Assembly: GCA_020632075.1 (NCBI GenBank)
Contig: JACKGH010000001.1
Coordinates: 458,852 to 522,851, forward strand
Direction of reading: 5' to 3'
Source: Candidatus Nomurabacteria bacterium
Lineage (GTDB): Bacteria; Patescibacteriota; Minisyncoccia; Phycocordibacterales; UBA918
Length of the DNA: 64,000 nt
Shown: one piece after another, positions 1 to 64,000 of the stretch
Position numbering within the stretch: position 1 is the first letter of the stretch
Layout: each line of letters opens with the position of its first letter
Program-made: the position numbers and the translations under genes
The notes under the pieces: generated by a model
The model's input: only the letters and a program-made list of their open reading frames with translations
Told to the model about the DNA's origin: nothing
Databases searched by the model: none

Positions 1-93
1 TTTGTCTTTTCGTCCACAGTAGACCCCTTTTATAGAACAAGAAAAACGGATTACGTTCTGAATACTACTTATTTTTCATGACAGTGCAAGAGT

Positions 94-693
94 ATGGCTT
101 GTGGTAAGATAGTATTCATGCGATACATCGTCTTTGACCTTGAAACCCAGAATATTTTCCAGGAAGTAAACTCAAACGACCCAACTGCGCTCGACATCTC
201 GGTCGCAACGGTCTACGACAGCGAGGAAGACAAGTACACCACCGTCACCATCGATGAGATCGAACAACTCTGGCCGATCATCGAAAAAGCCGACGCGCTC
301 GTAGGCTACAACTCCAACCACTTCGACATTCCACTTTTAAACAAATACTATCCGGGTGACCTCACCCAGATCAAGAGTATTGATCTCCTAGAAGACATCA
401 AGCTTTCACTTGGTCGTCGCCTGCGACTCGACAGCGTCGCGCAGGCGACGGTCGGCGCCAAGAAAAGCGCGGATGGACTACAAGCAGTGCGCTGGTGGAA
501 AGAAGGAAACATCAAAGATATCAAAAAGTACTGTGAGCAAGACGTAAGAGTAACCAAAGAAGTGTTTGAATACGCCCGCAAGAACGGTCATGTCCTCTTT
601 AAGGACGGCGCTCGCAAGCGAGAGATACCACTCGACACTGCACACTGGGAAGAATGCGAAGAAGTCGCTATGACTCACTCACTACTATTTTAA
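94..693 (+). CDS. DEDDy-type 3'-5' exonuclease, RNase H-like fold (DnaQ/PolB-exo-like), standalone
   Basis: 199-aa ORF; Exo I FDLET, Exo II YNSNHFDIPLL and Exo III YCEQDVRV motifs read from the translation; alternative start at Met9 (118). Confidence 0.6.
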   Translation: MACGKIVFMRYIVFDLETQNIFQEVNSNDPTALDISVATVYDSEEDKYTTVTIDEIEQLWPIIEKADALVGYNSNHFDIPLLNKYYPGDLTQIKSIDLLEDIKLSLGRRLRLDSVAQATVGAKKSADGLQAVRWWKEGNIKDIKKYCEQDVRVTKEVFEYARKNGHVLFKDGARKREIPLDTAHWEECEEVAMTHSLLF

Positions 694-695
694 AA

Positions 696-726
696 AGCGC
701 CCGTCATCCTGACGGGCGCTATCTTA
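696..726. terminator. intrinsic terminator hairpin between convergent genes
   Basis: agcgcccgtc-atcct-gacgggcgct; A/T runs on both sides. Confidence 0.7.
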
Positions 727-1128
727 TTATTCTCCAGTCGGTTCGACGACAACCTGACAGTCGACGTGTCCACCACCGTACCTATCGAGGTCACGCTGCA
801 GCCACGTATTGAACTGCTTCGACGCAACCAGTCGGGTAAGTTGGTGACCATTCTCATCCCAGGTTTCGTATCGGTAAAAGATCACTGAATCTGGAATAGT
901 CTCCGCTCGAACCACGATCAGCTTACCAACCGCCGCGATCCAACGAGTTACCTCTTGACCATCCACCATCGCTGCATAGACCCGGATGGTACTATTTGGC
1001 GCCCCGTCGAGACTGGAACAGTAGAAAGTCTCTACCAGACGAGCATCTGGTACCGACCCTGTTTGCACTTTCGCGAAGGCACTAGACGTCGAAGCAAGCA
1101 GTAGAAAAAACAACAAAAGTGTACGCAC
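727..1128 (-). CDS. hypothetical small secreted protein
   Basis: 133-aa ORF with N-terminal hydrophobic signal-like segment MRTLLLFFLLLASTSSAFA; no recognisable domain. Confidence 0.45.
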   Translation of the reverse strand: MRTLLLFFLLLASTSSAFAKVQTGSVPDARLVETFYCSSLDGAPNSTIRVYAAMVDGQEVTRWIAAVGKLIVVRAETIPDSVIFYRYETWDENGHQLTRLVASKQFNTWLQRDLDRYGGGHVDCQVVVEPTGE

Positions 1129-1202
1129 AACATGTCTCCCTATTTGGAATGATGTGTGTTTAAATTAATACATCAGAAAATATTACTGTCAAGCAATGAC
1201 TT

Positions 1203-2012
1203 TTAGGTGAAAAAATGCACGTACCAAACTAGTCCCGACAAGATCACCCCATACCATACAAACGGCCACAGTGTGTAGCGACGAATGAACTGCAAAAAGA
1301 AATGTATCACGATCAGTGCTGTTACATAGGCAATGACCGCACCAACAAACATCATAGCCCAATCAACCGCCCCTCCTTCTTTAAGAAGGTCGATAGACTT
1401 CTTAAGCCCCACCCCAAGTGTGATCGGGATCGCCAGTAAAAAAGAAAAACGAGTAGCTTCGTATCGAGACAATCCAAGCAACATACCACCAGCAATGGTC
1501 GATCCAGACCGCGACATGCCCGGCAATAGCGCTAAAGCCTGAAACAAACCGACTAGCAGACCATTTTTCACCGTAACTTCCCCATGACTTGGATTCAGAT
1601 AGTATCGCCATTCAGCATACATAAAGAAAACGGAAGCCAAGAAGAGTACCGTCGCTACCACAAGCGGGGTCTGCAAGTAGGTCTCAACGATAGATTCAAG
1701 TAACAAGCCAATAATAACTGCCGGTATAGTGCCGATCACTAAGGCATATAGAAATGTTATATCCTTTTCGTTCACTGGCAATCGACCCAACTTTCGCAAA
1801 GCAACCTGGATCAAATTCCAAATGTCATTTTTAAAATAGGTGATCACCGCGGCAGTAGTAGCAAAATGCAAAATAGCTGTAAATGCGAGATCATGAGCAT
1901 GATCGACCGCAAGCCAATCTTGGAACAGCACCAAGTGACCACTTGAAGAGACAGGTAAAAACTCAGTAATTCCTTGTACCAATCCAAGCACGATCGCATC
2001 CACCCATTCCAT
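1203..2012 (-). CDS. uppP: undecaprenyl-diphosphatase (BacA/UppP family)
   Basis: 269-aa polytopic membrane ORF; GITEFLPVSSSGHL and PGMSRSGSTI motifs typical of UppP. Confidence 0.9.
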   Translation of the reverse strand: MEWVDAIVLGLVQGITEFLPVSSSGHLVLFQDWLAVDHAHDLAFTAILHFATTAAVITYFKNDIWNLIQVALRKLGRLPVNEKDITFLYALVIGTIPAVIIGLLLESIVETYLQTPLVVATVLFLASVFFMYAEWRYYLNPSHGEVTVKNGLLVGLFQALALLPGMSRSGSTIAGGMLLGLSRYEATRFSFLLAIPITLGVGLKKSIDLLKEGGAVDWAMMFVGAVIAYVTALIVIHFFLQFIRRYTLWPFVWYGVILSGLVWYVHFFT

Positions 2013-2087
2013 ACAGCCAGAAGTATAGCACGTATATTCGTGTGCTATACTTTTTTCATAGTAATTATAAAGACTAGTTGAGTACGT

Positions 2088-2876
2088 ATGGAACCATCAA
2101 CCGATCAAACATCACCGGCAGTGCCGATCGCGATCATTTGCGGCTTTGCCATGATCGCAATCGCCATCTTCTTCACTAACAAAAACGACCAAGCCCCTGT
2201 TACAAACCAACAAACTGCTGAGCGACAAGCCGGCGTCGGTGAGGCGCGCCCAGTTGATAAGACTGATTACATTTTTGGTAATCCGAACGCACCGATCCTC
2301 ATGGTTGAGTACTCTGACTATGACTGTCCGTTTTGTAAGCAGTACCACTACACCATGGGTCAGATCATGGACGAGTATGGTGTAACCGGTCAAGTAGCAT
2401 GGGTATATCGCCAGTTCCCGCTGGGCGACCTACACCCAAACTCTCCTAAGATCTCAGAGGCTGCACTTTGTGTTGGCGACCTTGGTGGAAACGCAGCTTT
2501 CTGGAAGTTCTCTGATCTAGTATTCGAAGAGCGCGATATCGACGCACCAACTAACGTAACAAAGCTTCCTGAATACGCAGAAGCAGCAGGCGTCGATCGG
2601 ACCAAGTATATTGAGTGTGTCCAAAGTGGCCGCATGGAAGAGAAGGTACTTCAGAGCATTGAGGACGGATACAACTCCGGAGCTCGTGGCACACCGTACA
2701 CAGTACTGATCGCTGGCAATCAACAAGCCGTGATCAGTGGCGCACAGCCGTACGATACCCTTAAGGGAGTAGTACAGAACCTGATCGACCAACTCGAAGG
2801 TACATTCGACCCAAGCACAGCACAACAATCTGGAGAAGTGCCAACTACTGCAAATGGCGTTCCGATCTTGGAGTAG
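2088..2876 (+). CDS. DsbA-like thiol:disulfide oxidoreductase, membrane-anchored
   Basis: 262-aa ORF with N-terminal TM and thioredoxin-fold CPFC active site (YSDYDCPFCKQYH). Confidence 0.8.
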   Translation: MEPSTDQTSPAVPIAIICGFAMIAIAIFFTNKNDQAPVTNQQTAERQAGVGEARPVDKTDYIFGNPNAPILMVEYSDYDCPFCKQYHYTMGQIMDEYGVTGQVAWVYRQFPLGDLHPNSPKISEAALCVGDLGGNAAFWKFSDLVFEERDIDAPTNVTKLPEYAEAAGVDRTKYIECVQSGRMEEKVLQSIEDGYNSGARGTPYTVLIAGNQQAVISGAQPYDTLKGVVQNLIDQLEGTFDPSTAQQSGEVPTTANGVPILE

Positions 2877-2883
2877 GCTACAA

Positions 2884-2927
2884 CAAAAAACAGACGGCGC
2901 CCCTTTGGGCGCCGTCTGTTTTTCTTT
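2884..2927. terminator. bidirectional intrinsic terminator
   Basis: aaaaaa-cagacggcgcc-cctttg-ggcgccgtctg-tttttcttt. Confidence 0.85.
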
Positions 2928-2932
2928 CCTTA

Positions 2933-5900
2933 CTATAGCAACTGCACCAAATGGCAATACTCACTCTCTTTCTCATCGCATGGCGTAGTCAGAAATGCAC
3001 CACTCGCGATTTCTTTGGCAGCTGTAATAATCTCTTGCTTCAACGCTTCCACTTCTTCATCCGTGATCACAAACGATTCTTCATGGATCTGCCCTTTTGC
3101 GTCAGCTCGCACAAACGATAACGCTCCCTCCCGACAGCGATATCGCTCATCATCATAGAGTTCAAGGAGCAGCGCATAAAATACCAGCTGGCGCTTATAT
3201 CCGCCATCAGATGACTTTGTCTTCCCTTCAATATCATTACGTGTCTTTGGCTTACCGGTCTTGTAGTCGACCACGCGCGCCACTGAACCATCTTCATTCA
3301 GATCAAGTCGGTCGAGCTTACCAGTTAGTGGTATTTCTGGCAGATCAGCGTCACCAGTCTCAAGCACCACCTTGATCGAAAATTCTTCCTTGGTGGATTT
3401 TGGTAGGCCGGCTGCCAGGTGTTCACTATAGAGCGTTATCTCTTCGATACCTTGCTCCAATAGCCGCGAGAATTCTTCAGTACTCAAGGGCAGCCGGCCA
3501 AGCTCCTGCTCCAGTTTTTTCTTGATCCAGGTTGTGGTCGGCAATTTCTCCTCGCTCGTATGCACACGAGTCATATACTCCAGCGTATTATGGACTGCCG
3601 TACCATACTGCATGTGCGCCGGCTGTGTTTCAGGAATACGTAAGACATTGCGGTACAGATAATCCCACGGACTACGCAGATAGTTGTTAAGTGACGTCGC
3701 AGAAAAACCACGCTCGACGAGCACCTGTTTTAAAAGTGCTGGATCGATCGCAATGGCTTTGGTCGCTGCAGTCAACGAGGCAATTGGATCAAACTTCTCC
3801 TCCTCAATCTTAGTTGACTCACTAACCACAAACTGCTCATCCACGTCATCAAGCAGTCGAGCCGGAATGAGTTCGCGACCGTCAGCGTTCACCTCTGAAG
3901 TAGACACATGCAGCTGTCGCTTCGCACGAGTCATCGCTACGTATAGAAGCCGACGTTCATCTTCAATAAACTCGTGCTTTTCAACTTCATGCGCCATAAG
4001 CGGTAGGTCAAAGTATGTTTTCTTCCCGGTGCCACTCCAACTAGAGTCGATCAAATGCGGCACCAAGACCACTTCAAACTCAAGTCCCTTAGACTTATGT
4101 GCTGTCATCACTTGCACGGACTCAGTAGCTGTCGAAATGTACGGAGCATTAAGCGGCAAGCCGTATGCTTCACGAGTCGTAAAAATGTCTCCGACTGCTC
4201 GTAAGTCTCCAATACCATCACGTAATACCTGCTCTTCAATCTCATCATACAGACGACGCACCACGCGGGTTCCTTCAAATGGATCATGTGCAATGAGGTG
4301 ATCAAGGAACCCACTTGCTTGTAGTAAATACTCCAGCACCCGATGCGGCGCCTCATGCACCTCGCGCGCACGAGCTTCACTCACCACCTCAGCTACTCGT
4401 AGAAACGAAGCTGGATCACTCACTTTGAGTCGCTCGAGCTCAGCTTCACTACTTATGAGACTCCAGAGTGTTTTATCGTATGATCTTGCATTCAATACCT
4501 TCAGCAGATCATTTACGTCAATCCCCCAGTACGCTCCGTGGAGTACAGTAAAAAGGGCAACTTCGCTTTTATCAGTCACCACCACATTAATCAGCGAACG
4601 CACTGCTTGTGTTACCGGATGCCGAAGGACATCACCGTCAGCTGAGGCAGTTACCGGAATTGCAGCCTTACGCAGCAAGGCTGCAAACTGTTCTACTTCT
4701 CGGTTGGAACGAACAATGATCGCGATCTCGCTCGCTGCAATACCATCTATGAGCAGTGACTGTACCTTTGATACCACCCACGCGTCTTCTACTGCCTGAT
4801 GTGAGAATGAGCGCCTGGTCAGCACTGCTTGATCGACAGCCTTTGCCTCAAGCGGCACACGCAGATCCTTGAGCGGACCTTCATCTACTCGCACCAAACT
4901 GTGTGCAGCATCGAGGATCGTCTGTCCAGACCGGTAGTTCTCAGTAAGAGATATCACTTTGGTCCCCTTGAACTTCTCAGTGAAGTATAAAAAGTTTTCG
5001 AGTGATGCACCCTGAAAACGATAGATCGCCTGCTTCTCATCTCCCACCGCAAAAATGTTCGGTGCATCATGAAACGATGCGAGCAGTTCGAGGATCTTGT
5101 TCTGAGAACCATTCACGTCTTGGTGTTCATCAGCCAAAATGTACAAGTAACGCTCTTGAAGATCACGAAGCATGTCTTCATTCTGCTCGAGCGCTTGGAC
5201 TGTCTCCACGATCATGTCTTCGAAGTCGTAGAGATTCCGATCGTTCAAGAGTGCTTCATACTGCCGATACACATAAATGAGCTCGCGATTCTTTGCGACA
5301 TTCTTTTCTAGCTTGGTGTACTCACCACGCACCTTACCTTTGTGCGCCCCTTTGGTGTGATATCGCTCCACTTCCCCAAGTGCTTGCTCTTGCTGATCGA
5401 CGATCACTACCAACGCGTCTGGGGTAATATACTCCTGCTTAAGCTGACCAATGATGCGCTGCAGATGCGTCACATAGTACGCAGGATTGCCAGCTGGACG
5501 CAGTTGCTTTACGTTGCCGTCATTAACAATCGACTCAATAAGATCGATCTTTTCGAGGTCAGTGGCAGGGCAGCCGCCTATCACACGGTCGTAGGCATCG
5601 GGGTACTCAGAGATCAGGCGCTGCGCGAAGCCATGGAAGGTAAAGATCGGCACTTGATAGGCGGTGGCCCCGATATATTTCCGCAACCGCTGTCGCATTG
5701 CCTTCGCACCCGATTCGGTGAATGTAAGTGCCAAGACACCGTCAGCATGCACATCAGTCAGGCGCAAGATGTTTGCGATTCGCAAGGTAAGGATCTGTGT
5801 CTTGCCTGTACCAGGACCCGCCACGACCATGACTGGCCCTTCGATCGAATCTACCGCTTCTTTCTGTGCGGCGTTTAAGGAAGCGTACGCTTCCTTAAAC

Positions 5901-5935
5901 GCCGCCTCCCCAACTCTCTCCTTATCTGTACTCAT
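2933..5935 (-). CDS. UvrD/PcrA/AddA-type helicase fused to a C-terminal PD-(D/E)xK RecB/Cas4-like nuclease domain
   Basis: 1000-aa ORF; N-terminal Walker A VAGPGTGKTQ and UvrD helicase motifs; C-terminal VVDYKTGKP with YKRQLVFYALL (QhxxY nuclease motif) and terminal Cys residues (CREG, CDEKESEYC). Confidence 0.8.
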   Translation of the reverse strand: MSTDKERVGEAAFKEAYASLNAAQKEAVDSIEGPVMVVAGPGTGKTQILTLRIANILRLTDVHADGVLALTFTESGAKAMRQRLRKYIGATAYQVPIFTFHGFAQRLISEYPDAYDRVIGGCPATDLEKIDLIESIVNDGNVKQLRPAGNPAYYVTHLQRIIGQLKQEYITPDALVVIVDQQEQALGEVERYHTKGAHKGKVRGEYTKLEKNVAKNRELIYVYRQYEALLNDRNLYDFEDMIVETVQALEQNEDMLRDLQERYLYILADEHQDVNGSQNKILELLASFHDAPNIFAVGDEKQAIYRFQGASLENFLYFTEKFKGTKVISLTENYRSGQTILDAAHSLVRVDEGPLKDLRVPLEAKAVDQAVLTRRSFSHQAVEDAWVVSKVQSLLIDGIAASEIAIIVRSNREVEQFAALLRKAAIPVTASADGDVLRHPVTQAVRSLINVVVTDKSEVALFTVLHGAYWGIDVNDLLKVLNARSYDKTLWSLISSEAELERLKVSDPASFLRVAEVVSEARAREVHEAPHRVLEYLLQASGFLDHLIAHDPFEGTRVVRRLYDEIEEQVLRDGIGDLRAVGDIFTTREAYGLPLNAPYISTATESVQVMTAHKSKGLEFEVVLVPHLIDSSWSGTGKKTYFDLPLMAHEVEKHEFIEDERRLLYVAMTRAKRQLHVSTSEVNADGRELIPARLLDDVDEQFVVSESTKIEEEKFDPIASLTAATKAIAIDPALLKQVLVERGFSATSLNNYLRSPWDYLYRNVLRIPETQPAHMQYGTAVHNTLEYMTRVHTSEEKLPTTTWIKKKLEQELGRLPLSTEEFSRLLEQGIEEITLYSEHLAAGLPKSTKEEFSIKVVLETGDADLPEIPLTGKLDRLDLNEDGSVARVVDYKTGKPKTRNDIEGKTKSSDGGYKRQLVFYALLLELYDDERYRCREGALSFVRADAKGQIHEESFVITDEEVEALKQEIITAAKEIASGAFLTTPCDEKESEYCHLVQLL

Positions 5936-5983
5936 GCCTCACAGTATATCAAATCAACCATTGTTGACTCTTTATAAAAACCC

Positions 5984-6012
5984 TTGCAAAATAGCACTTT
6001 CGGTCGTATAGT
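5984..6012 (+). promoter_or_regulatory. candidate sigma-70 promoter (TTGCAA-17-TATAGT) for the antiporter gene
   Basis: Hexamers read directly; ~35 nt upstream of ATG 6048. Confidence 0.4.
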
Positions 6013-6047
6013 AGCGCTCTGTTTCAAAATTAAGAAGAAACGATTTT

Positions 6048-8138
6048 ATGTTAACTATTGGCACCACACTCGCCATCTTCCTGATGCTTGGTATCTCAAG
6101 CCTCGGACTTTTTCTCGCAAAACGACTCAACCTACCACACACTGTACTACTGGTACTCATTGGTATCGGACTCGGCTTTTTAGCCATGACCGACACTTTT
6201 TCATTTTTAGGTGAATTCCAACTCACTCCCGAGCTCCTCTTCTTCCTGCTTCTTCCTACTCTCATCTTCGAGTCAGCCTACAACATGAGTATCCGTAAGC
6301 TCGTCGCAGACGGTGCTGCAGTATTCTCTCTTGCTATCGGCAGTTTCCTTATATCGACGGCGATCATCACCGGACTTCTTCATGTGTTACTCCTCCTTAT
6401 CGGCATCGATATCCCACTCAGCATCACCTTACTCTTTGGCGCCCTGATTTCTGCTACCGACCCAGTTGCCGTGCTTGCCCTATTCAAAGAATACGGAGTA
6501 CCACGCAGGCTCTCACTTATTTTTGAAGGCGAAAGTCTTTTCAATGACGCAACAGCAGTAGCAGTCTTCCTCATCACCCTTGAAGCTCTCAATCACGGTG
6601 GGCTCTCAGTCGTTACTTCGATCACCGGCTTTCTGACTTTCAGTTCTATGCTGGTGTTTGGAGTCATCTTTGGTCTCTTGATCGGAGGACTTTTCACCTA
6701 CCTGGTGGGAGCAGCGCGTGAAAGTGAGACCGCCAGCATCACCCTTACCATCGTGCTTGCCCACATCACCTTCATTTTGGCTGAAGTCATATCACACATT
6801 GAATGGTTCGGTACATTTTCACTTCACATTTCACCGATCATCAGTACCACGATCGCCTCACTCATCATGGGTAATTATGCTCGCACCAAGCTCAACCCAC
6901 ACGCCGAGTCATTCGTCACTGGTCTCTGGGAGCAATTTGCCTTCATGGCGAACTCCCTTGTCTTTATCTTGATCGGTCTCCTCATGGTAGAAGTGCCGCT
7001 CTTTGAACCACAAGTATTCTGGGCAATTCTCATCACCATCTTAGTCGTCGCAGTTGCTCGCGCACTATCGATCTACCCAGTGATGTCTTTCTACAACCTC
7101 TTCCAGAGCAAAGCGCGCACAATCCCCAAGAACTGGCAACATCTCATGGCTTGGGGCTCACTCCGTGGTGCACTTGCAGTCACTATGGTATTGCTTATCC
7201 CTGAAGACCTCTCGGTACCAGGCTGGAATCTAGAACTCTCACCACGCGATTTCCTCCTCGCGATCACTATTGGCTGTATTGCAGCCACCCTCTTTATAAA
7301 GGCTACTACGATCAAGACTTTGGTGCGTCGCTTTAAGCTAGACAAGCTCACTGCCGTCGAAGAGATCGAGTACCAGGAAGCACAAGCGATCATCCATCAC
7401 CAGGTGAACGATCGGTTAGCAATGTATGAAAAGCGCGGATACATCGACGAGGCCATCGCTCACGAACTTCGCGAGAAGCATCAAGCAGCCTTCCATCGCG
7501 CCTGTGAACAAGCGTGTGCACTCTCTCAAGAACGTCGTAACGACCTCGCTTTCCGCGTACTACGCATTTACGCCATCGGTATCGAAAAGCGACACCTCAA
7601 GTTGCTCTACGACCATAACGAAGTGACCGAGTCTGTCTTCCGTCGTATTCAAGGCAAGCTCCGCTTGCAGCTGGAGGCGATCGAGAACGGCAATCTATCG
7701 CCAGACGTGACCATTCACGCCGACGAACGCGATGTATTTGAACGTCTCTTCCACACCATTAAAAAGATGCTCCACCGCGAAGAGAATATCCGCTCATTTG
7801 AGCATCGCTACATGTATTACCGCGCGCAAGCGATCATTTCTCGCAAGGTACTGAAGGAACTGACCCAACTAGAAAAGGTCTCCGATACCATCTTTACTTC
7901 CGAAGCAGTGACGCACGTAAACGATCTTTACACTTCATTCAAAGAAAATTCACAACGTAAGCTGCAAGAACTAAGCGCACAAAACGCAAACACTGCACGC
8001 ACCCTCGCCGAATCGCTCGCCAAACACGGGGTCCATACCATTGAAGAGACGGTACTTGACGATATTTACCGCAAAGAGCTGATCACTCCAAAGCTGTACA
8101 TCCTTCTTAAGGAAGAACTACGTGAAGCGAGCAAGTAG
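6048..8138 (+). CDS. Na+/H+ antiporter (CPA1/NhaP-type) with long cytoplasmic C-terminal domain
   Basis: 696-aa ORF; about 11 TM segments; ATDPVAVLALFKEYGVP and ESLFNDATAVAVF exchanger motifs; C-terminal ~280 aa hydrophilic and charged. Confidence 0.85.
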   Translation: MLTIGTTLAIFLMLGISSLGLFLAKRLNLPHTVLLVLIGIGLGFLAMTDTFSFLGEFQLTPELLFFLLLPTLIFESAYNMSIRKLVADGAAVFSLAIGSFLISTAIITGLLHVLLLLIGIDIPLSITLLFGALISATDPVAVLALFKEYGVPRRLSLIFEGESLFNDATAVAVFLITLEALNHGGLSVVTSITGFLTFSSMLVFGVIFGLLIGGLFTYLVGAARESETASITLTIVLAHITFILAEVISHIEWFGTFSLHISPIISTTIASLIMGNYARTKLNPHAESFVTGLWEQFAFMANSLVFILIGLLMVEVPLFEPQVFWAILITILVVAVARALSIYPVMSFYNLFQSKARTIPKNWQHLMAWGSLRGALAVTMVLLIPEDLSVPGWNLELSPRDFLLAITIGCIAATLFIKATTIKTLVRRFKLDKLTAVEEIEYQEAQAIIHHQVNDRLAMYEKRGYIDEAIAHELREKHQAAFHRACEQACALSQERRNDLAFRVLRIYAIGIEKRHLKLLYDHNEVTESVFRRIQGKLRLQLEAIENGNLSPDVTIHADERDVFERLFHTIKKMLHREENIRSFEHRYMYYRAQAIISRKVLKELTQLEKVSDTIFTSEAVTHVNDLYTSFKENSQRKLQELSAQNANTARTLAESLAKHGVHTIEETVLDDIYRKELITPKLYILLKEELREASK

Positions 8139-8169
8139 TGTACACCCCCGTTTTTTGGGTGTATGATAT

Positions 8170-8622
8170 TTGTATATGCAGGTAAAAGATATCGTAAAAC
8201 CTGCGGTGATCATTGCTGAGACAGACACGTTTGAAGATGCCCTCAAAGCAATGAACACCCAACATACAAACACGCTTTTGGTCACTGACGAAAACGGTGA
8301 GCTCGTTGGTGAAGTAACCGTTGCCGACCTCCTCGACGCAGTCGTTCCGGACACACTCGACGGCAGTGCGGTCATGGATCATTTTTCAACCGATGACGCA
8401 TTCATCGCTTCAATTGATGTAGCGCGTGATCTCCCTGTATCAGAATTCATGTCACTCGACTACTCGCCGCTCACCCTCAAAGACAATCTCATGTCTATCG
8501 TTGCCACCGCGATCGCGCACGAGCGTGCTCGCATTCCTGTTGTTGATGACGAAAACCACCCGATCGGTATTATCTCTCGACAGGGACTCAAGCAGATCCT
8601 TGCGAAGTTCATGGATGAGTAG
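8170..8622 (+). CDS. CBS-domain pair protein
   Basis: 150-aa ORF with two CBS-like segments (VIIAETDTFEDALKAM... and IPVVDDENHPIGIISRQGL). Confidence 0.7.
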   Translation: MYMQVKDIVKPAVIIAETDTFEDALKAMNTQHTNTLLVTDENGELVGEVTVADLLDAVVPDTLDGSAVMDHFSTDDAFIASIDVARDLPVSEFMSLDYSPLTLKDNLMSIVATAIAHERARIPVVDDENHPIGIISRQGLKQILAKFMDE

Positions 8623-9515
8623 TGCCAAACAACCCAGTCATGTTCGAGATAACTGTGTTTTCTAGTGTTGTATACGGCCTAGCGCTGTGTACTGTCTACT
8701 ACCTAGTAGTCTCTGCAATCAAAAAGCAGCTCGTACGAATTCACTTTCGTACAGCTTTTTTCTATATCACACTCTTTTGTCTCTTCGGGATCGCGGGAGA
8801 AGTCTTTGTAAACAATATATGGGAACACATCTTTGGCTGGCCTCTATGGGAGTACCGACTGTTCCCTGCTCACGGCGGTGATATCAGTTACTTCTTTCCA
8901 CTTATCTGGGGCATGCTCGGTTTTTACAAATACATCAATGACACTGCGTTTCACCGCTTCCCGCCCGATCAGCACCTCAAGCCAGCTGTGATCATGGGTG
9001 CCGAGGCGATTCTTCTCGAACTCGTCTACAACGGCTTATTCCTTCTTCTTTTTGATGAATACATCTTTTACTATCTCCCCGCCAACATGGGGCCGCTTTC
9101 GCACCTATCTTGCTGGCAAGTGATTCCATTTTATTTCGTCGTCGGCTTCTTCACGAGCGAGTTGATTCACGGACAACAAAAAGCCGGATACCACAACCGT
9201 GTCTTGCTCCGCATTGCATTCTACTGGATGGTGATTGGAGCCTTGATACTCTTTAGTAAAACCGGCCGGCGGCCTTCGGGGCCGGCCGGTTTTACGTCAT
9301 CTATTTCAAATCCTAATACGACTTCAGTCGTCGCGCCTTCTCGTGCTGGCGGATTTTCTCGAGCGCTTTCGCTTCGATCTGTCGGATACGCTCACGAGTC
9401 ACCCCAAACTCTTTACCAACCTCTTCAAGCGTATGATACGTCCCATCGAGGAGTCCATGTCGCATCTCAAGAATCTTTCGTTCTTTCTCTGAAAGTGTAT
9501 CGAGGATCTCAGTGA
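8622..9515 (+). CDS. hypothetical polytopic membrane protein; 3' end uncertain
   Basis: 297-aa ORF with GTG start overlapping the upstream stop, or ATG at 8640; several hydrophobic segments. The frame reads through the rpoD terminator hairpin (9258-9296) and about 200 nt antisense to the rpoD 3' end. Confidence 0.45.
9258..9296. terminator. intrinsic terminator downstream of rpoD
   Basis: aaaccggccggcggcc-ttcg-gggccggccggtttt (~14-bp GC stem). Confidence 0.85.
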
Positions 9516-10704
9516 TCTGGTCAGTGAGAATGCTATGCGCCACTTCCTGATCTGGTGACGTGATCTTATCATCAGAAATAAAGTCTGAGAGACGTGAGCG
9601 ATCATCATCATCACCCACCGGCAGTTCGAGTGAAATAGTATCCTGTGAGATCTTTTCGATCTGATACACCTTTTCTACCTCTACCTGCATTTCAGTTGCA
9701 ATTTCTTCGGGCATCGGGTCGCGACCAAGGTCTTGTGCCAAGCGGCGAGACACCTGCTTGTACTTCGCCATGGTTTCCACCATATGAACCGGAATACGAA
9801 TCGTACGTGACTGGTCAGCGAGTGCACGTGTGATCGCCTGGCGAATCCACCAGGTCGCATAGGTAGAGAACTTAAATCCCTTCGTGAAATCGAACTTGTC
9901 TACCGCCTTGAAGAGACCGAGGTTTCCTTCCTGGATCAAGTCAAGCAAGGTAAGGTCAGGTGAACGACCAACATACTTCTTCGCGATCGATACCACGAGA
10001 CGAAGGTTTGCTCGTGCAAGGAGGTTACGTGCCTCATCGTCACCTTCCACAATACGCTTTGCGAGCACGCGCTCTTCGTGCGCATTAAGCAGTGGGTACT
10101 GACCGATCTCCCGCAGATACATCTGGATTGAATCGTATCCACTATCGCTACGCTTGAAAGCATTCTTTTGCGCCAAGACTTCAGTACTTGGATCTTCACC
10201 AAGCATGCCGCCGCTCTGGAGCACATCAATACCAGCGATACTAAAACGTTCGTAGAGCGTATCTAGAAAATCTACATCCTTCTCGATCTCCGGAAACGCG
10301 CGCAAAAGCTCATCGTAGGTTACATACCCACGTTCTTTTCCAAGCTGCATTAGTTCTGCAGATTTCGCCTCGAGCAACTTTTCACTCTTAGTCAGCTTCT
10401 TTGGTGCAACCTTCTTTACGGCCTTTTTAACAACCTTCTTTACGGCCTTTTTAACAACCTTCTTTACCACTTTCTTTGCTGGCGCTTTTTTCGCAGCAGA
10501 AGCAGCCGCTTTCTTGGCGACTTTTTTCACAACTTTCTTTACTACCTTCTTTGCTGCAACTTTCTTTGCAACGGTTTTTTTGGCCACAGCTGTTTTCTTT
10601 GTAGCTTTTTTCGGGGCCGATTTTTTTGGTTTTGTCACGGTTTTTTTCACCGCTTTTTTCGCAACTTTTTTTGTGGCTTTTTTGGCAGCCATAATGTTCC
10701 TCAC
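9313..10704 (-). CDS. rpoD: RNA polymerase sigma-70 factor RpoD with ~100-aa Lys/Ala-rich N-terminal extension
   Basis: 463-aa ORF; sigma-70 regions 1.2-4 ([56 protein letters not shown]); N-terminus is KKAxKKV repeats. Confidence 0.92.
10408..10455 (-). repeat. exact 24-nt tandem duplication (caaccttctttacggcctttttaa x2) within the Lys/Ala-rich coding region of rpoD
   Basis: Read directly; the broader degenerate KKAVKKV-coding repeats span ~10390-10690. Confidence 0.8.
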
Positions 10705-10727
10705 TATACAGAAATAGTTAAAAAAGT

Positions 10728-12485
10728 CTAGTCCCTAATCTTAAGGAAACTGTCTGATTCATACGCCGGCTCCCGTCGTTTTGTTTCACAAACTTTTATC
10801 TCATTAAGTAGCTCCGCCACACGATTGTCATTCTGTGCATCTTCTGCAGCTTGCAGTTCCTGTCGCAATTCAGCCAATCGTTTCTTGATCGCATACGTTT
10901 TAAACTGATTAAGCTTTGCGACTATCTCTTCAAGGACGGCATGCTCAGGTAAGCTAGCAAAATGCTGCTCGATCATAAAGATCACCCCCGCAATATCGGC
11001 GTCAGTCGGGTCAGCCAGAGTGGTCAGCTCACTGATCAACTTCATTTCTGGTTCAACTTTACTAGAAATAGCTGCGTCAATAACCTGCAGTGCGGCCGAC
11101 AGATACACGAACGACTTCTGCGCCGTGTCCACCTGCACCACCACCTCAGGCCGAGCAGTTCGTTCCCTTTGCTCGGACTCTACTGACGTCTGTTCTCTCG
11201 AACTCGACTGCTCACGAAGTCGATCAAGCTCAAACCGGATCGCGTCAGCTGTCGTACCGATCGCTTCGGCTACCTTACCGACAAAGTGCTCCTGATCGAT
11301 CCGATTAGGTAGCAGCAAGATAAATGGCAACACCTCATCGCGTGCCTTTAGCTTGAATGATCGATCATCCTCGATCTCCCGTCGTAGTACATGCAGTAAA
11401 AATTCGATCACATGCACTGACTTCCCGATCACCTGCTTAAACTGCGCCGGATCCTTTTGAATCATATCAGCCGGATCTTCGCCGAGTGGTAACTCTGCTA
11501 CTTTTACATCAAGTCCGCGACCGAGCATAACCGATGCACTTTTTTTCATGGCATTAATGCCGGCGCGATCAGCATCGAGCGCAAGCACGACTCGATCAGA
11601 GAGTCGCTCCAGGAGCTGTACATGATGGAGCGTGAGTGCTGTACCAGACACCGCTACTGTATTACCGTAGCCGGCCTGATGGCACATCACCACATCAAAC
11701 TGCCCTTCAACGATCAGTGAGAAATTGAGCTTGCGGATACTCTCCTTTGCTTTGTCGTAGCCAAATAGTAGATCAGACTTTTTATAGAGTAGTGTCTCTG
11801 GTGAGTTTACGTACTTCGGTGCTTTATCATCAGGATGCAGAATGCGTCCTGAAAAGGCAACGATTTTACCACTTGGCTCTGCCATCGGAAACATCACCCG
11901 ATCACGAAAGACGTCAAATGGTTCTTTCCCGCCTTCGGTAGTCTTGATGAGTCCAGCCTTGAGAATCTCGTCTTTCGTAAAGCCTTTTGCTTCGAGCTGC
12001 TCTTTCACGTGTCGCCAGCCGTGCTTAGGCGGGCCGGGCGCGTAGCCGATCCGCCACTTTGCAATGGTCTGCGGAGTCACTCCGCGGCGCTTGAGATATG
12101 CTGCTGCTTCTGATTCTTGATCAAGCCACTCCGCATAAAACACTGTCGCCGCCTCAAGCGCCGCGTACAACCGCTCTCGCTCACTGCGCTTTTTTGGATC
12201 TTCAGGCACCAGCTCTACTCCTGCCTTGTCGGCCAAGATCTTCAGCGCTTCTTTGAAATCAACTCCTTCCATCGCCTGCACAAAGCTGAACATATCGCCG
12301 CCCTGCGAGGTAGAAAAACAGTAGTACATCCCACGGTCAGGTGAGACGTAAAACGACGGCGTCTTCTCAGAAGAAAACGGTGACTTACCTTTAAAGTTCT
12401 TTCCTGCTTTGTGTAGCTCAACGTACGGCGTGATAACGTCCAGAATACTGAGTTTGTCTTTGATCTGCTGCACCGCATCGCTCAT
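10728..12485 (-). CDS. dnaG: DNA primase DnaG
   Basis: 585-aa ORF; TOPRIM region [26 protein letters not shown] and DADRAG; N-terminal zinc-binding-domain scaffold (EKTPSF) with ligand residues mostly replaced; immediately upstream of rpoD (classic dnaG-rpoD arrangement). Confidence 0.9.
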
Positions 12486-12584
12486 AGTGGCTGTAGTATA
12501 CCGGAGTTCATGACTGATCGCGACTACATTGACTTATGACACAATAGTGCTACAGTTTTAAAAATTCAACTGGAGTTTCTTCTC

Positions 12585-12989
12585 ATGAATCCAGACCCTG
12601 TTCTTGTAAAACCATTCACAACACAGTACACGCATTTCAAACCCGGGGATATGCTTCTCACTTTTAATGTTCGCGGCTGGCAAAAACCACTAGATCAACA
12701 CTGGACCAACCCTCTCGACTTCTCTCAGGTCCAAGACCTACGACCAGGTGATAAGGTGTGGATCCGCTACTTAAGGACCGATGACATAGTCCATGGCTTC
12801 ATCTTGGTTTCGATCGCAGGCACCACCGTAATCCCCGGCGGACTCGAAATCAGGTACGCCACCGGCGGTGAGCGCGGTAGCTTCATCGCCCACGACAGCG
12901 ATCCAAAATCATGGCCACACGAGCTGACAAGCGAGAATGCTGTGTATGCCTGGACACACGGCAAACGCTTGGCTCGGCATATTTCGTAG
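12585..12989 (+). CDS. hypothetical protein
   Basis: 134-aa ORF followed by an intrinsic terminator; no recognisable domain. Confidence 0.4.
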   Translation: MNPDPVLVKPFTTQYTHFKPGDMLLTFNVRGWQKPLDQHWTNPLDFSQVQDLRPGDKVWIRYLRTDDIVHGFILVSIAGTTVIPGGLEIRYATGGERGSFIAHDSDPKSWPHELTSENAVYAWTHGKRLARHIS

Positions 12990-12996
12990 CATACCC

Positions 12997-13026
12997 CAGT
13001 CCCGACAAGAGTCGGGACTTTTTTGT
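12997..13026 (+). terminator. intrinsic terminator
   Basis: gtcccgac-aaga-gtcgggac-tttttt. Confidence 0.8.
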
Positions 13027-13186
13027 TGACAAGCCCTTTGAAGACGCTATAGTACGAGCAGTTCGTTTTATACTTCCTGGAGACAGAGATCACACTGGAG
13101 TCTCATAATAATCTCTCTCCAGATAATCTTTGATGCTAGAGAAGCATCGTTAGAAAAACCCGCTCCAGCGGGCTTTATCTTTTTAC

Positions 13187-13858
13187 TTACGCATCAAATG
13201 CAAGGACTCCCTTCTCTGAAACCAAGATCTCGCTGAGAGCTTGCCGCTTGGCTGGTGTCATCTTGGCCTTGATATAGACAGTCCGCTCACTTGCAGATGT
13301 TCGAGATCGTCGAATATGTACCACCTGCACACCACATTCATCGAAGATGTCGAGAATATCATCTTCTGCAGCATCGGTATTTTTGATCGTTACGCGCACC
13401 TCAAGGAATTCATGCAAACGATCGAGCCAGCGCTCAAATGGCGGCAAAAGCCACAGCACCGCCATCGCTAGTAGCGTCACAGCAGTCACCAATGGATACT
13501 CACCAGCTCCCGCCGCCATACCGAGCGACGCAACGAGCCAGATGGTAGCAGCTGTAGTGATACCGCCAATAGTTGCACCGTCTTTGATGATCACACCCGC
13601 ACCAAGGAAACCAACACCGGTCACAATTGCAGCAGCGATTCGGCCGGTTTCTTTTTGTGGATCACCAATGATCTGCGCCATGATCATAAAGAGTGCAGAA
13701 CCAACTGCGATAAGGATCATCGTGCGAAACCCAGCACTCTTATCACGATACTCTCGTTCGATACCAATAAGCCCACCCACAAGCGCAGCTACGAGCACCG
13801 GTACAAAGTACTTGGAAAGTTCAATAAACATCTCCGTCATTACCACTGATTCTAGCAT
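13187..13858 (-). CDS. MgtC/SapB-family membrane protein
   Basis: 223-aa ORF; LVGGLIGIEREYRDKSAGFRTMILIAVGSALF N-terminal motif characteristic of MgtC. Confidence 0.8.
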   Translation of the reverse strand: MLESVVMTEMFIELSKYFVPVLVAALVGGLIGIEREYRDKSAGFRTMILIAVGSALFMIMAQIIGDPQKETGRIAAAIVTGVGFLGAGVIIKDGATIGGITTAATIWLVASLGMAAGAGEYPLVTAVTLLAMAVLWLLPPFERWLDRLHEFLEVRVTIKNTDAAEDDILDIFDECGVQVVHIRRSRTSASERTVYIKAKMTPAKRQALSEILVSEKGVLAFDA

Positions 13859-13998
13859 GACCGAAAAAACAAAGTTTTACACAGGTGTTGATTTTGCGGG
13901 TTTGGCCGGCGGAAGCTTCGCTTCCGCCGGCGAAACTTGATTTTTACAATTTTTTGTGTTATTATATAAACAACTGCACATTACAGGAGATTCAAGCA

Positions 13999-14301
13999 GT
14001 GGATACGATTCAGAGTCTTACGATCGGAGTAACGGGTGTATTGTTCACCCTCTCGCTCCTCATCCTGATCACCGGAGCAGCAGCCATCTATCATCTACCC
14101 AAGGCGACGGTTCCGATCCGCACCATTGAGGTTGCGATCCTCTTCGGCGCAACGATCTATGGGTTTTACTGGCTGTCGGTCAAAGACCCATATTTCGACT
14201 ACGATACGTACACGATCAACCTCTGCATCTGGCACGCTGTGGTACTGGTTGTACTCCAACCACTGCTGGTGCGCTATCTGAACAGACAAAATCAATCCTA
14301 G
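13999..14301 (+). CDS. hypothetical small membrane protein
   Basis: GTG start 9 nt downstream of AGGAG (13985-13989); three hydrophobic segments. The longer 6-frame ORF from 13885 would include a strong palindromic hairpin and is less likely. Confidence 0.4.
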   Translation: MDTIQSLTIGVTGVLFTLSLLILITGAAAIYHLPKATVPIRTIEVAILFGATIYGFYWLSVKDPYFDYDTYTINLCIWHAVVLVVLQPLLVRYLNRQNQS

Positions 14302-14365
14302 AGCTAGTTGGCAAGCTCCCCCACCCTACACACATGGACGTGTGTGGGGTGTTTTTAAATGCGAA

Positions 14366-14404
14366 AGAAAAGGCCGGGCGCGAAGCGCCCGGCCTTTTCT
14401 TTTT
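14366..14404. terminator. bidirectional intrinsic terminator downstream of rpoC
   Basis: aagaaaa-ggccgggcgc-gaa-gcgcccggcc-ttttcttttt. Confidence 0.9.
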
Positions 14405-14414
14405 GCTAGATCAC

Positions 14415-17400
14415 TTAGTCGCGACCTGCTTGTAGTTCTTTGATCATCTCATGCTTCTTTGATCCTTCGAAGCCTGATCCCGCTGGGATAAGTTTACCGA
14501 TGATCACGTTTTCCATGAGACCAGCGAGATTGTCACTACTTCCCTTCACAGCTGCGTTGATGAGAACGCGAGTCGTGTTCTGGAATGATGCAGCTGAGAG
14601 GAAACTCTTACGTGAGAGTGAGGTTTCGGTGATACCGAGGATGAGTCGATCACCCTTCGCGATCTCTTTACCTTCTGCCTTCAGCTTCTCGTTTTCTTCC
14701 TGCATGATCCACTCCTCTACCACTTCACCATTAGTGAATCGGCTTTCGCCGCGGCTTGTCACCTTCATGCGTGACATCATCTGCTTCACAATAAGCTCGA
14801 TGTGCTTACGTGCGATGGTTACACCCTGGAGTTCGTAGATCTTGTTTACTTCAGAAATGATGTAGTCCTGAGTTACTTCCTGTCCACCAAACTTGAAGAG
14901 TTCAGGGAGAAGTGCAGAACCATCAGTGAGGAGCTGTCCAGCGACGACATCGTCACCCTTAGAGACAGCTACCACACGACGGAAGTGAACTTCGTATTCG
15001 TTGTTATCCTTCTTCTTTGGCGCACCTGGTGCAGTCATATCTGGCGCTACGACGATCACCTTCTCGCGACCTTCGGTACGGATCTCCTTCACGACACCAG
15101 AGTACTTACAGATCACCGCTGGGATCTTTGGCTGACGCTTTTCAAAGACTTCCTCCACACGAGGGAGACCTTGGGTCACGTCTCCACCAGCTGACGCAGC
15201 ACCTCCGGCGTGCTTGGTGTTCATAGTAAGCTGTGTACCTGGCTCACCGATCGCTTGCGCTGCCACTGTACCGACTGCTTCACCAATATCAACGAGATCG
15301 TTGGTAGTGAGGTCGATACCGTAACACTGCTGACAAACTCCGCGGAGTGTCTTACAGGTCATTGGTGAACGCACCACCACTGATTCACAAGTTGATTCTT
15401 CCACCGCGATCGCATCGCGACGTGAGAGCAAATGACCCTTCTTAAAGATCACATTACCCTTCGTGTCGACCGCGTCTTCAGCGAGGATACGTCCCTTGAT
15501 CGCCTTCGCGAATGAAATCTCGATACCAGACGCTGAGATACGGTTGATAGTGGTACCAGCCTTAGTCTTACAATTTGCCTCAGTCACGATCGCATCTTGT
15601 GCTACAACGAAGAGACGACGAGTCAGGTATCCAGCCTTTGCAGTCTGGAGCGCCGTGTCGGCGAGACCCTTACGTGAACCGTGAGTCGTGTTGAAGTACT
15701 CGATCGGTGACAGTCCTTCCTTCATAGATGAGATAACCGGAGTTTCGAGTGTCTCACCACGAGTGTTCACGATCAGACCCTTCATACCCGCCATCTGTGC
15801 GATCTGGCCGAGTGAACCTCGAGCACCAGACTTCCACATTTCGTAAGCAGAACCGTCTTCAGAAAGTGTCTCTGGTAGCGCCTTTTCGATCTCGGTCTTC
15901 GCGCGGTGCCAGATCTCGACGATCATACGACGGCGCTCGTCGCGTGAAAGCAAACCTTCTTCGTAGTGCTCGATAACTTCACGCTCCTCGTCTCGCGCTC
16001 CAGCAACGATCGCTGCCTTCGCTTCTGGTACGACCACTTCGTCGATACCCCAGGTAGTTCCTGAGACAGTCGCGTAGCGGAAACCAAACTTCTTAAGACG
16101 GTCAACGATCGGTGGCACTGCTTCAGCACCACGATCATCAATAATATCGATGATGATCTGGAAGAGTGTCTTCTGTACGATCACATCGTTGATGAAGTCA
16201 TGATCACTTGGCAGTACTGAGTTGAAGAGAAGTCGTCCGACAGTAGTTTCAAACAGCTGTCCATCAAACTGAGCGTACTTTGGAGTGTCGGTTGCAAGCA
16301 CCTTTACCTTCGCGCGGAAGTCGATCACTCCGTAGTCGTACGCGTTGATCGCGTCGTTTGGTGACGAGAAGTACTTACCTTCTCCTTGTGCACCTTCAAC
16401 TACCTTAGTCATCCAGTACGCACCAAGCGCCATATCAAGCAGCTTTTCAGACACCACTGGTTCTGAAGATCCTGGCTTGAGGATGTTGTGGTTTGCAGAA
16501 ATGATCTCTTTTGCTTCCATCTGTGCCTCTTCTGAGAGTGGTACGTGAACCGCCATCTGGTCACCGTCGAAGTCCGCGTTAAACGCGCGACAAACGAGTG
16601 GGTGTACCTGAATCGCGTTACCCTCGATCAGTACCGGACGGAATGCCTGAATACCCTGACGATGGAGTGTTGGCGCACGGTTCAACATCACGTGCTTACC
16701 TTTAATAATATCTTCGAGAATTGCCCATACTTCTGGCACCCCGTCTTCAATGAGACGACCAGCACCACGAATGTTGTAGGCAAGTTCTTGCTTCAAAAGC
16801 TCTGCGATCACAAACGGACGGAAAAGCTCGAGTGCCATATGCTTCGGCAGACCACACTGGTCGAGCGCGAGCTCAGGACCGATCACAATCACTGAACGTC
16901 CTGAGTAGTCCACTCGCTTACCGAGCAAGTTCTGACGGAAGTAGCCCTGCTTTGACTTAAGGTAGTCAGAGAGAGACTTCAGTGGACGACGCTGTGCGGC
17001 ACTCATGACTGAGTACGCACCACCTCCATGACGGATTGAGTTGTCGATGAGTGCGTCGACTGCCTCCTGCATGATTCGCTTTTCGTTGCGAAGGATCACG
17101 TCTGGAGCCTGGATGTCGATCAGCTTCTTGAGACGGTTGTTACGGTTGATCACGCGACGGTATAGGTCGTTGAGGTCTGAAGACGCGTGACGTCCACCTT
17201 CAAGTGCCACCATCGGACGGATTGCCGGTGGTACCACTGGGATACGAGTCAGGAAGAGCCATTCAGGACGTACTCCGGCGTGGAGCATACCGCGAATGAG
17301 TGCGAGACGCTTATCGAGCTTTGCTCGTTCCATTGCACCAGCCTTAGTGTAGCGATCTTCGAGTTCGTCAACCAGCTTCGCAAGATCGATCTCCTTGAAA

Positions 17401-18113
17401 AGGTCGTAGATCGCTTCCGCACCAATACGTGCTTCAAAGAGGGTTGAGTACTTGATCGAGAACTTGTGGAAACTTGCTTCATCAAGTACCACACCCTGCT
17501 GAATACTGTCGACCTCCTTTTTCACTTCATCCATGCGTGACTTGAGTGCTTCACGTGCTTCATCGTTGGTGAGCGACTTGAGCTTGGTCTTGAATTCAGT
17601 ATCGAGCTCAGACAGGATACGTGCCCGATCAGCTTCGCTCACCTTGGTCACGATATAACCTGCAAAGTAGATCACTTTCTCTACTGATGAGGCAGTGATA
17701 CCAAGGATCATCGCGATGCGACTTGGCACACCACGAAGGAACCATATGTGAGACACTGGCACACAAAGGTCGATGTGGCCCATGCGTTCACGACGTACAA
17801 TTGCGCGAGTAACCTCTACTCCACACTTTTCACAAGTAATACCCTTGTAGCGGATACCACGGTACTTCTTACAACTACATTCGTAGTCTTCAACTGGACC
17901 GAAGATACGTTCATCGAAAAGACCGTGCTTCTCTGGACGCTGAGTTCGGTAGTTGATGGTTTCTGGCTTGGTCACCTCACCCCAAGACCAGTCGAGGATC
18001 TGTTCAGGTGACGCCAGCTTCAGGCTCACGCCTGTGTAGTTGGTTGGCACGGGTGCAGGCTTCTTGAAATCAGTTTTCTGGAATGTTGATTCGTTAGACA
18101 TAGGCGCAAGCAT
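14415..18113 (-). CDS. rpoC: DNA-directed RNA polymerase subunit beta'
   Basis: 1232-aa ORF; [16 protein letters not shown] catalytic motif; zinc-finger Cys in the N-terminus ([20 protein letters not shown]). Confidence 0.97.
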
Positions 18114-21100
18114 TAAGCGTTCTCATAATTACGTCGGGTATCTTCTTTCTCAAGATGCACATCGAGTGCGAGACCACGCAGCTGATTGAGAAGGACGTTG
18201 AAGGCTGCTGGGGTGTGTGGGTGTGAGATCTGCTCGCCTCGTACGATCGCATCGAAGGCTGCAGAGCGACCAACAATGTCGTCAGACTTGATCGTAAGCA
18301 TCTCTCGGAGTGTGTAGGCTGCACCATACCCAAGGAGCGCCCACACTTCCATTTCTCCAAAGCGCTGTCCACCGATCTGTGCCTTACCACCAAGCGGCTG
18401 CTGGGTAATAAGAGAGTATGGACCAATCGAACGCATGTGGATCTTGTCTTCCACCATGTGGTGCAGCTTCAAGATGTACATGTATCCAACCGCAGTCTTC
18501 TGTGCGAATTCCTCACCAGTGAGACCATCGCGGAGTTGGATCTTTCCGTCTTCTGGAAGGCCAGCCTCTACAAGCTGCTTCTTCACGTCGTCTTCGTTTG
18601 CTCCTGCAAACGGTGGCACGATCGCCTGGAAGCCGAGGGTATTGGCTGCCATACCGAGGTGAATCTCAAGGATCTGACCAAGGTTCATACGTGACGGCAC
18701 ACCAAGTGGTGTCAGGAGAATATCTACTGGATCACCGTTTTCATCGTACGGCATATCTTCTTCTGGAAGAATACGTGAGATAACACCCTTGTTACCGTGA
18801 CGACCAGCAAGCTTGTCACCCACTGAAACGTTACGTACCTGGGCTACCGTAATAAGGATCTTCTTGATCACACCACTTTCGAGCTGATCACCATTTTCAC
18901 GTGAGAAAATCTTTACGCCGATCACACGACCACGCTTCCCGGCTTCGAGTCGGAGTGAAGTATCCTTCACATCCTTCGCCTTTTCACCGAAGATCGAACG
19001 AAGGAGTCGCTCTTCTGGAGTGAGTTGGGTTTCGCCCTTCGGGGTCACCTTACCAACGAGAATGTCGCCTGGGCGCACCTCTGCACCAATGCGGATCACA
19101 CCGGTTTCGTCGAGGTTGCGGAGCTTCATTTCAGATACGTTTGGAATATCTGGAGTGGTTACTTCTGGGCCAAGCTTGGTGTCTCGTACCGCCACTTCAA
19201 GTTCGTCGAGGTGGATGGTTGAGAATTTTGCCTGCTTTACAAGACGCTCAGAAATGATGATCGCGTCTTCGTAGTTTGCTCCGTTCCAACTCATAAACGC
19301 AATACGTGCGTTCTGACCTACGGCGATCTGACCGTTGTCAGTCGCGGTGGTGTCGGCGAGGAGATCACCACGCTTCACCTTCTGTCCAAGCGATACCGCT
19401 GGACGATGTGCAAACGCTGAGAAGTCGTTGGTCCGCTGCAACTGAGTGAGTGGATATTCATCCTTCTTACCCTTGTTATTCTTCACCACGATCATACGAG
19501 CGTCAACTTCGATCACTTCACCTGGTTCACGAGCATAGAGCACACGACCAATGTCTCGTGCTGCTACACCTTCTACACCAGTCGCGACGATCGGTGCTTC
19601 TTGCACCACACACGGAGTTGACTGCTTCTGCATGTTTGATCCCATGAGCGTACGGTTCGCGTCGTCGTGGTTGAGGAATGGAATCATTGAGGTCGCCACG
19701 GAGAATGGCTGGTTGGTTGCGATATCGATGTAGTCGATGTCATCGCGTGAGACGATACGTGGCTCTCCCTTGTAGCGAGCTTCCACAAATTCATTCTTGA
19801 TCTTGCCCTTATCATCTACTTCCACCGCTGCGTGTGCAATGGTGTGACCTTCTTCTTCATGCGCGTTCATGTAGGTGATCTCATCAGTGAGCTTACCCTT
19901 CTTCACCGCCATGTATGGTGTCTCGATGATACCAAAGCGGTTAACGCGAGAGTACATTGAGAGACGAAGAATAAGACCAATGTTTGGACCTTCCGGGGTG
20001 TGGATCGGACAGAGACGTCCGTAGTGACTCGGGTGTACGTCACGTACTTCAAAGCCAGCGCGCTCACGAGTGAGACCGCCTGGACCAAGCGCTGAAAGGG
20101 TGCGGAGGTGTTCTACCTCAGCGAGGATGTTCTGCTGCTGTGAGAATTGTGACAACTGGTTGGTTGTGAAGAATTCCTTGATCGCAGCCTGGAGTGGACG
20201 TGGGTTGATGATCTGCATCGGCAAAGATGTCTCTGCTTCGATGGTAGACATACGGTCTTGGATGTTTCGCTTCATGCGAGTCATACCGACACGCACGCGC
20301 TGCTGGAGCATTTCACCGAAGTATCGCACACGACGGAAACCGAGGTGGTCGATGTCATCTGGTAGTGCTGACGCATCGTGATTAGATTCGATGATCTGCT
20401 TCAAGATAAGCTGCATGTCATCGATCGTGACTGAACGCTGTGCAGTTGCCTTGGCGTCAGTTGGAAGACCAAAACGACCATTGAAGTGATGACGACCGAT
20501 CTCTGACAGGTCGTATCGCTCAGTTGAGAAAATAGAATCCACGAACTCACGAGCGTTTTCTACTGTTGCGAGGTCACCGTCACGAAGACGCTTGTAGATC
20601 TCGATATACGCTTCGTCAGTAGTCTTCGCTGGATCTTTTTCAAGAGTTGCCTTGATGTATTCTTCACCACGCTCGACCTTGCTCATGAGCTTGATCATTT
20701 CAGCATCCTTTTCGAGTCCAAGCACACGAAGCAGTGAAGTGATCGGGAACTTCTTCTTGCGGTCGATCTTTACATAGATCACACCATCAGCTTCAGATTC
20801 GATCTCCACCCACGCACCACGCGCTGGGATGATCTTCGCACCGAAGTAGGTCTTTCCCTTAGATTCATTAGTAGTGAAGAAAATACCGTAACTACGCGCA
20901 AGCTGTGGCACGATCACTCGCTCCACACCATTGATGATGAAGGTACCGTTGTCGGTCATCACTGGGATGTCCGTCATGAAGATCTCTTGGTCCTTTTCAG
21001 AATCAAACGTCTTGTTCTTTAGTACAACTGTTGCACGAAGCGGCGCCTCGTAGGTGCGCTTATTTTCCTTCGCAAACTCTGGTGAGTACTTTGGCGCACC

Positions 21101-21325
21101 CACTTCGTACTTCTTAAACTGTAATTCAAACTTCTTCTCTGAGTAGTCAGCGATCGGAGAAAACTCCTTAAAGATCTCCTTGAGTGCAGTCTCTACAAAC
21201 CAGGTGTATGACTCACGCTGTGGCTCAATGAGGTCAGGTAACGGGATACGTGGCGCAGCCGCTTTTTCGAAGCGTCGCTGTGGCCAGTGTCCGATTGACT
21301 GATCCTTTACATCAGTTTTACTCAT
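18113..21325 (-). CDS. rpoB: DNA-directed RNA polymerase subunit beta
   Basis: 1070-aa ORF; conserved beta-subunit blocks (GRHGNKGVISRILPEEDMPY, HMVEDKIHMRSIGPYSLITQQPLGGKAQ); stop overlaps the rpoC start by 1 nt. Confidence 0.97.
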   Translation of the reverse strand: MSKTDVKDQSIGHWPQRRFEKAAAPRIPLPDLIEPQRESYTWFVETALKEIFKEFSPIADYSEKKFELQFKKYEVGAPKYSPEFAKENKRTYEAPLRATVVLKNKTFDSEKDQEIFMTDIPVMTDNGTFIINGVERVIVPQLARSYGIFFTTNESKGKTYFGAKIIPARGAWVEIESEADGVIYVKIDRKKKFPITSLLRVLGLEKDAEMIKLMSKVERGEEYIKATLEKDPAKTTDEAYIEIYKRLRDGDLATVENAREFVDSIFSTERYDLSEIGRHHFNGRFGLPTDAKATAQRSVTIDDMQLILKQIIESNHDASALPDDIDHLGFRRVRYFGEMLQQRVRVGMTRMKRNIQDRMSTIEAETSLPMQIINPRPLQAAIKEFFTTNQLSQFSQQQNILAEVEHLRTLSALGPGGLTRERAGFEVRDVHPSHYGRLCPIHTPEGPNIGLILRLSMYSRVNRFGIIETPYMAVKKGKLTDEITYMNAHEEEGHTIAHAAVEVDDKGKIKNEFVEARYKGEPRIVSRDDIDYIDIATNQPFSVATSMIPFLNHDDANRTLMGSNMQKQSTPCVVQEAPIVATGVEGVAARDIGRVLYAREPGEVIEVDARMIVVKNNKGKKDEYPLTQLQRTNDFSAFAHRPAVSLGQKVKRGDLLADTTATDNGQIAVGQNARIAFMSWNGANYEDAIIISERLVKQAKFSTIHLDELEVAVRDTKLGPEVTTPDIPNVSEMKLRNLDETGVIRIGAEVRPGDILVGKVTPKGETQLTPEERLLRSIFGEKAKDVKDTSLRLEAGKRGRVIGVKIFSRENGDQLESGVIKKILITVAQVRNVSVGDKLAGRHGNKGVISRILPEEDMPYDENGDPVDILLTPLGVPSRMNLGQILEIHLGMAANTLGFQAIVPPFAGANEDDVKKQLVEAGLPEDGKIQLRDGLTGEEFAQKTAVGYMYILKLHHMVEDKIHMRSIGPYSLITQQPLGGKAQIGGQRFGEMEVWALLGYGAAYTLREMLTIKSDDIVGRSAAFDAIVRGEQISHPHTPAAFNVLLNQLRGLALDVHLEKEDTRRNYENA

Positions 21326-21650
21326 AACTAATCGTTACGGTTATAAAAATAGGTTTTGAGAAATGTGCAGCAAAAAATCACGCTCGCGCGCTTTTTCTTT
21401 CTCGTACATTCTCTACCCGATGAATAAAAACATCACAATTGTGATTGATGGTCACTGTGTGGAGTTTTTTGTTGAAACATCCTCTGAACAACAAAAAACG
21501 CTACAAGGTACCTAATTTACCCCCGCGCAAAGTAATCTCTCTTCCACAACTCACCCGAGATCGCAATACTGCGTTTGTGGACAAGATTATACAGTAGCCC
21601 CCAAAATATGCAAGCATATTTTGGGGGCTCTGTACATCAAGTACTGGGTG

Positions 21651-22097
21651 TTACTTCAAAATCCGGAAATGACCAATGTATGGCAACTCTTTCTCTTGTC
21701 CTTGATACGCGTTGTACGCGCCGTAAATCACAAGCGCTAATAGAGCCAAGCCGAGTAATTGGTACACAAAAAGACCAATGTCACTCAACATGACCAGAAA
21801 CATACTATGCACAAACGTCACCGCTACCCCGGCAATGAGCAAGATCAGTTGCTGATTGGCATGGAAGCGCACGTACGGCACATTTTTTGTTTTATCATCT
21901 AGAAGTGGTAGGAAAAAGAGAAATGGCAGAATGTAGCCAAGTATTGCAAATGTGCGGTACTCAGAGACATCACTCATCACCTTCTCTTCCGTCTGTGCCT
22001 GGGTTGATTCTGCGGTCGGTTCTGTTGTTGGATTGGTCGGTTCAGTCTGAGGTTCTGTACCTTGTGGCATTTGCTCATTGTTATTTTGTGGTTCCAT
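21651..22097 (-). CDS. small membrane protein (DUF4870-like) with Pro/Thr/Glu-rich N-terminus
   Basis: 148-aa ORF; ILGYILPFLFFLPLL...NVPYVRFHANQQLILLI pattern; two or three TM segments. Confidence 0.5.
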   Translation of the reverse strand: MEPQNNNEQMPQGTEPQTEPTNPTTEPTAESTQAQTEEKVMSDVSEYRTFAILGYILPFLFFLPLLDDKTKNVPYVRFHANQQLILLIAGVAVTFVHSMFLVMLSDIGLFVYQLLGLALLALVIYGAYNAYQGQEKELPYIGHFRILK

Positions 22098-22142
22098 AAT
22101 GATATGTATTACCCTTGTTACTTAAAATAGTATCACAAGATG

Positions 22143-22817
22143 CTATTTTTGTTGTCGTCTTTTTTCTATCTCCTTATGATCTCCGCTCAGAAAGACCTCG
22201 GGTACTTTGAGTTTCTTTTTCTTATACTCGATCACCTCCGGGCGAGTATATGTCTCCCCCGTTGTCGCACGATCGTCTTCGAGCGAATCTATCTCACCCA
22301 GCACGCCTGGTATGTGCCGTGAAGTCGCATCGATGATCGCAAGCGCCGGCAATTCGCCGCCGGTGAGAATGTAGTCACCCACACTCACCTCTTCAGCATT
22401 CAGTGCCGTTTTTACCCGCGCATCGATCCCTTCGTAGCGACCACTAATAAGCACGAGGTGGTCGTATTTTTTGGCGTAGTATTTCGCGCGGGCCTGGCTG
22501 AAAGCCTGCCCGCGCGGCGACATGATCAAGGTTTTCACTTTCTTATGATCCTTCTTGCGACCAACCGCCTTCTCCCAAGCCTTTATGATTGGCTCGGCTT
22601 TCATGACCATACCCGGCCCGCCACCATATGGCTTGTCGTCGACCTTGCGATGTTTATCCTTAGTGAAGTCGCGTGGATTGTAGTATTTCACTTCTATCTT
22701 CTTGCCGCGATGCTTCGCCCCCTTCCCCTTCTCGGTCTTTTGCGCACGCCCAAGCACACTCGCGCTCGTGTACGCTTCACAGACTTCAGGGAATAATGTA
22801 ACAACATGGAATTGCAT
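22143..22817 (-). CDS. trmD: tRNA (guanine37-N1)-methyltransferase
   Basis: 224-aa ORF; SPOUT/TrmD motifs DKPYGGGPGMVMKAEPI and LISGRYEGIDARV. Confidence 0.9.
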   Translation of the reverse strand: MQFHVVTLFPEVCEAYTSASVLGRAQKTEKGKGAKHRGKKIEVKYYNPRDFTKDKHRKVDDKPYGGGPGMVMKAEPIIKAWEKAVGRKKDHKKVKTLIMSPRGQAFSQARAKYYAKKYDHLVLISGRYEGIDARVKTALNAEEVSVGDYILTGGELPALAIIDATSRHIPGVLGEIDSLEDDRATTGETYTRPEVIEYKKKKLKVPEVFLSGDHKEIEKRRQQK

Positions 22818-22818
22818 T

Positions 22819-23235
22819 TTACTTACAACTTAAACTTTCGGGTTCGTCGACTAACTCTACACCATTATTAGACTCGTCAACACAATAGTAATTCCCCTCA
22901 TTATACTGAAACACACTCGCTCTCCATTCGTCTGACGAATCAACACACGTAACATTTGAGTCATCACCCCCATAAGAATCCTGCATAAGCTTCAGGTCTT
23001 CACTCGCTGACTCTAGATAAATCGTGACTGATTCTGAATCACAGCCACCCTTGTAACTATACTGATTTTGATTCCGGTACAATTCCATTTGTGATCGAAT
23101 ATTAGTCAGCTTTTGCTGCAACGCTTCTCCGATACAGTAACTTTCAAAACCATCACAACTATCTTTATCTAAAAGCAACCCATATACAACTACCGCAGAA
23201 AGACACAGACCAATAATTACAATAGTTTTTTTCAT
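22819..23235 (-). CDS. hypothetical secreted Cys-containing protein
   Basis: 138-aa ORF; signal peptide MKKTIVIIGLCLSAVVVYG; 6 Cys. Confidence 0.5.
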   Translation of the reverse strand: MKKTIVIIGLCLSAVVVYGLLLDKDSCDGFESYCIGEALQQKLTNIRSQMELYRNQNQYSYKGGCDSESVTIYLESASEDLKLMQDSYGGDDSNVTCVDSSDEWRASVFQYNEGNYYCVDESNNGVELVDEPESLSCK

Positions 23236-23242
23236 ACACTAA

Positions 23243-23674
23243 CTACAGTTTATCTTTATATTTCTTCAAAAAATACGGAAATTGTGAGTGTTGTGGTTCT
23301 GGAAAATCTTCTAATGCAAACCATTTGAGCTCAAGGCATTTCTCAGGTTCATTTATCTGCACTTCAGTCGGATCAATCTCTACTTTAAAATCATGCTGGA
23401 TCCAGTGTGTAATCTTCCCGTCAATCTCACGAAACACTTCACGGATACCCAGTTTTTCGATCGCGACTACAGACGCATTGCATTCTTCCTTCACCTCTCG
23501 ATGGATTGCCTCTTCGATCGTCTCGCCAAACTTAATTCCACCGCTCCCAACCGGACTCCAGGTAAAGTGCTCATCACGACACTTGTCGCTCCGATGCTCA
23601 AGAAGATACTTTCCTCGCCCATCGTGACACATGGTCGTCACCGCTACACCAATGAAATCAAACCCTTTCTTCAT
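23243..23674 (-). CDS. NUDIX hydrolase
   Basis: Start taken at MKKGFDF just downstream of a 22-bp hairpin; Nudix box GGIKFGETIEEAIHREVKEECN. Confidence 0.75.
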   Translation of the reverse strand: MKKGFDFIGVAVTTMCHDGRGKYLLEHRSDKCRDEHFTWSPVGSGGIKFGETIEEAIHREVKEECNASVVAIEKLGIREVFREIDGKITHWIQHDFKVEIDPTEVQINEPEKCLELKWFALEDFPEPQHSQFPYFLKKYKDKL

Positions 23675-23876
23675 TGCTCGTAGCGTAGCACAGAAACAGC
23701 GCGGCGCCCACAAAGTGGGCGCCGCGCTGTTTCTGTTGGAGTGATCTGTTAGATCTTTAGGTTTCCTAGAGATAAAAATTGGATGAAGAGCGAGGAGTCT
23801 AAGAATTTTACGAGAGAGGCGTACCTTGATGTACGTGACCGAGTAAAATTCTGTAACAACGACGCTATTCGCCAAT

Positions 23877-24230
23877 TTATATCTTTAGGTCGTCAATTGC
23901 TTGATCAAGTGACTTTGGCTCTGCAGCAGGGTTATCTTCCTGCATTGCCTCTGACATTTCGCGACTCATACCCTTACCACCTTCTGGCTCGTTGATCTTA
24001 AGATTAACGCGAGCGTCGTGCTTCATTCCTACGACACGAAGAAGGGTGCGGATGGCCTTAGCGGTGTTTCCAGATCGACCAATGATCTTACCCATATCAT
24101 CTGCGTGCACATCGAGAGTGAGGAGGACTCCCATTTCATCTACTGTACGGTTAATCCCAACCGCATCAGGATGATCCACGAGTGCCTTCACGAGATTCTC
24201 GAGAAACTGCTTATCTTCGTACTGTTCCAT
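23877..24230 (-). CDS. KH-domain RNA-binding protein (YlqC/UPF0109-like)
   Basis: 117-aa ORF; KH core GKIIGRSGNTAKAIRTLL; sits downstream of rpsP as in rpsP-KH-rimM-trmD clusters. Confidence 0.75.
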   Translation of the reverse strand: MEQYEDKQFLENLVKALVDHPDAVGINRTVDEMGVLLTLDVHADDMGKIIGRSGNTAKAIRTLLRVVGMKHDARVNLKINEPEGGKGMSREMSEAMQEDNPAAEPKSLDQAIDDLKI

Positions 24231-24329
24231 ACATCAATTGTGGCTATACTGGTAAGCGACCGTCACAGGAATGCAACGTGCTATTAAAATCATATGAGAC
24301 AGGAGCTCAGTCGTCAATACTTGCATGGG

Positions 24330-24387
24330 AGTAAAAACGCAGCGTTTTCTAACAAAGTAGTAAAAAACGGCCAGCGGCCGTTTCATT
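24330..24387 (-). terminator. tandem hairpin terminators just downstream of rpsP
   Basis: aaaacgc-a-gcgtttt and aacggcc-agc-ggccgtt, each followed by a T run on the minus strand. Confidence 0.7.
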
Positions 24388-24853
24388 ACTTGGTTTCTTC
24401 AGCTTCTGCTTCTGGAGCAGGCGCTTCTTCTTTTGAGGCTTCAGCTTCTGCTGGAGCCGCTTCCTCTGAAACTTCAGTAGATTCTGCTGCTGCTTCAGGA
24501 GCAGCCTCAGCTTCGGCGGCTGCTTTTTCGGCCTCTGCCTTGGCTGCTGCTTCCTCCTCAGCTCGCTTGATCGCCTCTTCGTCGATAATTGGTGACTTCT
24601 TTGGCAACACGTTAATCTTCTTGCCCTCAATCACCTTTTCTGACACAAGCAGGTTGTGCATGGTCTCAGAAGGCTGCACACCCTTTGCAAGCCATTCCTT
24701 AGCCTTGTCCTTATCAAGCTGAATGTGATTCATCTTAGGATTGTACGAACCAAGACGATCGACATGCTTGTCGCTCTTTGGGCCAGTTCGCTTATCGGTA
24801 ACCACAATACGATATGAAGGATCGTTGCGGCGGCCGACTCGTTGTAAACGCAT
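24386..24853 (-). CDS. rpsP: 30S ribosomal protein S16 with A/E-rich C-terminal extension
   Basis: MRLQRVGRRNDPSYRIVV N-terminus typical of bS16 (the 6-frame ORF begins 3 codons earlier at 24862); ~60-aa Ala/Glu/Lys low-complexity tail. Confidence 0.85.
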   Translation of the reverse strand: MRLQRVGRRNDPSYRIVVTDKRTGPKSDKHVDRLGSYNPKMNHIQLDKDKAKEWLAKGVQPSETMHNLLVSEKVIEGKKINVLPKKSPIIDEEAIKRAEEEAAAKAEAEKAAAEAEAAPEAAAESTEVSEEAAPAEAEASKEEAPAPEAEAEETK

Positions 24854-24910
24854 CATTAACATAGTGGCGCTAGCATAGCAGATTGTTTAAATCCGTCAAT
24901 AGCTCTAAAT

Positions 24911-24940
24911 CAAAAGACACCGCTATAAATAGCGGTGTCG
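24911..24940 (-). terminator. intrinsic terminator after the zinc-ribbon gene
   Basis: gacaccgcta-taaa-tagcggtgtc with T4 on the minus strand. Confidence 0.7.
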
Positions 24941-24969
24941 TTCATGACTGAGGTCAAACCAGATTCCGG

Positions 24970-25155
24970 CTAATTCGGATCATGAGCCCAATTTTGCGTA
25001 TACGTACAGTTCGAGCATTTCCATCCTTCTGCAGAAGGAACCAGAACTTCGCCGCATTCACCGCAGGTATACGGATGTGCGCCTACTCGGTTTTGATGTT
25101 CCTGCAATTGCAGAACTTGCTCCTCTGTCCATGGTGCAAAAATCTTCTCAGACAT
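24970..25155 (-). CDS. small zinc-ribbon protein
   Basis: 61-aa ORF with CGEC...CSNC (two CxxC pairs); followed by a terminator hairpin. Confidence 0.5.
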   Translation of the reverse strand: MSEKIFAPWTEEQVLQLQEHQNRVGAHPYTCGECGEVLVPSAEGWKCSNCTYTQNWAHDPN

Positions 25156-25273
25156 TACTTATTCCTCCCATCAAAAAAATTAAGCAGCTACTCCTAGAGG
25201 AAACCATATAGTAGCCATATATGACTGTCAATGATACACTGCGCCAATGAATAAAACCCATGAAGGAGCTATC

Positions 25274-27193
25274 ATGATCCGCGGAAAAGGGACCGGATTT
25301 GTGGCTCACCCAGACCTTGAGGAGGATATTGTGGTAGAGCGCGAAGCCTTAGGCTTCGCGCTCGATGGCGATATTGTTGAAATCGAGCTCAAGAAAAAAG
25401 TCCCTGGCAAGCGCCAAGAAGGCAAGGTTATACGTGTAGTTAAGCCTGCTCATCGCGAGTTGATCGGTACTGTTAAAGAAAAGGAAGAAAACGGCAAGAA
25501 ATTTTTGTATCTCTCGCCCGACAATCGCCGTATTCACATACGACCGGTTTTAAATGAAGCAACTGCCAACGATCTTGATATGAAGGTAGTCGTAGAGATC
25601 ACCAAGTGGTCACAGCCAAATCTTGATCCATTTGCCAAGATCGTTGAGATTATCGGCCGTGCTGGTGATCATGAGACCGAAATGCAGGCGATCATCCGCT
25701 CTGGTGGTTTTTCAAAAGCCTTCCCGGAATCAGTCCAGCAAGCAGCCCACGATCTCTACGAACGCAAAGAGCAGATCTTTGCTGACGCAATTGCCGACCC
25801 AAAGCGCCGCGATGTCCGTGGTGTCACCACCATGACTATCGACCCAGCCGATGCCAAGGACTTCGACGACGCACTCTCGGTCCGCACCCTTGAAAACGGC
25901 AATATCGAAGTTGGTATTCATATTGCCGACGTGTCGCACTACGTGGTTGAAGGCGAACCTCTCGACCAAGAAGCGCAAGAGCGCGGTACTTCAGTGTATC
26001 TCGTCGACCGCGTGATCCCGATGCTCCCGGAAGTTCTCTCAAACGACCTCTGTTCCCTACGCCCAAACGAAGATCGACTCGCGTTCTCAGCCATCTTTGA
26101 ACTCACACCAGAAGCTCGCATTGAAAATGCGTGGTATGGCCAAACAATCATTCACTCAGACAAGCGCTTTGCGTACGAAGACGCACAGAAAGTCCTCGAC
26201 GATCAAGCTGGCGACTACCTCGACGAACTCAACATCATGATGAACCTTTCTCGCCTCTTGCGCAAAAAGCGCTACCAAAGCGGCGCGATCGCTTTTGAGC
26301 AGCCAGAAGTGAAATTTGAACTCGATGAACGAGGTGCGCCGATTCGCGCCTACAAGAAAGAGCGGACTGAAACAATGATGATGATCGAGGACTTCATGCT
26401 CCTCGCCAACCGCGAAGTCGCAACCTACATCAACACAAAAGCAAAAAGTCAGAATCGTGAACTTGCCTTTGTGTATCGAATCCACGACGTTCCAAATCCA
26501 GACAAGATCGAAGAACTTGCTACGTTTGTACACGCCCTCGGACACGAGTTTGAGACCAAGAAAGGTATTGTGAAAGCGACCGAGATCAACAAGCTTATGG
26601 AAGCTGTCGAAGGCACCCCTGAAGAAAACCTCATCAAGACCGCGAGTATCAGGTCCATGGCCAAGGCAGTCTACTCCACCAAGAACATTGGACACTTCGG
26701 ACTCGCCTTCAAATACTACACGCACTTCACCTCACCGATCCGTCGCTACCCCGACCTGATGGTGCACCGTATGTTGCGACGCCATCTTGATGGTTCAAAT
26801 ATTGGTGAAAAAGAGACCGCCAAGTACGAGCGTATCTCAGTCCAATCTTCAGAACGAGAAATGGAAGCCGTGTCTGCCGAACGTGATTCGATCAAGTTCA
26901 AGCAAGTTGAATACATGATGAATCATGTCGGCGAAGAATTCGATGGGGTGATCACCGGCGTAACTGACTGGGGTATCTACGTCCAAGAAACCGGCGCAAT
27001 GGCTGAAGGTATGGTGAAACTCTCCAGTCTTAAGAGCGACTTCTATGAACATGAAGCAAACAAGTACCGTGTCCGCGGGCAGCGCACCGGTAAGGTCTAC
27101 CACCTCGGTGACCCCGTCCGCGTGAAGCTCGTCCGGGCTGACAAAGACGAACGGCAACTTGATTTTGAGATGATTGAGGAGAAGAGTAAGTAG
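25274..27193 (+). CDS. rnr: ribonuclease R (RNB family 3'-5' exoribonuclease)
   Basis: Start at MIRGKG has GAAGGAG 5 nt upstream (the 6-frame ORF starts at 25247); RNB catalytic region YLVDRVIPMLPEVLSNDLCSLRP; C-terminal S1-like domain. Confidence 0.9.
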   Translation: MIRGKGTGFVAHPDLEEDIVVEREALGFALDGDIVEIELKKKVPGKRQEGKVIRVVKPAHRELIGTVKEKEENGKKFLYLSPDNRRIHIRPVLNEATANDLDMKVVVEITKWSQPNLDPFAKIVEIIGRAGDHETEMQAIIRSGGFSKAFPESVQQAAHDLYERKEQIFADAIADPKRRDVRGVTTMTIDPADAKDFDDALSVRTLENGNIEVGIHIADVSHYVVEGEPLDQEAQERGTSVYLVDRVIPMLPEVLSNDLCSLRPNEDRLAFSAIFELTPEARIENAWYGQTIIHSDKRFAYEDAQKVLDDQAGDYLDELNIMMNLSRLLRKKRYQSGAIAFEQPEVKFELDERGAPIRAYKKERTETMMMIEDFMLLANREVATYINTKAKSQNRELAFVYRIHDVPNPDKIEELATFVHALGHEFETKKGIVKATEINKLMEAVEGTPEENLIKTASIRSMAKAVYSTKNIGHFGLAFKYYTHFTSPIRRYPDLMVHRMLRRHLDGSNIGEKETAKYERISVQSSEREMEAVSAERDSIKFKQVEYMMNHVGEEFDGVITGVTDWGIYVQETGAMAEGMVKLSSLKSDFYEHEANKYRVRGQRTGKVYHLGDPVRVKLVRADKDERQLDFEMIEEKSK

Positions 27194-27195
27194 AG

Positions 27196-27240
27196 AAAAT
27201 AAAACAGCCGGGCCCCGAAGGGGCCCGGCTGTTTTATTTT
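27196..27240. terminator. bidirectional intrinsic terminator after rnr
   Basis: aaaacagccgggcccc-gaa-ggggcccggctgtttt-atttt (16-bp stem). Confidence 0.9.
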
Positions 27241-28296
27241 CTACCCTCTCTGTGACCGCAATTGCTCTAAAGCCAATGTCCAAGCTTCACCCTCTACAAG
27301 ATACTTTGCTGAAACAGCGCCATAGCCAGATAAATAATCTCCTGCATCAGACGCTCTAGCGAAATCAATGATCGCTGGCACAAGATCGCGACCGCGCGGG
27401 ATCTGATCAGCCGGAACTTGTTTAAAGTAGTATTTTACGGCCTCAGCCAACCTCCCTGCTCCAGCATGATGAGAATCAGCTGCTAATCGAGGCAATATTT
27501 CGTCCTGCAACGTCTGTTCTTCAACCCCATGCTGACGCAGCAAGTCCATTGTTCCCTGGGACTCAAGATGACTAATAAGCTGATCGTATTTTTCTTCTAG
27601 ATGCAACGCTGCTACCCTGATCTGTTCTGCAGGATCTTGATACTTTTTTGGATCACTGCCGTATGATTCCAGTAGCTTCTCGGATACCTGCAGTAAGCCA
27701 GCATACTCACCATTACGACGTGATGGATCAAACCGAGACTCTTTGGCACACATACCGATTAATAGCTCACGAAGCTTCGCCTGTGCCCGCGGCGGGATCC
27801 CTTCTTGCGTCTCTTCATTCCATGCAAAGGTCACCTTATCTCTTAGATAATCAATAAGCGGCACGCCATCAATCTCTAGCTCAGTCGCATTTCGGAGCGT
27901 CTGCTCGACATCAACCGGAGACAGCTTCTCCACTCCCTCAAGCACTTTCTGCTCCAACACACCAGCAACCGACCCGCCATCAACTTCAGCCCAGTTGGCG
28001 TAGCGTTCAGAATCAAAACCACTATCTGCAGCATAGGTCTCTGTCGTATTATGCTGTGCATCTAGCACCAACGGTTCGGCGTCGGGTGCCTGCCCAGAAT
28101 CCTTCACCGGAGTAAATGTCAAACCTGCTACCAACGCCAAAACTTTACGCAGATCACGCTTTTGCTCTGGCGTGTGAGCACCAAACTCCTCTACTGGATC
28201 TATTTCATCATCAACAAACTCATATCCATCAGTCAAACTATAACTTCCATCACTATACTTTTCTGGAGGGTTTAAACTCGGGCGTATTTTTTCCAT
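27241..28296 (-). CDS. hypothetical protein with lytic-transglycosylase (SLT)-like motif
   Basis: 351-aa ORF; GMCAKESRFDPSRRNGEYAGLLQVS resembles the SLT catalytic ES...GLMQ motif; no obvious signal peptide. Confidence 0.5.
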   Translation of the reverse strand: MEKIRPSLNPPEKYSDGSYSLTDGYEFVDDEIDPVEEFGAHTPEQKRDLRKVLALVAGLTFTPVKDSGQAPDAEPLVLDAQHNTTETYAADSGFDSERYANWAEVDGGSVAGVLEQKVLEGVEKLSPVDVEQTLRNATELEIDGVPLIDYLRDKVTFAWNEETQEGIPPRAQAKLRELLIGMCAKESRFDPSRRNGEYAGLLQVSEKLLESYGSDPKKYQDPAEQIRVAALHLEEKYDQLISHLESQGTMDLLRQHGVEEQTLQDEILPRLAADSHHAGAGRLAEAVKYYFKQVPADQIPRGRDLVPAIIDFARASDAGDYLSGYGAVSAKYLVEGEAWTLALEQLRSQRG

Positions 28297-28310
28297 GTAT
28301 TGATGATAAC

Positions 28311-28338
28311 AAAAAAAGCGGAGAGTAACTCCGCTTTT
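28311..28338 (-). terminator. intrinsic terminator ~250 nt downstream of smc
   Basis: gcggag-agtaa-ctccgc with A7 upstream (T7 on the minus strand). Confidence 0.7.
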
Positions 28339-28590
28339 CGACAGGTGGTCATAATCCAGCCCAGGGCTCGTGATGTGGCCTTACTCGCGCTTTGATCGTA
28401 AGCAGCAACAATGACATTCTGTGATACGTTTTGTACCACCATTTTTGTTGCAGCAAGCGCTGCGCACGATACCCGCGCTTACCTGTCGACAAAGTGTCTC
28501 TGTTTGTTTCATTCATGTACATGTCCTCCGTCAGGTCCGATGGCTGTAACGACTGGGAGAAACAAAAGGTTACATGCACTGCGAGCTCGT

Positions 28591-30831
28591 TTACTTTGCC
28601 ACAGCAGCCGCTTCATCAAACTTCACTGAGAGTACTTTCGAGACACCGTCGGCACCCATGGTAATACCATAGAGAATACCAGCACGACTCATAGTCTCTC
28701 GATTATGTGTGATAAGCACGAGCTGCGACTTCTTTGCAAGGGCCTCGATCATGTCTCCGTATCGGCGACTATTAGCCTCATCAAGCGCTGCGTCGGTCTC
28801 GTCGAGAATAATGAACGGTGGTGGATTGACCTGACTCATTGCAAAGATAAGTGCGATGGAAGTAAGCGCTCGCTCACCGCCTGAAAGCATCTCAAGACCC
28901 TTGACCCGTTTGTTTGGTAGCGAGACATGCAACTCGACTCCGTCCTCGATCTGTGAATCTTCCTCGCCCTCTTCTTCATCACCACGCTTTTTGAGCTCAA
29001 CCCGCTTAAGACTAGCCGCTCCACCACCAAACATAAGGGTGAAAAATGTATGAAATTCTTTCGTGATCTTCTCTAGACCAATGGTAAATTGCTCTTGTAG
29101 CTTCCCTTGCATATCGACGATCAGCTCTTTGAGATTCTGTACCGACTCTTCCAAGTCTGAGAGCTCACGAGCCAAAAATTCATCACGTTCTTTGACAGTG
29201 TTGTATTCCTTAAGCAGGTCCTCGGTTGCACCAACACCAAGCTCCTCAAGTCGGATCTTGAGCTTTTCAAGATCGTGCTGTCGCTTGCGCTGCACACCAC
29301 GATCTTCACTGATGATCATTTGTTCAGTAAGAGTAGAACCAGATTCATTGATGATCTCTTGCTGGTAGTAGTCTGAGGCACCACGACCAAGGAGCGTGAC
29401 CGCTTCTTGTAGTTGTACTTTAAAATCTGCGCGGTCACGCTCCAATACTGCCAACTCCCGATCGATCGCCGCCAATTTCCCTTCACTGTCTCGCTGCTCA
29501 TTCATGAGTTCAAACATCTCTCGTTCTGCTTCGCGATTCTTTTCCGTATCGGCTAGCTGTGCTGACTGCAATCCCTTCAGCTTCGTTGCCGCCTCTTCTT
29601 CAACACCAACCGCTTTGGCAACCATCTTCTCTGCAGCGTGCAACATCTTTGAGAGCGCTTCCAGTTCTTCTTGATCAGCCGCACTTGTGTCGATCACCTC
29701 ACCTTGTTCAGTCTTTAGAAAACCGCGCAACTTCTCTAACAAGTCTTTTAGAGCGCGCTTTACTTCCTTTACATCATCTACATCGAGCGCCTTTTCAGCG
29801 TGCTTCTCGAGCGATTCAACCAACTCTTCAAGCTGAGCTCGTGAGACGACAGTACTCACCGCTGTTTTCTTAGGTGGCGTTGTTAGGCGACGCTCAATGA
29901 ATGAGACCTGCCCTTCAAGCTTGCTGTATTCTCGTTCAGCCTCCTGACGAGCTTGTGCAGCCTTGCGCAACTCCGCCTCAGCTTCAGTTAACTCAGCTGG
30001 TACTTCTGCGGTTTCGGTTTTAGCCAAGAGTGCTTTTACCTCCACCAACTTTTCCTTCACTTCTTCCAGCTGTTTAGCTGGATTCGATCGTTCTTTGGTA
30101 AGGCGATCAAAGTGATGTGCGACATACACATCTTCGCGTTTCAGGTACTCAGCATACTTCGTTCGCAGCTCTTTTTGCACCTCAAGCGAACGTTCAGCTT
30201 TTTCTACCTGCTTCTTTAAATATTTTAAATGTGGCGCAGCCTCACGACGGAGGGACTCAACCTGCGCGATGTTTTCATGGGTCTTTTCTAGTTTGCGCTC
30301 AGTTTCTTGTTTTTTGAGTTGGTACACCTTGAGACCAAGGGCATCTTCGATCATTTCACGACGCTCTTTCGGACCAGCAGCAAGCACTCGATCAGCTTCC
30401 CCCTGGGAAATGATGTGATGTCCGGTCGAACCTATATTCGCGCCAGCTAAAAGCTCATGGATATCTTTGAGTCGAACCGAAGAGTCGTTGAGCTTGTATT
30501 CGTTTTGACCATCACGATGGACGATACGCTCGATTTTGACTTCGTCAAAATCGAGCGCAAGCGACCGACTCTTATTATCGAACACTACCTGCACACTCGC
30601 TCGATTACCACGCGAGACCTTCTCTGAACCACCCCAGATGAGGTCCTCACCACGCTTGCCACGCATTGACTTCACCGACTGCTCTCCGAGTACAAAACGA
30701 AACGACTCAGCAGTATTACTTTTCCCTGAACCGTTCGGACCAACGATCGCGGTGATCGGCGCAGAAAATTCGAGCTCGCTTTTTTTAGCGAATGACTTGA
30801 AGCCATTGATGGTGAGCTCTTTCAAATACAT
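28591..30831 (-). CDS. smc: SMC-family chromosome-partition ATPase, unusually short (746 aa, no evident hinge domain)
   Basis: N-terminal Walker A IVGPNGSGKSN with the canonical SMC N-terminus; C-terminal signature LSGGERALTSIALIFAM and Walker B FIILDETDAALD; central region is coiled-coil-like, with no globular Gly-rich hinge. Confidence 0.8.
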   Translation of the reverse strand: MYLKELTINGFKSFAKKSELEFSAPITAIVGPNGSGKSNTAESFRFVLGEQSVKSMRGKRGEDLIWGGSEKVSRGNRASVQVVFDNKSRSLALDFDEVKIERIVHRDGQNEYKLNDSSVRLKDIHELLAGANIGSTGHHIISQGEADRVLAAGPKERREMIEDALGLKVYQLKKQETERKLEKTHENIAQVESLRREAAPHLKYLKKQVEKAERSLEVQKELRTKYAEYLKREDVYVAHHFDRLTKERSNPAKQLEEVKEKLVEVKALLAKTETAEVPAELTEAEAELRKAAQARQEAEREYSKLEGQVSFIERRLTTPPKKTAVSTVVSRAQLEELVESLEKHAEKALDVDDVKEVKRALKDLLEKLRGFLKTEQGEVIDTSAADQEELEALSKMLHAAEKMVAKAVGVEEEAATKLKGLQSAQLADTEKNREAEREMFELMNEQRDSEGKLAAIDRELAVLERDRADFKVQLQEAVTLLGRGASDYYQQEIINESGSTLTEQMIISEDRGVQRKRQHDLEKLKIRLEELGVGATEDLLKEYNTVKERDEFLARELSDLEESVQNLKELIVDMQGKLQEQFTIGLEKITKEFHTFFTLMFGGGAASLKRVELKKRGDEEEGEEDSQIEDGVELHVSLPNKRVKGLEMLSGGERALTSIALIFAMSQVNPPPFIILDETDAALDEANSRRYGDMIEALAKKSQLVLITHNRETMSRAGILYGITMGADGVSKVLSVKFDEAAAVAK

Positions 30832-30833
30832 AG

Positions 30834-31430
30834 CTATTCACACTGGCCACCAGCGCTATAAACTGCTACGGTTTCATAGAAATCTGTTGAAGCCTTATAT
30901 GCAGCGTCATGAGTATTACCATCACACTCACCACAGCTCGTCGGACAACGAGCAAACGTGTCGTCAGGCTGAATCCCATCTGCAGCAGTATCAAATCCTC
31001 CTAGACAATTTTCAGCCGTTAGCTTAAACCAGTTTTGACTAGCTGATCCAACATTGTATATGTACGTACACGCTGAGTTTGCTGAGTCGTCAGGACTCGG
31101 AAGACTTGAAATGAAATCGGGGATCAGATCATCAACGAATGGATTGATGGCACAATGCCCAGCTCCTCCGGTATCAGAGTCTGCTGTTGAGGTTGCTGCG
31201 GCGGTTGTTCCGCAGGCAGGAATATCTGGATAATGTCCATGTTGTGCTCGATACAATTCAATTGCTAACTGCAACTCTTTTAACTCCGAAAACACCTCTT
31301 TGTTACGTGCTTCAGTACGAGCATGTCCAAAATTGGCGTACAAGATAGCGGACAAGATACTGATGATCGCCACTACGACCATGATCTCAACTAAGGTGAA
31401 ACCTTTTCGTGCAAGATAGCTTTTTTTCAT
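30834..31430 (-). CDS. type IV pilin / pseudopilin (prepilin-type N-terminal methylation domain)
   Basis: 198-aa ORF; KGFTLVEIMVVVAIISIL class III signal; C-terminal Cys residues. Confidence 0.8.
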   Translation of the reverse strand: MKKSYLARKGFTLVEIMVVVAIISILSAILYANFGHARTEARNKEVFSELKELQLAIELYRAQHGHYPDIPACGTTAAATSTADSDTGGAGHCAINPFVDDLIPDFISSLPSPDDSANSACTYIYNVGSASQNWFKLTAENCLGGFDTAADGIQPDDTFARCPTSCGECDGNTHDAAYKASTDFYETVAVYSAGGQCE

Positions 31431-31479
31431 AGAATCATTATAACGTAGCCCTTCTAGAGTCTAGGCTACTTACTACCAC

Positions 31480-32157
31480 TTACGGCATTCGGCAGATCAC
31501 CTTTTCGAGCTCTTCTTCGTAGCGAACTGCATTCAATGGCCTAGGCTCATCAGGATAACCACCCCACAACCCGTATGAGTACCGAAACTCACTGTCAGTA
31601 TTATCGCATTTGATAACGCCCAGTCCACCAAATGGTGACACTGCGTTACAAACAGCATCAGGATTGTTATCACTCACATCACAGCTCATGAATGGATGAG
31701 GATCAGGGTAAAAAGCATTCGGTTTTTGGATACCTGGCGGCGTAAGTTCTGCTGTACGAGCAGCCATGATCTTGTACGCCGAGCGAGCTGCGTTAGTCAC
31801 GTAGATGTAGCCAGAATTATTCCCATTACGCTTCGGGTCGGTCGGCAATGCGCGAATGTACTCAGGAGCCAAGCCAACGATATACTGACCATCATCTGCA
31901 CTTGGACAATCATATATCGTGCCGATCTCACCAGACCACACCAGCGCTCCGTTGCAGCCTGGAGGGTACATTCCTTTATCTAGTTTGTACTGCTCGATCG
32001 CACTCTGCAGCGCTCTAAGATCAGCCTGTCGCTGCGCATTTCGAGACTGAACTGAGGCGTCATTGAAGTTGTAATACAACAGACTAGAAAGAATTGTGAT
32101 AACAGCCACCACAACAAGCATCTCTGGAAGAGTAAAACCTAGTGAAGAGCGATTCAT
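31480..32157 (-). CDS. type IV pilin / pseudopilin
   Basis: 225-aa ORF; GFTLPEMLVVVAVITIL prepilin motif; C-terminal Cys residues. Confidence 0.8.
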   Translation of the reverse strand: MNRSSLGFTLPEMLVVVAVITILSSLLYYNFNDASVQSRNAQRQADLRALQSAIEQYKLDKGMYPPGCNGALVWSGEIGTIYDCPSADDGQYIVGLAPEYIRALPTDPKRNGNNSGYIYVTNAARSAYKIMAARTAELTPPGIQKPNAFYPDPHPFMSCDVSDNNPDAVCNAVSPFGGLGVIKCDNTDSEFRYSYGLWGGYPDEPRPLNAVRYEEELEKVICRMP

Positions 32158-32187
32158 GCTACTAGTGTAGCATGTAGAAATAATCTG

Positions 32188-32904
32188 CTACTCAGTTTGC
32201 CAACCTTTTGCTTCGATTGCTTTCTCTGCTGCTTGTTGCTCAGCTTCTTGTTTTGAGCGTCCTTTGCCTTCAGCTACCTTCTCCTTACGCAAAAAGACTC
32301 CAACCGTAAACACCCGGTCATGATCTGGGCCTTCCTGACTAACTGTCTCGTAGGTTGGGGTCACCGAAACATGCTCCTGAGCCATCTCTTGGAAGCGGCT
32401 CTTAGCATCTTGCCACAGGCGCTTACGGACGATCTCATCAGTCTTCCCAAAGAGGCGATCAGCAATAAAGTTTTTCGCCGCATCGTAGCCCCTATCCATG
32501 TAAATAGCACCGATGCAGGCTTCAAACGCGTTGGCGAGAATGTACTGGCGGGCGCGTCCGACGTCTTTCGCCTCGCCCTTACTCATCAGCAAATAGTCGT
32601 TTACACCGAGCTGCTCGGACGCGCCCGCCAGTGAAACTGTATTCACCAAAGCTGCCCGCACTGCAGTAAGTTCTCCTTCAGGCTTCTCTGGATATTTATG
32701 AAAGAGGTAATCAGTCACCACGAGCTCCAACACCGCATCACCCAAAAACTCTAGACGTTCATTGTGGTCCCAGGTCGCGTCGCGGTGTTCATTCAAGTAT
32801 GAACGATGTGTAATAGCTGATAACAGTATCTGAATATCAGCAAAAGTAACTCCGAGCAGCTCTTGCAGCTTCTCTAAGTCGGTATCAAGTTTTGTAACTT
32901 CCAT
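32188..32904 (-). CDS. rnc: ribonuclease III
   Basis: 238-aa ORF; RNase III signature ERLEFLGDAVLELVV; C-terminal dsRBD. Confidence 0.92.
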   Translation of the reverse strand: MEVTKLDTDLEKLQELLGVTFADIQILLSAITHRSYLNEHRDATWDHNERLEFLGDAVLELVVTDYLFHKYPEKPEGELTAVRAALVNTVSLAGASEQLGVNDYLLMSKGEAKDVGRARQYILANAFEACIGAIYMDRGYDAAKNFIADRLFGKTDEIVRKRLWQDAKSRFQEMAQEHVSVTPTYETVSQEGPDHDRVFTVGVFLRKEKVAEGKGRSKQEAEQQAAEKAIEAKGWQTE

Positions 32905-33011
32905 GTGTAAGTATTAGCTACGAACCCTTTCTAGAGGCTCATCACAAATACGATCAGACCCTAGAGAGGCTTCTTGTAAAGAAACGATAAGTTTCACTGC
33001 TGACAGTAGCA

Positions 33012-33914
33012 CTATTTTGAGCCCCTGCCAACCAAAACCGTAACTGCCTTGGTAACGATCGGAAGAATGTCTTCGTAGAAGTTGAGCTCGAGAATATCAG
33101 CTACTTTGAACCATTTTGCGTCGTCAAGACCGCCCTTCTTGAGCAGTTCAATATCCTGATATGGTGCATTAGCTAGAAAGTAGTGTACCTGCTTGCGCAC
33201 TTTGCCTTTTTCTGGCTGTGAAGCGACGTATTCATTATTGCCAAGCTCTTGCTCAAGCGTGATTGGAAGACCAACTTCTTCAAGGAGTGCGCGAGTTGCC
33301 CCCTCCTCGACCGTTTCTTCTTCCTTCACCTTACTCTTAGACAAAGTCCAGTGACCAAAGATATCGTGTACAAGCGCAAGGTACAGCTGCCCTTCGTGTT
33401 CTGCGTAGACTACCGCACCAGAAAGACGCTCAATTGGCATTTGATCAAACGGCACATCTTTCTTGCGACGCTTACTCACCTCATCCTTTCCAGGTTCACC
33501 GATCTCCTTGTAGACCGCACCGAGTACACCGTTTACAAACCGACTACTATTATCGCCACCAAACTGCTTGGCGAGTTCGATCGCTTCGTTGATCGCCACC
33601 TTTGCTGGCACTTCTGCTCGATCAGCAAAAAGCAGCTCGTACAGCCCGAGTCGGAGAATATTTCGATCAACTGGAGAGATGCGGTCGATCGGCCAGTCTG
33701 GTGCAGCCTTTTCGATCACGAGGTCGAGCTCCGGCTGCTTCGCCATAACGCCGTCGAGTAGTTTTTCCATAAATGGCATATCGGTCTTGTTGGGCGCGAA
33801 TTCTGCGACGTTTCGCTCCAAGACTTCATGAACTGCTTTTTTCTCAAGCGCATTTAAATCCCACTCAAAGAGTGACTGAAGAACAATGCTGCGTGATAAA
33901 TGTCGATTTGCCAT
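33012..33914 (-). CDS. nusB: transcription antitermination factor NusB fused to a C-terminal Nudix-like domain
   Basis: 300-aa ORF; N-terminal ~140 aa NusB-like (RSIVLQSLFEWDL, ILRLGLYELLF); C-terminal ~150 aa has a Nudix-fold pattern GHWTLSKSKVKEEETVEEGATRALLEEVGL with a degenerate Nudix box. Confidence 0.8.
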   Translation of the reverse strand: MANRHLSRSIVLQSLFEWDLNALEKKAVHEVLERNVAEFAPNKTDMPFMEKLLDGVMAKQPELDLVIEKAAPDWPIDRISPVDRNILRLGLYELLFADRAEVPAKVAINEAIELAKQFGGDNSSRFVNGVLGAVYKEIGEPGKDEVSKRRKKDVPFDQMPIERLSGAVVYAEHEGQLYLALVHDIFGHWTLSKSKVKEEETVEEGATRALLEEVGLPITLEQELGNNEYVASQPEKGKVRKQVHYFLANAPYQDIELLKKGGLDDAKWFKVADILELNFYEDILPIVTKAVTVLVGRGSK

Positions 33915-34021
33915 ACTAATGTACTAAACGTTAACTGCTCTTAGTGTACCATTTTCGCCAGCACACAAGGAACAAAATCCACAAACCAAAGCCCTGCGTT
34001 TGCAGGGCTTTGCGTGAATTG

Positions 34022-34318
34022 TTACTTGTCTTTCACCTCAGACTCTACTGCTTCAGCGGCTGGTTCTGGAGTTGCTTCCGCTCCACCAAAGTCTGCCTGC
34101 TGTGCGTTGATCATGTCGCGCTTCGCCTGAAGACGCTCTTCGCGAGCCTTTTTCTTAGCCGCCAGATCAACGACCATGCGACCCTTGTAGTGACCGCACT
34201 CGAGACACATGTGGTGTGGTCGGTGCTGTGCGCCACAGTTAGCACAAGTAGCCAAAGTAGGCGCCTTGAGCGCATGATGTGAACGACGGTTCGCGGTGTG
34301 TGCCCGCGTATGACGCAT
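34022..34318 (-). CDS. rpmF: 50S ribosomal protein L32 with C-terminal extension
   Basis: [18 protein letters not shown]-terminus; CANC...CLEC zinc ribbon; ~45-aa charged tail. Confidence 0.85.
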
Positions 34319-34387
34319 TCGAATTACCATAGTGGCGAAACTATAGCAGAATCAACGGGAAAAGCAATACCTCATTGATGTAAATAC

Positions 34388-34425
34388 AAAAAGGCCGGCT
34401 CGCACTACGTGCTCGCCGGCCCAAG
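34388..34425 (-). terminator. intrinsic terminator after the small Cys-rich ORF, upstream of rpmF
   Basis: ggccggc..gcac-tac-gtgc..gccggcc with A5 upstream (T5 on minus). Confidence 0.75.
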
Positions 34426-34427
34426 CT

Positions 34428-34661
34428 TCATCTCGACGACGAAACGGCTCTTTGGTCACCATAAGTGTGGGTGCCAGTGCTGTAGAAAAATTCGCACTTT
34501 TCAGGCGCGACAGCACACGATACCGGCACCAATCCCGCTGGCTTACACTGAGTGAACGCATGACGCCCGATCAGCATGAACACTTGTGAAAACGACGTAT
34601 CACGTTGTTTACACCCGCCACAGACTCCAAGGTAACTCTTACCATCAGAACAGTCGGACAT
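34428..34661 (-). CDS. hypothetical small Cys-rich protein (possibly YceD/DUF177-like, by its position upstream of rpmF)
   Basis: 77-aa ORF, 6 Cys, GGGAGAG RBS-like sequence upstream; intrinsic terminator immediately after the stop. Confidence 0.35.
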   Translation of the reverse strand: MSDCSDGKSYLGVCGGCKQRDTSFSQVFMLIGRHAFTQCKPAGLVPVSCAVAPEKCEFFYSTGTHTYGDQRAVSSSR

Positions 34662-34739
34662 TTTCTCTCCCCGATAAAACTGCCCAAAAAAAAAAAGAAC
34701 TAGACCTTTACTATCAGTTACACTGACAACCAGAATATT

Positions 34740-35333
34740 CTACAACGTTTTTATATTCTTGCAATAGCTGGCGCGGTGGATCGGGCACTTACCTCGCTCG
34801 GCTATAGCTTGACGATGCGCTTTAGTGCCGTAACCCATATGCTGCTCGAAGCCATACTGGGTGTAGCGCCTGGCCATTTTGGTCATATATTTATCACGAG
34901 TGACTTTCGCAACGATCGACGCCAGACCGATCGCTGGCTCAGTCGCGTCGCCCTTTATGATGGTTTCCTGAGAGTATTCTGTTGGTGCATGGAGCGAGCC
35001 ATCGAGTCGTATGCGGCAGGTAGCCGGATCGAGCTCCAGGCGCTTGATACAACGATTCATTGCCAGCTTGATCGCGTATGAAATTCCTTTTTCATCGATC
35101 ACCGACGAACCGACCATCGCGACCGCAAAATCAAGCTTGCGGTGGTGACGCAGGTCTTGCGCCCGCCGGAAAAGCGCTTCGCGCTTTTCCGGCTTGATCT
35201 GCTTCGAGTCCCCCACTCCTTCAATTAGACCCCAATCAAACGAGGCTGGCACCACAACCACCCCTACACTTACCGGTCCTGCCAGTGGTCCTCGTCCAGC
35301 TTCATCTACTCCAACCAGCCATTTTGCTTTCAT
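34740..35333 (-). CDS. rnhB: ribonuclease HII
   Basis: 197-aa ORF; GVDEAGRGPLAGPV active-site motif. Confidence 0.92.
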   Translation of the reverse strand: MKAKWLVGVDEAGRGPLAGPVSVGVVVVPASFDWGLIEGVGDSKQIKPEKREALFRRAQDLRHHRKLDFAVAMVGSSVIDEKGISYAIKLAMNRCIKRLELDPATCRIRLDGSLHAPTEYSQETIIKGDATEPAIGLASIVAKVTRDKYMTKMARRYTQYGFEQHMGYGTKAHRQAIAERGKCPIHRASYCKNIKTL

Positions 35334-35410
35334 ACAGGAAGTATACCAAATTGACTTGTACTTAATGTTATTACATACTACAAAAAGTTGTTCATCCTGA
35401 GGAATCTGAC

Positions 35411-35773
35411 ATGAACTGTACTCAAATACTGTTTACATTGTTCATCAGCTTGTTTACTTGGTCTGTCAGTTACGCTGAAGAATCGAGGACCCCGGAGAAG
35501 ATGATCGAATCATCCCACGTATGCCCGCTCCAAGATTACAGGAATGTAAAGTTTGATTGGAAGATCATACACAAGGATGGAGACCAGAAGACCTCGGTTT
35601 TCCGGCAATTCCTTACTGGGAAAAGTTATCCTCCACAGGTCACTATAGAGTGGACTTCGACCACGCCGGTTGAGATTGAGTGCCAAAATGAACACATCGC
35701 CATCACCGTGAGAGACACAGCACTAATTAAGATCTTCCTACCGATGAAGTCAGGTCCCATTGGTACCATCTAA
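35411..35773 (+). CDS. hypothetical secreted protein
   Basis: 120-aa ORF; GAGGAA RBS; N-terminal signal-like segment. Confidence 0.5.
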   Translation: MNCTQILFTLFISLFTWSVSYAEESRTPEKMIESSHVCPLQDYRNVKFDWKIIHKDGDQKTSVFRQFLTGKSYPPQVTIEWTSTTPVEIECQNEHIAITVRDTALIKIFLPMKSGPIGTI

Positions 35774-35940
35774 TATAAAGACGGCGCGTTCAACACAGTT
35801 GAGCGCGCTTTTTTATCTACATTCTCGCACCAACCAGTCATTTCGCTTTCATGCAGGAAGCATACTAAACATTGACTTTTCAATATTATATGATACTATT
35901 TTAGCGAAAATGTTATTTTGGTAGCCAGGGAGTTACACCA

Positions 35941-36471
35941 ATGTATACTGACGAAACGACCAACCTTCCCTCCTTCGAAACAGCCAAGCCCGACGACCTG
36001 GTGTATGAGCTGTTCCACCTGTTCGAAAGAAGCGGACGCTGGTTCGACAACGTCGCACAGCAATGTGAGCGACTACTATGGACCGAGGCTGACCGTGAAG
36101 CCTGGACTAAGGCACAACATGCTATGTCCGAGGAACAACGTGCAGCCGAACAAGCAGCCTATATGGCGACACTCGGCAGCTTCGCTTGGATCTCCGAGCT
36201 CGATGAGTTCGGACTGTGGATGCACACCACCCTTGAGTCAAGAGGTGTCACCATCCACGCATTCCGCCTCGGATACGGGGAACCTGGTCGATCAGACGAC
36301 CCAACGATGTACGTTCTACATCATCCTGACGACAAAGATGATTACACGAAGGTGTATGTCATTCGCCGAGACGTAGATCCAAACTCATCGCTCCGTCGAA
36401 CAATCTGGGTCAACGAACCGATTCAGAAAATGTACGAGTGGTATCTCCAAAGTGAGGATATGGACGTATAG
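35941..36471 (+). CDS. hypothetical protein
   Basis: 176-aa ORF followed by a strong terminator; no recognisable domain. Confidence 0.5.
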   Translation: MYTDETTNLPSFETAKPDDLVYELFHLFERSGRWFDNVAQQCERLLWTEADREAWTKAQHAMSEEQRAAEQAAYMATLGSFAWISELDEFGLWMHTTLESRGVTIHAFRLGYGEPGRSDDPTMYVLHHPDDKDDYTKVYVIRRDVDPNSSLRRTIWVNEPIQKMYEWYLQSEDMDV

Positions 36472-36488
36472 CGTCCAGAACCTCTTCG

Positions 36489-36520
36489 AACACGGCCCAT
36501 GGGCCGTGTTTTTTTGTTTG
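36489..36520 (+). terminator. intrinsic terminator
   Basis: acacggccc-at-gggccgtgt-ttttttg. Confidence 0.85.
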
Positions 36521-36571
36521 AAGTACCCCTTCCAAAAAAGCATTGCGAAGGTTTGTTTCCAGATAGAGCGA

Positions 36572-36731
36572 GCATTCGCGGAAAAATACAATTGTGGAGA
36601 AATGTATATTTTTAATGATCTGGAACAGCAAATTACGACTGTTTGAGCCGTAGGCGAGTTTCGTAATTTGCGTTGTGTAAGAGAATATAAAAATAACAGT
36701 TCGGAGCATTCTTGTATTTTTCCGCGAATGC
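36572..36731. repeat. perfect 20-bp inverted repeat pair (GCATTCGCGGAAAAATACAA / TTGTATTTTTCCGCGAATGC) separated by 120 bp, just upstream of the dnaE promoter
   Basis: Arms 36572-36591 and 36712-36731 are exact reverse complements. Confidence 0.85.
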
Positions 36732-36739
36732 GAGCGAAA

Positions 36740-36748
36740 TGCTATAAT
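36740..36748 (+). promoter_or_regulatory. extended -10 (TGcTATAAT) 9 nt upstream of dnaE ATG; possible leaderless mRNA
   Basis: TGCTATAAT at 36740-36748, ATG at 36758, no SD between. Confidence 0.4.
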
Positions 36749-36757
36749 CACCCCACC

Positions 36758-39700
36758 ATGGCAGAATCCGACCAATCCTACCCACCAATCAAGGCTGACT
36801 TCGTCCACCTGCACGTACATTCAATGTACTCCCTCCTCAATGCCGTCCCGACCCCAAAGGAGCTTGTTAAAGCCGCCAAAGCAGACGGTCAGGATGCTCT
36901 TGCCATCACCGACGCTGGCGCACTCTACGGCGCGATCGACTTCTACAAAGCTTGCACCTACGAAGATGTGAAGCCGATCATCGGCCTCGACGCTTACCTT
37001 GCGCCACGGACTCGTTTTGATAAAGAAATGCAAGACCGGCCCCACTCGCGTCTTGTTCTCCTTTCGAAGACTTTTTCCGGCTACCAAAATCTTATCGAGA
37101 TGGTGACTCGTTCCAATGTCGACGGGTTTTACTACAAACCTCGCCTCGACGACGAGCTCCTTGAAAAACATCACGAGGGACTGATCTGTATCATCCCATC
37201 CTTTGCCGGGGAGATAGCTCAAGCACTCAAAGACAACAATCCCGACAAAGCCGCCGAACGCCTCGATTGGTACAAGAGCCTCTTTGGCGACGACTGCTAT
37301 CTTGAGATCTCCCATCACCCAGAGATCTTCGGCCACCAAGAAAATCAAGAACTCATCAAGAAGCTCGCGAGAGAGACAGACACTCCCCTCGTAGCTGCCC
37401 AAGACATCTACTATATGAAGCCTGGCGATCGGTTGGCGCGTGAGGTGATGGTGAAGATTGGGAGCGGTGGTGTCGTAGACACCACCGCTGATCACGATAC
37501 CGGCGAAGACTTTTCGTTCAAGACGCAAGCAGAGATGAAAGAATGGTTTGCTGATACTCCTGAGGCGATTTCAAATACCGTCAAGATCGCAAATGAATGC
37601 AACGTAAAAATCACCCTTGGCCAGGATGCCTGGATGTTCCCGAAGTACATCATCGAGAGTGGTCGTACACCCGACAACGAACTCCACCATCGCGCCTGGG
37701 AAGGAGTGACCTGGCGCGGTATGGATCCAGAAGACGAGGAACTAAAAGACCGCCTCACCTTCGAGCTCGACGTGATCAAGATGAAGGGCTACGCAACTTA
37801 CTTCCTCGCTGTGGGCGACCTCCTGCGTGAAGCGCGTGAGCGCGGCATCTACACCACCATTCGTGGTTCGGTGGCTGGATCACTCGCCACCTACGTGCTC
37901 GGGATCACCAACGTGGACCCGCTTGAGTACCGCCTCCCCTTCGAGCGTTTCCTCAACCCGGAACGACCATCGGCACCTGATATCGACATGGACTTTGCTG
38001 ATAATCGTCGCGATGAGATCATTTCCTATGCCCGCGAGAAATACGGCTACGACAACGTGGCGCAGATCGGTACCTTTGGAACTATGATGGCGAAAGCGGC
38101 CGTGCGCGACGTGGCGCGAGCCCTTGGTCATAGCTACTCCACCGGTGATCGTATCTCCAAAATGATACCAATGGGGAGCCAAGGATTTGCCATGACCATT
38201 GATCGCGCGATAGACATCGAACCTGAACTCGCCGAGTTGTACAAGAAAGATGCAGAAAGTCGCGAAGTGATCGACCTCGCGAAGCAGATCGAAGGGCGCG
38301 TACGACACCTCGGAGTACACGCGGCTGGTGTAGTGATCGCACCTGAACCCCTCAATAACTACGTTCCGATCCAGATCGACTCCAAGACCGGCAAGCAGAT
38401 CACCCAGTACGAAATGAAGTCTGTGGGTGAAGATGGTGTTGGTCTCCTCAAGTTCGACTTCCTCGGTATCAAAAACCTCGCCATTTTGGCTGACGCTGTA
38501 AAGCGTGTGAAAAAGATCCACAACGTTGACATTGATATTGAAAACATTCCACTTGATGACCCAAAGACCTTCGAGATCCTCGCCTCTGGTCAGACTATGG
38601 GACTTTTCCAGCTCAATGGTTCCGGTATGACTGCGTTCCTTAAGCAGCTGAAGCCGACTACTATTCATGACATCAACGCGATGGTGGCGCTCTATCGTCC
38701 TGGCCCGATGGAAATGATCCCGACGTACATCGAGCGAAAATACAATCCTTCCCTCGTAACCTATCTCGACCCACGCCTCGAGCCAATTCTTGAGCGATCG
38801 TACGGGGTGATCACCTACCAGGATGACGTGATGATGATCTCCATCCAGCTCGCAGGCTACTCTTGGCTCGAGGCTGACATGCTGCGTAAGGCGATGGGTA
38901 AGAAGATCCCTGAACTCATGGAAGAGCAAAAGAAAAAGCTGTTTGCTGGCTTCCTCGAACACGGCCTCTCGCAGGATAAGGCAGATAAGCTCTGGCAGCT
39001 CATTGAACCATTTGCGGCATATGGATTCAACAAAGCGCACGCTGCGTCGTACGGTCGCGTCGCCTACCAAACCGCCTACATGAAAGCCAACTTCCCCGTG
39101 GAGTACATGTCGGCCGTGCTCACCGCTGACTCGGGCGACACCGAAAAGATCTCTGAGATCATTCACGAATGTGAACGTATGGGCGTACCAGTACTTCCAC
39201 CAGACATCAATGAATCCTTTTCCGACTTCTCCGTGGTGCCGGGGAAAAATACCATCCGCTTTGGACTCACCACCATCAAAAACTTCGGTGAAGGCATCGC
39301 TGATGTGATCATCGAAGAACGAAAGAAGAACGGTCCGTTTGCATCCATGCAAGACTTCCTCACCCGCATCCATGACCGAGGACTCAACAAGAAATCCCTC
39401 GAAGCGCTTATCATGACCGGTGCCTTTGATAAGTTCGGTGAACGTGGCGAACTTATTGCCAACCTAGACAATCTCCTCGCCTACAACCGCGAGCAAGTTA
39501 GTGGCAAGGAAACTGGTCAGGACTCGCTCTTCGGCGGCATGGACGAAGTCTCTGGCCTCACTCTCGAACCGGCCGAAGACGCACCAATGGCCCAGAAACT
39601 CCTTTGGGAAAAGGAACTGCTTGGCGTGTACGTGTCCGGCCACCCACTCGACGCAGTGAAGGACGAGGTCGACAAACGACCAAGTATTGAGCAAGTAAAG

Positions 39701-39997
39701 AAGGGCCACCAGGGCACGACCGTTGTGACCACCGGCCTCATCGAGATCGTCAAAGAACTCCTCACCAAAAAGGGTGACAAAATGGCCTTCATCAAGATCG
39801 CCAACCAAACCGACAGTATCGAAACCGTCGCCTTCCCCGAAACCTACAAAGACAATCGTGAGCTCTTCGTGCCAGGCACCTGCGTGGCCATCAAAGGTAA
39901 GTTCAATGTCCGCAATGACGAGCCATCGATTTTGATCGATAAAGTGAAGCGACTTGGGAGTGATGAGATGGTGGGAGAGCCGATTTCTAGTAATTGA
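36758..39997 (+). CDS. dnaE: DNA polymerase III alpha subunit
   Basis: Start at MAESDQSY (the 6-frame ORF begins 30 codons earlier at 36668); PHP domain FVHLHVHSMYSLL; polymerase core through C-terminal OB domain; ~1080 aa. Confidence 0.95.
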   Translation: MAESDQSYPPIKADFVHLHVHSMYSLLNAVPTPKELVKAAKADGQDALAITDAGALYGAIDFYKACTYEDVKPIIGLDAYLAPRTRFDKEMQDRPHSRLVLLSKTFSGYQNLIEMVTRSNVDGFYYKPRLDDELLEKHHEGLICIIPSFAGEIAQALKDNNPDKAAERLDWYKSLFGDDCYLEISHHPEIFGHQENQELIKKLARETDTPLVAAQDIYYMKPGDRLAREVMVKIGSGGVVDTTADHDTGEDFSFKTQAEMKEWFADTPEAISNTVKIANECNVKITLGQDAWMFPKYIIESGRTPDNELHHRAWEGVTWRGMDPEDEELKDRLTFELDVIKMKGYATYFLAVGDLLREARERGIYTTIRGSVAGSLATYVLGITNVDPLEYRLPFERFLNPERPSAPDIDMDFADNRRDEIISYAREKYGYDNVAQIGTFGTMMAKAAVRDVARALGHSYSTGDRISKMIPMGSQGFAMTIDRAIDIEPELAELYKKDAESREVIDLAKQIEGRVRHLGVHAAGVVIAPEPLNNYVPIQIDSKTGKQITQYEMKSVGEDGVGLLKFDFLGIKNLAILADAVKRVKKIHNVDIDIENIPLDDPKTFEILASGQTMGLFQLNGSGMTAFLKQLKPTTIHDINAMVALYRPGPMEMIPTYIERKYNPSLVTYLDPRLEPILERSYGVITYQDDVMMISIQLAGYSWLEADMLRKAMGKKIPELMEEQKKKLFAGFLEHGLSQDKADKLWQLIEPFAAYGFNKAHAASYGRVAYQTAYMKANFPVEYMSAVLTADSGDTEKISEIIHECERMGVPVLPPDINESFSDFSVVPGKNTIRFGLTTIKNFGEGIADVIIEERKKNGPFASMQDFLTRIHDRGLNKKSLEALIMTGAFDKFGERGELIANLDNLLAYNREQVSGKETGQDSLFGGMDEVSGLTLEPAEDAPMAQKLLWEKELLGVYVSGHPLDAVKDEVDKRPSIEQVKKGHQGTTVVTTGLIEIVKELLTKKGDKMAFIKIANQTDSIETVAFPETYKDNRELFVPGTCVAIKGKFNVRNDEPSILIDKVKRLGSDEMVGEPISSN

Positions 39998-40404
39998 CAA
40001 ATGACAAACAATATGTATAGTATTTTAGTCCTAGGTCTTACTGGAGAACATCATGGAAGTTAATCCTGAAGAGTATCTCAATCGCGAATTCTTGTCTTTT
40101 GCAAAGAAATTTGGGTTTTCACCCTCGACATCTCAACCTCAACAGTTTAACGAACTTAGAACGACAGCCGTGGTGCACCTTCTCTATAGCATGGTTGACA
40201 CAAACCGTTTCGCCTCGCTTGACGAGACAAAACGACTACGGATTGGGGGATTGTCGCTGCAGCGTCGAAGAATGCCTGTCACAACAATAGTAACTACGAA
40301 CAAAATTTTAACTTGTCTCTATCGCTGGCAACCTGGATCAACACCTACCCGGCTGAGTAGAGAGGGATTCGTTGCACACCGCGTCCTCGGCCGCGGTTTT
40401 TTGT

Positions 40405-40430
40405 TTGACAATATTTTTTAGCGCTAGGAT
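40405..40430 (+). promoter_or_regulatory. promoter-like motif copy B (TTGACA-14-TAGGAT)
   Basis: tttgacaatattttttagcgctaggattgtagaaacagagattg is near-identical to copy A, including downstream ACAGAGATTG. Confidence 0.4.
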
Positions 40431-40456
40431 TGTAGAAACAGAGATTGTAACTTGAA

Positions 40457-40696
40457 CTAGTTAGGCGAACTTTGCTTCTTGAGCAAAATGTATGAAACCA
40501 AACCAGAAATAAACACGATGCAGAAGAGAAATAGAGCAAGATAAGCTTCGCTCACACCGATCATCCAGTACATACCAAACACCATCATCCAAACCAAATT
40601 CAATACGAAAGCAATACCGACCGTCAAGAGTATGAATTTTAGCAAGTAAATCACCTTAGAATCTGATGCGATAATTTCTTTTTGCAATATATTCAT
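40457..40696 (-). CDS. hypothetical small two-TM membrane protein (doubtful)
   Basis: 79-aa ORF with two hydrophobic segments; no SD; lies antisense to a region downstream of a promoter-like motif. Confidence 0.25.
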   Translation of the reverse strand: MNILQKEIIASDSKVIYLLKFILLTVGIAFVLNLVWMMVFGMYWMIGVSEAYLALFLFCIVFISGLVSYILLKKQSSPN

Positions 40697-40759
40697 AGCA
40701 TTACATTCTTAAATTTTATTATTCACATAATAGCATAGGCGACTTCTTTTCTGGAAAAA

Positions 40760-40787
40760 TTGACAATATTTCTAGTCGCGTTAGGAT
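40760..40787 (+). promoter_or_regulatory. promoter-like motif copy A (TTGACA-16-TAGGAT) upstream of the T-box leader
   Basis: TTGACA 40760-40765, TAGGAT 40782-40787; conserved block AATATTTCTAG...GCG.TTAGGATTGTA shared with copy B. Confidence 0.5.
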
Positions 40788-40792
40788 TGTAC

Positions 40793-40980
40793 GTACAGAG
40801 ATTGCAGCGGCTACCAACCGCTGGGGCGCGAACGAAGTGAGCGCCCATGAGGAATCACTTCCCTTCTAACCTGTACCAATGAAGCGCCGAGCGGCATACC
40901 AGCTCGGAAACTCGGTGGAACCGCGATCAAGATCGTCCGAGTAGGCACACGAATTTCGTGTATCTACTCGGACGTTTTTT
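40793..40980 (+). promoter_or_regulatory. T-box riboswitch leader (Thr-specific; ultrashort stem I with ACC in a 7-nt loop) ending in a terminator/antiterminator
   Basis: T-box sequence CUCGG-UGGAACC-GCGAUCAAGAUCG-CCGAG (40911-40941): 7-nt UGGAACC bulge flanked by helices, with the 3' strand shared with terminator stem GTCCGAGTAG/CTACTCGGAC + T6 (40935-40980); specifier hairpin CAGCGG-CUACCAA-CCGCUG at 40805-40823; UGGA bulge matches discriminator U of the tRNA-Thr in this window. Confidence 0.75.
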
Positions 40981-41353
40981 AAATGAGAAAAGGAGCCTAC
41001 GGCGACTATTTCGAATTTATGCAGGCGCTTCAGCAGATTCGACCTACCAAGGGAGAATATGCTAATAGCGAGCTGCACCAATTTATTAACCAGATTGTTC
41101 CTTTCAGACCTTTTCCAGACACGCATCCTCGCCTCCAGCGGGCTCGGCGCTATGCTCGCTGAGTTTCGCACTTTCGTGCGACCGAGCAAATCGAGCTGCG
41201 CAATGTCTGTCAAAAGTCTGAAAGGAACAATCACCACATCCGAGAGCCAGAGAATTATTGCTGTCTAGCGAAACATCTGCAGCGACAATACCCGGAGCGA
41301 AGCCGTTTCGTCTGATAGTAATAATTCTCTGGCTCTAAGAAAAATTCACAATT

Positions 41354-43105
41354 ATGGACCAATCACTCGAACACAAACGACACACCCTTGCTCACCTGCT
41401 CGCGGCAGCGGTGTTGCAGCGATACCCGCACGCCAAGCTCACCCTCGGCCCAGCGATCGACAACGGCTTTTACTACGATATCGACTTCTCAGCTGGCGAA
41501 ACACCGGGCGATAGCGATCTCAAGGGTCTCCAGAAAGACATGAAGAAGCTCCTCAATAAGTGGACTGACTTTACCCACGAGGAAGTCTCGGCGGAGCAGG
41601 CACGCGAAGCTTTTGCCGGCAACAAGTTCAAACTCGAGCTCATCGACGAGATCGAAGGCAAGAGTGAGACAATTACGCTCTACACATGTGGCGGCTTTAC
41701 CGATCTCTGTCGTGGTGGCCACTGTGAACACCCAAACAAAGACATCAACGCTGACGCGTTCAAGCTCGATAAGATCGCTGGTGCCTACTGGCGTGGTGAT
41801 GAGAAGAACCCGATGCTCACTCGCATCTACGGTCTCGCATTTGAGACCAAAGAAGAGCTCGAAGCCTATGAGAAGCAGCAGGAGGAAGCCAAAGCGCGTG
41901 ACCACCGCAAGCTCGGCAAAGAACTCGACCTCTTCACCTTCTCTGAACTGATTGGTCCAGGCCTCCCTCTTTTCACCCCTAAAGGCACCCTTATGCGTGA
42001 CCTCATCGTAGAAAAGATCATGAAGATTCAGGCGAAGTTCGGCTACACCAAAGTAACCATTCCGCACATCACCAAAAGCGATCTCTACAAGACCTCCGGT
42101 CACTGGGACAAGTTTAAGGATGAGCTCTTCCATGTTAAAGGTCAGTCTGACGCTGAGTTTGTGATGAAACCAATGAACTGTCCGCACCACACACAGATAT
42201 TCGACAGCCGGCCACGTTCATACAAAGAGCTACCGATCCGTTACGCCGAGACCACGATGGTCTATCGCGACGAGCAGGCCGGCGAGCTGATTGGTCTTAG
42301 TCGAGTGCGCAGTATTACGCAAGACGATGGACACGTGTTCTGTACCGTTGATCAGATCGAGCAGGAAGTCGAAAATATTCTTAACGTGATCAAGGAGTTC
42401 TACACTGCGCTTGGTATGTACGAAGAAGGTAAGTTCTGGGTTTCGCTCTCAGTCAGTGATCCAAATGATCCCGACGGCCGGCTAGGAGATGACGCTGTGT
42501 GGGACAAAGCAGAAAGCACCCTCGAAGAAGTAGCGAAGCGACTCAACCTCCCGTACAAGCGAGTTGAGGGTGAAGCAGCCTTTTATGGACCAAAGATCGA
42601 CTTCATGTTCTATGATGCGATCGGGCGCGAGAGGCAGCTTGGCACCGCCCAGCTCGACTTCGTGATGCCAAGTCGCTTTGGCCTCACCTACACTGACAAC
42701 GAAGGCAACAAGCAGATTCCAGTAATGATCCATCGTGCCATTGCAGGATCACTCGAGCGCTTTATGGCTGTGATGATCGAGCACTTCGCCGGCAACTTCC
42801 CACTCTGGCTCTCGCCGGTACAGCTCGCCGTGATTCCGGTCGCTGATGCGCACAATGAATATGCACGAGAGGTGGCGGAAATTTTGCGCCAGCAAAATTT
42901 CCGCGTCGAGCTCGACGACTCAAAAGAAGGTATGGGCAAGAAGATCCGCGCTGCCAAACAAGCCAAACTCCCCTACTTCATCGTCATTGGTGACAAAGAA
43001 GTTGAAGGGAAAACCATCACCCTTGAAAGTCGTGACGCCGAGGGTTCAGAATCGCTCAACATTGAGGCATTGCTGGCGAAATTATCTACCGAGGCAAGCG
43101 TATAA
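41354..43105 (+). CDS. thrS: threonyl-tRNA synthetase (lacks N-terminal TGS domain)
   Basis: 583-aa ORF beginning in the editing domain (RHTLAHLLAAAV); class II motifs and C-terminal anticodon-binding domain. Confidence 0.95.
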   Translation: MDQSLEHKRHTLAHLLAAAVLQRYPHAKLTLGPAIDNGFYYDIDFSAGETPGDSDLKGLQKDMKKLLNKWTDFTHEEVSAEQAREAFAGNKFKLELIDEIEGKSETITLYTCGGFTDLCRGGHCEHPNKDINADAFKLDKIAGAYWRGDEKNPMLTRIYGLAFETKEELEAYEKQQEEAKARDHRKLGKELDLFTFSELIGPGLPLFTPKGTLMRDLIVEKIMKIQAKFGYTKVTIPHITKSDLYKTSGHWDKFKDELFHVKGQSDAEFVMKPMNCPHHTQIFDSRPRSYKELPIRYAETTMVYRDEQAGELIGLSRVRSITQDDGHVFCTVDQIEQEVENILNVIKEFYTALGMYEEGKFWVSLSVSDPNDPDGRLGDDAVWDKAESTLEEVAKRLNLPYKRVEGEAAFYGPKIDFMFYDAIGRERQLGTAQLDFVMPSRFGLTYTDNEGNKQIPVMIHRAIAGSLERFMAVMIEHFAGNFPLWLSPVQLAVIPVADAHNEYAREVAEILRQQNFRVELDDSKEGMGKKIRAAKQAKLPYFIVIGDKEVEGKTITLESRDAEGSESLNIEALLAKLSTEASV

Positions 43106-43156
43106 GATTACAGATAGCACGAAGTGGCCGACTCCATTGCAGTCTGCTACTTATCC

Positions 43157-43205
43157 AAAAAACAAAGGCCGCGCCCACATTCGTGGGCGCGGCCTTTTGT
43201 TTTTA
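43157..43205. terminator. bidirectional intrinsic terminator between thrS and the surface-protein gene
   Basis: aaaaaacaaa-ggccgcgcccac-attc-gtgggcgcggcc-ttttgttttt. Confidence 0.9.
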
Positions 43206-43206
43206 C

Positions 43207-46200
43207 TTATGAAACAGCCTTCACTGCTTTCATGATAGCCATCTTCACGGCTTCTTGTTCAGAGGTGTATGTACCATCGAGTGCACTCGTAAGTGCAGAG
43301 ATCGCATTTTTGAGCTGCCCATCAGACAACCGAGTAGTTTCTCGCGTAAGCATGTCTGAAACCTTTTCAGAACCACCCTTACGATTGCGATAGACCGCAT
43401 CAAGGTCGGCAGAAGCGTCAGCTAGTGCAAACATTGGTCGCTTTCCGATCATCTCGTACGCAGCAACGATGTTGCCAGTCACGATCGCTTCAGCAAGTGA
43501 ACCGGTACCTTCAGGTACTGTCGCTGGAATGAACGGCTCCTGACTTGAAGACACTTGACCGACCTGACACACGTCACACAGATTACGCATGCGTGCTTCG
43601 TTGATAACGATCCAGCCGTCTTCAAGCGGGTACGTTTTCTTTGCTTCTGCGATCACTGTATCAAGCGCTTCGTTACGCTCAACTTCACCTGTGGTCGTGC
43701 CTACAAAGTGACGCACCGCATCACTTGAAAGTAATGCCTTTTGGGCGTGCGCACGGTTCTCAAGATCAGTTACTACTGCATCGTCCACCTGATGTGGATT
43801 TACCGCAGGAACTTCGACCTCGTTTTCTTTGTGGTTTTCATAACCGATCGCTGGCGTACCAGTTGGCAAATTACTCGGAGTTGCAAAGTCAGCTGGCGCT
43901 GGAGTAGTGGTCACCGACTTCACAAAGAGGTCAGGCTTCACTCCTTCCGCCTTCTGCATTGCCGCCACACCATCGAAAGATGGTGATGGTGTGGCCTTAG
44001 TAAAATTTACCGGCGAATCAGTTACGGTTCGCTTTCGGATCACCAAAAGGTAGGTAATGAAGAATGCCCATGCCACAAGCAATCCATAGAAGAGGAAAGT
44101 CATGATCGGACCAGCTTCAAAACCGGTGTATGGCACCTGTGAGAGTGAGATACCAGCAACGAGTGGCTGCTGATCGCGAGTCTGTAGCACAACTACATCA
44201 TCATCGATCGCAACAGCAACAGTACACTCATCTTCACGTGAACCTCGCTCAGCAAGCAATGTGAACTTCGTGTCACGAGTTGGACGCAAGGTAAGCTCAC
44301 CATCGTAGTAATCCTCCTTGTCACTTGCAAGGTAATCATCAGTCGTGAAGAGGATCTCACCACGATCGTCCTTGATCGTTACCTCAGTTGCGCGTGAAGT
44401 GTCCCACGTAAGAGTCACTTCATCGCCACGTGAGATACGAGTGTCTGAAATATCGAGTTCACAACGTGGTGATGAGCTTCCGCCACCGCCACCGCCGCTT
44501 GATACATCAATAGTAAGTGGACAGGTAATGGTCTTATCACCCTGCGTAGCAGTAAGAGTGTACGTAGTGTCATCAGATGGAGTTACTGACTGGCTTCCAG
44601 AAAGTGAAGTCGCATTGATGTTACTGATCGATACCGTATCAACGTTGGTTGTACTCCAGTTAAGTGTACTTTCGCTACCACGCGTGATCGAGTAGTCATC
44701 CGCAGTGAAGGTAACGTTATCAGCACACGTGAATACCGGCTCTGGATCTGCTACCGCAACTGGCGCCACACAACTCACCTGATCATTGTTCCCGTCGATC
44801 GCAGTGAGAGTGAACGTGGTTGATTCAGTTACGTTAAGTGACTGTGAACCAGTAAGTCCGACAGTTCCTATCGTTGGTGTGATCGATACTGTATTTGCGC
44901 CAGTTACTTCCCAGTTAAGTGATACTGGACCACCGCCATATGGAAGCTGGTTTGGTGTTGCAGTGAAGAATTCACATACTGGCACCGGATCTTCTGAGAC
45001 AGTTACTGGTGCCGTACAGTTCACAGTCTGATCGTTCTCACCTTTGACCGTGAGGATGTAGGTAGTGTTAGTTGTTGGAGAAACAGTATGTGTACCATCT
45101 ACAGCAACAATACCGATCCCATTATCAAGACTGACCTCAGTCGCGTTGGTGGTTTCCCAAGTCAAAGTTGTGCTGTCTCCAACGGTAATACCTGATGGAT
45201 TAGCCACGAACAGATCACAGCTTGGGAGCTTAGGCACTTCAACAGTTACCGGTACCTGACATTCTGTCACCTGGTCCTTCTGACCGATCACGGTCAGAGT
45301 GTATGTGATAGTAGCAAGCGGTGTCACGCTGATCGAACCATCTGCAGAAACTGCACCGATACCGTTGTTGATAAACACCTGATCAGCGTTTGAACTCTCC
45401 CACGTAAGGGTTGCGCTTTCACCTAGCAATATGGTGCTTGGAGTTGCAGTGAACAGATCACAGCTTGGCACTGGTACGATCGACACGTCAACCGGTACTG
45501 AACAAGTAACCGACTGACCAGTCGCTCCGTATACAGTAAGTGTGTACGTTGTATCTACTGTAGGCGATACAACGATCGAACCATCTGCAGAAACTGCACC
45601 GATACCGTTGTTCATAACAACATCAGTTGCGTTTGAAGTATTCCAGGTCAAGGTTGCGCTGTCGCCGACCATGATCGCAGTTGGATTAGCAGAGAAGTAA
45701 TCACAACTTGGAGCTGGTGGCTGTGTGACAGTCACCGGTACTGAACAAGTAACCGACTGACCAGCAAGACCTGCAACCGTCATGACGTAGGTCGTGTTGG
45801 TTGTTGGTGACACTGACACCGAACCGTCTGCAGCAACAACACCAACACCGTTGTTGATGGTTACTGATTCTGCGTTGGTTGTTTCCCATGTCAGAGTCAC
45901 TGTGCCACCGGTAGTGATCGTAGACGGAGTAGCAGTGAACATATCACAGCTCGGTGCCGGGATAGTAGTTACGGTCACTGGCACAGAACAGGTCACTGTT
46001 TGTCCAGTGCCATATGCTGTGAGTACGTATGTAGTATTGACTGTCGGTGACACAACGCGCGTACCGTCTACAGACACTGCACCGATACCGTTGTTAATAC
46101 TTACTGCAGTTGCGTTGGTTGTTTCCCAACTCAAAAGTGTCGTCTCACCAACAGTGATCACTGCTGGTGTCGCGGTGAATGAATCGCAACGTGGGACTGG

Positions 46201-47174
46201 AGTATAACAGTCGGTATCAATGAGAGTTCGAACAGTTTGGCTGTACTCCCAGGTCTGGAAGTTATTGAGTTCCTTGGCTGATGCCTTAGCTTGGTTGGTC
46301 ACTTCAAAATCACCACACTGTGCAGGAGTCTTTACGGTACCTCCCCACGTGATAGTTCCTACTTCACCTGGTTCGAGTACGTGTCCATTAAAACGAAGAG
46401 TTCGGTCGCTGGCGGTGTAGACAGGACTAGTGCCGTATCCAGCACTGAGATTCGATGACACTTGATACCAAGCGTAGTTCAGATCAGTGTCGACCACATC
46501 GACGATCTTCACTCCTCCACCAGTACAGTCAGCATCACCAACGTTCTTCACGGTGATAGTGTAGATGAGCTCGTCACCAGGTAGACCGACGGTCTTATTG
46601 ACTGATTTCTGAACATCAAGCTCACAGTACTTTGGAGTTTCTGGGGGCAGACAGGTGACTTGTACTTGCTGCACACACGACGATCCGCCGTTTGACAAAG
46701 CTTGCAAGGTAAAGATGGTACTTTCCTGAAGGTTATTGATCACCATCGAGCCTGAATCCGCTGAGACAGTATTGCCGTTGATCGTAATGGTGTCGAAACC
46801 ACTCGTTGACCAATTGAGGGTAAAGCTCTCACCAGTAGTTACAAGTGTTTTGCTAGCATCAAGTACACACTCGATAAAATCACTACTGTAAGCACCACCT
46901 GAAGTGTCCGTCGTGTAATTGAGATCAAAATCTCCACCAAGGTCCAAATTCGAACCTAGATCGAGATTTGTATCAAGATTTAGACCTGAGTTCAGGTCGA
47001 GATTTGTATCTAAATTGGTCCCAGGGCTAAAATCGATCCCTGAGTCGAGCTGCGTGAGCGCGATCGCAGTACTTGCTGGAGGCAAGACCGTGGTCACCAC
47101 AAACGCAAAGACCACCATCACACTTGCGATGGTCTTGAATTTCTTGTTCATAACATTACGCTTAGTTTGATTCA
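43207..47174 (-). CDS. giant cell-surface protein: signal peptide, DUF11-like domain, ~8 tandem Ig-like repeats, VPYTG + TM + RKR, then a ~280-aa cytoplasmic domain
   Basis: Start MNQTKRNVMNKKFKTIASVMVVFAFVV has AGGAG upstream (the 6-frame ORF starts at 47211); ~95-aa repeats CDxFTATP...TLTWETTNA...NNGIG...VSPTxNTTYxLT...VTCxVPV; Gly6 linker; VPYTGFEAGPIMTFLFYGLLVAWAFFITYLLVIRKR. Confidence 0.85.
44180..46190 (-). repeat. coding tandem repeats (~285 bp, ~8 degenerate copies) for Ig-like domains of the giant surface protein
   Basis: Periodic ~95-aa protein repeats bounded by conserved Cys; visible as a recurring DNA pattern. Confidence 0.7.
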
Positions 47175-47331
47175 TAACATCTATACTCCTGTCTACACCT
47201 GTGCGACACAAGAGTAATGAAGGTTACGAAACAGCGCCTACAATAAGGCTATCTAAGAACGTTGAGCGACTAGCTCACGGAGAACAAATGATGGAAAATC
47301 ATAGTTCAAAAAGCACCTTTTGTCAAGGAAT

Positions 47332-48054
47332 CTAGAGTGCTTGTACGTCAACGAGCTTGGCCTCTACGATGTAGCGATCGTCAACACTTCCAAAGCTGTT
47401 ACAAGTGGCCAACGTCAGCGTTTTACTGGTGCCTGCAATTGGCACTGTCACATCCTGGGCTCGAGCTCGATACACTTTTTCAACTCGATACTCATACATA
47501 CCATCTTCAGAATAGAGCTTGATCTTATCGCCCCACTCTAGATTCTGAATACCATTGAAAGCCTGGAAGTTTTTATTGAAGACTTGCGGCAAATAACTCG
47601 AGTGACCCAAGATGAAGACGGTCCCTTCCTGCGCCAACGTTGCAGAATCAGGATGCCGAACGACACCCTCGAGCAAAGACGCGTCAAGATCAGCGATCGT
47701 ACGTGAGGTCGGATTAAGCACTGTCACGTCTTTCTCAAGACGATCGATCACCAATCGCATTGGCAACACACCTTCAACTGAGATTGACTCAGACGACACT
47801 GCTGGAGCCACTTCAGGCTCATCTATTTCTTCTACCACTTCCTCGACTTCTGCTTCTGCTGTTTCTTCAGCCTGCGCACGCGGCGTAACCGAAACCACCT
47901 CAGTAGCTTCTTCTGTTTCCATTGTGGTTTCGGCCGGCGGCTCAGGAATAAAGTCGACCGCCACCAACAAAATGTACGTGAGCGTGAACACCAAAAAGAA
48001 CGTGCCAAGAAACACGGACTTCTTTGCCCAGATTTGATCAAACAGTGCGTTCAT
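47332..48054 (-). CDS. sortase (class undetermined)
   Basis: 240-aa ORF; N-terminal TM anchor; FILGHSS (His) and TLTLATC (TLxTC catalytic Cys) motifs; immediately upstream of the giant surface protein on the same strand. Confidence 0.8.
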   Translation of the reverse strand: MNALFDQIWAKKSVFLGTFFLVFTLTYILLVAVDFIPEPPAETTMETEEATEVVSVTPRAQAEETAEAEVEEVVEEIDEPEVAPAVSSESISVEGVLPMRLVIDRLEKDVTVLNPTSRTIADLDASLLEGVVRHPDSATLAQEGTVFILGHSSYLPQVFNKNFQAFNGIQNLEWGDKIKLYSEDGMYEYRVEKVYRARAQDVTVPIAGTSKTLTLATCNSFGSVDDRYIVEAKLVDVQAL

Positions 48055-48206
48055 TTAGAATAGCTGAATTTAGTGTATAAACTATAGCATTATATTAAGA
48101 TATGTCAATATATTTGCTGGCTCTTTGTTGTACTTCGCCACAGTACGAAAATAATGATAGATTGTATATTGACAAGTCATATACCTTGTGGTAGCTTTCG
48201 CGCATT

Positions 48207-49274
48207 ATGAACAATGTGTCAGAAAAACAAAAGGACTCAGTCCTCAAGACGCTCGCGATCGTAGGTTTTATTGGTGTAATTATTTTGATCGCGTGGTTGT
48301 CTGTAAAATTTGTAGCCGTCGCACCAGGAGCGTTTTCATCACTCGCTTCCCTTGCCGGTACACTCAACGAACGAGAATCAGCGATCCAGGAGACTGGAGC
48401 AAAGCAAACATTTACAGTAACCAGTGACGCAACCCTTGTTGCAGCTGGTACTTCGGTGGGGCTTTCTTGGGAAGACACCGAAACACCCGGATCATATGCA
48501 TTCTTTTACGATTGTGTTGAAGGGGTAGCGATCGACCTCGTTAATGAAGACGGCGTACAAAGTATTAGCTGTGGCACAAACTATAATCTTGGCAAAACCA
48601 CTTCTCTTTTGCTTACGATCGATTCAGAAAAGAATCGATACACTGATGTTGACTACACTGTCTCGTTCCTTGGCACGAACGACACCACTCCACGGGCAAG
48701 CGGAACTTCATCACTGACTGTCGTGAATAGTAATATCAGCTCTTACGTACCAACAACTGTTGCAACTATCGATACGGAACTGCCGGCACAAGACCAGGTA
48801 GTCGTGGCGACTCCGGAACCTGAGATTGAAGCACCTATCGTTGAAACTCAACCAACACCAAGCGTACCAACAACCCCAACCTACGAACAAGAGTACGTAT
48901 ACACCATTCCGACTTCTGACCCGAATGGTCGCACTGATCTTGGTACACGCTTCATCGCAGCTGGATCGATCGTCGGAAATACTTTCTTCTCCGAAGCAAT
49001 TAAGCGCGGTGACGATGGCGCAATCCAGTTCGCTGTAAAGAACTACGGTACCAAAACCTCAGCTAAGTGGACTTTCTCAGTCACACTTCCAGGTGGTGGC
49101 ACCTACAACTCAGCTGAGCAACAGCCACTGAAGCCAAATGAAGAAGCAACACTGACCATCGGTTTCCCTGAAGCATTCGGCTCTAGTCACACCTTTGTTG
49201 TTACTATCGACGAATCAACTGACCGGAACACCATCAACGACCGATTCGCACAACCTGTCACATTCATAAACTAA
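48207..49274 (+). CDS. hypothetical membrane-anchored extracellular protein
   Basis: 355-aa ORF; N-terminal TM (LAIVGFIGVIILIAWL); Thr/Pro-rich linker; terminator follows. Confidence 0.55.
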   Translation: MNNVSEKQKDSVLKTLAIVGFIGVIILIAWLSVKFVAVAPGAFSSLASLAGTLNERESAIQETGAKQTFTVTSDATLVAAGTSVGLSWEDTETPGSYAFFYDCVEGVAIDLVNEDGVQSISCGTNYNLGKTTSLLLTIDSEKNRYTDVDYTVSFLGTNDTTPRASGTSSLTVVNSNISSYVPTTVATIDTELPAQDQVVVATPEPEIEAPIVETQPTPSVPTTPTYEQEYVYTIPTSDPNGRTDLGTRFIAAGSIVGNTFFSEAIKRGDDGAIQFAVKNYGTKTSAKWTFSVTLPGGGTYNSAEQQPLKPNEEATLTIGFPEAFGSSHTFVVTIDESTDRNTINDRFAQPVTFIN

Positions 49275-49280
49275 CTACAG

Positions 49281-49316
49281 TAAAAACGGCCGGCCCCTTT
49301 GGGGCCGGCCGTTTTA
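49281..49316. terminator. bidirectional intrinsic terminator
   Basis: aaaaa-cggccggcccc-ttt-ggggccggccg-tttt. Confidence 0.9.
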
Positions 49317-49332
49317 TCTCCTCGTGCTTTTG

Positions 49333-51411
49333 CTAAATATCCAAGTTCGCCATCTTCGCATTACTCTGGATGAATGACTTTCGACTCGTTACGTCAGTAC
49401 CCATGAGAATATCGAAGATCTTGTCTGCCTGCTGTGCATCTTCGATATCAACGCGCTTGAGAATTCGGTTATCAATGTTCATCGTGGTCTCCGCGAGTTC
49501 TTCAGCATTCATCTCACCAAGACCCTTGTAGCGCTGAATGCGAGCCTTGCCTTTTTTAGCAGTTGTCTCCACCTCAGCTTCCTCTCCTTCTTCTACCTCC
49601 TCCTCAACTGTATCCATGTCTACATCCTCGCCCATTCCCTTGAGAATTTCGAACTTCTCTTCATCGGTGAAAGCATAGTGTGTCTCCTTCCCTTTCTGGA
49701 TCTTATACAGTGGTGGTTGCGCAATGTAGATATACCCCTCATCGATCAGTGTGCGGAAATACCGGAAGAACAGTGTGAGCAAGAGCGTACGAATGTGCGC
49801 TCCATCAACGTCAGCGTCAGTCGCAATGATGATCTTGTGATAGCGAAGCTTGTTTACATCAAACACATCACCAATTGCAGTACCAAGCGCGATCACGAGA
49901 TTCTTGATCTGCTCTGAAGCAAGCATCTTGTCGATACGTGCTCGTTCCACGTTGAGGATCTTACCGCGTAGCGGCAACACTGCCTGCGTCTTGCGGTCGC
50001 GTCCCATCTTGGCACTACCACCAGCAGAGTCTCCCTCCACAATGAAGAGTTCTGAGTCTTCGGCCTTTTTACTCTGACAATCAGCCAACTTTCCTGGGAG
50101 CGACATCCCCTCAAGCGCACCCTTTCGAAGCACCGAGTCCTTTGCTGCTTTTGCTGCTTTGCGTGCCTTTACCGCAAGGATCACCTTATTGATGATCGCT
50201 TTAGCGTCATCTGGGTTTTCTTCAAGGAAGGTGCCAAACGCATCTGCAAATACCTGCTCAGTCGCACCACGTGCTTCTACCGAACCAAGCTTCGCTTTGG
50301 TCTGTCCTTCAAACTGAATTTCCGGCATCTTCACCGATATCACTGCAGTGATACCTTCAAGAACGTCATCTCCAGTAAAACCAGCGTCCTTGTCTTTTGC
50401 TGAGAAAAAGTTTCCTTTCTTGGCGTAGTTGTTGAGCGTACGAGTGAGTGCAGTCTTAAAACCAGTCACATGCGTACCTTGTTCTGGGTTGTAGATGTTG
50501 TTTGCAAACGCAGTGATGCGCGGTGAAATATCATCAACATACTGGAGCGCCACTTCTACCGCCAGCACTTCCTTACTTACGTCAGTCTTTTCAACATAGA
50601 AAATATTCTTGTTGATCGGCTTTTGGTAGTGATTGTTGAATGCTACAAGTGACTTAAGTCCTCCTTCGAAGTAGAAATGTTCGTGTGGTACCGGCAAATG
50701 TTCGTCAGACAAATAGATAGTATCTTGAAGCGACTTCGGATCGAGCTTTGCACCACTCTCACGAGCATCTACCACTGACATCTTCATACCTTTCACCAAG
50801 TACGCCTGCTGACGAAGGTGTGACACTACCTTTTTCCAATCAAACTTGATCTCCGGGAAGATCGTCGGGTCAGCTTGGAAGATCACGATCGTACCATTGT
50901 GTTTAGTGCTACCGAGTTTCTTTACTTTCGCTTTCGCCACACCAATGTTGTACTCCTGCATGTAGTGACCACCCTCTTTGTGAACATCCACACGTGTATG
51001 AGTAGACAGCGCGTTCACCACCGACACACCCACGCCATGAAGACCACCAGAAACTTTGTAGCCTGATTCATCACCACCAAACTTACCACCAGCGTGAAGT
51101 GTACACATGATCGTCTCGAGTGCAGATACTTTCGTCTGCTTGTGAATATCGACTGGAATACCACGACCGTTGTCCACCACGCGGATGTAGTTGTCCGGGA
51201 GGAGCGCCACTTCTACTCGATCAGCAAAGCCACCCATCGCCTCATCGCGAGAGTTGTCAAAGATCTCCCAGATCATGTGATGAAGACCTTCCGGACCAGT
51301 CGTACCGATGTACATACCCGGGCGCTTTCGCACTGGCTCAAGTCCTTCAAGAACAGAGATGGATGAGGCATCATAGCCTTTTTCTTTCTTCGCTGGTTTT
51401 TTGGCAGCCAT
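49333..51411 (-). CDS. gyrB: DNA gyrase subunit B (type IIA topoisomerase ATPase subunit)
   Basis: 692-aa ORF; GHKL ATPase N-terminus (YDASSISVLEGLEPVRKRPGMYIG); TOPRIM EGDSAGG; C-terminal RYKGLGEM; ParE not formally excluded. Confidence 0.8.
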   Translation of the reverse strand: MAAKKPAKKEKGYDASSISVLEGLEPVRKRPGMYIGTTGPEGLHHMIWEIFDNSRDEAMGGFADRVEVALLPDNYIRVVDNGRGIPVDIHKQTKVSALETIMCTLHAGGKFGGDESGYKVSGGLHGVGVSVVNALSTHTRVDVHKEGGHYMQEYNIGVAKAKVKKLGSTKHNGTIVIFQADPTIFPEIKFDWKKVVSHLRQQAYLVKGMKMSVVDARESGAKLDPKSLQDTIYLSDEHLPVPHEHFYFEGGLKSLVAFNNHYQKPINKNIFYVEKTDVSKEVLAVEVALQYVDDISPRITAFANNIYNPEQGTHVTGFKTALTRTLNNYAKKGNFFSAKDKDAGFTGDDVLEGITAVISVKMPEIQFEGQTKAKLGSVEARGATEQVFADAFGTFLEENPDDAKAIINKVILAVKARKAAKAAKDSVLRKGALEGMSLPGKLADCQSKKAEDSELFIVEGDSAGGSAKMGRDRKTQAVLPLRGKILNVERARIDKMLASEQIKNLVIALGTAIGDVFDVNKLRYHKIIIATDADVDGAHIRTLLLTLFFRYFRTLIDEGYIYIAQPPLYKIQKGKETHYAFTDEEKFEILKGMGEDVDMDTVEEEVEEGEEAEVETTAKKGKARIQRYKGLGEMNAEELAETTMNIDNRILKRVDIEDAQQADKIFDILMGTDVTSRKSFIQSNAKMANLDI

Positions 51412-51588
51412 AATGTGTGTCTGTAGTACTAAATAAAACGGTTAAATTGGCCGTAATTATATCATTTTCACCACCTAAAATCCCTTCCCTTTAGAGCGGT
51501 TTGTTGAGTAATTTTGTATTGATATTTTAATAATATATGTTATTTATTATAGAAACTGTACTTATGTAAATTGAATGGGAGTAGACCA

Positions 51589-51855
51589 ATGCACGGCGCC
51601 GCCTCTATATTCTTGCTGCTTGCTGCCATGTTTGTGGAACTGCTGGCACACACCGTTATGTCAACATCTCGATATGCGGACCTCTGGACCATTGTCGGTA
51701 TCCTATTCGCTTTTTTCAGTGTCCTGACTGGAATTGCAGCATACCTACGGTCAAATCTGGAGAGATCCAGACGCCAACTAGACTTTGAACAAAGACTGTA
51801 TCGCCTACGAGAAGCGGGTATACGGATGCACGAAGAATGCAAAAACAAGAAGTGA
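51589..51855 (+). CDS. hypothetical small membrane protein
   Basis: Start MHGAASIFLLLAAMF with GGGAG 7 nt upstream; two TM segments; terminator follows. Confidence 0.4.
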   Translation: MHGAASIFLLLAAMFVELLAHTVMSTSRYADLWTIVGILFAFFSVLTGIAAYLRSNLERSRRQLDFEQRLYRLREAGIRMHEECKNKK

Positions 51856-51863
51856 TCAATCAC

Positions 51864-51892
51864 AAAAGACCGGCTCTAGGCCGGTCTTTCTT
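51864..51892. terminator. bidirectional intrinsic terminator
   Basis: aaaa-gaccggc-tctag-gccggtc-tttctt. Confidence 0.75.
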
Positions 51893-51903
51893 ATCTAATA
51901 TAG

Positions 51904-53841
51904 TTATCTCACTTCCCATCCCTTCTCTGCTGCCACCTTGTACACCACATCCATGTATCCATTCACCTCTTCGTCGGTGAGGGTTTTTTCGGTTGACTGG
52001 AAAACGAGACGAAAGGCGTAACTCGTGCGGCCGTCTTTTTCGAAAGTGTCGAAGAGATCAGAGCGGACCAAGAGTGGGCCGGCGGCGGCAGTGAGCTCGG
52101 CTTCGACCATTTCGTGTTGGTCGCCGCCGGCCACCCACAACGCGATATCGCGTGACATCGCCGGGTACGGCGACACTCGCTTATACTGTGCATCAGGCTT
52201 TTTTACAAACTCGTCATACGCATCTGGCGTCGTAAGCTTCTCAAGTACAGCACTGAGGTCGAGCTCAGCTACCCCTTTTTCAATATCCCACTCCAGCTCA
52301 TTGCCGAGCACGGTCGACACTACTGCCATGCCTTCCTCCAACACCTTATCGTCATTTGGACTGTAACCATTCCCCTTCGTACGCACACCAAGGGTTAAGG
52401 CCACATGCTCCCCCACTCCCGTTTCTGTCTTATCAAACACCGTACCGATCTCAAACACGCGCACCGCGTCGACACCGAGCAAGTCACAGTGCGTATGATT
52501 CGCATCAAGCACCGCCGTGATGTTTTTCTTCAGTGTATTGCGGACATAACTCTTATCGCTCGCCAGCGCATTCTGCAGCTGGATCTTCGCTTTCTTGAGA
52601 AACGATGAAGTGATCACTTCTGAGTACCCAGACTCAGTCAGTCGCATGCGAAGCACATCACTAAAGTACTGCTTCTGATTCACTTCTGCGAGCGGTACTG
52701 CCTCTGGCACTATCGACTCCACTTTGGTGAGTCCATGAATCCGTCCGACTTCTTCGATGTAATCAGCCTCAATCGCAAGATCAGTCCGCTCCCACGGTGC
52801 GGTCGCCACGAGCACCCCAGCTTCCTTTTCTTCTACCGCAGCCCCTGTGCGCGCAATGATATTCTTCACCTCGTCTGCCGAAAGTGTAAGTCCAAGCAAT
52901 GCATTCACCTTCTCTACCCGCACCTCAGTCGAGACCGGTTCGTACTTTTCAAGATACTCATCCACCACCCCCTCACAAGCACCACCGGCAATATCAGTAA
53001 TAAGCTTGATGATCTCAGCCTGCGCGTACATTGGCAGCTCGCGTGCTGGCTCATTTTCAAAACGCTTTGAGGCATCTGTGAGGATGCCGAGACGGCGGGC
53101 GGTTTTGCGGATAGTCGTTGGGTTGAAGTGTGCTGCTTCCAGGATAATATTCTTCGAGTCCGCGGTCAGTTCCGCAAACCGCCCGCCTTTGATACCAGCG
53201 AGCCCCACCGGTGTATCAGTCGATCCGTCAACGATCAAAAGTTCGTCTCCACGCAACTCGACGATACGATCCTCAGATGATCCACTTTCGCCTAAAAGAC
53301 TCACCGACTCACCTTCTTTGGCGAAGCGCACATCAAACTGCCACTCGCCGTCTTGCTTCGGGAACTTATCCGCATCATACGCGTGCATTGGCTGCCCAAG
53401 CGCAAACATCACGTAGTTAGTTGCGTCCACAATGTTATTGATAGAGCGTTGGCCAAGCGCCTCAAGACGCTGCACCAGCCACTTGGGCGACGCCTTCACC
53501 TTGATACCGGTCATCAGCGCAAGCGAAAAGCGTGGACACGCAGCGCTGTCAGCAATATTGATCTTGATCTTATCGGTCGAGACAAGTTCTGACTTCTCTG
53601 CCAGCGGATCGTGTGCGAGCGATACATCAAGTAGCGTCGCAAGCTCACGCGCAATACCCCGATGCGAAAGACAATCGCTCGAACGATTGGGCAACACGTC
53701 GACATCGATCACCGTTTCGCCTGCTCGCTCCTCGACTCCCTCAATCTCAAACGCATGGAAGGTCAACAAATCTTCTACCTGCTTAGGGTCAGGCAATGCA
53801 TCACCAAGATAATCTTTGAGCCAACTGTGTACTACTTCCAT
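51904..53841 (-). CDS. pheT: phenylalanyl-tRNA synthetase beta subunit (short form)
   Basis: 645-aa ORF; N-terminus MEVVHSWLKDYLG; B3/4, B5 and C-terminal catalytic-like domains; immediately downstream of pheS. Confidence 0.9.
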   Translation of the reverse strand: MEVVHSWLKDYLGDALPDPKQVEDLLTFHAFEIEGVEERAGETVIDVDVLPNRSSDCLSHRGIARELATLLDVSLAHDPLAEKSELVSTDKIKINIADSAACPRFSLALMTGIKVKASPKWLVQRLEALGQRSINNIVDATNYVMFALGQPMHAYDADKFPKQDGEWQFDVRFAKEGESVSLLGESGSSEDRIVELRGDELLIVDGSTDTPVGLAGIKGGRFAELTADSKNIILEAAHFNPTTIRKTARRLGILTDASKRFENEPARELPMYAQAEIIKLITDIAGGACEGVVDEYLEKYEPVSTEVRVEKVNALLGLTLSADEVKNIIARTGAAVEEKEAGVLVATAPWERTDLAIEADYIEEVGRIHGLTKVESIVPEAVPLAEVNQKQYFSDVLRMRLTESGYSEVITSSFLKKAKIQLQNALASDKSYVRNTLKKNITAVLDANHTHCDLLGVDAVRVFEIGTVFDKTETGVGEHVALTLGVRTKGNGYSPNDDKVLEEGMAVVSTVLGNELEWDIEKGVAELDLSAVLEKLTTPDAYDEFVKKPDAQYKRVSPYPAMSRDIALWVAGGDQHEMVEAELTAAAGPLLVRSDLFDTFEKDGRTSYAFRLVFQSTEKTLTDEEVNGYMDVVYKVAAEKGWEVR

Positions 53842-53844
53842 ACT

Positions 53845-54564
53845 TTAGAATTGATTAACGAACCGAAGGTCTCCCGTATAAAAATCACGAACGTCCTCGA
53901 CTCCATACTTCATCACGCCGAGTCGATCGATACCCATACCAAACGCAAAACCTGAGTAGACGTCTGGATCAATCCCGCTGGCACGAAGCACATTCGGATG
54001 CACCATCCCTGCCCCCATCACTTCGATCCATTTGCCACAGAGCTTGCCTTCACCTTCGATCTTCATATCAACCTCAAAGCCTGGTTCCACAAACGGAAAG
54101 AAGCTCGGACGAAACCGCACTTCGGTCTTACCGCTAAAGAGCTTTGAGAAAAAATGTTCAAGCGTGCCTTTGAGATGTCCGAGATGCACACCCTTGTCGA
54201 CATAAAGTCCTTCCAGCTGATAAAACTGCGCTTCGTGCGTCGCGTCGGTGGTTTCGTTGCGGAATACCTTGCCCGGCACAATGATGCGGATCGGCGGCTC
54301 ATGACTTTCCATGTAGCGCGCCTGCACTGGACTGGTGTGGGTACGAAGCACCGTCGGTTCAGATACGTCCTTAGCCTTAAACCAAAACGTATCCTGCATA
54401 TCGCGTGACGGGTGGTCCTTCGGGACATTGAGCTGGTCAAAGTTGTAGTGCTCGGTCTCAGCCTCCGGACCTTCCGCAAACACAAACCCGATCTCCGCAA
54501 AGATCGCATTGATCTCTGTGATCATTTGAGTAATCGGGTGTTGGTGTCCGGGTTTTGGTTTCAT
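53845..54564 (-). CDS. pheS: phenylalanyl-tRNA synthetase alpha subunit (short form)
   Basis: 239-aa ORF; class II aaRS motifs (FRNETTDATHEAQFYQLEG, GAGMVHPNVL); ends ...FVNQF. Confidence 0.92.
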   Translation of the reverse strand: MKPKPGHQHPITQMITEINAIFAEIGFVFAEGPEAETEHYNFDQLNVPKDHPSRDMQDTFWFKAKDVSEPTVLRTHTSPVQARYMESHEPPIRIIVPGKVFRNETTDATHEAQFYQLEGLYVDKGVHLGHLKGTLEHFFSKLFSGKTEVRFRPSFFPFVEPGFEVDMKIEGEGKLCGKWIEVMGAGMVHPNVLRASGIDPDVYSGFAFGMGIDRLGVMKYGVEDVRDFYTGDLRFVNQF

Positions 54565-54591
54565 AGATGGAAACTAATTAGAAATATGTCG

Positions 54592-54600
54592 CAATCCTAA
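54592..54600 (-). promoter_or_regulatory. TTAGGATTG motif (copy C) 28 nt upstream of pheS start
   Basis: Minus strand reads gcgcggcTTAGGATTGcgacatatttctaattagtttccatctATG; the AATATTTTCTAC block occurs further upstream. Confidence 0.4.
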
Positions 54601-54770
54601 GCCGCGCAAAATTTGAGTAGAAAATATTGCAGACGACTGAGTCATACTTGAGTATGACGAAGAAGGATAAAATATTTTATGCCAAATTTTGCGCGGCGTC
54701 GATGCGAAATGATTTGTAAAAGATAACTTCATATCAGATTTCTTATTAGTTTCCCAAGTGTAGCACGCGT

Positions 54771-55925
54771 TTAAATTGGTTCAATTTCAGTGACAACGGC
54801 AAAATACTGATCATTATCACGAATGTAGATCTCGTCGTTTTCTACCACCACCTGGAAGTCGGTTCCTGGGTAAAGCAACTGCGAGTTTTGCCAAGCGCGA
54901 TCATCGATCTCGGTTACATAGAGACCGTCCTCAAGTTGCAGCAAGACCAGATCTGAACGACGAGGGAAGAAATCATAAAAGTACACATCCTGTCGCTGGC
55001 GATCAAGTTTGATCTCCGGTCGACAGAGTCGATTAGCATCTAGCACAAGCGGTGTGGTTGTCGACTCTGACAGCAGCTCAATCTGATCTGCCACGTGTTC
55101 TCCATACCGCACAGCAATTGAAGTCGTCGATGAGTCGCTTACACAAAAGTACGGTGGAATCGTGCCACCTGACTGCTGCCAGACCGCATAAAGCTCTTCG
55201 TCTCGTTCAACCAATCGGATGTTGCCGCGTTCGATCGGCAATTCTGGGGTAGTCGTCGCGTCGCCCAAAAGAGGCGCAGTGGTCGTCGCAAACCGGAAAC
55301 GTTCTACGCCATCAAGCAATCGCGCAAACACCGATTGTGAAGAGGTCGAGGTGGTACTGAACAAGCTTTCAACATAGATAAACTCTTCATTCAGATCATA
55401 CTGTGACTTAAATGTCGTCGTTGCCACAAGCACCGGCACCGTCGAACTTGCTCGTTCAAAAATAGATTCTGTCGACCGTGTACCGAAATACACCGGCACT
55501 CCACCACCAGCAACATACTCAGTGATCGGCCGCAGCTGTGGCCGAACCGGCATGTTGAACGCAGCGGCCTCGATTACAATATGCGCGTCTACCGGCAACA
55601 CCTTCACCCACGTCTGCAAATCTGGCCGCTGCACCACCACTCGATGATTGCCCGCTTCAATATTCTGAATGTAGTACGCCGACCGGAAAAAGCGTGGCTG
55701 CTCAACCAATTCTTCATCAAGATACACATCGACATCAAGCACGTCGGTGGTGACATACATACCACCAACCGTTACGATTGTTGTTTCTTCATTATCAAAA
55801 CTGAGACGATATCCAGTAGTGTAGAAAATAAGCACCGGCAGCGTAAACAAGAACACCAAAACCAACACAAAGAATAATCCTTGTCGACGTTTATATGAAA
55901 GTTCTCCGATCTGTGGCTCTTGCAT
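54771..55925 (-). CDS. hypothetical membrane-anchored protein, partner of the GT2 synthase
   Basis: 384-aa ORF; N-terminal TM (LFFVLVLVFLFTLPVLIFY) then a large Thr-rich extracytoplasmic domain; its start abuts the stop of the upstream GT2 gene. Confidence 0.5.
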   Translation of the reverse strand: MQEPQIGELSYKRRQGLFFVLVLVFLFTLPVLIFYTTGYRLSFDNEETTIVTVGGMYVTTDVLDVDVYLDEELVEQPRFFRSAYYIQNIEAGNHRVVVQRPDLQTWVKVLPVDAHIVIEAAAFNMPVRPQLRPITEYVAGGGVPVYFGTRSTESIFERASSTVPVLVATTTFKSQYDLNEEFIYVESLFSTTSTSSQSVFARLLDGVERFRFATTTAPLLGDATTTPELPIERGNIRLVERDEELYAVWQQSGGTIPPYFCVSDSSTTSIAVRYGEHVADQIELLSESTTTPLVLDANRLCRPEIKLDRQRQDVYFYDFFPRRSDLVLLQLEDGLYVTEIDDRAWQNSQLLYPGTDFQVVVENDEIYIRDNDQYFAVVTEIEPI

Positions 55926-55927
55926 AC

Positions 55928-57490
55928 TTAATTTTTTTGTCGCTTAGGAGTCACCCAGAAGCCCATATACTTCCCAAATAGTAACCGAGTCTGTGAATCG
56001 AGTCCTGGGATGGCACTAAAAACCACCATGGTGATTGGCACCATGATCCATTGTACTGCCATTACGACATAGCGGAACCGGCTGTGGTGCGCAGGGCGTG
56101 GCGGCGTGAGTGACAATGAGATGATCGAAGATAACACCAAACCACCCATCGCCAAGATAAGCAGGTTGCGGACCATGATCGGCAGCTCAAAAGAGAGTAG
56201 TGTCTGATGAAAATCCGGGGGGCCGAGATAGATCGGTGCCCAGCCCAAAATGAAAAGCACAAGTGGATAGGTAGCAAGCGACCAGTACCCCTCCCCTTGC
56301 AGTAAGCCAATTGCCCAGCGCTTCTTCAGCGGAATGTCTTTATTCTTCACAAAGTGATACACGATGTAGCACCAGTTCTCGACACCGTACGTCCAACGTC
56401 GATGTTGCTTGTAGATATTTTTGATCGTACCGCGAAGCGTCGGCGCTACCGTTGCATCCATAGCGATCGGGTATGACAATGACACCACTTCAAAATCACC
56501 GTTGTTCGCGACAAGTAAATTCCAATAAATACGCGAATCTTCACTCACCACGTTCGCTTGGCCATAGCCGATCTCATAGAGTGCTTGGAAGCTCACTGAG
56601 TGCGACGAGAATGTCGCCGCTTTCTCCGGACGTTCCTGCATGATCATCTGCCAGAAGGTACTCGACATCGCCATTACGCGTGAGAGCGCTGGCGCATCCC
56701 AGAGATTGTTCGTGAAAAGCGGCACTGGCTGGAACGCGCTCTTGTACGGATTCTCAACGGTCATGAAATGCCAAATAAGACAATTGAAATAATCTGGATA
56801 GATCACTGTGTCGACGTCGAAGATTGATGTGATGACGTTTTTGTACGGAATCTGGTGCTTGTCGATGATCTGCTCACGCACCTGATGCAGGGCATGATGT
56901 GTATTCGAACCCTTTCCGGCCAACTCCCCTGGCAGGTCTGCCGGGTGGACCGTCACCATAAAGTGACCAAACTTGCCGGCATACTTTCGCTCCATCTCGC
57001 GCGCAAGGTTTTCGGCATCTTTGCCGGCGCGGCCTTCGGCCGCGAGCACGACGATCATTTTCTTTGGATCGTATTTGGCTTCAAGTAGACCTTTCAGCGC
57101 CCCTTCAAGCACCTCCTTCGGCTCTTCATAAAATGGGAAGATCACGAGGTGATAAAAATGGTCATAACAAAAACGACCAACGAGCTGCTCCCAATCGAGT
57201 TCCATATGATGCTTCAGCCGCTTCCAATTATGTCGCACATGGTACGACAAGAAGATGGTCTTTAAGAGCCAAAAGACGGCGAAAGCGATAATGAAGTATG
57301 CCGCAAAGAATGATGCATAAATTGACGCGAGTACGAGACCGATCAAAAAACCCCACGACGCGATACCTGGTACGATCTCAAGGAATCGATAAAAACGCCG
57401 GTCTTTGCCGGTTAGTTCTGAGGCGCGAGCGACTTTGAAGTCGGCCCTGCGCGCATATGGAAGCAAATGCGACTGGTCTACCTCCGCCAT
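55928..57490 (-). CDS. processive family-2 glycosyltransferase (cellulose/chitin-synthase-like) with integral membrane domains
   Basis: Start MAEVDQ (the 6-frame ORF starts at 57514); GT-A region with DVDT; QHRRW (QxxRW) motif; N- and C-terminal TM segments. Confidence 0.75.
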   Translation of the reverse strand: MAEVDQSHLLPYARRADFKVARASELTGKDRRFYRFLEIVPGIASWGFLIGLVLASIYASFFAAYFIIAFAVFWLLKTIFLSYHVRHNWKRLKHHMELDWEQLVGRFCYDHFYHLVIFPFYEEPKEVLEGALKGLLEAKYDPKKMIVVLAAEGRAGKDAENLAREMERKYAGKFGHFMVTVHPADLPGELAGKGSNTHHALHQVREQIIDKHQIPYKNVITSIFDVDTVIYPDYFNCLIWHFMTVENPYKSAFQPVPLFTNNLWDAPALSRVMAMSSTFWQMIMQERPEKAATFSSHSVSFQALYEIGYGQANVVSEDSRIYWNLLVANNGDFEVVSLSYPIAMDATVAPTLRGTIKNIYKQHRRWTYGVENWCYIVYHFVKNKDIPLKKRWAIGLLQGEGYWSLATYPLVLFILGWAPIYLGPPDFHQTLLSFELPIMVRNLLILAMGGLVLSSIISLSLTPPRPAHHSRFRYVVMAVQWIMVPITMVVFSAIPGLDSQTRLLFGKYMGFWVTPKRQKN

Positions 57491-57600
57491 ACGTATCCGC
57501 GAGTATATACCCATTTGGGCTTAAAATAAAGGCTTCTGGCGCAACCTTTTCTCGAAAAATAAAACGAACAATTGCACTAGCATTACTTAAAAATATCTGG

Positions 57601-57606
57601 TAGGAT
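57601..57606 (+). promoter_or_regulatory. TAGGAT -10-like element upstream of the tRNA-Thr locus
   Basis: aaaatatctggTAGGATgcatg resembles the TAGGAT motifs at 40425 and 40782. Confidence 0.3.
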
Positions 57607-57621
57607 GCATGTCACCAAAAA

Positions 57622-57645
57622 GCCACCTTTGCTCAGTTGGTAGAG
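57622..57645 (+). other. tRNA-like 5' fragment: 23/24 nt identical to the 5' end of the downstream tRNA-Thr
   Basis: gccacctttgctcagttggtagag versus gccaccttagctcagttggtagag at 57741; no matching 3' half found before the complete tRNA. Confidence 0.6.
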
Positions 57646-57740
57646 TTGAAATAGTCTGGGAGATTATTTCAAAGTTTTGTCACAAAACCGTTGCTCTGAC
57701 CTCTGAAACATTGCGGGCAGTTGGGCACAAAATTAAATAC

Positions 57741-57813
57741 GCCACCTTAGCTCAGTTGGTAGAGCAACGGTTTTGTAAACCGTGGGTCGTCAGTTCGAGT
57801 CTGACAGGTGGCT
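57741..57813 (+). tRNA. tRNA-Thr (anticodon UGU); CCA not encoded
   Basis: Cloverleaf read directly: acceptor GCCACCT/AGGTGGC, D-arm GCTCAGTTGGTAGAGC, anticodon arm ACGGT-TTTGTAA-ACCGT, T-arm GTCAG-TTCGAGT-CTGAC, discriminator U. Confidence 0.9.
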
Positions 57814-57823
57814 CAGAGTACAT

Positions 57824-57863
57824 AAAAGAAAGAGCCGGGCGCTTCGCGCCCGGCTCTTTCTTT
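57824..57863. terminator. bidirectional intrinsic terminator after tRNA-Thr
   Basis: aaaagaaag-agccgggcgc-ttcg-gcgcccggct-ctttcttt. Confidence 0.9.
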
Positions 57864-58305
57864 AAAAACTCTCCTCCAACTTCTTTTTCCGCAATTTCCG
57901 TTGCTCCGCTGGCGTCAATGCCGTCTCTTCTTTGTGCTGTGCCATTTGTCGCAAATGGTTGAGTTCGTGGAGCTCTCGCTTCTCGCGACGCAACTGCTTG
58001 GTCCGCGCCCGATTGCGTTCAAACATACTCTCGAAGTATGTGTACATCGCCACAATACCGCGCAGGAAAGTCCGTAACACACCATGAATACTGTAATACC
58101 AGTTGAGCTGCACGATGTATTTCACAAAGTGCTCCCAACTGCGCACGATCCACGAACCCAGTCGATCTGTTTTATCATCAAGCCAATCACGCAGTGATGA
58201 CGCAAAAAAGCGTCGACCACGACGCTTTTCTGCTCGCACGAGCAATAGTAATGCAACAAAGACAAGGAGCACGATCGTAAATGTCGTTGTTGCAGTAGAG
58301 ATCAT
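57862..58305 (-). CDS. hypothetical membrane-anchored protein
   Basis: 147-aa ORF; N-terminal TM; basic/coiled C-terminus. Confidence 0.5.
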   Translation of the reverse strand: MISTATTTFTIVLLVFVALLLLVRAEKRRGRRFFASSLRDWLDDKTDRLGSWIVRSWEHFVKYIVQLNWYYSIHGVLRTFLRGIVAMYTYFESMFERNRARTKQLRREKRELHELNHLRQMAQHKEETALTPAEQRKLRKKKLEESF

Positions 58306-58311
58306 TGCTGA

Positions 58312-58896
58312 CTATTTTACAGAGACTCGTGAGATCTGTGCAATTGAGATATTCTCACCAAACTTCTGCACGCCACCAGTTACCATCTCACCGATGGTCT
58401 GATCTGGATTCTTCACGAAGTCCTGTTCCATAAGCACCTGATCCTTGAAGTACGAATCAAGCTTGCCTTGCATGATCTTTTCCTTCATGTCTTCTGGCTT
58501 GCCTTCGAGCTCAGGAGCAAACACTTCCTTTGCTTTTTCGATCGCATCTTCTGGAAGTTCATCCTTTGAGATGTACTTTGGATCAGTTGCCGCTACATGC
58601 ATCGCAATATCCTTCGCAAGTGCAACGAATTCTTCGTTCTTTGATACGAAGTCAGTTTCACAGGCTAGCAGCACCACTGCCGCTACTTCATTAGTGTTGT
58701 GTACGTACACACCGACTGCGCCAGCACCAAGTTCACGGTCTGCTTTTTTCTCTGCAGCTTCAGAACGCTTCTTCTTAAGGATGATCACAGCCTTGTCCAT
58801 GTCACCCGCTGCTTCTTCAAGCGCCTTCTTACACTGCATCACTGAGATGCCAGTCTTATCTCGTAATTCTTTGAGTTGTGCTGATGTAATTTCCAT
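58312..58896 (-). CDS. tsf: elongation factor Ts (short form)
   Basis: 194-aa ORF; N-terminal UBA-like ITSAQLKELRDKTGISVMQCKKALEEAAGDMDKA. Confidence 0.9.
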   Translation of the reverse strand: MEITSAQLKELRDKTGISVMQCKKALEEAAGDMDKAVIILKKKRSEAAEKKADRELGAGAVGVYVHNTNEVAAVVLLACETDFVSKNEEFVALAKDIAMHVAATDPKYISKDELPEDAIEKAKEVFAPELEGKPEDMKEKIMQGKLDSYFKDQVLMEQDFVKNPDQTIGEMVTGGVQKFGENISIAQISRVSVK

Positions 58897-58995
58897 ATGA
58901 ATGAATATCCAGAGGATATATTTATGAATGTACGTCTGAATGTGCGCTATTCCCAGCGCACATTCCTAGACGAATCTAACAAATTATAACAGAGA

Positions 58996-59742
58996 CTATG
59001 CAGGACGACGTCGGTCTCCACCACGTGGACGGCTGTCCGCAGGCTTTGGTACGTACGTTGCCTTTCCTTCTGCGTACGCGTCTACCAATTCGTGCACCAA
59101 GAGTGACACACTGCTCTGAAGCGAATCGTTCGCTACTACCGGGTAGGTGATCTTTCGAGCATCACAGTCTGAGCTCATAAGCGCGATCACTGGAATATTC
59201 TTTTCACGAGCTTCGTTGATCGCGATCTCATCATGACGTGGGTCTACCACTACCATAAGATCTGGAAGCTTTGGCATCTTTGCAATACCTGCAAAGTTGA
59301 AGCTGAGCTTATCGATCTCGCGACCAAGCACGACACGCTCCTTCTTGGTGTACTTTCGTTCGAGTTCACCTGATTCCTTTTCGTGCATCAACGCTTCAAG
59401 ACGATTGATACGCTTCTTGATCTCGCTCCAGTTAGTGAGCATACCTCCGATCCAACGGTTAGTCACATATGGTGACTCGGTCTTTTCTGCCGCTGCAGTG
59501 ACGATCTTTGCTGCTTCGTCCTTGGTACTTACAAACAGCACGATCTTGCCGTGTGAACCAGCTTCCTTAAGAGTTTCCTTGGCAGTTTCGAGTAATGCGG
59601 TTGTCTTTTCGAGGTCGATGATATCGCTTCCGTCTTTGGTTGCGAACACATACTTTGCCACCGAAGGGTGACGACGACTCTTCTTAAAACCGAAGTGTGA
59701 CCCGGCTTCAAAAAGCTTGTCGATGATTGATGTTGTTGACAT
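58996..59742 (-). CDS. rpsB: 30S ribosomal protein S2
   Basis: 248-aa ORF; AGSHFGFKKSRRHPSVAKYVF and NRWIGGMLTNW motifs; rpsB-tsf order. Confidence 0.93.
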   Translation of the reverse strand: MSTTSIIDKLFEAGSHFGFKKSRRHPSVAKYVFATKDGSDIIDLEKTTALLETAKETLKEAGSHGKIVLFVSTKDEAAKIVTAAAEKTESPYVTNRWIGGMLTNWSEIKKRINRLEALMHEKESGELERKYTKKERVVLGREIDKLSFNFAGIAKMPKLPDLMVVVDPRHDEIAINEAREKNIPVIALMSSDCDARKITYPVVANDSLQSSVSLLVHELVDAYAEGKATYVPKPADSRPRGGDRRRPA

Positions 59743-59927
59743 AAATATTGTTATTGGCGACTCATGTGAGCTATCACGCGGCGAGACTGGTTACTATTAA
59801 TGCCTCCCGAGGTGAAACAACTGCACGCTGACCGAAGTGAACGTTACGCAGTCTGAGTCTTTCTAAAAAAGCGCCTAATTGCGCTAGCGGCGAGATAGTA
59901 CCATGGCGACGCATGGAGCGCAATAGA

Positions 59928-60920
59928 TTATTCATCTTCGTCAGTACCAAGTTCGCCACCTGCAGCGACTTTCTGCAGCGACTCTACGATCGGACCAAGT
60001 GCCCCACCAAGGGTTGCCTCGATCGAGTGCCATGACTGCTTAATACGATGATCGGTGATGCGATTTTGCGGGAAGTTGTAGGTACGGATCTTTTCTGAAC
60101 GATCACCAGTACCGATCTGATTTTTGCGCGTATCGGCGTGCTTTTTCATTTCTTCTTCTTCATGCATTGCTTCAAGCTTCGCGATCAAAAGTGTCATCGC
60201 TTTTTCACGATTCTTCAACTGTGAACGCTCACTCTGGGAACGCACATCAACACCAGTCGGACGATGAATGAGTCGTACTGCAGTTTCCACCTTGTTGACA
60301 TTCTGACCGCCAGCGCCCCCAGAGCGTGAAAATTCCATATCAATATCGCTTGGATTGATCTCGATACTTGGCTTTTTACGCAGTGGCAAAATTGCCACCG
60401 ATGCAGTAGAGGTATGAATACGGCCCTGCTTCTCGGTCGCCGGAATACGCTGTACACGATGAACACCCGTTTCATAGCGCAGGTCTTCATATGCCTTTGG
60501 GTGCAAGATCTCAAACGCCGCTTCTTTGTATCCACCCGCTTCAGTCGCTGAGACATGCTCAGTGGTGCGCGGCCAGCCATTTACTTCGGCATACTTTAGA
60601 TACATGTTGGCTAACTCACCTGCAAAGAGCGACGCTTCATCGCCACCAGCACCAGCCCGCACTTCGAGAACGACACCATACGGCTTTGCTTCCTCTTCTC
60701 TACTTGCTTCAATGATGTGGTCCATTTCATCCCATTGTCCTTGAAGCTGCTTGGTGAGTGATTCGATTTCTTCTTGTGCAAGCTCTGCCATTTCTGGATC
60801 TGATGCAGCAAGTTCCTCAGCTTCGCGGAGCTTCGCAAGCTCACTCTCAAACTGCGACGCCAAAAATTGCGTCTTTTGATTTTCTTTGAATTCTTTCAGT
60901 TTGTCTTGGTCGATCTCCAT
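59928..60920 (-). CDS. prfA: peptide chain release factor 1
   Basis: 330-aa ORF; GGQ motif [13 protein letters not shown]; PAT tripeptide motif (RIPATEKQG) indicating RF1. Confidence 0.9.
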
Positions 60921-61116
60921 GTGCGCTCAAGTGTACTTATTATCGTAGCAATAGCAAGACTCCTTACTCATTAAGTCGCGCAATGAAACGCTGTCCTGAA
61001 GACACGAATCAAGTTCTCCGCTCGCGACGCGAACCCGTCAAGAGACTCTGTCTCTTGACTGAACCGCTGCTCCGCGAGGTCTTCCGGACAGCGTTTCAAT
61101 CGCGCTCGCAGCCAGA

Positions 61117-61148
61117 CCAAAACAAAACCACCCTCTCGGGTGGCTTTG
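61117..61148 (-). terminator. intrinsic terminator after rpmE
   Basis: ccaccc-tctc-gggtgg preceded by aaaacaaaa (T-rich on the minus strand). Confidence 0.7.
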
Positions 61149-61162
61149 TGAAGGTAGTGACT

Positions 61163-61429
61163 TTACTTCTTCTTGCGATCGCCAGCCTTGGCCATTCGCT
61201 GCTTGAAGCGGTCTACTCGACCGGCGCTGTCCATTACCTTCTCCTGTCCAGTATAAAACGGGTGTGAGGCGCTGGTTACATCTACCTTAAAGATTGGGTA
61301 CTCCTTACCATCAGTCCAGGTGTCAGTCTCTTCAGTTTCGATAGTTGAACCGATGAGCATACGCTCATTTGAAGAGTTGTCGTGAAAGATTACCATGCGG
61401 TAATTTTCTGGATGAATATCTTTTTTCAT
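61163..61429 (-). CDS. rpmE: 50S ribosomal protein L31 (type B, no zinc-binding Cys)
   Basis: 88-aa ORF; [11 protein letters not shown]-terminus; no CxxC motifs. Confidence 0.85.
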
Positions 61430-61554
61430 ATTACAAATACTTCGGCGTTCTCATGAAGTCAGCGGTCTGACTTCGGGAATATAATAAGCAAGAACACCTA
61501 ATTTCTTGTGGCGGTTACTATAGCAGAAACCAATAACATTTCAATACTTCGACA

Positions 61555-61992
61555 TCAGCACTTTTTAGCCCATAATTTATCTATCTGTTCACTGATTCTT
61601 AAGACGAGAGGTTCGAGTTCTTTTTCAGCGGTATGATTCGCAAGCACCTCCGCTAAACGTTCTATATCTTCTGCAGTTTTTTTGTCATATTTTTTAACTC
61701 TTGCTGCAGCGTATTTCAACCTTAATCTTATTCCGTTTTGCTCTTTTCGTTCGAAATTGACCAGCAGTTCAGTTAACCGATCATGGATTTTTGTATGGAG
61801 TTCCTTTACATCATCTGCCTCACGCTGGTATTTTGCATACTTCTTTCTAAACGAAAATTTAACCAGTTCTTTTGCCAACAAAACACCAAGAGTGACAAAA
61901 AATGGCAGAGCTAGTGAATATAGCGTAACAGTCATAAGATGTAAGCTTGATAAGTACTCAACTATTGCCTTGATTACATTTGAGATATCCAT
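61555..61992 (-). CDS. hypothetical membrane protein
   Basis: Start at MDISNV avoids overlap with the upstream gene (the 6-frame ORF extends to 62031); one TM; charged helical C-terminus. Confidence 0.45.
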   Translation of the reverse strand: MDISNVIKAIVEYLSSLHLMTVTLYSLALPFFVTLGVLLAKELVKFSFRKKYAKYQREADDVKELHTKIHDRLTELLVNFERKEQNGIRLRLKYAAARVKKYDKKTAEDIERLAEVLANHTAEKELEPLVLRISEQIDKLWAKKC

Positions 61993-61999
61993 GTAATTC

Positions 62000-63361
62000 T
62001 TACGATCCCAAGATCTGAATCTCCTGTGCAAGACGTGATTTACGATTCATCACCTGGTCACCATAGAAGGCATTAGCAGGATTAGAGGCGCCGCCCCAAC
62101 CAGCGTAGTAGCGAAGTGCAGCCAAACGGTCGCCACTGTACGTGCCATTTGCACCATTATCTCGCAGCAAGAGCGCGGTCGCGATAAAGGCATCGCGGTT
62201 GTTGAATGGGTTGGCTGGTGTGTTGTTGCCATTGATACGGCGAATCGCGTCAGACCCCTTGTCGTATGTCCACTCACCACCGATATTAATAATACCGCCA
62301 TAGATCGCCCACGTTGATGGGATAAACTGTGATGGACCCATCGCTCCTCCCCACCCTACACGCGACCCATTTTGCATGATTGGACACGACACAGTGCGAG
62401 AGTATGGATCAAAGCCAAGAATATCCGCGATCGCCAAGAACACTGGTTCATCGCGCGTCGGGTGCATTACCGGTCGCGAGCTGTGACTATCGCTAAAGAG
62501 ACAGCTACCAAGATTAGAGCCGATGTTTGTCTCTTGTTCCAAGATCGCCAAGATCAGTGCCGCACTCACTCCTGTTACACCAGACGCATACTGCGCTAAA
62601 GCAACCGCGTCTGGGAATGGAATACCACCGCCACCACCAAGGAGTTCGAAGAGTGCACTACGAAGCTGGGCTGCGGTCTTTCGTTGAGAATCAAGCAATG
62701 CTTGATACTCCTCTTCTTCACCCTTTGTCACAGTCAGAATACGCGCTTTCTCTGCTTCTTTGGCTTCGATATCATCCTTCTGTAGTTCCTGGATCCGCTT
62801 CATCTCCGCTTCAGTTTGCTGCTTGTTCTCAAGCTCGTTCTTCTGCTCAACGGTATCACGTCGAATACCATGAAGCACCGCAAGTGATTCGTTGAGTGAT
62901 TCCTTGATTGATTGATAGGTTGCAACATCGGTAAAGAACTCTGAAAAGCTTTGCTTACTCAACATCACCTCAACCAACGAGTAGTCTTCTAGAAGCGCTG
63001 ACTTCCGAACCAAATCAGCAAGAGATTCCTGCTGTTTTGCCAGTCGCTCTGCCAAAATATCAAGCACCACTTCCTTCTCACCGATCTGATCTGAAAGCTG
63101 CTCGATTGCTACTGCGCGTGCTTGAATACCAAGCTGTGCTTTCTTGATCTCACCCTCAATAATAGTTAGGTCGCGTTCGAGTGTCTGCCTTTCTTGTTGC
63201 TTGTCCTCCACCAATCGCTGCTGCGTGAGGATCTGTCGCTCAACATTTTGCAACTCAGTCTCAAGACGCTTACGGCGTTCCGCTTCTGTTTCACTATCAG
63301 CCCATTGTGGGGGTATCAGTAAAGCTAATACGAAAATACCGGCGATGAACGTACGTGTCAT
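62000..63361 (-). CDS. secreted coiled-coil protein with C-terminal MltB-like lytic transglycosylase domain
   Basis: 453-aa ORF; signal peptide; ~230-aa coiled coil; C-terminal GAMGPSQFIPSTW (GxMQFxPxTW family-3 LT motif). Confidence 0.7.
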   Translation of the reverse strand: MTRTFIAGIFVLALLIPPQWADSETEAERRKRLETELQNVERQILTQQRLVEDKQQERQTLERDLTIIEGEIKKAQLGIQARAVAIEQLSDQIGEKEVVLDILAERLAKQQESLADLVRKSALLEDYSLVEVMLSKQSFSEFFTDVATYQSIKESLNESLAVLHGIRRDTVEQKNELENKQQTEAEMKRIQELQKDDIEAKEAEKARILTVTKGEEEEYQALLDSQRKTAAQLRSALFELLGGGGGIPFPDAVALAQYASGVTGVSAALILAILEQETNIGSNLGSCLFSDSHSSRPVMHPTRDEPVFLAIADILGFDPYSRTVSCPIMQNGSRVGWGGAMGPSQFIPSTWAIYGGIINIGGEWTYDKGSDAIRRINGNNTPANPFNNRDAFIATALLLRDNGANGTYSGDRLAALRYYAGWGGASNPANAFYGDQVMNRKSRLAQEIQILGS

Positions 63362-63407
63362 GCCGGTATTATAGCAGAGTCTGTCAGGTGTCTAGTCTCG
63401 ACAAACC

Positions 63408-64000
63408 CTATGCTTTCTCCTCCTCTACGTCTTCCTTTCCTTTCTTTTCAACCTCGATCGAGCTCATATCGACTGGCTCACTTGATTCTTCTTCAGATCC
63501 ACTTGCGCGTGAGGCGCTGATGACCACTACTGCTTCTTCTGGGTCAAGCTCTACCTTCACGCCAGCAGGAATCGAAAGATCACTTACGTGGATCTTATCT
63601 GAAACCTTCTGAAGTACGCTTAGATCAACATCGATATGACTTGGCAATACACCAGGCTTACATACAACCTCGATCTCATGATGCACTTTAGTAACTGAAC
63701 CTTCCTTACTTTCTTCAACTGGCGCTTCACCGATGAAGTGTAGTGGTACATGAGCGGTGATCTCCATATCCTTATCTACTGCGTAGAGATCGACATGCAT
63801 TACTCGCTGCTTTACTGGATTAAACTCTACATCCTTGATAAGCACTTCAACTGACTTACTGAGTCCAGAGAGCTCGATCACGGTTGCTTCACCAGCCTCT
63901 TTAAGCACCTTATCAAATGCCTTTTCATCAAGCACCACGCTAGTTGGCTCTTGCTTTGGGCCATAAATGACCGCCGGTACGCTACCGTTAGCTCGTAAAG
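63408..64000 (-). CDS. rplY: 50S ribosomal protein L25 / general stress protein Ctc (5' end beyond window)
   Basis: Frame stays open upstream of the reported GTG to the window edge (…AVIYGPKQEPTSVVLDEK); L25 beta-barrel region and acidic C-terminal tail. Confidence 0.8.
   Translation of the reverse strand, partial: LRANGSVPAVIYGPKQEPTSVVLDEKAFDKVLKEAGEATVIELSGLSKSVEVLIKDVEFNPVKQRVMHVDLYAVDKDMEITAHVPLHFIGEAPVEESKEGSVTKVHHEIEVVCKPGVLPSHIDVDLSVLQKVSDKIHVSDLSIPAGVKVELDPEEAVVVISASRASGSEEESSEPVDMSSIEVEKKGKEDVEEEKA

What the first reader, a model, noticed from the sequence alone, without database searches (positions are those of the whole stretch)
40405..40800. Duplicated promoter-like block (TTGACA...AATATTTYTAG...GCG.TTAGGATTGTA..ACAGAGATTG) 355 bp apart, with a third partial copy in front of pheS
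Two ~45-nt near-identical blocks lie at 40405-40450 and 40760-40805. The second leads directly into the T-box leader. The first is followed on the + strand only by a region antisense to a doubtful 79-aa membrane ORF. A third copy of the core GCGGCTTAGGATTG plus an ATATTT(T)CTA block lies 28 nt upstream of pheS (minus strand, 54592-54600). This could be a shared regulatory module for aminoacyl-tRNA synthetase genes, tandem promoters P1/P2 for thrS, or a driver of an antisense or leader RNA.
Basis: seen in the sequence. Interest (0 to 1): 0.5.

Follow-up and report, generated by a model that had tools for sequence, protein, structure and literature searches.

The report
thrS promoter duplicated by a small insertion
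The repeated block is the promoter plus the first ten bases of the tRNA-sensing (T-box) leader of the threonyl-tRNA synthetase gene; an orphan 310-bp gene insertion left a second, probably crippled copy, which is an ordinary rearrangement scar and not a shared control module.

Summary
The two blocks are real: 40405-40450 and 40760-40805, about 83% identical with one 2-nt indel, and no similarity beyond them.

- **Copy 2** is the thrS core promoter (TTGACA, 16 nt, TAGGAT) plus the first ~10 nt of a thrS T-box leader. Twenty-four related Paceibacteria (CPR) loci have this block once, with constant geometry. Covariation shows that ACAGA in the block pairs with UCUGU downstream as the basal helix of the riboswitch.
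- **Copy 1** keeps the ancestral left junction, a terminator T-tract abutting the -35, as in the closest relative L091, which has a single block. Its spacer is 14 nt against 16-18 in all orthologues, and it lacks the rest of the T-box.
- **Between the copies** lies a 309-bp low-GC segment. It carries an orphan 79-aa membrane ORF on the minus strand with its own extended -10.

My best reading is an insertion or duplication scar in a variable dnaE-thrS hotspot. Copy 1 is dead or weak. If it is active, it would make an RNA antisense to orf79 that reads into the thrS leader.

The pheS "third copy" is a 9-mer at background similarity level. It is absent from about 50 pheS relatives and sits in a lineage-specific insert. 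The shared aaRS module is not supported.

The parts
40378..40404 (+). Intrinsic terminator of the upstream unit (hairpin 40378-40397 plus T-tract), directly abutting the -35 of copy 1. This is the ancestral left junction.
   Evidence: Terminator scan. The same terminator-TTTTTGTTTGACAATATTTT junction, 20 nt identical, is in the closest relative L091, and similar ones are in L005 and L006.
40405..40450 (+). Copy 1: an orphaned duplicate of the thrS promoter plus leader start. -35 TTGACA 40405-40410, 14-nt spacer, -10 TAGGAT 40425-40430, ACAGAGATTG 40438-40447. Probably inactive or weak.
   Evidence: The 14-nt spacer compares with 16-18 nt in 24 orthologues. The promoter scan did not report it. 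Nothing T-box-like follows it.
40451..40759 (.). Inserted low-GC segment (34.6% GC) that separates the two copies.
   Evidence: GC 0.346 against 0.47-0.54 in the flanks. No DNA similarity to any relative locus. No terminal inverted repeats.
40457..40696 (-). orf79: an orphan small hydrophobic protein (79 aa), the cargo of the insert.
   Evidence: Translation. Called as a gene on 10 contigs. Only itself found in 5.8 billion proteins; NCBI lists it as hypothetical protein KC877_01650 of a Candidatus Kaiserbacteria bacterium. The chance of an open frame of this length at this composition is about 0.003 per frame.
40727..40735 (-). Extended -10 (TGCTATTAT), the likely promoter of orf79. It lies inside the insert, 30 nt upstream of the ATG.
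   Evidence: Read from the sequence. The TGnTAnnnT type is the common promoter form in this window and upstream of pheS in relatives. The site itself is inferred, not tested.
40760..40805 (+). Copy 2: the working thrS promoter plus leader start. -35 TTGACA 40760-40765, 16-nt spacer, -10 TAGGAT 40782-40787, inferred start about 40793-40795, ACAGAGATTG 40795-40804.
   Evidence: Promoter scan, 10 of 12 matches. Same geometry in 24 orthologues.
40795..40985 (+). thrS T-box leader. P1 5' strand 40795-40799, pairing with 40870-40874. Invariant GAUUG 40800-40804. Specifier hairpin 40805-40823 with loop CUACCAA (ACC at 40813-40815). T-box sequence 40908-40925 (UGGA bulge). Terminator arms 40929-40953 and 40955-40979, plus T-tract.
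   Evidence: Rfam partial match. Conservation. Covariation: 98% of cells paired, 10 of 11 pairs with double changes, 0 of 500 shuffles as good. Fold z-score -5.8. tRNA-Thr with U73 matches UGGA.
41354..43105 (+). thrS (threonyl-tRNA synthetase, 583 aa), the regulated gene.
   Evidence: Pfam tRNA-synt_2b, HGTP_anticodon and tRNA_SAD. Orthologues at 75-88% identity.

Best explanation
The block is the sigma-70-type core promoter of thrS together with the first ~10 nt of its T-box leader RNA. Copy 2 (40760-40805) is the functional one. It has -35 TTGACA, a 16-nt spacer and -10 TAGGAT, and transcription starts about 6-8 nt later. The RNA therefore begins (GU)ACAGAGAUUG. ACAGA is the 5' strand of the basal helix of the T-box, and GAUUG is an invariant junction that leads into a hairpin displaying the Thr codon ACC. 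When tRNA-Thr is uncharged, its end pairs with the UGGA bulge of the T-box and prevents formation of the terminator at 40929-40985, so thrS is transcribed. Copy 1 (40405-40450) is a scar. In an ancestor with one block placed directly after the upstream terminator, as in relative L091, a ~310-bp low-GC segment became inserted at about +10/+11 of the leader. That segment carries an orphan membrane-protein gene (orf79, minus strand) with its own promoter. The insertion either duplicated the 46-bp promoter segment or brought a donor copy of it. The downstream copy kept driving the essential gene. The upstream copy then lost 2 bp of spacer and is now inactive or weak. Shown here: the identity of copy 2, the single-copy state in relatives, the ancestral left junction and the pairing of ACAGA. 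Inferred: the insertion mechanism, the transcription start and the inactivity of copy 1.
For: (1) All 24 orthologous thrS leaders have one block with -35 TTGACN, a 16-18 nt spacer, TANNNT, and 16-20 nt from there to the end of ..GAUUG. Only the window has a second copy: score 28 against 11-16 background in the 24 other loci. (2) Covariation on 24 sequences: the block's ACAGA pairs with UCUGU about 70 nt downstream, 5 of 5 pairs show changes on both sides and 99% of cells are paired. The specifier hairpin has 6 bp and the ACC of its loop is invariant. (3) The closest relative L091 (ThrRS 88% identical) has terminator-TTTTTGTTTGACAATATTTT...TAGGATTGTACATACAGAGATTG followed by the T-box, once. 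Its left side matches copy 1 and its right side matches copy 2. (4) Copy 1 has a 14-nt spacer and the promoter scan does not report it. The RNA downstream of it has no unusual structure, z = -1.1, and there is no similarity to the leader beyond the block. (5) The segment between the copies is 34.6% GC against ~50% in the flanks and encodes an ORF with no homologue. (6) The dnaE-thrS spacer is a variable hotspot with different small genes in L091, L092 and L093. In L091, cassettes are likewise bounded by three diverged copies (76-82% identical) of the dnaE 3' end. (7) T-box identity: Rfam aligns stem III and the antiterminator. The UGGA bulge matches the U73 discriminator of the tRNA-Thr encoded in the window.
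Against: There is no transcription data. The start site and the inactivity of copy 1 are inferred from sequence only. An alternative -35, TTGTTT at 40401-40406, gives an 18-nt spacer to TAGGAT, so weak activity is possible. The copies differ by about 17% while ten strain-level contigs are almost identical. So either the event is old or the two copies have different origins, and the mechanism is not established. No recombinase, terminal inverted repeats or short target-site duplication were found. No empty-site allele was found within the same species; the best comparator shares only 88% ThrRS identity. Scenario B, an old orf79 with a later copy of the promoter placed on its far side, is disfavoured only by the shared 20-nt left junction.
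Confidence: 0.7

Rival explanations
1. Tandem promoters. Both copies fire. P1 (copy 1) makes a long transcript that runs antisense through orf79, continues through P2 and the T-box, and so couples orf79 silencing with thrS expression. This would resemble convergent-overlap (type I toxin-antitoxin-like) control of a small membrane protein.
For: Copy 1 keeps intact TTGACA and TAGGAT hexamers and the same 17-nt distance from the -10 to ..ATTG. An alternative TTGTTT-18 nt-TAGGAT arrangement exists. Copy 1 faces the 3' end of orf79, whose stop codon is only about 7-10 nt away. orf79 is small and hydrophobic.
Against: The 14-nt spacer lies outside the 16-18 nt range of all 24 orthologues, and there is no TG extension to compensate. 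The promoter scan does not report it. There is no terminator or structured RNA after it. The arrangement is unique to this lineage. orf79 has no homologues, so no conserved toxin family is involved.
Confidence: 0.18
2. Shared regulatory module. The block, or its core GCG..TTAGGATTG, is an operator or promoter class common to aminoacyl-tRNA synthetase genes (thrS, pheS) and is bound by a common regulator.
For: TTAGGATTG occurs exactly 3 times in the window, two of them upstream of thrS and pheS. Both have a GC-rich stretch before TAGGAT.
Against: The 9-mer with one mismatch is at chance frequency, 13 against 11.3 expected. The gapped alignment to the pheS upstream region scores 16.0 against 15.8 and 15.6 for unrelated coding-sequence hits. 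The third exact hit lies inside a gene. About 50 pheS relatives lack the motif and use a TGnTA(C/G/A)ACT -10 close to the ATG. In the window that conserved pheS promoter is still present at 54757-54765 (-), and the 9-mer lies in a lineage-specific insert, inside a 52-aa ORF. In thrS relatives the -10 varies (TACGAT, TAAGAT, TATAAT, TATACT), as expected of a plain -10.
Confidence: 0.03
3. Mobile-element footprint. The 309-bp segment is a transposable or site-specific integrating cassette, and the two blocks are its target-site duplication or attL/attR sites.
For: Direct repeats flank a low-GC, single-gene insert. In L091, neighbouring cassettes are also flanked by duplicated local sequence.
Against: The repeat is 46 bp and only 83% identical, whereas typical target-site duplications are 2-14 bp and identical (established knowledge). 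There are no terminal inverted repeats. There is no transposase or integrase in the insert or nearby. No other copy of the insert exists in the window or in 170 loci.
Confidence: 0.07

Closest known systems
Sigma-70-type bacterial promoter (-35 TTGACA / -10 TATAAT, 17 +/- 1 nt spacer)
   Same: Copy 2 has a perfect -35, a 16-nt spacer and TAGGAT (4 of 6). This geometry is conserved in 24 orthologous loci.
   Different: Copy 1 has the same hexamers but a 14-nt spacer. No start site has been mapped for either copy.
T-box riboswitch (Rfam RF00230), transcriptional type, as in Bacillus subtilis thrS and tyrS
   Same: It sits upstream of an aaRS gene. The specifier codon ACC matches the amino acid. 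The T-box sequence has a UGGN bulge complementary to the tRNA end, here UGGA with U73. Stem III, the antiterminator and a competing terminator with a U-tract are present.
   Different: It has no canonical long Stem I with K-turn, internal specifier loop and distal platform. Instead there is a 5-bp basal helix, invariant GAUUG/CCUAA junction strands, and the specifier in a 7-nt terminal hairpin loop. It scores only 31 bits against the gathering score of 93.
Actinobacterial ileS T-boxes with shortened Stem I
   Same: The specifier is presented in the Stem I hairpin loop. TBDB assigns it that way for these T-boxes (doi 10.1101/2020.06.17.157016).
   Different: Those are translational (a sequestrator of the ribosome-binding site) and Ile-specific. 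This one has an intrinsic terminator, is Thr-specific, and occurs in Paceibacteria (CPR). No paper in the searched library links T-boxes with CPR.
Duplications flanking integrated DNA (Campbell-type or homology-assisted integration of donor fragments at a hotspot)
   Same: Diverged direct repeats of local sequence bound an inserted accessory gene. The relative L091 shows the same pattern with three copies of the dnaE 3' end around a ParE/Phd cassette and a 173-aa-ORF cassette.
   Different: The mechanism is inferred only. No recombinase, circular intermediate or donor was identified.

Membership tests
Sigma-70-type promoter (copy 2) | -35 and -10 hexamers close to consensus with a 16-18 nt spacer | tested here: met
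   TTGACA, 16 nt, TAGGAT: 10 of 12 matches. Conserved in 24 orthologues.
Sigma-70-type promoter (copy 2) | Transcription start 5-9 nt downstream of the -10 | not testable with these tools
   The start is inferred at about 40793-40795, because the conserved RNA helix begins at 40795.
Sigma-70-type promoter (copy 1) | 16-18 nt spacer between the hexamers | tested here: not met
   The spacer is 14 nt. The scan does not report it. Only a poor alternative, TTGTTT-18 nt-TAGGAT, exists.
T-box riboswitch (RF00230) | Score at or above the Rfam gathering threshold | tested here: not met
   31.2 bits against 93. Only the 3' half aligns well.
T-box riboswitch (RF00230) | Specifier codon matching the regulated aaRS | tested here: met
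   ACC (Thr) is invariant in 24 of 24 leaders, in the loop of a covarying hairpin, and is followed by a purine in 24 of 24.
T-box riboswitch (RF00230) | T-box sequence with a UGGN bulge complementary to the tRNA 3' end (NCCA) | tested here: met
   AAACUCGGUGGAACCGCG at 40908-40925. UGGA pairs with U73-CCA of the tRNA-Thr at 57741-57813.
T-box riboswitch (RF00230) | Mutually exclusive antiterminator and intrinsic terminator | tested here: met
   The antiterminator is aligned by Rfam. The terminator has 25-nt arms plus a T-tract and overlaps the antiterminator's 3' strand. The switching itself was not tested.
T-box riboswitch (RF00230) | Canonical Stem I (K-turn, internal specifier loop, distal platform contacting the tRNA elbow) | tested here: not met
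   Rfam leaves the Stem I region as an insertion. The covariation-supported structure is a 5-bp helix plus a hairpin-loop specifier.
Tandem promoters P1/P2 | Two independent transcription starts in the same direction for one gene | not testable with these tools
   No RNA data are available. The sequence argues against P1.
Shared aaRS regulatory motif | Motif enriched upstream of aaRS genes and conserved in orthologous positions | tested here: not met
   Background-level similarity. Absent from about 50 pheS relatives.
Transposon or insertion sequence with target-site duplication | Terminal inverted repeats, a transposase, and a short identical target-site duplication | tested here: not met
   No terminal inverted repeats. 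No transposase. The repeats are 46 bp and 83% identical.
Type I toxin-antitoxin (small hydrophobic toxin plus antisense RNA) | Small membrane peptide with an overlapping, convergently transcribed antisense RNA | tested here: inconclusive
   orf79 is hydrophobic, but at 79 aa it is long for such toxins and has no homologues. The antisense promoter would be the defective copy 1. There are no RNA data.

The most novel reading that the evidence does not exclude
Copy 1 may be retained for a function. It could act as a weak promoter whose RNA is antisense to the orphan membrane-protein gene and reads into the thrS T-box, which would couple an accessory cassette to an essential-gene leader. Alternatively, read on the other strand, it puts a 10-nt anti-leader sequence (CAAUCUCUGU) into the orf79 3' UTR that could pair with the first bases of the T-box. 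More broadly, the dnaE-thrS hotspot, where cassettes are bounded by diverged duplicates of local sequence here and in L091, could reflect an undescribed cassette-integration route in CPR bacteria.
Probability: 0.12. Interest if true: 0.55.

Novelty: new member of a known kind. Interest (0 to 1): 0.3.

Why it matters
As posed, the finding resolves to something ordinary: one working promoter and one leftover copy. The leftover marks where a small foreign gene landed inside the leader of an essential gene, and how the cell kept thrS expressed.

The finding has three practical uses:
- It fixes the 5' end of a T-box leader in a CPR genome.
- It shows that the promoter block and the riboswitch overlap by ten bases.
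- It warns against reading promoter-like repeats as shared regulons.

The surrounding context is more interesting than the repeat. Paceibacteria carry a thrS T-box with a non-canonical decoding domain that Rfam's model misses. The thrS 5' UTR also holds conserved hairpin elements that occur in either orientation in different species.

Tried and rejected
1. **Larger tandem duplication (promoter plus T-box, later decayed).** Rejected. Alignment of 40405-40759 against 40760-41114 shows nothing beyond the first ~46 nt. The local score is 49.0 against a shuffle mean of 49.3.
2. **Homologues of orf79 or of the insert.** None were found. tblastn and blastn against 170 loci gave nothing, and the search of 5.8 billion proteins found only the protein itself. 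The origin of the cassette is therefore unknown.
3. **Homologues of 'orf122' (40053-40421).** None were found. It was not called as a gene on the metagenome contigs, and its frame runs through the terminator.
4. **Terminal inverted repeats or transposon ends at the insert borders.** None were found.
5. **A parallel duplication of the pheS promoter around the pheS-proximal insert.** The alignment is not significant: score 8 against a shuffle mean of 7.3, p about 0.33.
6. **The exact 13-mer TTAGGATTGTACG at 24735.** It lies inside a coding region, so it is a chance match.
7. **Rfam at gathering threshold.** It finds no T-box. The T-box appears only in the permissive local search.
8. **Literature on T-boxes in CPR or Patescibacteria.** No paper was found in the held library.
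9. **A same-species empty-site allele.** It was not found. All 10 contigs carrying orf79 are the same strain, and the next ThrRS relative is 88% identical.

Full report
**Context.** The window comes from a CPR bacterium of the Paceibacteria/Kaiserbacteria group. orf79 and ThrRS match NCBI proteins of a 'Candidatus Kaiserbacteria bacterium' MAG with a 1.0-Mb contig. The closest species representatives are Paceibacterota and Parcubacteria MAGs. The local gene order is as follows:
- dnaE, 36668-39997 (+)
- a promoter at 39994-40023 and an unconserved 122-codon frame, 40053-40421
- a terminator at 40378-40397
- copy 1
- orf79, 40457-40696 (-)
- copy 2
- a structured leader of about 550 nt
- thrS, 41354-43105 (+)

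**Observation.** The two blocks are real. There are 12 identical nt at TTGACAATATTT and a 27-nt stretch at 85% identity. By my count from the alignment, 38 of 46 aligned columns are identical overall, with one 2-nt indel. The 23-nt core occurs twice in the window against 0.01 expected. Ten independent metagenome assemblies that are 99.8-100% identical to the window span both copies, so the duplication is not an assembly artefact. Nothing beyond the ~46 nt is similar.

**What copy 2 is.** I fetched thrS loci from 80 species representatives and from four closer metagenomic relatives. Twenty-four of them carry a T-box core upstream of thrS. All have a single block with constant geometry:
- -35 TTGACN
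- a 16-18 nt spacer
- -10 TANNNT, with TAGGAT, TACGAT or TAAGAT in the nearer relatives
- 16-20 nt from there to the end of an almost invariant (N)CAGAGAUUG

The block therefore spans the core promoter and the first ~10 transcribed bases. On a motif-anchored alignment of the 24 leaders, the ACAGA of the block pairs with UCUGU about 70 nt downstream. All 5 pairs show changes on both sides, and 99% of cells are paired. The next element is a 6-bp hairpin whose loop, CUACCAA, carries an invariant ACC. For the whole structure, 98% of cells are paired, the covariation score is 0.70 against 0.24 in shuffles, 0 of 500 shuffles do as well, and slid registers collapse to 26-44% paired. Downstream, Rfam aligns stem III, the T-box sequence and the antiterminator (31 bits, E=7e-5, below the gathering score of 93). 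A 25-bp terminator with a T-tract follows (fold z = -5.8). The T-box bulge reads UGGA. The tRNA-Thr encoded in the window has the discriminator U73, as the T-box mechanism requires. Copy 2 is therefore the thrS promoter, and its 3' end is the 5' strand of the riboswitch's basal helix.

**What copy 1 is.**
- Among 25 loci, only the window has a second copy.
- The closest relative, L091 (ThrRS 88% identical), has the upstream terminator's T-tract running straight into the -35 of a single block. Twenty nt, TTTTTGTTTGACAATATTTT, are identical to the copy 1 junction. That single block then continues into the specifier hairpin as copy 2 does. L005 and L006 show the same terminator/-35 abutment.
- Copy 1 therefore holds the ancestral left junction and copy 2 the ancestral right junction.
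- The 309 nt between them is 34.6% GC against about 50% around it.
- That segment matches nothing in any relative.
- It encodes a hydrophobic 79-aa ORF with no homologue in 5.8 billion proteins. The ORF is preceded by an extended -10 (TGCTATTAT, 40727-40735, minus strand) of the type common in this genome.
- Copy 1's spacer is 14 nt, outside the 16-18 nt range of all orthologues.
- It has no TG extension.
- It is followed by unstructured sequence with no T-box partner strand.

I conclude that a small foreign segment was inserted at about +10/+11 of the thrS leader, with duplication or co-import of the 46-bp promoter segment. The downstream copy was kept by selection on an essential gene, and the upstream copy is decaying.

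**Mechanism.** The mechanism is inferred, not shown. There are no terminal inverted repeats and no transposase or integrase. The 17% divergence between the copies suggests either an old event or two copies of different origin. The dnaE-thrS spacer is a variable hotspot:
- L091 carries a ParE/Phd pair, a 173-aa ORF and a 149-aa ORF.
- L092 carries two 129-aa ORFs.
- L093 carries a 105-aa minus-strand ORF.

In L091 the first two cassettes (the ParE/Phd pair and the 173-aa ORF) are bounded by three diverged copies (76-82% identical) of the dnaE 3' end. That is the same style of scar as here.

**The pheS 'third copy'.**
- The 9-mer is present at 54592-54600 on the minus strand.
- With one mismatch it occurs at chance frequency.
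- A gap-tolerant local alignment of copy 2 against the whole window ranks the pheS upstream region only marginally above unrelated coding hits, 16.0 against 15.8 and 15.6.
- About 50 pheS relatives from metagenomes lack the motif. They have the upstream gene's stop 25-35 nt before the pheS ATG, with a TGnTA(C/G/A)ACT -10 in between.
- The window keeps that conserved promoter, TGCTACACT at 54757-54765 (minus strand). It has an extra ~170 nt, including a 52-codon ORF (54574-54732), between that promoter and pheS. The 9-mer lies inside this ORF.
- The thrS -10 itself varies among relatives, as a plain -10 does.

A shared aaRS module is not supported.

**Rivals.** Weak activity of copy 1 cannot be excluded without RNA data, for example through TTGTTT-18 nt-TAGGAT. 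It would give an RNA antisense to orf79 that reads into the thrS leader. I give this reading about 0.18. The mobile-element footprint gets about 0.07 and the shared module about 0.03.

**Comparison with known systems.** Copy 2 is a standard sigma-70-type promoter. The leader works like a transcriptional T-box, but it fails the Rfam threshold and lacks a canonical Stem I. Its hairpin-loop specifier resembles the shortened Stem I of the actinobacterial ileS T-boxes described in TBDB. Those are translational and Ile-specific. I found no paper on CPR T-boxes in the held library.

**Verdict.** The duplication is a rearrangement scar and not a regulatory design. The repeat itself is of low to moderate interest. 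The atypical T-box and the orientation-variable hairpin elements in the same leader are the more noteworthy by-products.

Noticed in passing
window 40795-40985; L001-L008, L013, L015, L016, L019, L030-32, L049, L051, L064, L068, L069, L080, L091-93: The thrS T-box of these Paceibacteria has a non-canonical decoding domain: a 5-bp basal helix, invariant GAUUG and CCUAA junction strands, the Thr codon in a 7-nt terminal loop (CUACCAA), and a variable hairpin. It scores 31 bits against the Rfam gathering score of 93, so standard annotation misses it. No CPR T-box literature was found.
   Followed up: partly
window 41093-41232 (inverted-repeat arms 41093-41121 and 41204-41232): A ~140-nt element flanked by inverted repeats lies between the T-box terminator and thrS. 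It is 89% identical to L004 in the same orientation and 89.6% identical to L091 in the inverted orientation, at the same locus. It could be an invertible or palindromic element in an essential-gene 5' UTR.
   Followed up: partly
window 41243-41336: A second long hairpin (32-nt arms) lies just upstream of the thrS start. Its core, CUGUCUAGCGAAACAUCUGCAG, recurs in L092 in the same orientation and in L002 and L006 in the reverse orientation. No Rfam family matches it.
   Followed up: partly
window 40246-40262 versus 41277-41293: A 17-nt stretch inside the unconserved 'orf122' transcript unit is complementary, with one mismatch, to the loop region of the hairpin before thrS. My rough estimate of the chance expectation is ~0.003. 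The meaning is unknown.
   Followed up: no
window 39994-40421: A strong promoter (TTGACA-16 nt-TATAGT, 11 of 12 matches) drives a 122-codon frame with no homologues. Gene callers did not call it, and its stop codon lies after the intrinsic terminator. It may be a small RNA or a shorter or mis-framed gene.
   Followed up: partly
L091 1436-3013: Three diverged copies (76-82% identical) of the dnaE 3' end bound a ParE/Phd toxin-antitoxin cassette and a 173-aa ORF in the closest relative. The dnaE-thrS spacer is an accessory-gene hotspot across the relatives.
   Followed up: partly
window 54565-54770 (-): The pheS gene of this genome has a lineage-specific ~170-nt insert between the conserved promoter (TGCTACACT, 54757-54765) and the ATG. 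The insert includes a 52-codon ORF (54574-54732). Relatives have only ~25-35 nt there.
   Followed up: partly
window 57741-57813: The tRNA-Thr(UGU) gene has no encoded CCA and has discriminator U73. This matches the UGGA bulge of the thrS T-box.
   Followed up: yes

What the first reader, a model, noticed from the sequence alone, without database searches (positions are those of the whole stretch)
40793..41353. T-box riboswitch with ultrashort stem I and Thr (ACC) specifier, but ~370 nt away from the thrS start codon
A canonical T-box antiterminator/terminator is readable. Helix CUCGG pairs with CCGAG around a 7-nt UGGAACC bulge, and the 3' strand is shared with a long terminator stem followed by T6. 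Upstream there is a short hairpin with the 7-nt loop CUACCAA (ACC followed by a purine), resembling the ultrashort stem I T-boxes described for actinobacterial ileS, rather than a long stem I with a K-turn. The bulge UGGA predicts discriminator base U, which matches the tRNA-Thr encoded at 57741. After the terminator there are ~370 nt before the thrS ATG (41354). This gap holds only a 59-codon ORF (40983-41162) and no SD before thrS. The T-box architecture itself and the function of the spacer are both unusual.
Basis: partly seen in the sequence, partly recalled or inferred. Interest (0 to 1): 0.6.

Follow-up and report, generated by a model that had tools for sequence, protein, structure and literature searches.

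The report
Minimal threonine T-box leader before thrS
The threonyl-tRNA synthetase gene of this tiny-genome (Patescibacteria) bacterium is preceded by a real but stripped-down tRNA-sensing T-box riboswitch that ends in a transcription terminator, a combination the T-box literature I could search does not describe, followed by a lineage-specific stretch of long hairpin modules of unknown role.

Summary
Window 40793-40980 (+) holds a T-box. It has a 6-bp hairpin with the 7-nt loop CUACCAA (Thr codon ACC plus a purine), Stem III with flanking purines, and an antiterminator with the UGGAACC bulge. A competing terminator and U6 follow. A promoter-like site lies at 40760-40787.

Rfam's T-box model scores only 31 bits (curated cut-off 93), so routine annotation misses it. 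A model built here finds the same architecture upstream of thrS, and nowhere else, in about 70 Patescibacteria loci. Covariation is very strong: 96% of cells paired, 19 of 26 pairs compensatory, 0 of 500 shuffles as good. All specifiers are ACC.

The class lacks the long Stem I, and there is no room for a canonical Stem II domain, yet it carries a terminator. The only described ultrashort T-boxes are translational ileS leaders of Actinobacteria. I rate it a new variant of a known kind.

The 373-nt spacer is not part of the T-box. Compact members place the ATG 11-79 nt (median 33) after the terminator hairpin. The spacer is a mosaic of three structured modules (A, B, C) that vary in presence, order and orientation among close relatives. 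The missing SD is normal for this genome. The role of the modules is unresolved.

The parts
40760..40787 (+). Promoter-like site of the thrS leader: TTGACA (40760-65), 16 nt, TAGGAT (40782-87). The predicted start of the transcript is about 40793-95.
   Evidence: 10 of 12 matches. A promoter-like site of at least 10/12 lies upstream of 36 of 63 family members.
40795..40874 (+). Decoding module. Outer helix P0 pairs ACAGA 40795-99 with CCUGU 40870-74 (one A-C mismatch in the window). Conserved junction GA 40800-01, UU 40802-03 with AA 40868-69, and G 40804. Specifier hairpin 40805-23. Variable hairpins HP2 40824-46 and HP3 40851-62. Conserved CUAA(U/C)C 40866-71.
   Evidence: Alignments A1 and A4. 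All 5 P0 pairs and 5-6 of the 6 specifier-stem pairs show compensatory changes.
40811..40817 (+). Specifier loop CUACCAA, with Thr codon ACC at 40813-15 followed by a purine. It is shaped like a 7-nt anticodon loop.
   Evidence: ACC plus purine is present in 56 of 56 aligned members, and 37 of 56 are exactly CUACCAA.
40881..40909 (+). Stem III (40887-40907) with flanking conserved purines GAAGCG (40881-86) and AA (40908-09). [quoted passage not shown]
   Evidence: Conserved columns in A1. Stem III pairs covary. The motif is as defined in PMC7583486.
40910..40942 (+). Antiterminator: A1 40910-15 with 40937-42, T-box bulge UGGAACC 40916-22 (UGGA predicts pairing with 3'-UCCA of the tRNA), and A2 40923-36 closed by a G-U pair.
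   Evidence: The bulge is UGGAACC in 55 of 56 members. The terminal A2 pair is G-U in 32 and G-C in 21 members.
40934..40980 (+). Intrinsic terminator: hairpin 40934-74 plus U6 40975-80. It uses the 3' strand of A1 and A2.
   Evidence: I3; -29.4 kcal/mol. At least 46 of 57 distinct members have a strong hairpin followed by at least 5 U in 9 nt. Terminator-stem mismatches read on the sense strand are G-U 61 against A-C 5.
40981..41092 (+). Spacer module A, a two-hairpin element starting AAAUGAGNAAA. It contains the start of the non-conserved 59-codon ORF.
   Evidence: Shared with L003, L015, L093, L106 (two copies), L084, L081, L108, L164 and L166. Copies also lie outside leaders (window 58897-58976; directly after the thrS stop in L088, L091, L165).
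41093..41232 (+). Spacer module B: 29-nt inverted-repeat arms around an 82-nt conserved core that folds as a three-way junction. In the window its better-folding strand is the one antisense to thrS.
   Evidence: (I2). The nearest relative L161 has it inverted at 86% identity.
41243..41336 (+). Spacer module C: 32-nt arms around the core UAGCGAAACAUCUGCAGC...GCGAAGCCGUUUCGUCU. The hairpin ends about 14-18 nt before the ATG.
   Evidence: I1; 28 pairs, 25 with compensatory change.
41354..43105 (+). thrS, threonine--tRNA ligase, 583 aa, without an N-terminal TGS domain. This is the regulated gene.
   Evidence: The length of 583 aa is kept in most of the 120 listed homologs of 78-100% identity, and Pfam domains are PF07973, PF00587 and PF03129.
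40405..40447 (+). Second, upstream copy of the leader promoter plus the first bases of the leader (ACAGAGAUUG). It has no T-box behind it.
   Evidence: D1, D5. It sits directly after terminator 40378-97, where the single promoter sits in L161.

Best explanation
Window 40793-40980 is a threonine-specific T-box riboswitch that controls thrS by transcription attenuation.

Proposed mechanism:
1. Transcription starts about 40794 from the promoter at 40760-87.
2. The anticodon of uncharged tRNA-Thr(GGU) pairs with ACC, displayed in an anticodon-loop-like 7-nt hairpin loop.
3. The tRNA's free 3'-UCCA end pairs with UGGA in the bulge. Together with the Stem III purines, this stabilises the weak antiterminator.
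4. RNA polymerase then reads through the terminator at 40934-80 into thrS.
5. Charged tRNA cannot stabilise the antiterminator, so the much stronger terminator forms.

What is shown and what is inferred:
- Shown: the sequence elements, the mutually exclusive helices, their covariation in about 60 relatives, and the exclusive link to thrS.
- Inferred from the established T-box mechanism: tRNA binding, sensing of charging, and termination.

The leader belongs to a minimal class found across Patescibacteria. The specifier sits in a terminal loop. A covarying outer helix with a conserved GA / UU-AA junction closes a small multi-helix decoding module. There is no long Stem I and no canonical Stem II domain.

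The following 373 nt are not part of the switch. They are three co-transcribed structured modules (A, B, C) that were gained, lost, duplicated and inverted within this clade. My best guess is that they are tolerated or co-opted 5'-UTR hairpins. On that view they affect processing or stability of an SD-less mRNA, with the last hairpin placed about 15 nt before the AUG. This part is weakly supported.
For: T-box:
- Full-length RF00230 match with Stem I deleted.
- Covariation in A1: 97.3% of cells paired, 18 of 26 pairs compensatory, 0 of 500 shuffles as good.
- Covariation in A4, 56 distinct sequences of which 33 were not used to build the model: 96.3% paired, 19 of 26 compensatory, slid controls 28-41%.
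- Model R1 hits 22 of 80 genome loci, 40 of 80 metagenome loci and 7 of 7 nearest relatives. Every hit is just upstream of thrS on the sense strand. There are no other hits in about 1.3 Mb, including the whole window with filters off.
- ACC plus purine in 56 of 56 members; UGGAACC in 55 of 56.
- Terminator -29.4 against antiterminator -10.8 kcal/mol.
- Terminators with U-tracts across the family, with a G-U to A-C mismatch bias of 61 to 5 on the sense strand.
- Discriminator U in the window's tRNA-Thr.
- The genome hardly uses SD (2 of 29 ORFs), and part of Parcubacteria lacks the anti-SD (PMC9297842). SD sequestration is therefore not an available mechanism.

Spacer:
- The distance from the antiterminator end to the ATG is 59-80 nt in compact members and 150-485 nt in most of the window's clade.
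- The module map shows variable content, order and orientation.
- No promoter-like site on either strand in 31 long spacers.
- The last strong hairpin ends a median of 15 nt before the ATG.
Against: - No experiment and no transcript data are available.
- The cognate tRNA-Thr(GGU) is not in the window, so the specifier/anticodon match could not be checked for this genome.
- The Rfam score is a third of the curated cut-off.
[quoted passage not shown] It is unclear how this class binds tRNA quickly enough.

Against an mRNA-level role for the spacer:
- Hairpin mismatches over whole spacers show no sense-strand bias (G-U 27 against A-C 23).
- Each module carries its own strand polarity regardless of thrS direction.
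- The window's own module B folds better on the antisense strand.
Confidence: 0.8

Rival explanations
1. The spacer modules are a second, functional regulatory layer on the thrS mRNA. Long hairpins would serve as RNase III or other processing sites, or as 5' stabilisers. They could convert a long-leader, SD-less mRNA into a form that ribosomes of a largely leaderless-translating organism can use.
For: - The spacer folds with z = -10.6.
- The B and C cores are conserved across lineages whose ThrRS is only 64-100% identical.
- The arms evolve by compensatory change (25 of 28 pairs).
- B and C are found only in thrS leaders.
- The last hairpin ends a median of 15 nt before the ATG.
- Many genes in the window look leaderless.
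- There is a precedent for RNase III cleavage of a T-box leader controlling mRNA decay in S. aureus (title and abstract of PMC7913692).
Against: - Close relatives do without them. L114 lacks B while L115 has it, at 93.7% identity over the thrS 5' region. Compact members exist at 75-80% ThrRS identity.
- Orientation relative to thrS is not conserved.
- Mismatch types show no sense-strand selection over whole spacers.
- Reverse copies favour the antisense strand.
Confidence: 0.3
2. The modules are selfish or mechanically generated palindromic DNA, comparable to REP/REPIN/BIME or MITE elements. They would have accumulated in a permissive site between the terminator and the start codon and be essentially neutral for thrS.
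For: - Presence/absence, copy number, order and orientation all vary among close relatives.
- Oppositely oriented doublets (C- with C+, B with C) recall REP doublets. The resemblance to REPINs/BIMEs is from my own knowledge.
- Strand polarity travels with the element.
- Module A has copies outside leaders.
Against: - B and C were never found outside thrS leaders in about 1.3 Mb of related sequence. That is unlike dispersed repeats.
- Their cores are under purifying selection.
- I made no systematic search for a transposase or RAYT-like gene near the element.
Confidence: 0.3
3. The modules form an invertible DNA switch (phase variation) in the thrS leader. Recombination between the inverted-repeat arms flips the core or the whole block.
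For: - B is inverted between the window and its nearest relative L161 at 86% identity.
- The B-C block is inverted as a unit in L099 and L117 compared with the window, L004, L110 and L115.
- Each module is a core flanked by 29-32-nt inverted repeats.
Against: - Three samples carrying the identical ThrRS have identical leaders in one orientation.
- There is no promoter-like site inside the modules on either strand.
- The cores of 30-82 nt are very short for recombinase-mediated inversion (my own knowledge).
- Read-level data could not be examined.
Confidence: 0.1
4. The leader is a decayed or non-functional T-box relic, or it acts on translation as the actinobacterial ultrashort T-boxes do.
For: - Very low Rfam score.
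- Loss of domains considered essential.
- Known ultrashort T-boxes are translational.
Against: - Every helix of the switch is maintained by compensatory changes in about 60 lineages. ACC and UGGA are invariant.
- All members carry a terminator hairpin with a U-tract that overlaps the antiterminator.
- The genome has almost no SD sequences to sequester.
- The start codon lies outside the hairpin.
Confidence: 0.05
5. The spacer is a ThrRS autoregulatory operator of the E. coli thrS type. It would carry anticodon-arm mimics bound by the enzyme next to the ribosome binding site.
For: The gene is the same, and structured hairpins lie directly upstream of the start codon.
Against: - A scan of the window's spacer found no hairpin loop with an anticodon-like U-(G/C/U)-G-U-purine. 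The only match, at 41174, lies in a stem closing a 4-nt loop.
- There is no SD to compete for.
- The modules are absent from many close relatives.
Confidence: 0.04

Closest known systems
Canonical transcriptional T-box leaders (Rfam RF00230; e.g. Bacillus subtilis thrS, tyrS, glyQS)
   Same: - Specifier codon matching the regulated aminoacyl-tRNA synthetase, followed by a purine.
- 7-nt bulge UGGNACC.
- A1 and A2 helices with a terminal G-U pair.
- Stem III flanked by RRRxG and AA purines.
- A terminator that competes for the 3' strand of the antiterminator.
- Placement between the promoter and an aaRS gene.
   Different: - No long Stem I. There is no AG bulge and no distal loops or interdigitated T-loops for the tRNA elbow. 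Rfam deletes 91 model positions.
- The specifier sits in a terminal loop rather than an internal loop.
- Only a median of 22 nt lie where a Stem II domain of about 70 nt would be.
- An outer helix encloses the specifier hairpin and the small hairpins.
- The score is 30-37 bits against a cut-off of 93.
Ultrashort (US) Stem I translational ileS T-boxes of Actinobacteria (Sherwood, Grundy and Henkin 2015, as described in PMC7583486 and bioRxiv 10.1101/2023.02.28.530422)
   Same: - A short helix with the specifier in its terminal loop.
- No elbow-binding platform.
- A conserved discriminator core.
   Different: Features of the US class that this leader lacks:
- It regulates only ileS and responds to tRNA-Ile.
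- It works by SD sequestration.
- It depends on a K-turn, a Stem II S-turn and a IIA/B pseudoknot arranged linearly.

Features of this class:
- It regulates thrS (ACC).
- It ends in an intrinsic terminator in an almost SD-less genome.
- It lacks the canonical Stem II domain.
- It has a closing outer helix.
- It occurs in Patescibacteria.
REP/REPIN/BIME-type palindromic repeats and RNase III-targeted leader hairpins (for the spacer only; comparison from my own knowledge)
   Same: - Long imperfect palindromes in transcribed intergenic DNA.
- Inverted doublets.
- Strand-specific hairpin quality.
- Variable copy number and orientation.
   Different: - Modules B and C are confined to a single locus, the thrS leader, rather than dispersed.
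- They are much longer (90-140 nt), with conserved, non-palindromic cores.
- I did not look for an associated transposase.

Membership tests
T-box riboswitch (RF00230, broad sense) | T-box sequence forming a 7-nt bulge UGGNACC between helices A1 and A2 of an antiterminator | tested here: met
   UGGAACC at 40916-22 between A1 (40910-15 with 40937-42) and A2 (40923-36). Present in 55 of 56 members. A1 pairs covary.
T-box riboswitch (RF00230, broad sense) | Specifier codon for the amino acid of the regulated gene, followed by a purine | tested here: met
   ACC-A at 40813-16 upstream of thrS. ACC plus purine in 56 of 56 members, all upstream of thrS.
T-box riboswitch (RF00230, broad sense) | Mutually exclusive terminator (or sequestrator) sharing the 3' strand of the antiterminator | tested here: met
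   Terminator 40934-74 plus U6; -29.4 against -10.8 kcal/mol. Found family-wide.
T-box riboswitch (RF00230, broad sense) | Stem III with the flanking purine string 5'-RRRxG ... AA-3' | tested here: met
   GAAGCG, Stem III 40887-907, then AA. Conserved columns in A1, and Stem III covaries.
T-box riboswitch (RF00230, broad sense) | Score at or above Rfam's gathering threshold (93 bits) | tested here: not met
   31.2 bits in the window and 30.7-36.6 bits in five relatives.
T-box riboswitch (RF00230, broad sense) | Binding of uncharged cognate tRNA and tRNA-dependent read-through | not testable with these tools
   Needs in vitro transcription or binding assays. Only the discriminator base U of the window's tRNA-Thr(UGU) is consistent.
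Canonical transcriptional (class I) T-box | Long Stem I with specifier in an internal loop and distal interdigitated T-loops that bind the tRNA elbow | tested here: not met
   Stem I is a 6-bp hairpin with a 7-nt loop. 91 model positions are deleted. The same holds in all members.
Canonical transcriptional (class I) T-box | K-turn (GA motif) at the base of Stem I | tested here: inconclusive
   A conserved GA bulge and an invariant UU-AA step lie next to the covarying outer helix.
Canonical transcriptional (class I) T-box | Stem II with S-turn, followed by the IIA/B pseudoknot (absent only in glycine T-boxes) | tested here: not met
   Only 16-67 nt (median 22) lie between the specifier hairpin and CCUAAUC. 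The window's HP2 was aligned to the S-turn region by Rfam, but that sequence is not conserved even in the nearest relatives.
Actinobacterial ultrashort (US) translational ileS T-box | Specifier in the terminal loop of a very short Stem I | tested here: met
Actinobacterial ultrashort (US) translational ileS T-box | Regulates ileS and responds to tRNA-Ile | tested here: not met
   All members precede thrS and carry ACC. The US class is described as ileS only.
Actinobacterial ultrashort (US) translational ileS T-box | Expression platform is an SD sequestrator/antisequestrator | tested here: not met
   The platform is a hairpin plus U-tract, with the start codon 11-79 nt further on (median 33) in compact members. 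SD-like motifs precede 2 of 29 genes.
E. coli-type thrS operator (ThrRS autoregulation) | Anticodon-arm mimics of tRNA-Thr next to the ribosome binding site | tested here: not met
   No anticodon-like loop in the 373-nt spacer. No SD.

The most novel reading that the evidence does not exclude
Patescibacteria carry a previously undescribed, naturally minimal class of transcription-terminating T-box. Its decoding module is about 80 nt long, with no elbow-binding platform and no Stem II S-turn or pseudoknot. This runs against the current rule that co-transcriptional T-boxes need the Stem I elbow contact. In one clade the same leader also hosts locus-specific hairpin modules that keep their own strand polarity while being inverted and reshuffled. 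That hints at a second mechanism, at DNA or RNA level, acting on thrS.
Probability: 0.45. Interest if true: 0.8.

Novelty: new variant of a known kind. Interest (0 to 1): 0.65.

Why it matters
The T-box literature I could search links short Stem I to slow, reversible translational control. It links long Stem I, with its tRNA-elbow contact, to kinetically demanding transcriptional control (PMC7583486). It also describes ultrashort T-boxes as ileS-only (bioRxiv 2023.02.28.530422).

A conserved, terminator-type, ultrashort thrS T-box would be a natural counter-example and a very small model system. The whole switch is about 130-190 nt. It could be used to ask what the minimum is for fast, specific tRNA capture.

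The finding also has practical and biological consequences:
- It extends T-boxes to the Candidate Phyla Radiation, where regulatory RNAs are barely charted.
- It shows that curated cut-offs hide this class (30-37 bits against 93).
- Transcription attenuation makes sense in a lineage that has largely given up SD-dependent initiation.
- The spacer modules form a separate puzzle: conserved, single-locus, orientation-switching hairpins.

Tried and rejected
- **Rfam at gathering thresholds.** Only the tRNA was found. A permissive Rfam scan of the leader and spacer gave nothing beyond the T-box and microRNA-type noise. The same was true for 39950-40760.
- **Spacer as coding sequence.** The 59-aa and 69-aa ORFs have no Pfam hit. 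The nucleotide conservation of modules A and B is out of frame between relatives.
- **Upstream extension of thrS.** Rejected, because 583 aa is the family length.
- **Internal or antisense promoters in spacers.** None at 10 of 12 matches or better.
- **Anticodon-arm mimics.** None found.
- **Fast phase variation.** Three samples with an identical ThrRS have identical leaders.
- **Hammerhead or other ribozyme cores in module C.** Checked by eye; the cores do not fit.
- **Region 40000-40400 as a structured RNA.** Its fold is no better than shuffles (z = +1.9). Its ORF has no homolog in L161 or L162.
- **Literature.** Searches for T-box together with Patescibacteria or CPR names found no paper. 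Sherwood 2015 and 2018 are not in the held library. The US class is therefore described here from secondary sources.
- **Correction to my notebook.** The entry written says L166 lacks the T-box. That is wrong: the model finds it at 93.8 bits.
Full report
**Context**

The window comes from a Candidatus Kaiserbacteria (Patescibacteria/CPR) genome. The ThrRS encoded at 41354-43105 is 100% identical to a protein from a contig of about 1 Mb with that name. Most of the 120 listed homologs of 78-88% identity are also 583 aa long, so the annotated start codon stands.

**The observation**

- A promoter-like TTGACA-16-TAGGAT lies at 40760-87.
- A 6-bp hairpin (40805-23) carries the loop CUACCAA, with ACC at 40813-15.
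- Stem III (40887-907) is flanked by GAAGCG and AA.
- The antiterminator has A1 at 40910-15 with 40937-42, the bulge UGGAACC at 40916-22, and A2 at 40923-36.
- The terminator at 40934-74 is followed by U6 at 40975-80.

The terminator is predicted at -29.4 kcal/mol and the antiterminator at -10.8, so the default state is OFF. Rfam reports no T-box at its curated cut-off. A permissive scan gives a full-length RF00230 match at 31.2 bits (cut-off 93, E 5e-5). In that match, 91 model positions of Stem I are replaced by 12 nt.

**Comparative evidence**

I collected 80 thrS loci from species-representative genomes and 80 from metagenomes, plus seven nearest relatives.

An alignment of 23 leaders (A1) shows a shared architecture:

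- A 5-bp outer helix (P0) closes the whole decoding module.
- A conserved GA and an invariant UU-AA step follow.
- Then come the specifier hairpin, one or two small variable hairpins, and the conserved CCUAAUC.
- A purine-rich linker leads to Stem III and the antiterminator.

For this structure, 97.3% of cells pair and 18 of 26 pairs show compensatory changes. No shuffle out of 500 reaches the observed values. Sliding the partners drops pairing to 29-40%.

A covariance model built from A1 finds 22 of 80 genome loci, 40 of 80 metagenome loci and all seven nearest relatives. Every hit lies directly upstream of thrS on the sense strand. There are no hits elsewhere in about 1.3 Mb, nor in the whole window with filters off.

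On 56 distinct sequences the structure again holds: 96.3% paired and 19 of 26 pairs compensatory. All 56 loops contain ACC plus a purine, and 55 of 56 bulges read UGGAACC. Record titles place members in Kaiser-, Nomura-, Magasanik-, Lloyd- and Adlerbacteria and other Paceibacteria-type lineages. In five relatives the Rfam T-box model scores 30.7-36.6 bits. Standard annotation would therefore not call this class.

**Mode of action**

Three observations point to transcription attenuation.

1. Every member has a strong hairpin with a U-tract overlapping the antiterminator's 3' strand. A crude automatic test finds this in at least 46 of 57 distinct members.
2. Single mismatches in these terminator stems are G-U 61 times and A-C 5 times on the sense strand. 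That is the signature of selection on the RNA.
3. The genome hardly uses Shine-Dalgarno sequences. Only 2 of 29 long ORFs have an SD-like 4-mer, and several genes have a -10 box 6-9 nt before the ATG. A subgroup of Parcubacteria lacks the anti-SD motif (PMC9297842).

SD sequestration is therefore not available here. UGGA predicts a tRNA with discriminator U, and the window's tRNA-Thr(UGU) has U73. Its anticodon does not match ACC at the wobble position, however. The expected ligand is a tRNA-Thr(GGU) encoded elsewhere.

**Comparison with what is known**

[quoted passage not shown] It places intermediate and ultrashort Stem I elements among translational T-boxes (PMC7583486). A 2023 preprint describes the ultrashort class as translational and exclusively ileS / tRNA-Ile. 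The short-Stem-I ileS T-boxes depend on a K-turn, a Stem II S-turn and a IIA/B pseudoknot arranged in a row (PMC10651847). TBDB searched its class II model only in Actinobacteria and in class I hits.

The present class differs in five ways:

- It shares the terminal-loop specifier, but it serves thrS.
- It ends in a terminator.
- It has only 16-67 nt (median 22) where a Stem II domain of about 70 nt would be.
- It has a different topology, with an enclosing outer helix.
- It occurs in Patescibacteria.

No paper in the held library links T-boxes to Patescibacteria or CPR. That library is incomplete, and I could not read the primary ultrashort T-box papers. I therefore rate the class as a new variant of a known kind, not as categorically new.

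**The spacer**

From the end of the antiterminator to the ATG is 59-80 nt in compact members. It is 150-485 nt in most of the window's clade and in a second group (L110, L115, L117). The spacer is therefore not part of the switch.

In the window it consists of three modules:

- **A** (40981-41092), a two-hairpin element.
- **B** (41093-41232), with 29-nt arms around an 82-nt core.
- **C** (41243-41336), with 32-nt arms around a 30-nt core.

The whole spacer folds far better than shuffles (z = -10.6).

Modules B and C recur only in thrS leaders. Their presence, copy number, order and orientation all vary:

- The window, L004, L110 and L115 have B then C.
- L099 and L117 have the whole block inverted.
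- L106, L084, L082 and others have a reverse and a forward C.
- L114 lacks B although its thrS 5' region is 93.7% identical to that of L115.
- The nearest relative, L161 (ThrRS 88%, T-box 85% nucleotide identity), has only B, and it is inverted at 86% identity.
- Three samples with an identical ThrRS have identical leaders.

Module A also occurs outside leaders. Copies lie at window 58897-58976 and directly after the thrS stop in L088, L091 and L165.

The C hairpin is strongly supported, with 25 of 28 pairs showing compensatory change. B folds as a three-way junction with a highly conserved core.

**The unexplained strand polarity**

Each module has a better-folding strand that travels with the module rather than with thrS.

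- For C, the motif strand is more stable in 14 of 15 forward copies and 9 of 9 reverse copies. In the variable arms, G-U outnumbers A-C 19 to 6 in forward copies and 17 to 5 in reverse copies.
- For B, the antisense strand folds better in all four loci with the window's orientation. The sense strand folds better in all five loci with the opposite orientation.
- Over whole spacers read on the sense strand, G-U and A-C mismatches are balanced, 27 to 23.

No promoter-like site occurs on either strand in 31 long spacers. No anticodon-arm mimic is present. The last strong hairpin ends a median of 15 nt before the ATG.

These facts fit none of the simple readings well, whether mRNA hairpins, mobile repeats, an invertible switch or a ThrRS operator. 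I rank 'tolerated or co-opted 5'-UTR hairpins' and 'REPIN-like palindromic DNA' about equally, and I flag the strand polarity as unexplained.

**Verdict**

The T-box is real. It is Thr-specific, most likely transcriptional, and a member of a widespread but unannotated minimal class (confidence about 0.8). The spacer is a lineage-specific add-on of unknown function. Interest 0.65.

Noticed in passing
window 40405-40447 (compare 40760-40804): A second copy of the thrS leader promoter (TTGACA ... TAGGAT) plus the first bases of the leader, 82-85% identical. It sits directly after terminator 40378-97, where the single promoter sits in the nearest relative L161. It looks like an insertion or duplication of about 355 nt that carries the small minus-strand ORF. 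The leader may therefore be transcribed from two promoters.
   Followed up: partly
window 40457-40696 (-): A 79-aa, very hydrophobic ORF between the two promoter copies. It has no Pfam hit. The upstream promoter copy would transcribe it in antisense.
   Followed up: partly
window 40225-40262: A partial reverse copy of the 3' half of spacer module C (30 of 38 nt complementary to 41277-41313). It lies about 1 kb upstream of the T-box, in a region with its own promoter-like site (39994) and terminator (40378-97). The region's 122-aa ORF has no Pfam hit and no homolog in L161 or L162, and the region is not more structured than shuffles.
   Followed up: partly
whole window (29 long ORFs): The genome is almost free of Shine-Dalgarno motifs (2 of 29 ORFs). 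Several genes have a TATACT/TATAAT-like -10 box only 6-9 nt before the ATG, which suggests widespread leaderless mRNAs.
   Followed up: partly
window 58897-58976 (+): Another copy of spacer module A, in the intergenic gap between two minus-strand ORFs and about 1.1 kb from tRNA-Thr(UGU). Module A also sits directly after the thrS stop codon in L088, L091 and L165. A is thus a small, moderately dispersed structured repeat with an apparent affinity for thrS flanks.
   Followed up: partly
L007 (Stem III and spacer), L013, L118, L127 spacers: A different palindrome family built on GGGGTTAAACCCC-type cores appears in these more distant leaders. In L007 it sits even inside Stem III of the T-box.
   Followed up: no
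window 41354-43105; L166 1-951: ThrRS of this clade lacks the N-terminal TGS domain. It is 583 aa long and has no TGS Pfam hit. In L166 the neighbouring dnaE carries an intein with a LAGLIDADG domain. The order dnaE, variable region, T-box-thrS, convergent CLIPPER-domain surface protein is conserved.
   Followed up: no
L001 2119-2242: A sub-threshold Rfam 'Thr_leader' match on both strands at the 3' end of thrS (34-38 bits against a cut-off of 55). It is probably a palindromic terminator and not a leader peptide attenuator.
   Followed up: no

What the first reader, a model, noticed from the sequence alone, without database searches (positions are those of the whole stretch)
43207..48054. Sortase gene directly upstream of a giant Ig-repeat surface protein that has an internal sorting-signal-like module followed by a large cytoplasmic domain
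A sortase (TLxTC/His motifs) sits immediately 5' of, and co-oriented with, a ~1320-aa protein. That protein has a signal peptide, a DUF11-like domain, about eight tandem ~95-aa Cys-bounded Ig-like repeats and a Gly6 linker. It then carries VPYTG followed by a 23-aa hydrophobic segment and RKR, the same tripartite layout as an LPxTG sorting signal. Instead of ending there, the protein continues for ~280 aa of non-repetitive cytoplasmic sequence (43207 to ~44040) that contains a second LPTGT string. Canonical sortase substrates end within a few residues of the charged tail. If sortase cleaves at VPYTG, the repeat ectodomain would be released or wall-linked and a TM-anchored cytoplasmic fragment would remain. 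This could be a cleavage-coupled attachment or signalling module.
Basis: partly seen in the sequence, partly recalled or inferred. Interest (0 to 1): 0.8.

Follow-up and report, generated by a model that had tools for sequence, protein, structure and literature searches.

The report
Sortase substrate carrying a cytoplasmic domain
A tiny uncultured bacterium (Patescibacteria) encodes, next to a sortase, a large surface protein whose sortase-type anchoring signal is followed by a conserved 270-residue intracellular domain; this layout is shared by hundreds of related species, has not been described before, and its function is still unproven.

Summary
A Pfam-confirmed sortase (47332-48054, minus strand) lies upstream of a 1322-aa secreted protein. 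That protein has a DUF11 domain, nine Cys-bounded Ig-like modules and a Gly6 linker. It then carries VPYTG, a TM helix, RKR and a 273-aa tail.

It is not an assembly artefact. In 80 species-level Patescibacteria genomes the same gene sits between sortase and thrS. Seventy are fused like this one. Six are split into an ectodomain gene plus a separate soluble tail gene; in three of these the ectodomain ends 2-7 residues after the basic patch, as in a canonical C-terminal sorting signal. Three have lost the ectodomain and the P-Y-T residues but keep G-x-[FY]-G-x-G, the TM helix and the tail.

VPYTGFEAGP is the most conserved element (98%). It lies in a predicted disordered stalk. The tail has no Pfam, NCBIfam or PDB sequence match. 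Its predicted fold resembles clamp-loader domains II-III (an AAA+ lid plus a collar).

Best reading: a two-part precursor that sortase cuts at VPYT|G. The ectodomain would go to the wall, and an independent TM-anchored cytoplasmic module would remain. Cleavage and the tail's function are untested. The "LPTGT" string belongs to a conserved cytoplasmic P-x-[ND]-L-P motif, not a second sorting motif.

The parts
47332..48054 (-). Sortase gene, 240 aa. N-terminal TM segment aa14-33 (47956-48015), an acidic linker, and a catalytic domain with His151 (LGHSS, 47596-47610), Cys218 (TLATC, 47401-47415) and Arg227 (DDRY, 47371-47382).
   Evidence: Pfam PF04203 E=1.1e-19. NCBIfam class D/E models score far below their cutoffs. 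The closest solved structures are class D and class A sortases.
47298..47326 (-). Promoter-like site (TTGACA-17-TATGAT, 11/12 matches) between the sortase stop codon and the start of the large gene.
   Evidence: Consensus scan only. It suggests the substrate gene may have its own promoter.
43207..47175 (-). Large precursor gene, 1322 aa from ATG 47175 (AGGAG 10 nt upstream). The longest ORF starts at TTG 47211 (1334 aa); residue numbers in this report use that 1334-aa numbering.
47059..47175 (-). Signal-peptide-like N-terminus (MNQTKRNVMNKKFKTIASVMVVFAFVVTTVLPPASTAIA|LT).
   Evidence: Hydropathy analysis. The cleavage site is inferred from the A-x-A pattern.
46273..46620 (-). DUF11 domain (aa198-313).
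   Evidence: PF01345 E=1.9e-7, above cutoff. TIGR01451 at 25 bits against a cutoff of 24.
44497..46188 (-). Seven tandem Cys-bounded Ig-like repeats of 81-83 aa (aa342-905). A further divergent module lies at aa115-187 (46651-46869).
   Evidence: Cys positions and L[TSN]W register. The DNA is not repetitive.
44479..44496 (-). Gly6 linker (aa906-911).
44206..44463 (-). Membrane-proximal Ig-like beta-sandwich (aa917-1002).
   Evidence: AlphaFold2 model, pLDDT about 95, all beta.
44107..44205 (-). Low-confidence stalk (aa1003-1035). It ends in the nearly invariant decapeptide VPYTGFEAGP (aa1026-1035, 44107-44136). VPYTG itself is at 44122-44136.
   Evidence: pLDDT 45-65 with no secondary structure. 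The decapeptide is 98% conserved in 59 orthologues. Motif variants seen are LPYTG, VPHTG, IPYTG, MPYTG and TPYTG.
44029..44106 (-). TM helix (aa1036-1058) followed by RKR (aa1059-1061). T1038, F1041, Y1042, L1044, L1045, W1048 and Y1054 are conserved.
   Evidence: Hydropathy. Helix 1035-1062 has pLDDT about 91. Conservation data.
43783..44028 (-). Poorly conserved cytoplasmic linker (aa1062-1143).
   Evidence: Linker conservation 0.29 against 0.64 for the motif. P115, L118 and P119 are invariant in alignment A1.
43546..43782 (-). Tail domain A (aa1144-1222). The fold is helix-strand-helix-helix-strand-helix, like an AAA+ lid. Motifs: LE..AH...L.S.DA and YP.EDGW.V.N..R.
43210..43497 (-). Tail domain B (aa1239-1334). 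A helical bundle with motifs GSLAEAI, RPMFALADA.ADLDA.YR and LTSALDGTY..E..AVK.AIMKA.K. It is absent in a 'half-tail' subclass.
   Evidence: Domains A and B together align to clamp-loader tau/delta/delta' domains II-III.
43164..43197 (.). Bidirectional terminator-like hairpin (15-bp stem) between the large gene and the convergent thrS gene.
48207..49274 (+). Divergent neighbour, 355 aa. It has an N-terminal TM anchor and two Ig/CARDB-like ectodomains. It is syntenic with the sortase in nearly all related loci. Whether it belongs to the system is unknown.
   Evidence: Weak CARDB match below cutoff. Synteny. Conservation.

Best explanation
The large gene encodes a two-part precursor.

Steps shown or inferred from sequence:
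- The Sec system exports the acidic, disulfide-bounded Ig-repeat ectodomain.
- The precursor is held in the membrane by one conserved TM helix, with RKR on the inside.

Step inferred but not shown:
- The neighbouring membrane-anchored sortase attacks the exposed VPYT|G in the flexible stalk. It transfers the ectodomain to the cell wall (or releases it).
- This leaves G-FEAGP-TM-RKR-tail in the membrane.

The leftover is not a disposable peptide. It is an independent, conserved membrane protein, and its cytoplasmic part has three elements:
- a P-x-[ND]-L-P short motif;
- an AAA+-lid-like domain A;
- a collar-like helical domain B.

This cytoplasmic part most likely acts as a protein-protein interaction or oligomerisation scaffold. 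It has no ATPase core and no catalytic signature. Its partner and cellular role are unknown. In most lineages the two units are made as one polypeptide, so one TM-tail unit would be deposited for each ectodomain sorted.
For: 1. The sortase is genuine and its catalytic residues are intact.
2. A sortase lies upstream on the same strand in 70 of 70 related loci with enough flank, and also in a 26%-identical relative.
3. The signal has the canonical three-part geometry: xPxTG in a disordered stalk (pLDDT 45-65), immediately followed by a confident TM helix and then basic residues.
4. VPxTG-type motifs are accepted by known sortases, for example EVPTG with Spy0129 (PMC3019223).
5. VPYTGFEAGP is the most conserved segment of the protein (0.98), while the ectodomain's median identity is about 42%.
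6. Natural fission. In L051 and L057 the ectodomain gene ends '...VPYTGFEAGP-TM-KKKVS*', and in L077 it ends '...RKKEQKLY*'. These are canonical C-terminal sorting signals, and the tail follows as a separate soluble gene. Other split forms end in a conserved KKVQMLAAKHSHxPW peptide.
7. Natural deletion. Seventeen clusters of ectodomain-less proteins keep G-x-[FY]-G-x-G, the homologous TM helix and the tail, but lose exactly the P-Y-T residues on the N-terminal side of the predicted scissile bond.
8. The TM helix is conserved along roughly one face, unlike throw-away sorting-signal helices.
Against: - No biochemical or proteomic evidence of cleavage exists.
- No LPXTG-anchor HMM from Pfam or NCBIfam matches the motif region.
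- The whole neighbourhood (pheST-gyrB-...-thrS-dnaE) is syntenic across the clade. Sortase adjacency is therefore weaker evidence than it would be in a shuffled genome.
- The sortase is retained with intact catalytic residues in genomes whose tail protein has lost both the ectodomain and the motif. It must therefore have other substrates or roles.
- Conservation extends well beyond five residues, from RDQQPLVAGISL through GFEAGP. This could reflect a structural or partner-binding role rather than sortase recognition.
- The fold similarity to clamp loaders is weak (Foldseek E 2.5e-3 or worse, TM-score 0.33-0.38) and has no sequence support.
Confidence: 0.55

Rival explanations
1. The protein is an uncleaved type I membrane adhesin or receptor. 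It stays in one piece, with the Ig-repeat ectodomain physically coupled through the conserved TM helix to the cytoplasmic domain. VPYTGFEAGP is a structural or partner-binding juxtamembrane element. The neighbouring sortase is the organism's housekeeping enzyme for other proteins.
For: - Conservation extends beyond a pentapeptide and includes one face of the TM helix.
- The sortase persists in lineages without the motif.
- Adjacency sits inside clade-wide synteny.
- No anchor HMM hit.
Against: - In three split lineages the ectodomain ends a few residues after the basic patch and the tail is a free soluble protein, so covalent coupling is dispensable.
- Ectodomain-less lineages keep the TM helix and tail under selection, so the tail does not need the ectodomain.
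- These lineages lose exactly P-Y-T but keep G-x-[FY]-G-x-G, which is what a scissile-bond model predicts.
- The motif lies in a flexible stalk, not in a folded element.
Confidence: 0.25
2. The tail is a sorting accessory that acts before cleavage. It would oligomerise (collar-like domain B) or dock the precursor at a specific site or machine on the cytoplasmic face. This would present the signal to the sortase. After cleavage the tail would be degraded and would have no function of its own.
For: - Collar-like and lid-like folds are typical interaction or oligomerisation modules.
- The association with the sortase and substrate genes is tight and clade-wide, whether the tail is fused or split.
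Against: - Ectodomain-less lineages have nothing to sort through this signal, yet conserve the TM helix and tail at about 50% identity.
- A 'half-tail' subclass lacks domain B altogether.
- Canonical sortase substrates need no such domain.
Confidence: 0.15
3. The fusion is an artefact. A frameshift or misassembly in this window joined a canonical sortase substrate to an unrelated downstream gene.
For: A minority of relatives do have two genes. One relative on a long-read contig is visibly fragmented by frameshifts.
Against: - A single uninterrupted ORF occurs in 70/80 independent species-level genomes. The distance from the motif to the C-terminus is tightly conserved at 271-333 aa.
- 80 of 137 representative proteins from a library of 1.84 billion have the full fused tail.
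Confidence: 0.01

Closest known systems
LPXTG cell-wall sorting signal with sortase (for example S. aureus protein A / SrtA)
   Same: - N-terminal signal peptide.
- xPxTG motif in a flexible stalk, followed by a hydrophobic helix and a basic patch.
- A membrane-anchored Cys/His/Arg sortase encoded next door.
   Different: - The signal is not C-terminal; about 273 conserved, folded residues follow it.
- The motif is V-P-Y-T-G with an invariant extension FEAGP.
- The TM helix is sequence-conserved.
- No anchor HMM matches.
- The sortase fits no curated class.
S. pyogenes pilin EVPTG/VPPTG motifs processed by sortase Spy0129 (PMC3019223)
   Same: A Val-Pro-x-Thr-Gly-type motif is accepted by a dedicated sortase encoded next to its substrate.
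   Different: - Those are pilins, polymerised through a Lys, with signals at the extreme C-terminus.
- No pilin motif is seen here.
- This protein has a long cytoplasmic domain.
C-pep sensing in Streptococcus gordonii (the SGO_1180 two-component system senses the membrane remnant left by SrtA; described in PMC11326707, its ref. 61)
   Same: The fragment left in the membrane after sortase cleavage has a biological role of its own.
   Different: There the remnant is a bare TM peptide read by a separate kinase. Here the remnant would itself carry a 270-aa folded domain, and no kinase or regulator is linked to it.
Clamp-loader subunits tau/gamma, delta and delta' (domains II-III), and isolated AAA+ lid domains (Lon alpha domain, Pol epsilon subunit B N-terminal domain)
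   Different: - No ATPase domain I.
- No sequence similarity.
- Low TM-scores.
- A membrane-tethered context. The resemblance is at fold level only.
Other three-part C-terminal sorting signals (GlyGly-CTERM/rhombosortase, PMC6219818; PEP-CTERM/exosortase)
   Same: Motif, TM helix and basic cluster, removed by a dedicated membrane enzyme.
   Different: Different enzymes and motifs. These signals are also strictly C-terminal.

Membership tests
Sortase (Pfam PF04203) | Domain HMM match above the gathering threshold | tested here: met
   70.8 bits against a cutoff of 26.6, E=1.1e-19, covering the full 125-position model.
Sortase (Pfam PF04203) | Catalytic His, Cys (TLxTC) and Arg, plus a membrane anchor | tested here: met
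   LGHSS (His151), TLATC (Cys218), DDRY (Arg227) and TM aa14-33. These are invariant in 22 aligned orthologues.
Curated sortase classes A-F (NCBIfam class C/D/E models, SrtD, marine sortase) | Score above the class-specific cutoff | tested here: not met
   The best hit is SrtD at 48.8 bits against a cutoff of 140. Class D scores 44.3/165 and class E 38.7/160. The closest solved structures are 4d70, 2ln7 and 2kw8 at E 1e-7 to 1e-5. The enzyme is therefore unclassified.
LPXTG-type cell-wall sorting signal | xPxTG pentapeptide outside the membrane | tested here: met
   VPYTG at aa1026-1030 lies in a disordered stalk. P, T and G are invariant, and position 1 is V/L/I/M/T.
LPXTG-type cell-wall sorting signal | Hydrophobic helix followed by a positively charged cluster | tested here: met
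   TM at aa1036-1058 and RKR at aa1059-1061.
LPXTG-type cell-wall sorting signal | Signal at the extreme C-terminus (a few residues after the basic cluster) | tested here: not met
   273 residues follow RKR in this protein, and 271-333 residues follow the motif in 70/80 orthologues. The feature is met only in minority split orthologues, which end 'KKKVS*'.
LPXTG-type cell-wall sorting signal | Match to anchor HMMs (PF00746 / TIGR01167) | tested here: not met
   No such hit at E<=0.1 in Pfam or NCBIfam.
LPXTG-type cell-wall sorting signal | Cleavage between T and G, and transfer to peptidoglycan by sortase | not testable with these tools
   This needs biochemistry or proteomics.
DUF11 / B_ant_repeat surface-protein domain | HMM match above cutoff | tested here: met
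   PF01345 at 31.8 bits against 24.6. TIGR01451 at 25 bits against 24.
AAA+ / clamp-loader subunits | ATPase domain I (Walker A/B) and sequence-level homology | tested here: not met
   There is no ATPase domain. The tail starts with a disordered linker and then a lid-like domain. No Pfam signal appears in 23 family members. There is no PDB sequence hit below E 0.3. Only fold resemblance exists.

The most novel reading that the evidence does not exclude
Sortase acts here as the maturation protease of a two-part precursor found across this clade. One translation product would yield two functional proteins on opposite sides of the membrane: a wall-linked Ig-repeat surface protein, and a TM-anchored, clamp-loader-like cytoplasmic scaffold. 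Each sorting event would then deposit a stoichiometric intracellular 'receipt'. This would couple surface-protein output to a cytoplasmic process such as envelope growth, division, or even chromosome or replisome tethering. The last idea is prompted by the delta/tau-like fold and the gyrB/dnaE neighbourhood.
Probability: 0.25. Interest if true: 0.9.

Novelty: new variant of a known kind. Interest (0 to 1): 0.68.

Why it matters
Sortase substrates are defined, and predicted by software, as proteins whose signal ends the polypeptide. The membrane remnant is usually treated as waste.

This locus shows a large family that breaks that rule: 916 representatives at E<=1e-3 in a 50%-identity library. 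The remnant in this family is a conserved, folded cytoplasmic protein. Evolution also keeps it as a separate gene in some lineages and without any ectodomain in others.

If cleavage is confirmed:
- It would extend the sortase paradigm to two-part precursors.
- It would give the first handle on a core, syntenic cell-surface module of Paceibacteria (Patescibacteria/CPR), whose envelope biology is largely unknown.
- It would define a new cytoplasmic domain family.

It also warns that sortase-substrate predictors requiring a C-terminal signal miss the main candidate substrate in this clade.

Tried and rejected
1. A word-index search with only the 54-aa signal region found nothing, because the query was too short for the index. 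It was replaced by a profile search of representatives.
3. The AFDB50 Foldseek library was unavailable.
4. A profile search with trimmed tail domains found no distant relatives with annotated domains. All hits were unannotated Patescibacteria proteins.
5. Scanning each of 23 tail sequences against Pfam at E<=10 gave only scattered single-member noise. A profile search against PDB sequences gave nothing better than E 0.3.
6. I looked for other canonical sorting signals in the window (xPxTG-type motif followed by a hydrophobic stretch) and in about 1.3 Mb of related loci (C-terminal TM plus a basic end). Only this family turned up. I could not determine the full substrate set of the sortase because whole genomes could not be read.
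7. The 'second sorting motif' reading of LPTGT was rejected. The string is cytoplasmic, and T and G are not conserved.
8. The truncated tail of P0114 was rejected as a variant. Its contig is riddled with frameshifts.
9. A pilin-type reading was considered. No YPKN-like pilin motif is present and Lys is scarce in the ectodomain. This neither supports nor strictly excludes polymerisation.
10. Literature searches for VPYTG, for internal LPXTG, and for sortase in Patescibacteria or Parcubacteria found no prior description.

Full report
**What is in the window**

On the minus strand, ORF 47332-48054 encodes a 240-aa protein. It matches the Pfam sortase domain over the model's full length (PF04203, E=1.1e-19, 70.8 bits against a cutoff of 26.6). 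It has an N-terminal TM segment, an acidic linker and the catalytic His151 (LGHSS), Cys218 (TLATC) and Arg227 (DDRY). NCBIfam class-specific models (SrtD, class D, E, C, marine) all score far below their cutoffs. The nearest solved structures are class D and class A sortases at E 1e-7 to 1e-5. It is therefore a genuine sortase of no curated class.

About 120-180 nt downstream, after a promoter-like TTGACA-17-TATGAT site, lies ORF 43207-47211. The probable start is ATG 47175, with AGGAG 10 nt upstream, giving 1322 aa. Residue numbers below use the 1334-aa numbering from the TTG.

The protein contains, in order:
- a signal-peptide-like N-terminus;
- a DUF11 domain at aa198-313;
- nine Cys-bounded L[TSN]W Ig-like modules: seven tandem repeats of 81-83 aa, one N-terminal module and one after the linker;
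- a Gly6 linker at aa906-911;
- VPYTG at aa1026-1030, a hydrophobic helix and RKR at aa1059-1061;
- 273 further residues.

The ectodomain is Thr/Val/Ser-rich and very acidic (net charge -78), with few Lys and no pilin-like motif. A bidirectional terminator-like hairpin separates the gene from the convergent thrS. The rest of the window holds housekeeping genes: dnaE, rpoB/C, gyrB, pheST, rpoD, dnaG and others. All relatives found are from Patescibacteria (Paceibacteria, 'Nomurabacteria', Kaiserbacteria).

**Is the fusion real?**

The C-terminal module retrieved more than 120 homologues, all unannotated and all from Patescibacteria.

A scan of one genome per GTDB species with a tail profile returned 80 loci. 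In every locus with enough upstream flank (70/70) a single sortase gene lies upstream on the same strand. The arrangement gyrB - orf355 (divergent) - sortase - X - thrS (convergent) is conserved.

The 80 loci fall into these classes:
- **Fused (70 loci).** X is one uninterrupted ORF: signal peptide, an ectodomain of variable length (about 360-1135 aa), [V/T/I]P[Y/H]TGF, a TM helix and a tail. The motif lies 271-333 residues from the C-terminus.
- **Split (6 loci).** Described below.
- **Ectodomain-less (3 loci).** Described below.
- **Uninformative (1 locus).**

A profile of just the 57-residue signal region was searched against 1.84 billion representative proteins. It found 916 proteins at E<=1e-3 and 295 at E<=1e-10. 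Of the 137 top hits that carry the motif:
- 80 have the full tail;
- about 37 have a tail that ends right after domain A;
- 6 end 38-41 residues after the start of the motif, in most cases in '...KKKVS*';
- about a dozen are intermediate.

One apparent truncation (P0114) lies on a long-read contig riddled with frameshifts and was discarded. A half-tail example (P0117) is real: no domain B is encoded in the sequence available downstream. The artefact explanation is therefore excluded.

**Conservation pattern**

Across 59 orthologues, the mean frequency of the most common residue is:

| Region | Conservation |
|---|---|
| VPYTGFEAGP | 0.98 |
| 20 residues before the motif | 0.73 |
| TM helix | 0.66 |
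| Post-TM linker | 0.29 |
| P-x-[ND]-L-P motif | 0.64 |
| Tail domain A | 0.60 |
| Tail domain B | 0.77 |

The ectodomain's best-HSP identity has a median of only 42%. The conserved TM residues are T1038, F1041/Y1042, L1044/L1045, W1048 and Y1054. They are spaced roughly i+3/i+4. I infer from this that one face of the helix makes a specific contact. This is unlike ordinary sorting-signal helices.

An AlphaFold2 model of aa917-1334 gives:
- a confident beta-sandwich at aa917-1002 (pLDDT about 95);
- a low-confidence stalk without secondary structure at aa1006-1034, which contains VPYTG (pLDDT 45-65);
- a confident helix at aa1035-1062 (pLDDT about 91);
- a disordered linker;
- the two tail domains.

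**Natural experiments**

- **Split loci.** In L051 and L057 the ectodomain gene ends '...TEVPYTGFEAGPVLTFIFYGLLTLWALFVAY.V.IKKKVS*'. This is a textbook C-terminal sorting signal. A separate gene of 216-241 aa then encodes the tail without any signal peptide or TM segment. L077 ends '...IRKKEQKLY*'. L062 and L078 end in a conserved amphipathic peptide (..KKK[VL].ML..K[HY]S..), also seen in several representatives, and L053 ends 16 residues after its basic patch. These fissions recur in independent genomes and have conserved ends, so they are real.
- **Ectodomain-less proteins.** These occur in L043, L049 and L055, and in 17 clusters at 90% identity. Each consists of an N-terminal hydrophobic segment, a turn 'G-x-[FY]-G-x-G', the homologous TM helix (LFY.LL....SYRL) and the full tail. 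P-Y-T is gone. Their neighbouring sortases keep His, Cys and Arg.

Taken together, the TM-plus-tail unit is the evolutionary constant. It can work without being covalently joined to the ectodomain. The residues lost when the ectodomain is lost are exactly those on the N-terminal side of the predicted scissile T|G bond. The residues on the C-terminal side are kept.

**The tail**

The tail has no Pfam, NCBIfam or PDB sequence match. A profile search found only unannotated Patescibacteria proteins.

The AlphaFold2 model of aa1100-1334 has a mean pLDDT of 84.6.
- **Domain A (aa1144-1222).** The topology is helix-strand-helix-helix-strand-helix.
- **Domain B (aa1239-1334).** A helical bundle.

Fold comparisons:
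- Foldseek independently puts clamp-loader subunits on top over about 200 columns, but weakly (E 2.5e-3 to 0.1, TM-score 0.33-0.38).

The tail therefore looks like clamp-loader domains II-III (lid plus collar) without the ATPase domain. Lid and collar domains are interaction and oligomerisation modules, which is established knowledge for clamp loaders. That the tail works this way is my inference.

T and G vary in homologues: NLPVG, NLPMA, DLPVA, NLPIE. This is a weak inference.

**Mechanism proposed**

- **Shown.** A genuine sortase lies next to a protein that has every geometric feature of a sorting signal except its position in the polypeptide. The fusion is conserved. The tail is a folded, independent unit.
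- **Inferred.** The sortase cleaves VPYT|G, the ectodomain is transferred to the wall, and G-FEAGP-TM-tail stays behind as a functional membrane protein.

VPxTG-type motifs are accepted by known sortases (EVPTG with Spy0129, PMC3019223). A post-cleavage remnant with a function has a precedent in S. gordonii C-pep sensing (described in PMC11326707).

Points against the model:
- There is no cleavage evidence and no anchor HMM hit.
- Clade-wide synteny reduces the weight of adjacency. Even a 26%-identical relative keeps the same neighbourhood.
- The sortase persists where the motif is lost.
- Conservation around the motif is broader than sortase recognition alone would need.

The main rival is an uncleaved type I adhesin or receptor. 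I rate it lower because of the split and ectodomain-less forms.

**Novelty**

Sortases are known to be widespread in CPR bacteria (PMC6744442). I found no description of VPYTG signals or of sorting signals followed by a conserved cytoplasmic domain. Neither Pfam nor NCBIfam models the tail. I classify this as a new variant of the sortase / sorting-signal system, together with a new and uncharacterised cytoplasmic domain family. Confidence in the cleavage model is moderate (0.55).

Noticed in passing
window 48207-49274 (+): A 355-aa protein lies divergent from the sortase. It has an N-terminal TM anchor, a Cys-bounded Ig-like domain, a Pro/Thr-rich linker and a CARDB-like domain (below the Pfam cutoff). 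It is syntenic with the sortase in nearly all 80 related loci at 32-57% identity, and has conserved motifs (P.AF..LAS next to the membrane, F.V.N.G...S..W). It may be a third component of the cassette.
   Followed up: partly
window 43567-43578 (-), aa1212-1215: A CxxC pair (CDVC) sits in the loop between tail domains A and B. It is present in one subclade of homologues (LC.VC, VC.TC) and absent in others. It could be a lineage-specific metal or redox site.
   Followed up: no
window 1203-2012 (-) and 2088-2876 (+): BacA (undecaprenyl-pyrophosphate phosphatase) and a DsbA/thioredoxin-like protein. The latter could form the disulfides in the Cys-bounded Ig repeats. CPR MdbA-like oxidoreductases are discussed in PMC6744442.
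   Followed up: no
window 30834-31430 (-) and 31480-32157 (-): Two adjacent genes with the prepilin N-terminal methylation motif (PF07963). These are type IV pilin-like proteins, so a second type of surface-appendage system is encoded in the same window.
   Followed up: no
loci L044, L048, L052, L056, L058, L060, L076 and others (about 30 of 80): In many relatives one to three extra genes lie between the sortase and the substrate gene, giving gaps of 0.9-4 kb. Several encode small secreted proteins with signal peptides. The sortase-substrate intergenic region appears to be an insertion hotspot.
   Followed up: partly
representatives P0137, P0150, P0188, P0228, P0247 and others; L084/L085 (P0117): In a 'half-tail' subclass (about 37 of 137 representatives) the protein ends right after domain A (...YP.EDGWVV.N..R...LL*). 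In the one checked case no domain B is encoded in the sequence available downstream. Domain A plus the P-x-N-L-P motif appears to be the minimal cytoplasmic unit.
   Followed up: partly
L081 (ERZ5402580 contig, 52 kb) compared with the window: Gene order pheS-pheT-gyrB-orf-sortase-substrate-thrS-dnaE-rnhB-...-nusB/NUDIX-rnc-smc-rnr is kept between the window and a relative whose tail is only 26% identical. Synteny in this clade is unusually deep.
   Followed up: partly
L086 (ERZ1714332 contig_782, 993 kb): This near-complete long-read contig has gyrB, thrS, dnaE, the sortase and the substrate gene all broken into many small ORFs. The cause is pervasive frameshift errors, so truncated proteins from it (for example P0114) should not be read as variants.
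   Followed up: yes
window 43164-43197: A perfect 15-bp GC-rich hairpin flanked by T-runs on both strands sits between the convergent substrate gene and thrS. It is probably a shared bidirectional terminator.
   Followed up: no
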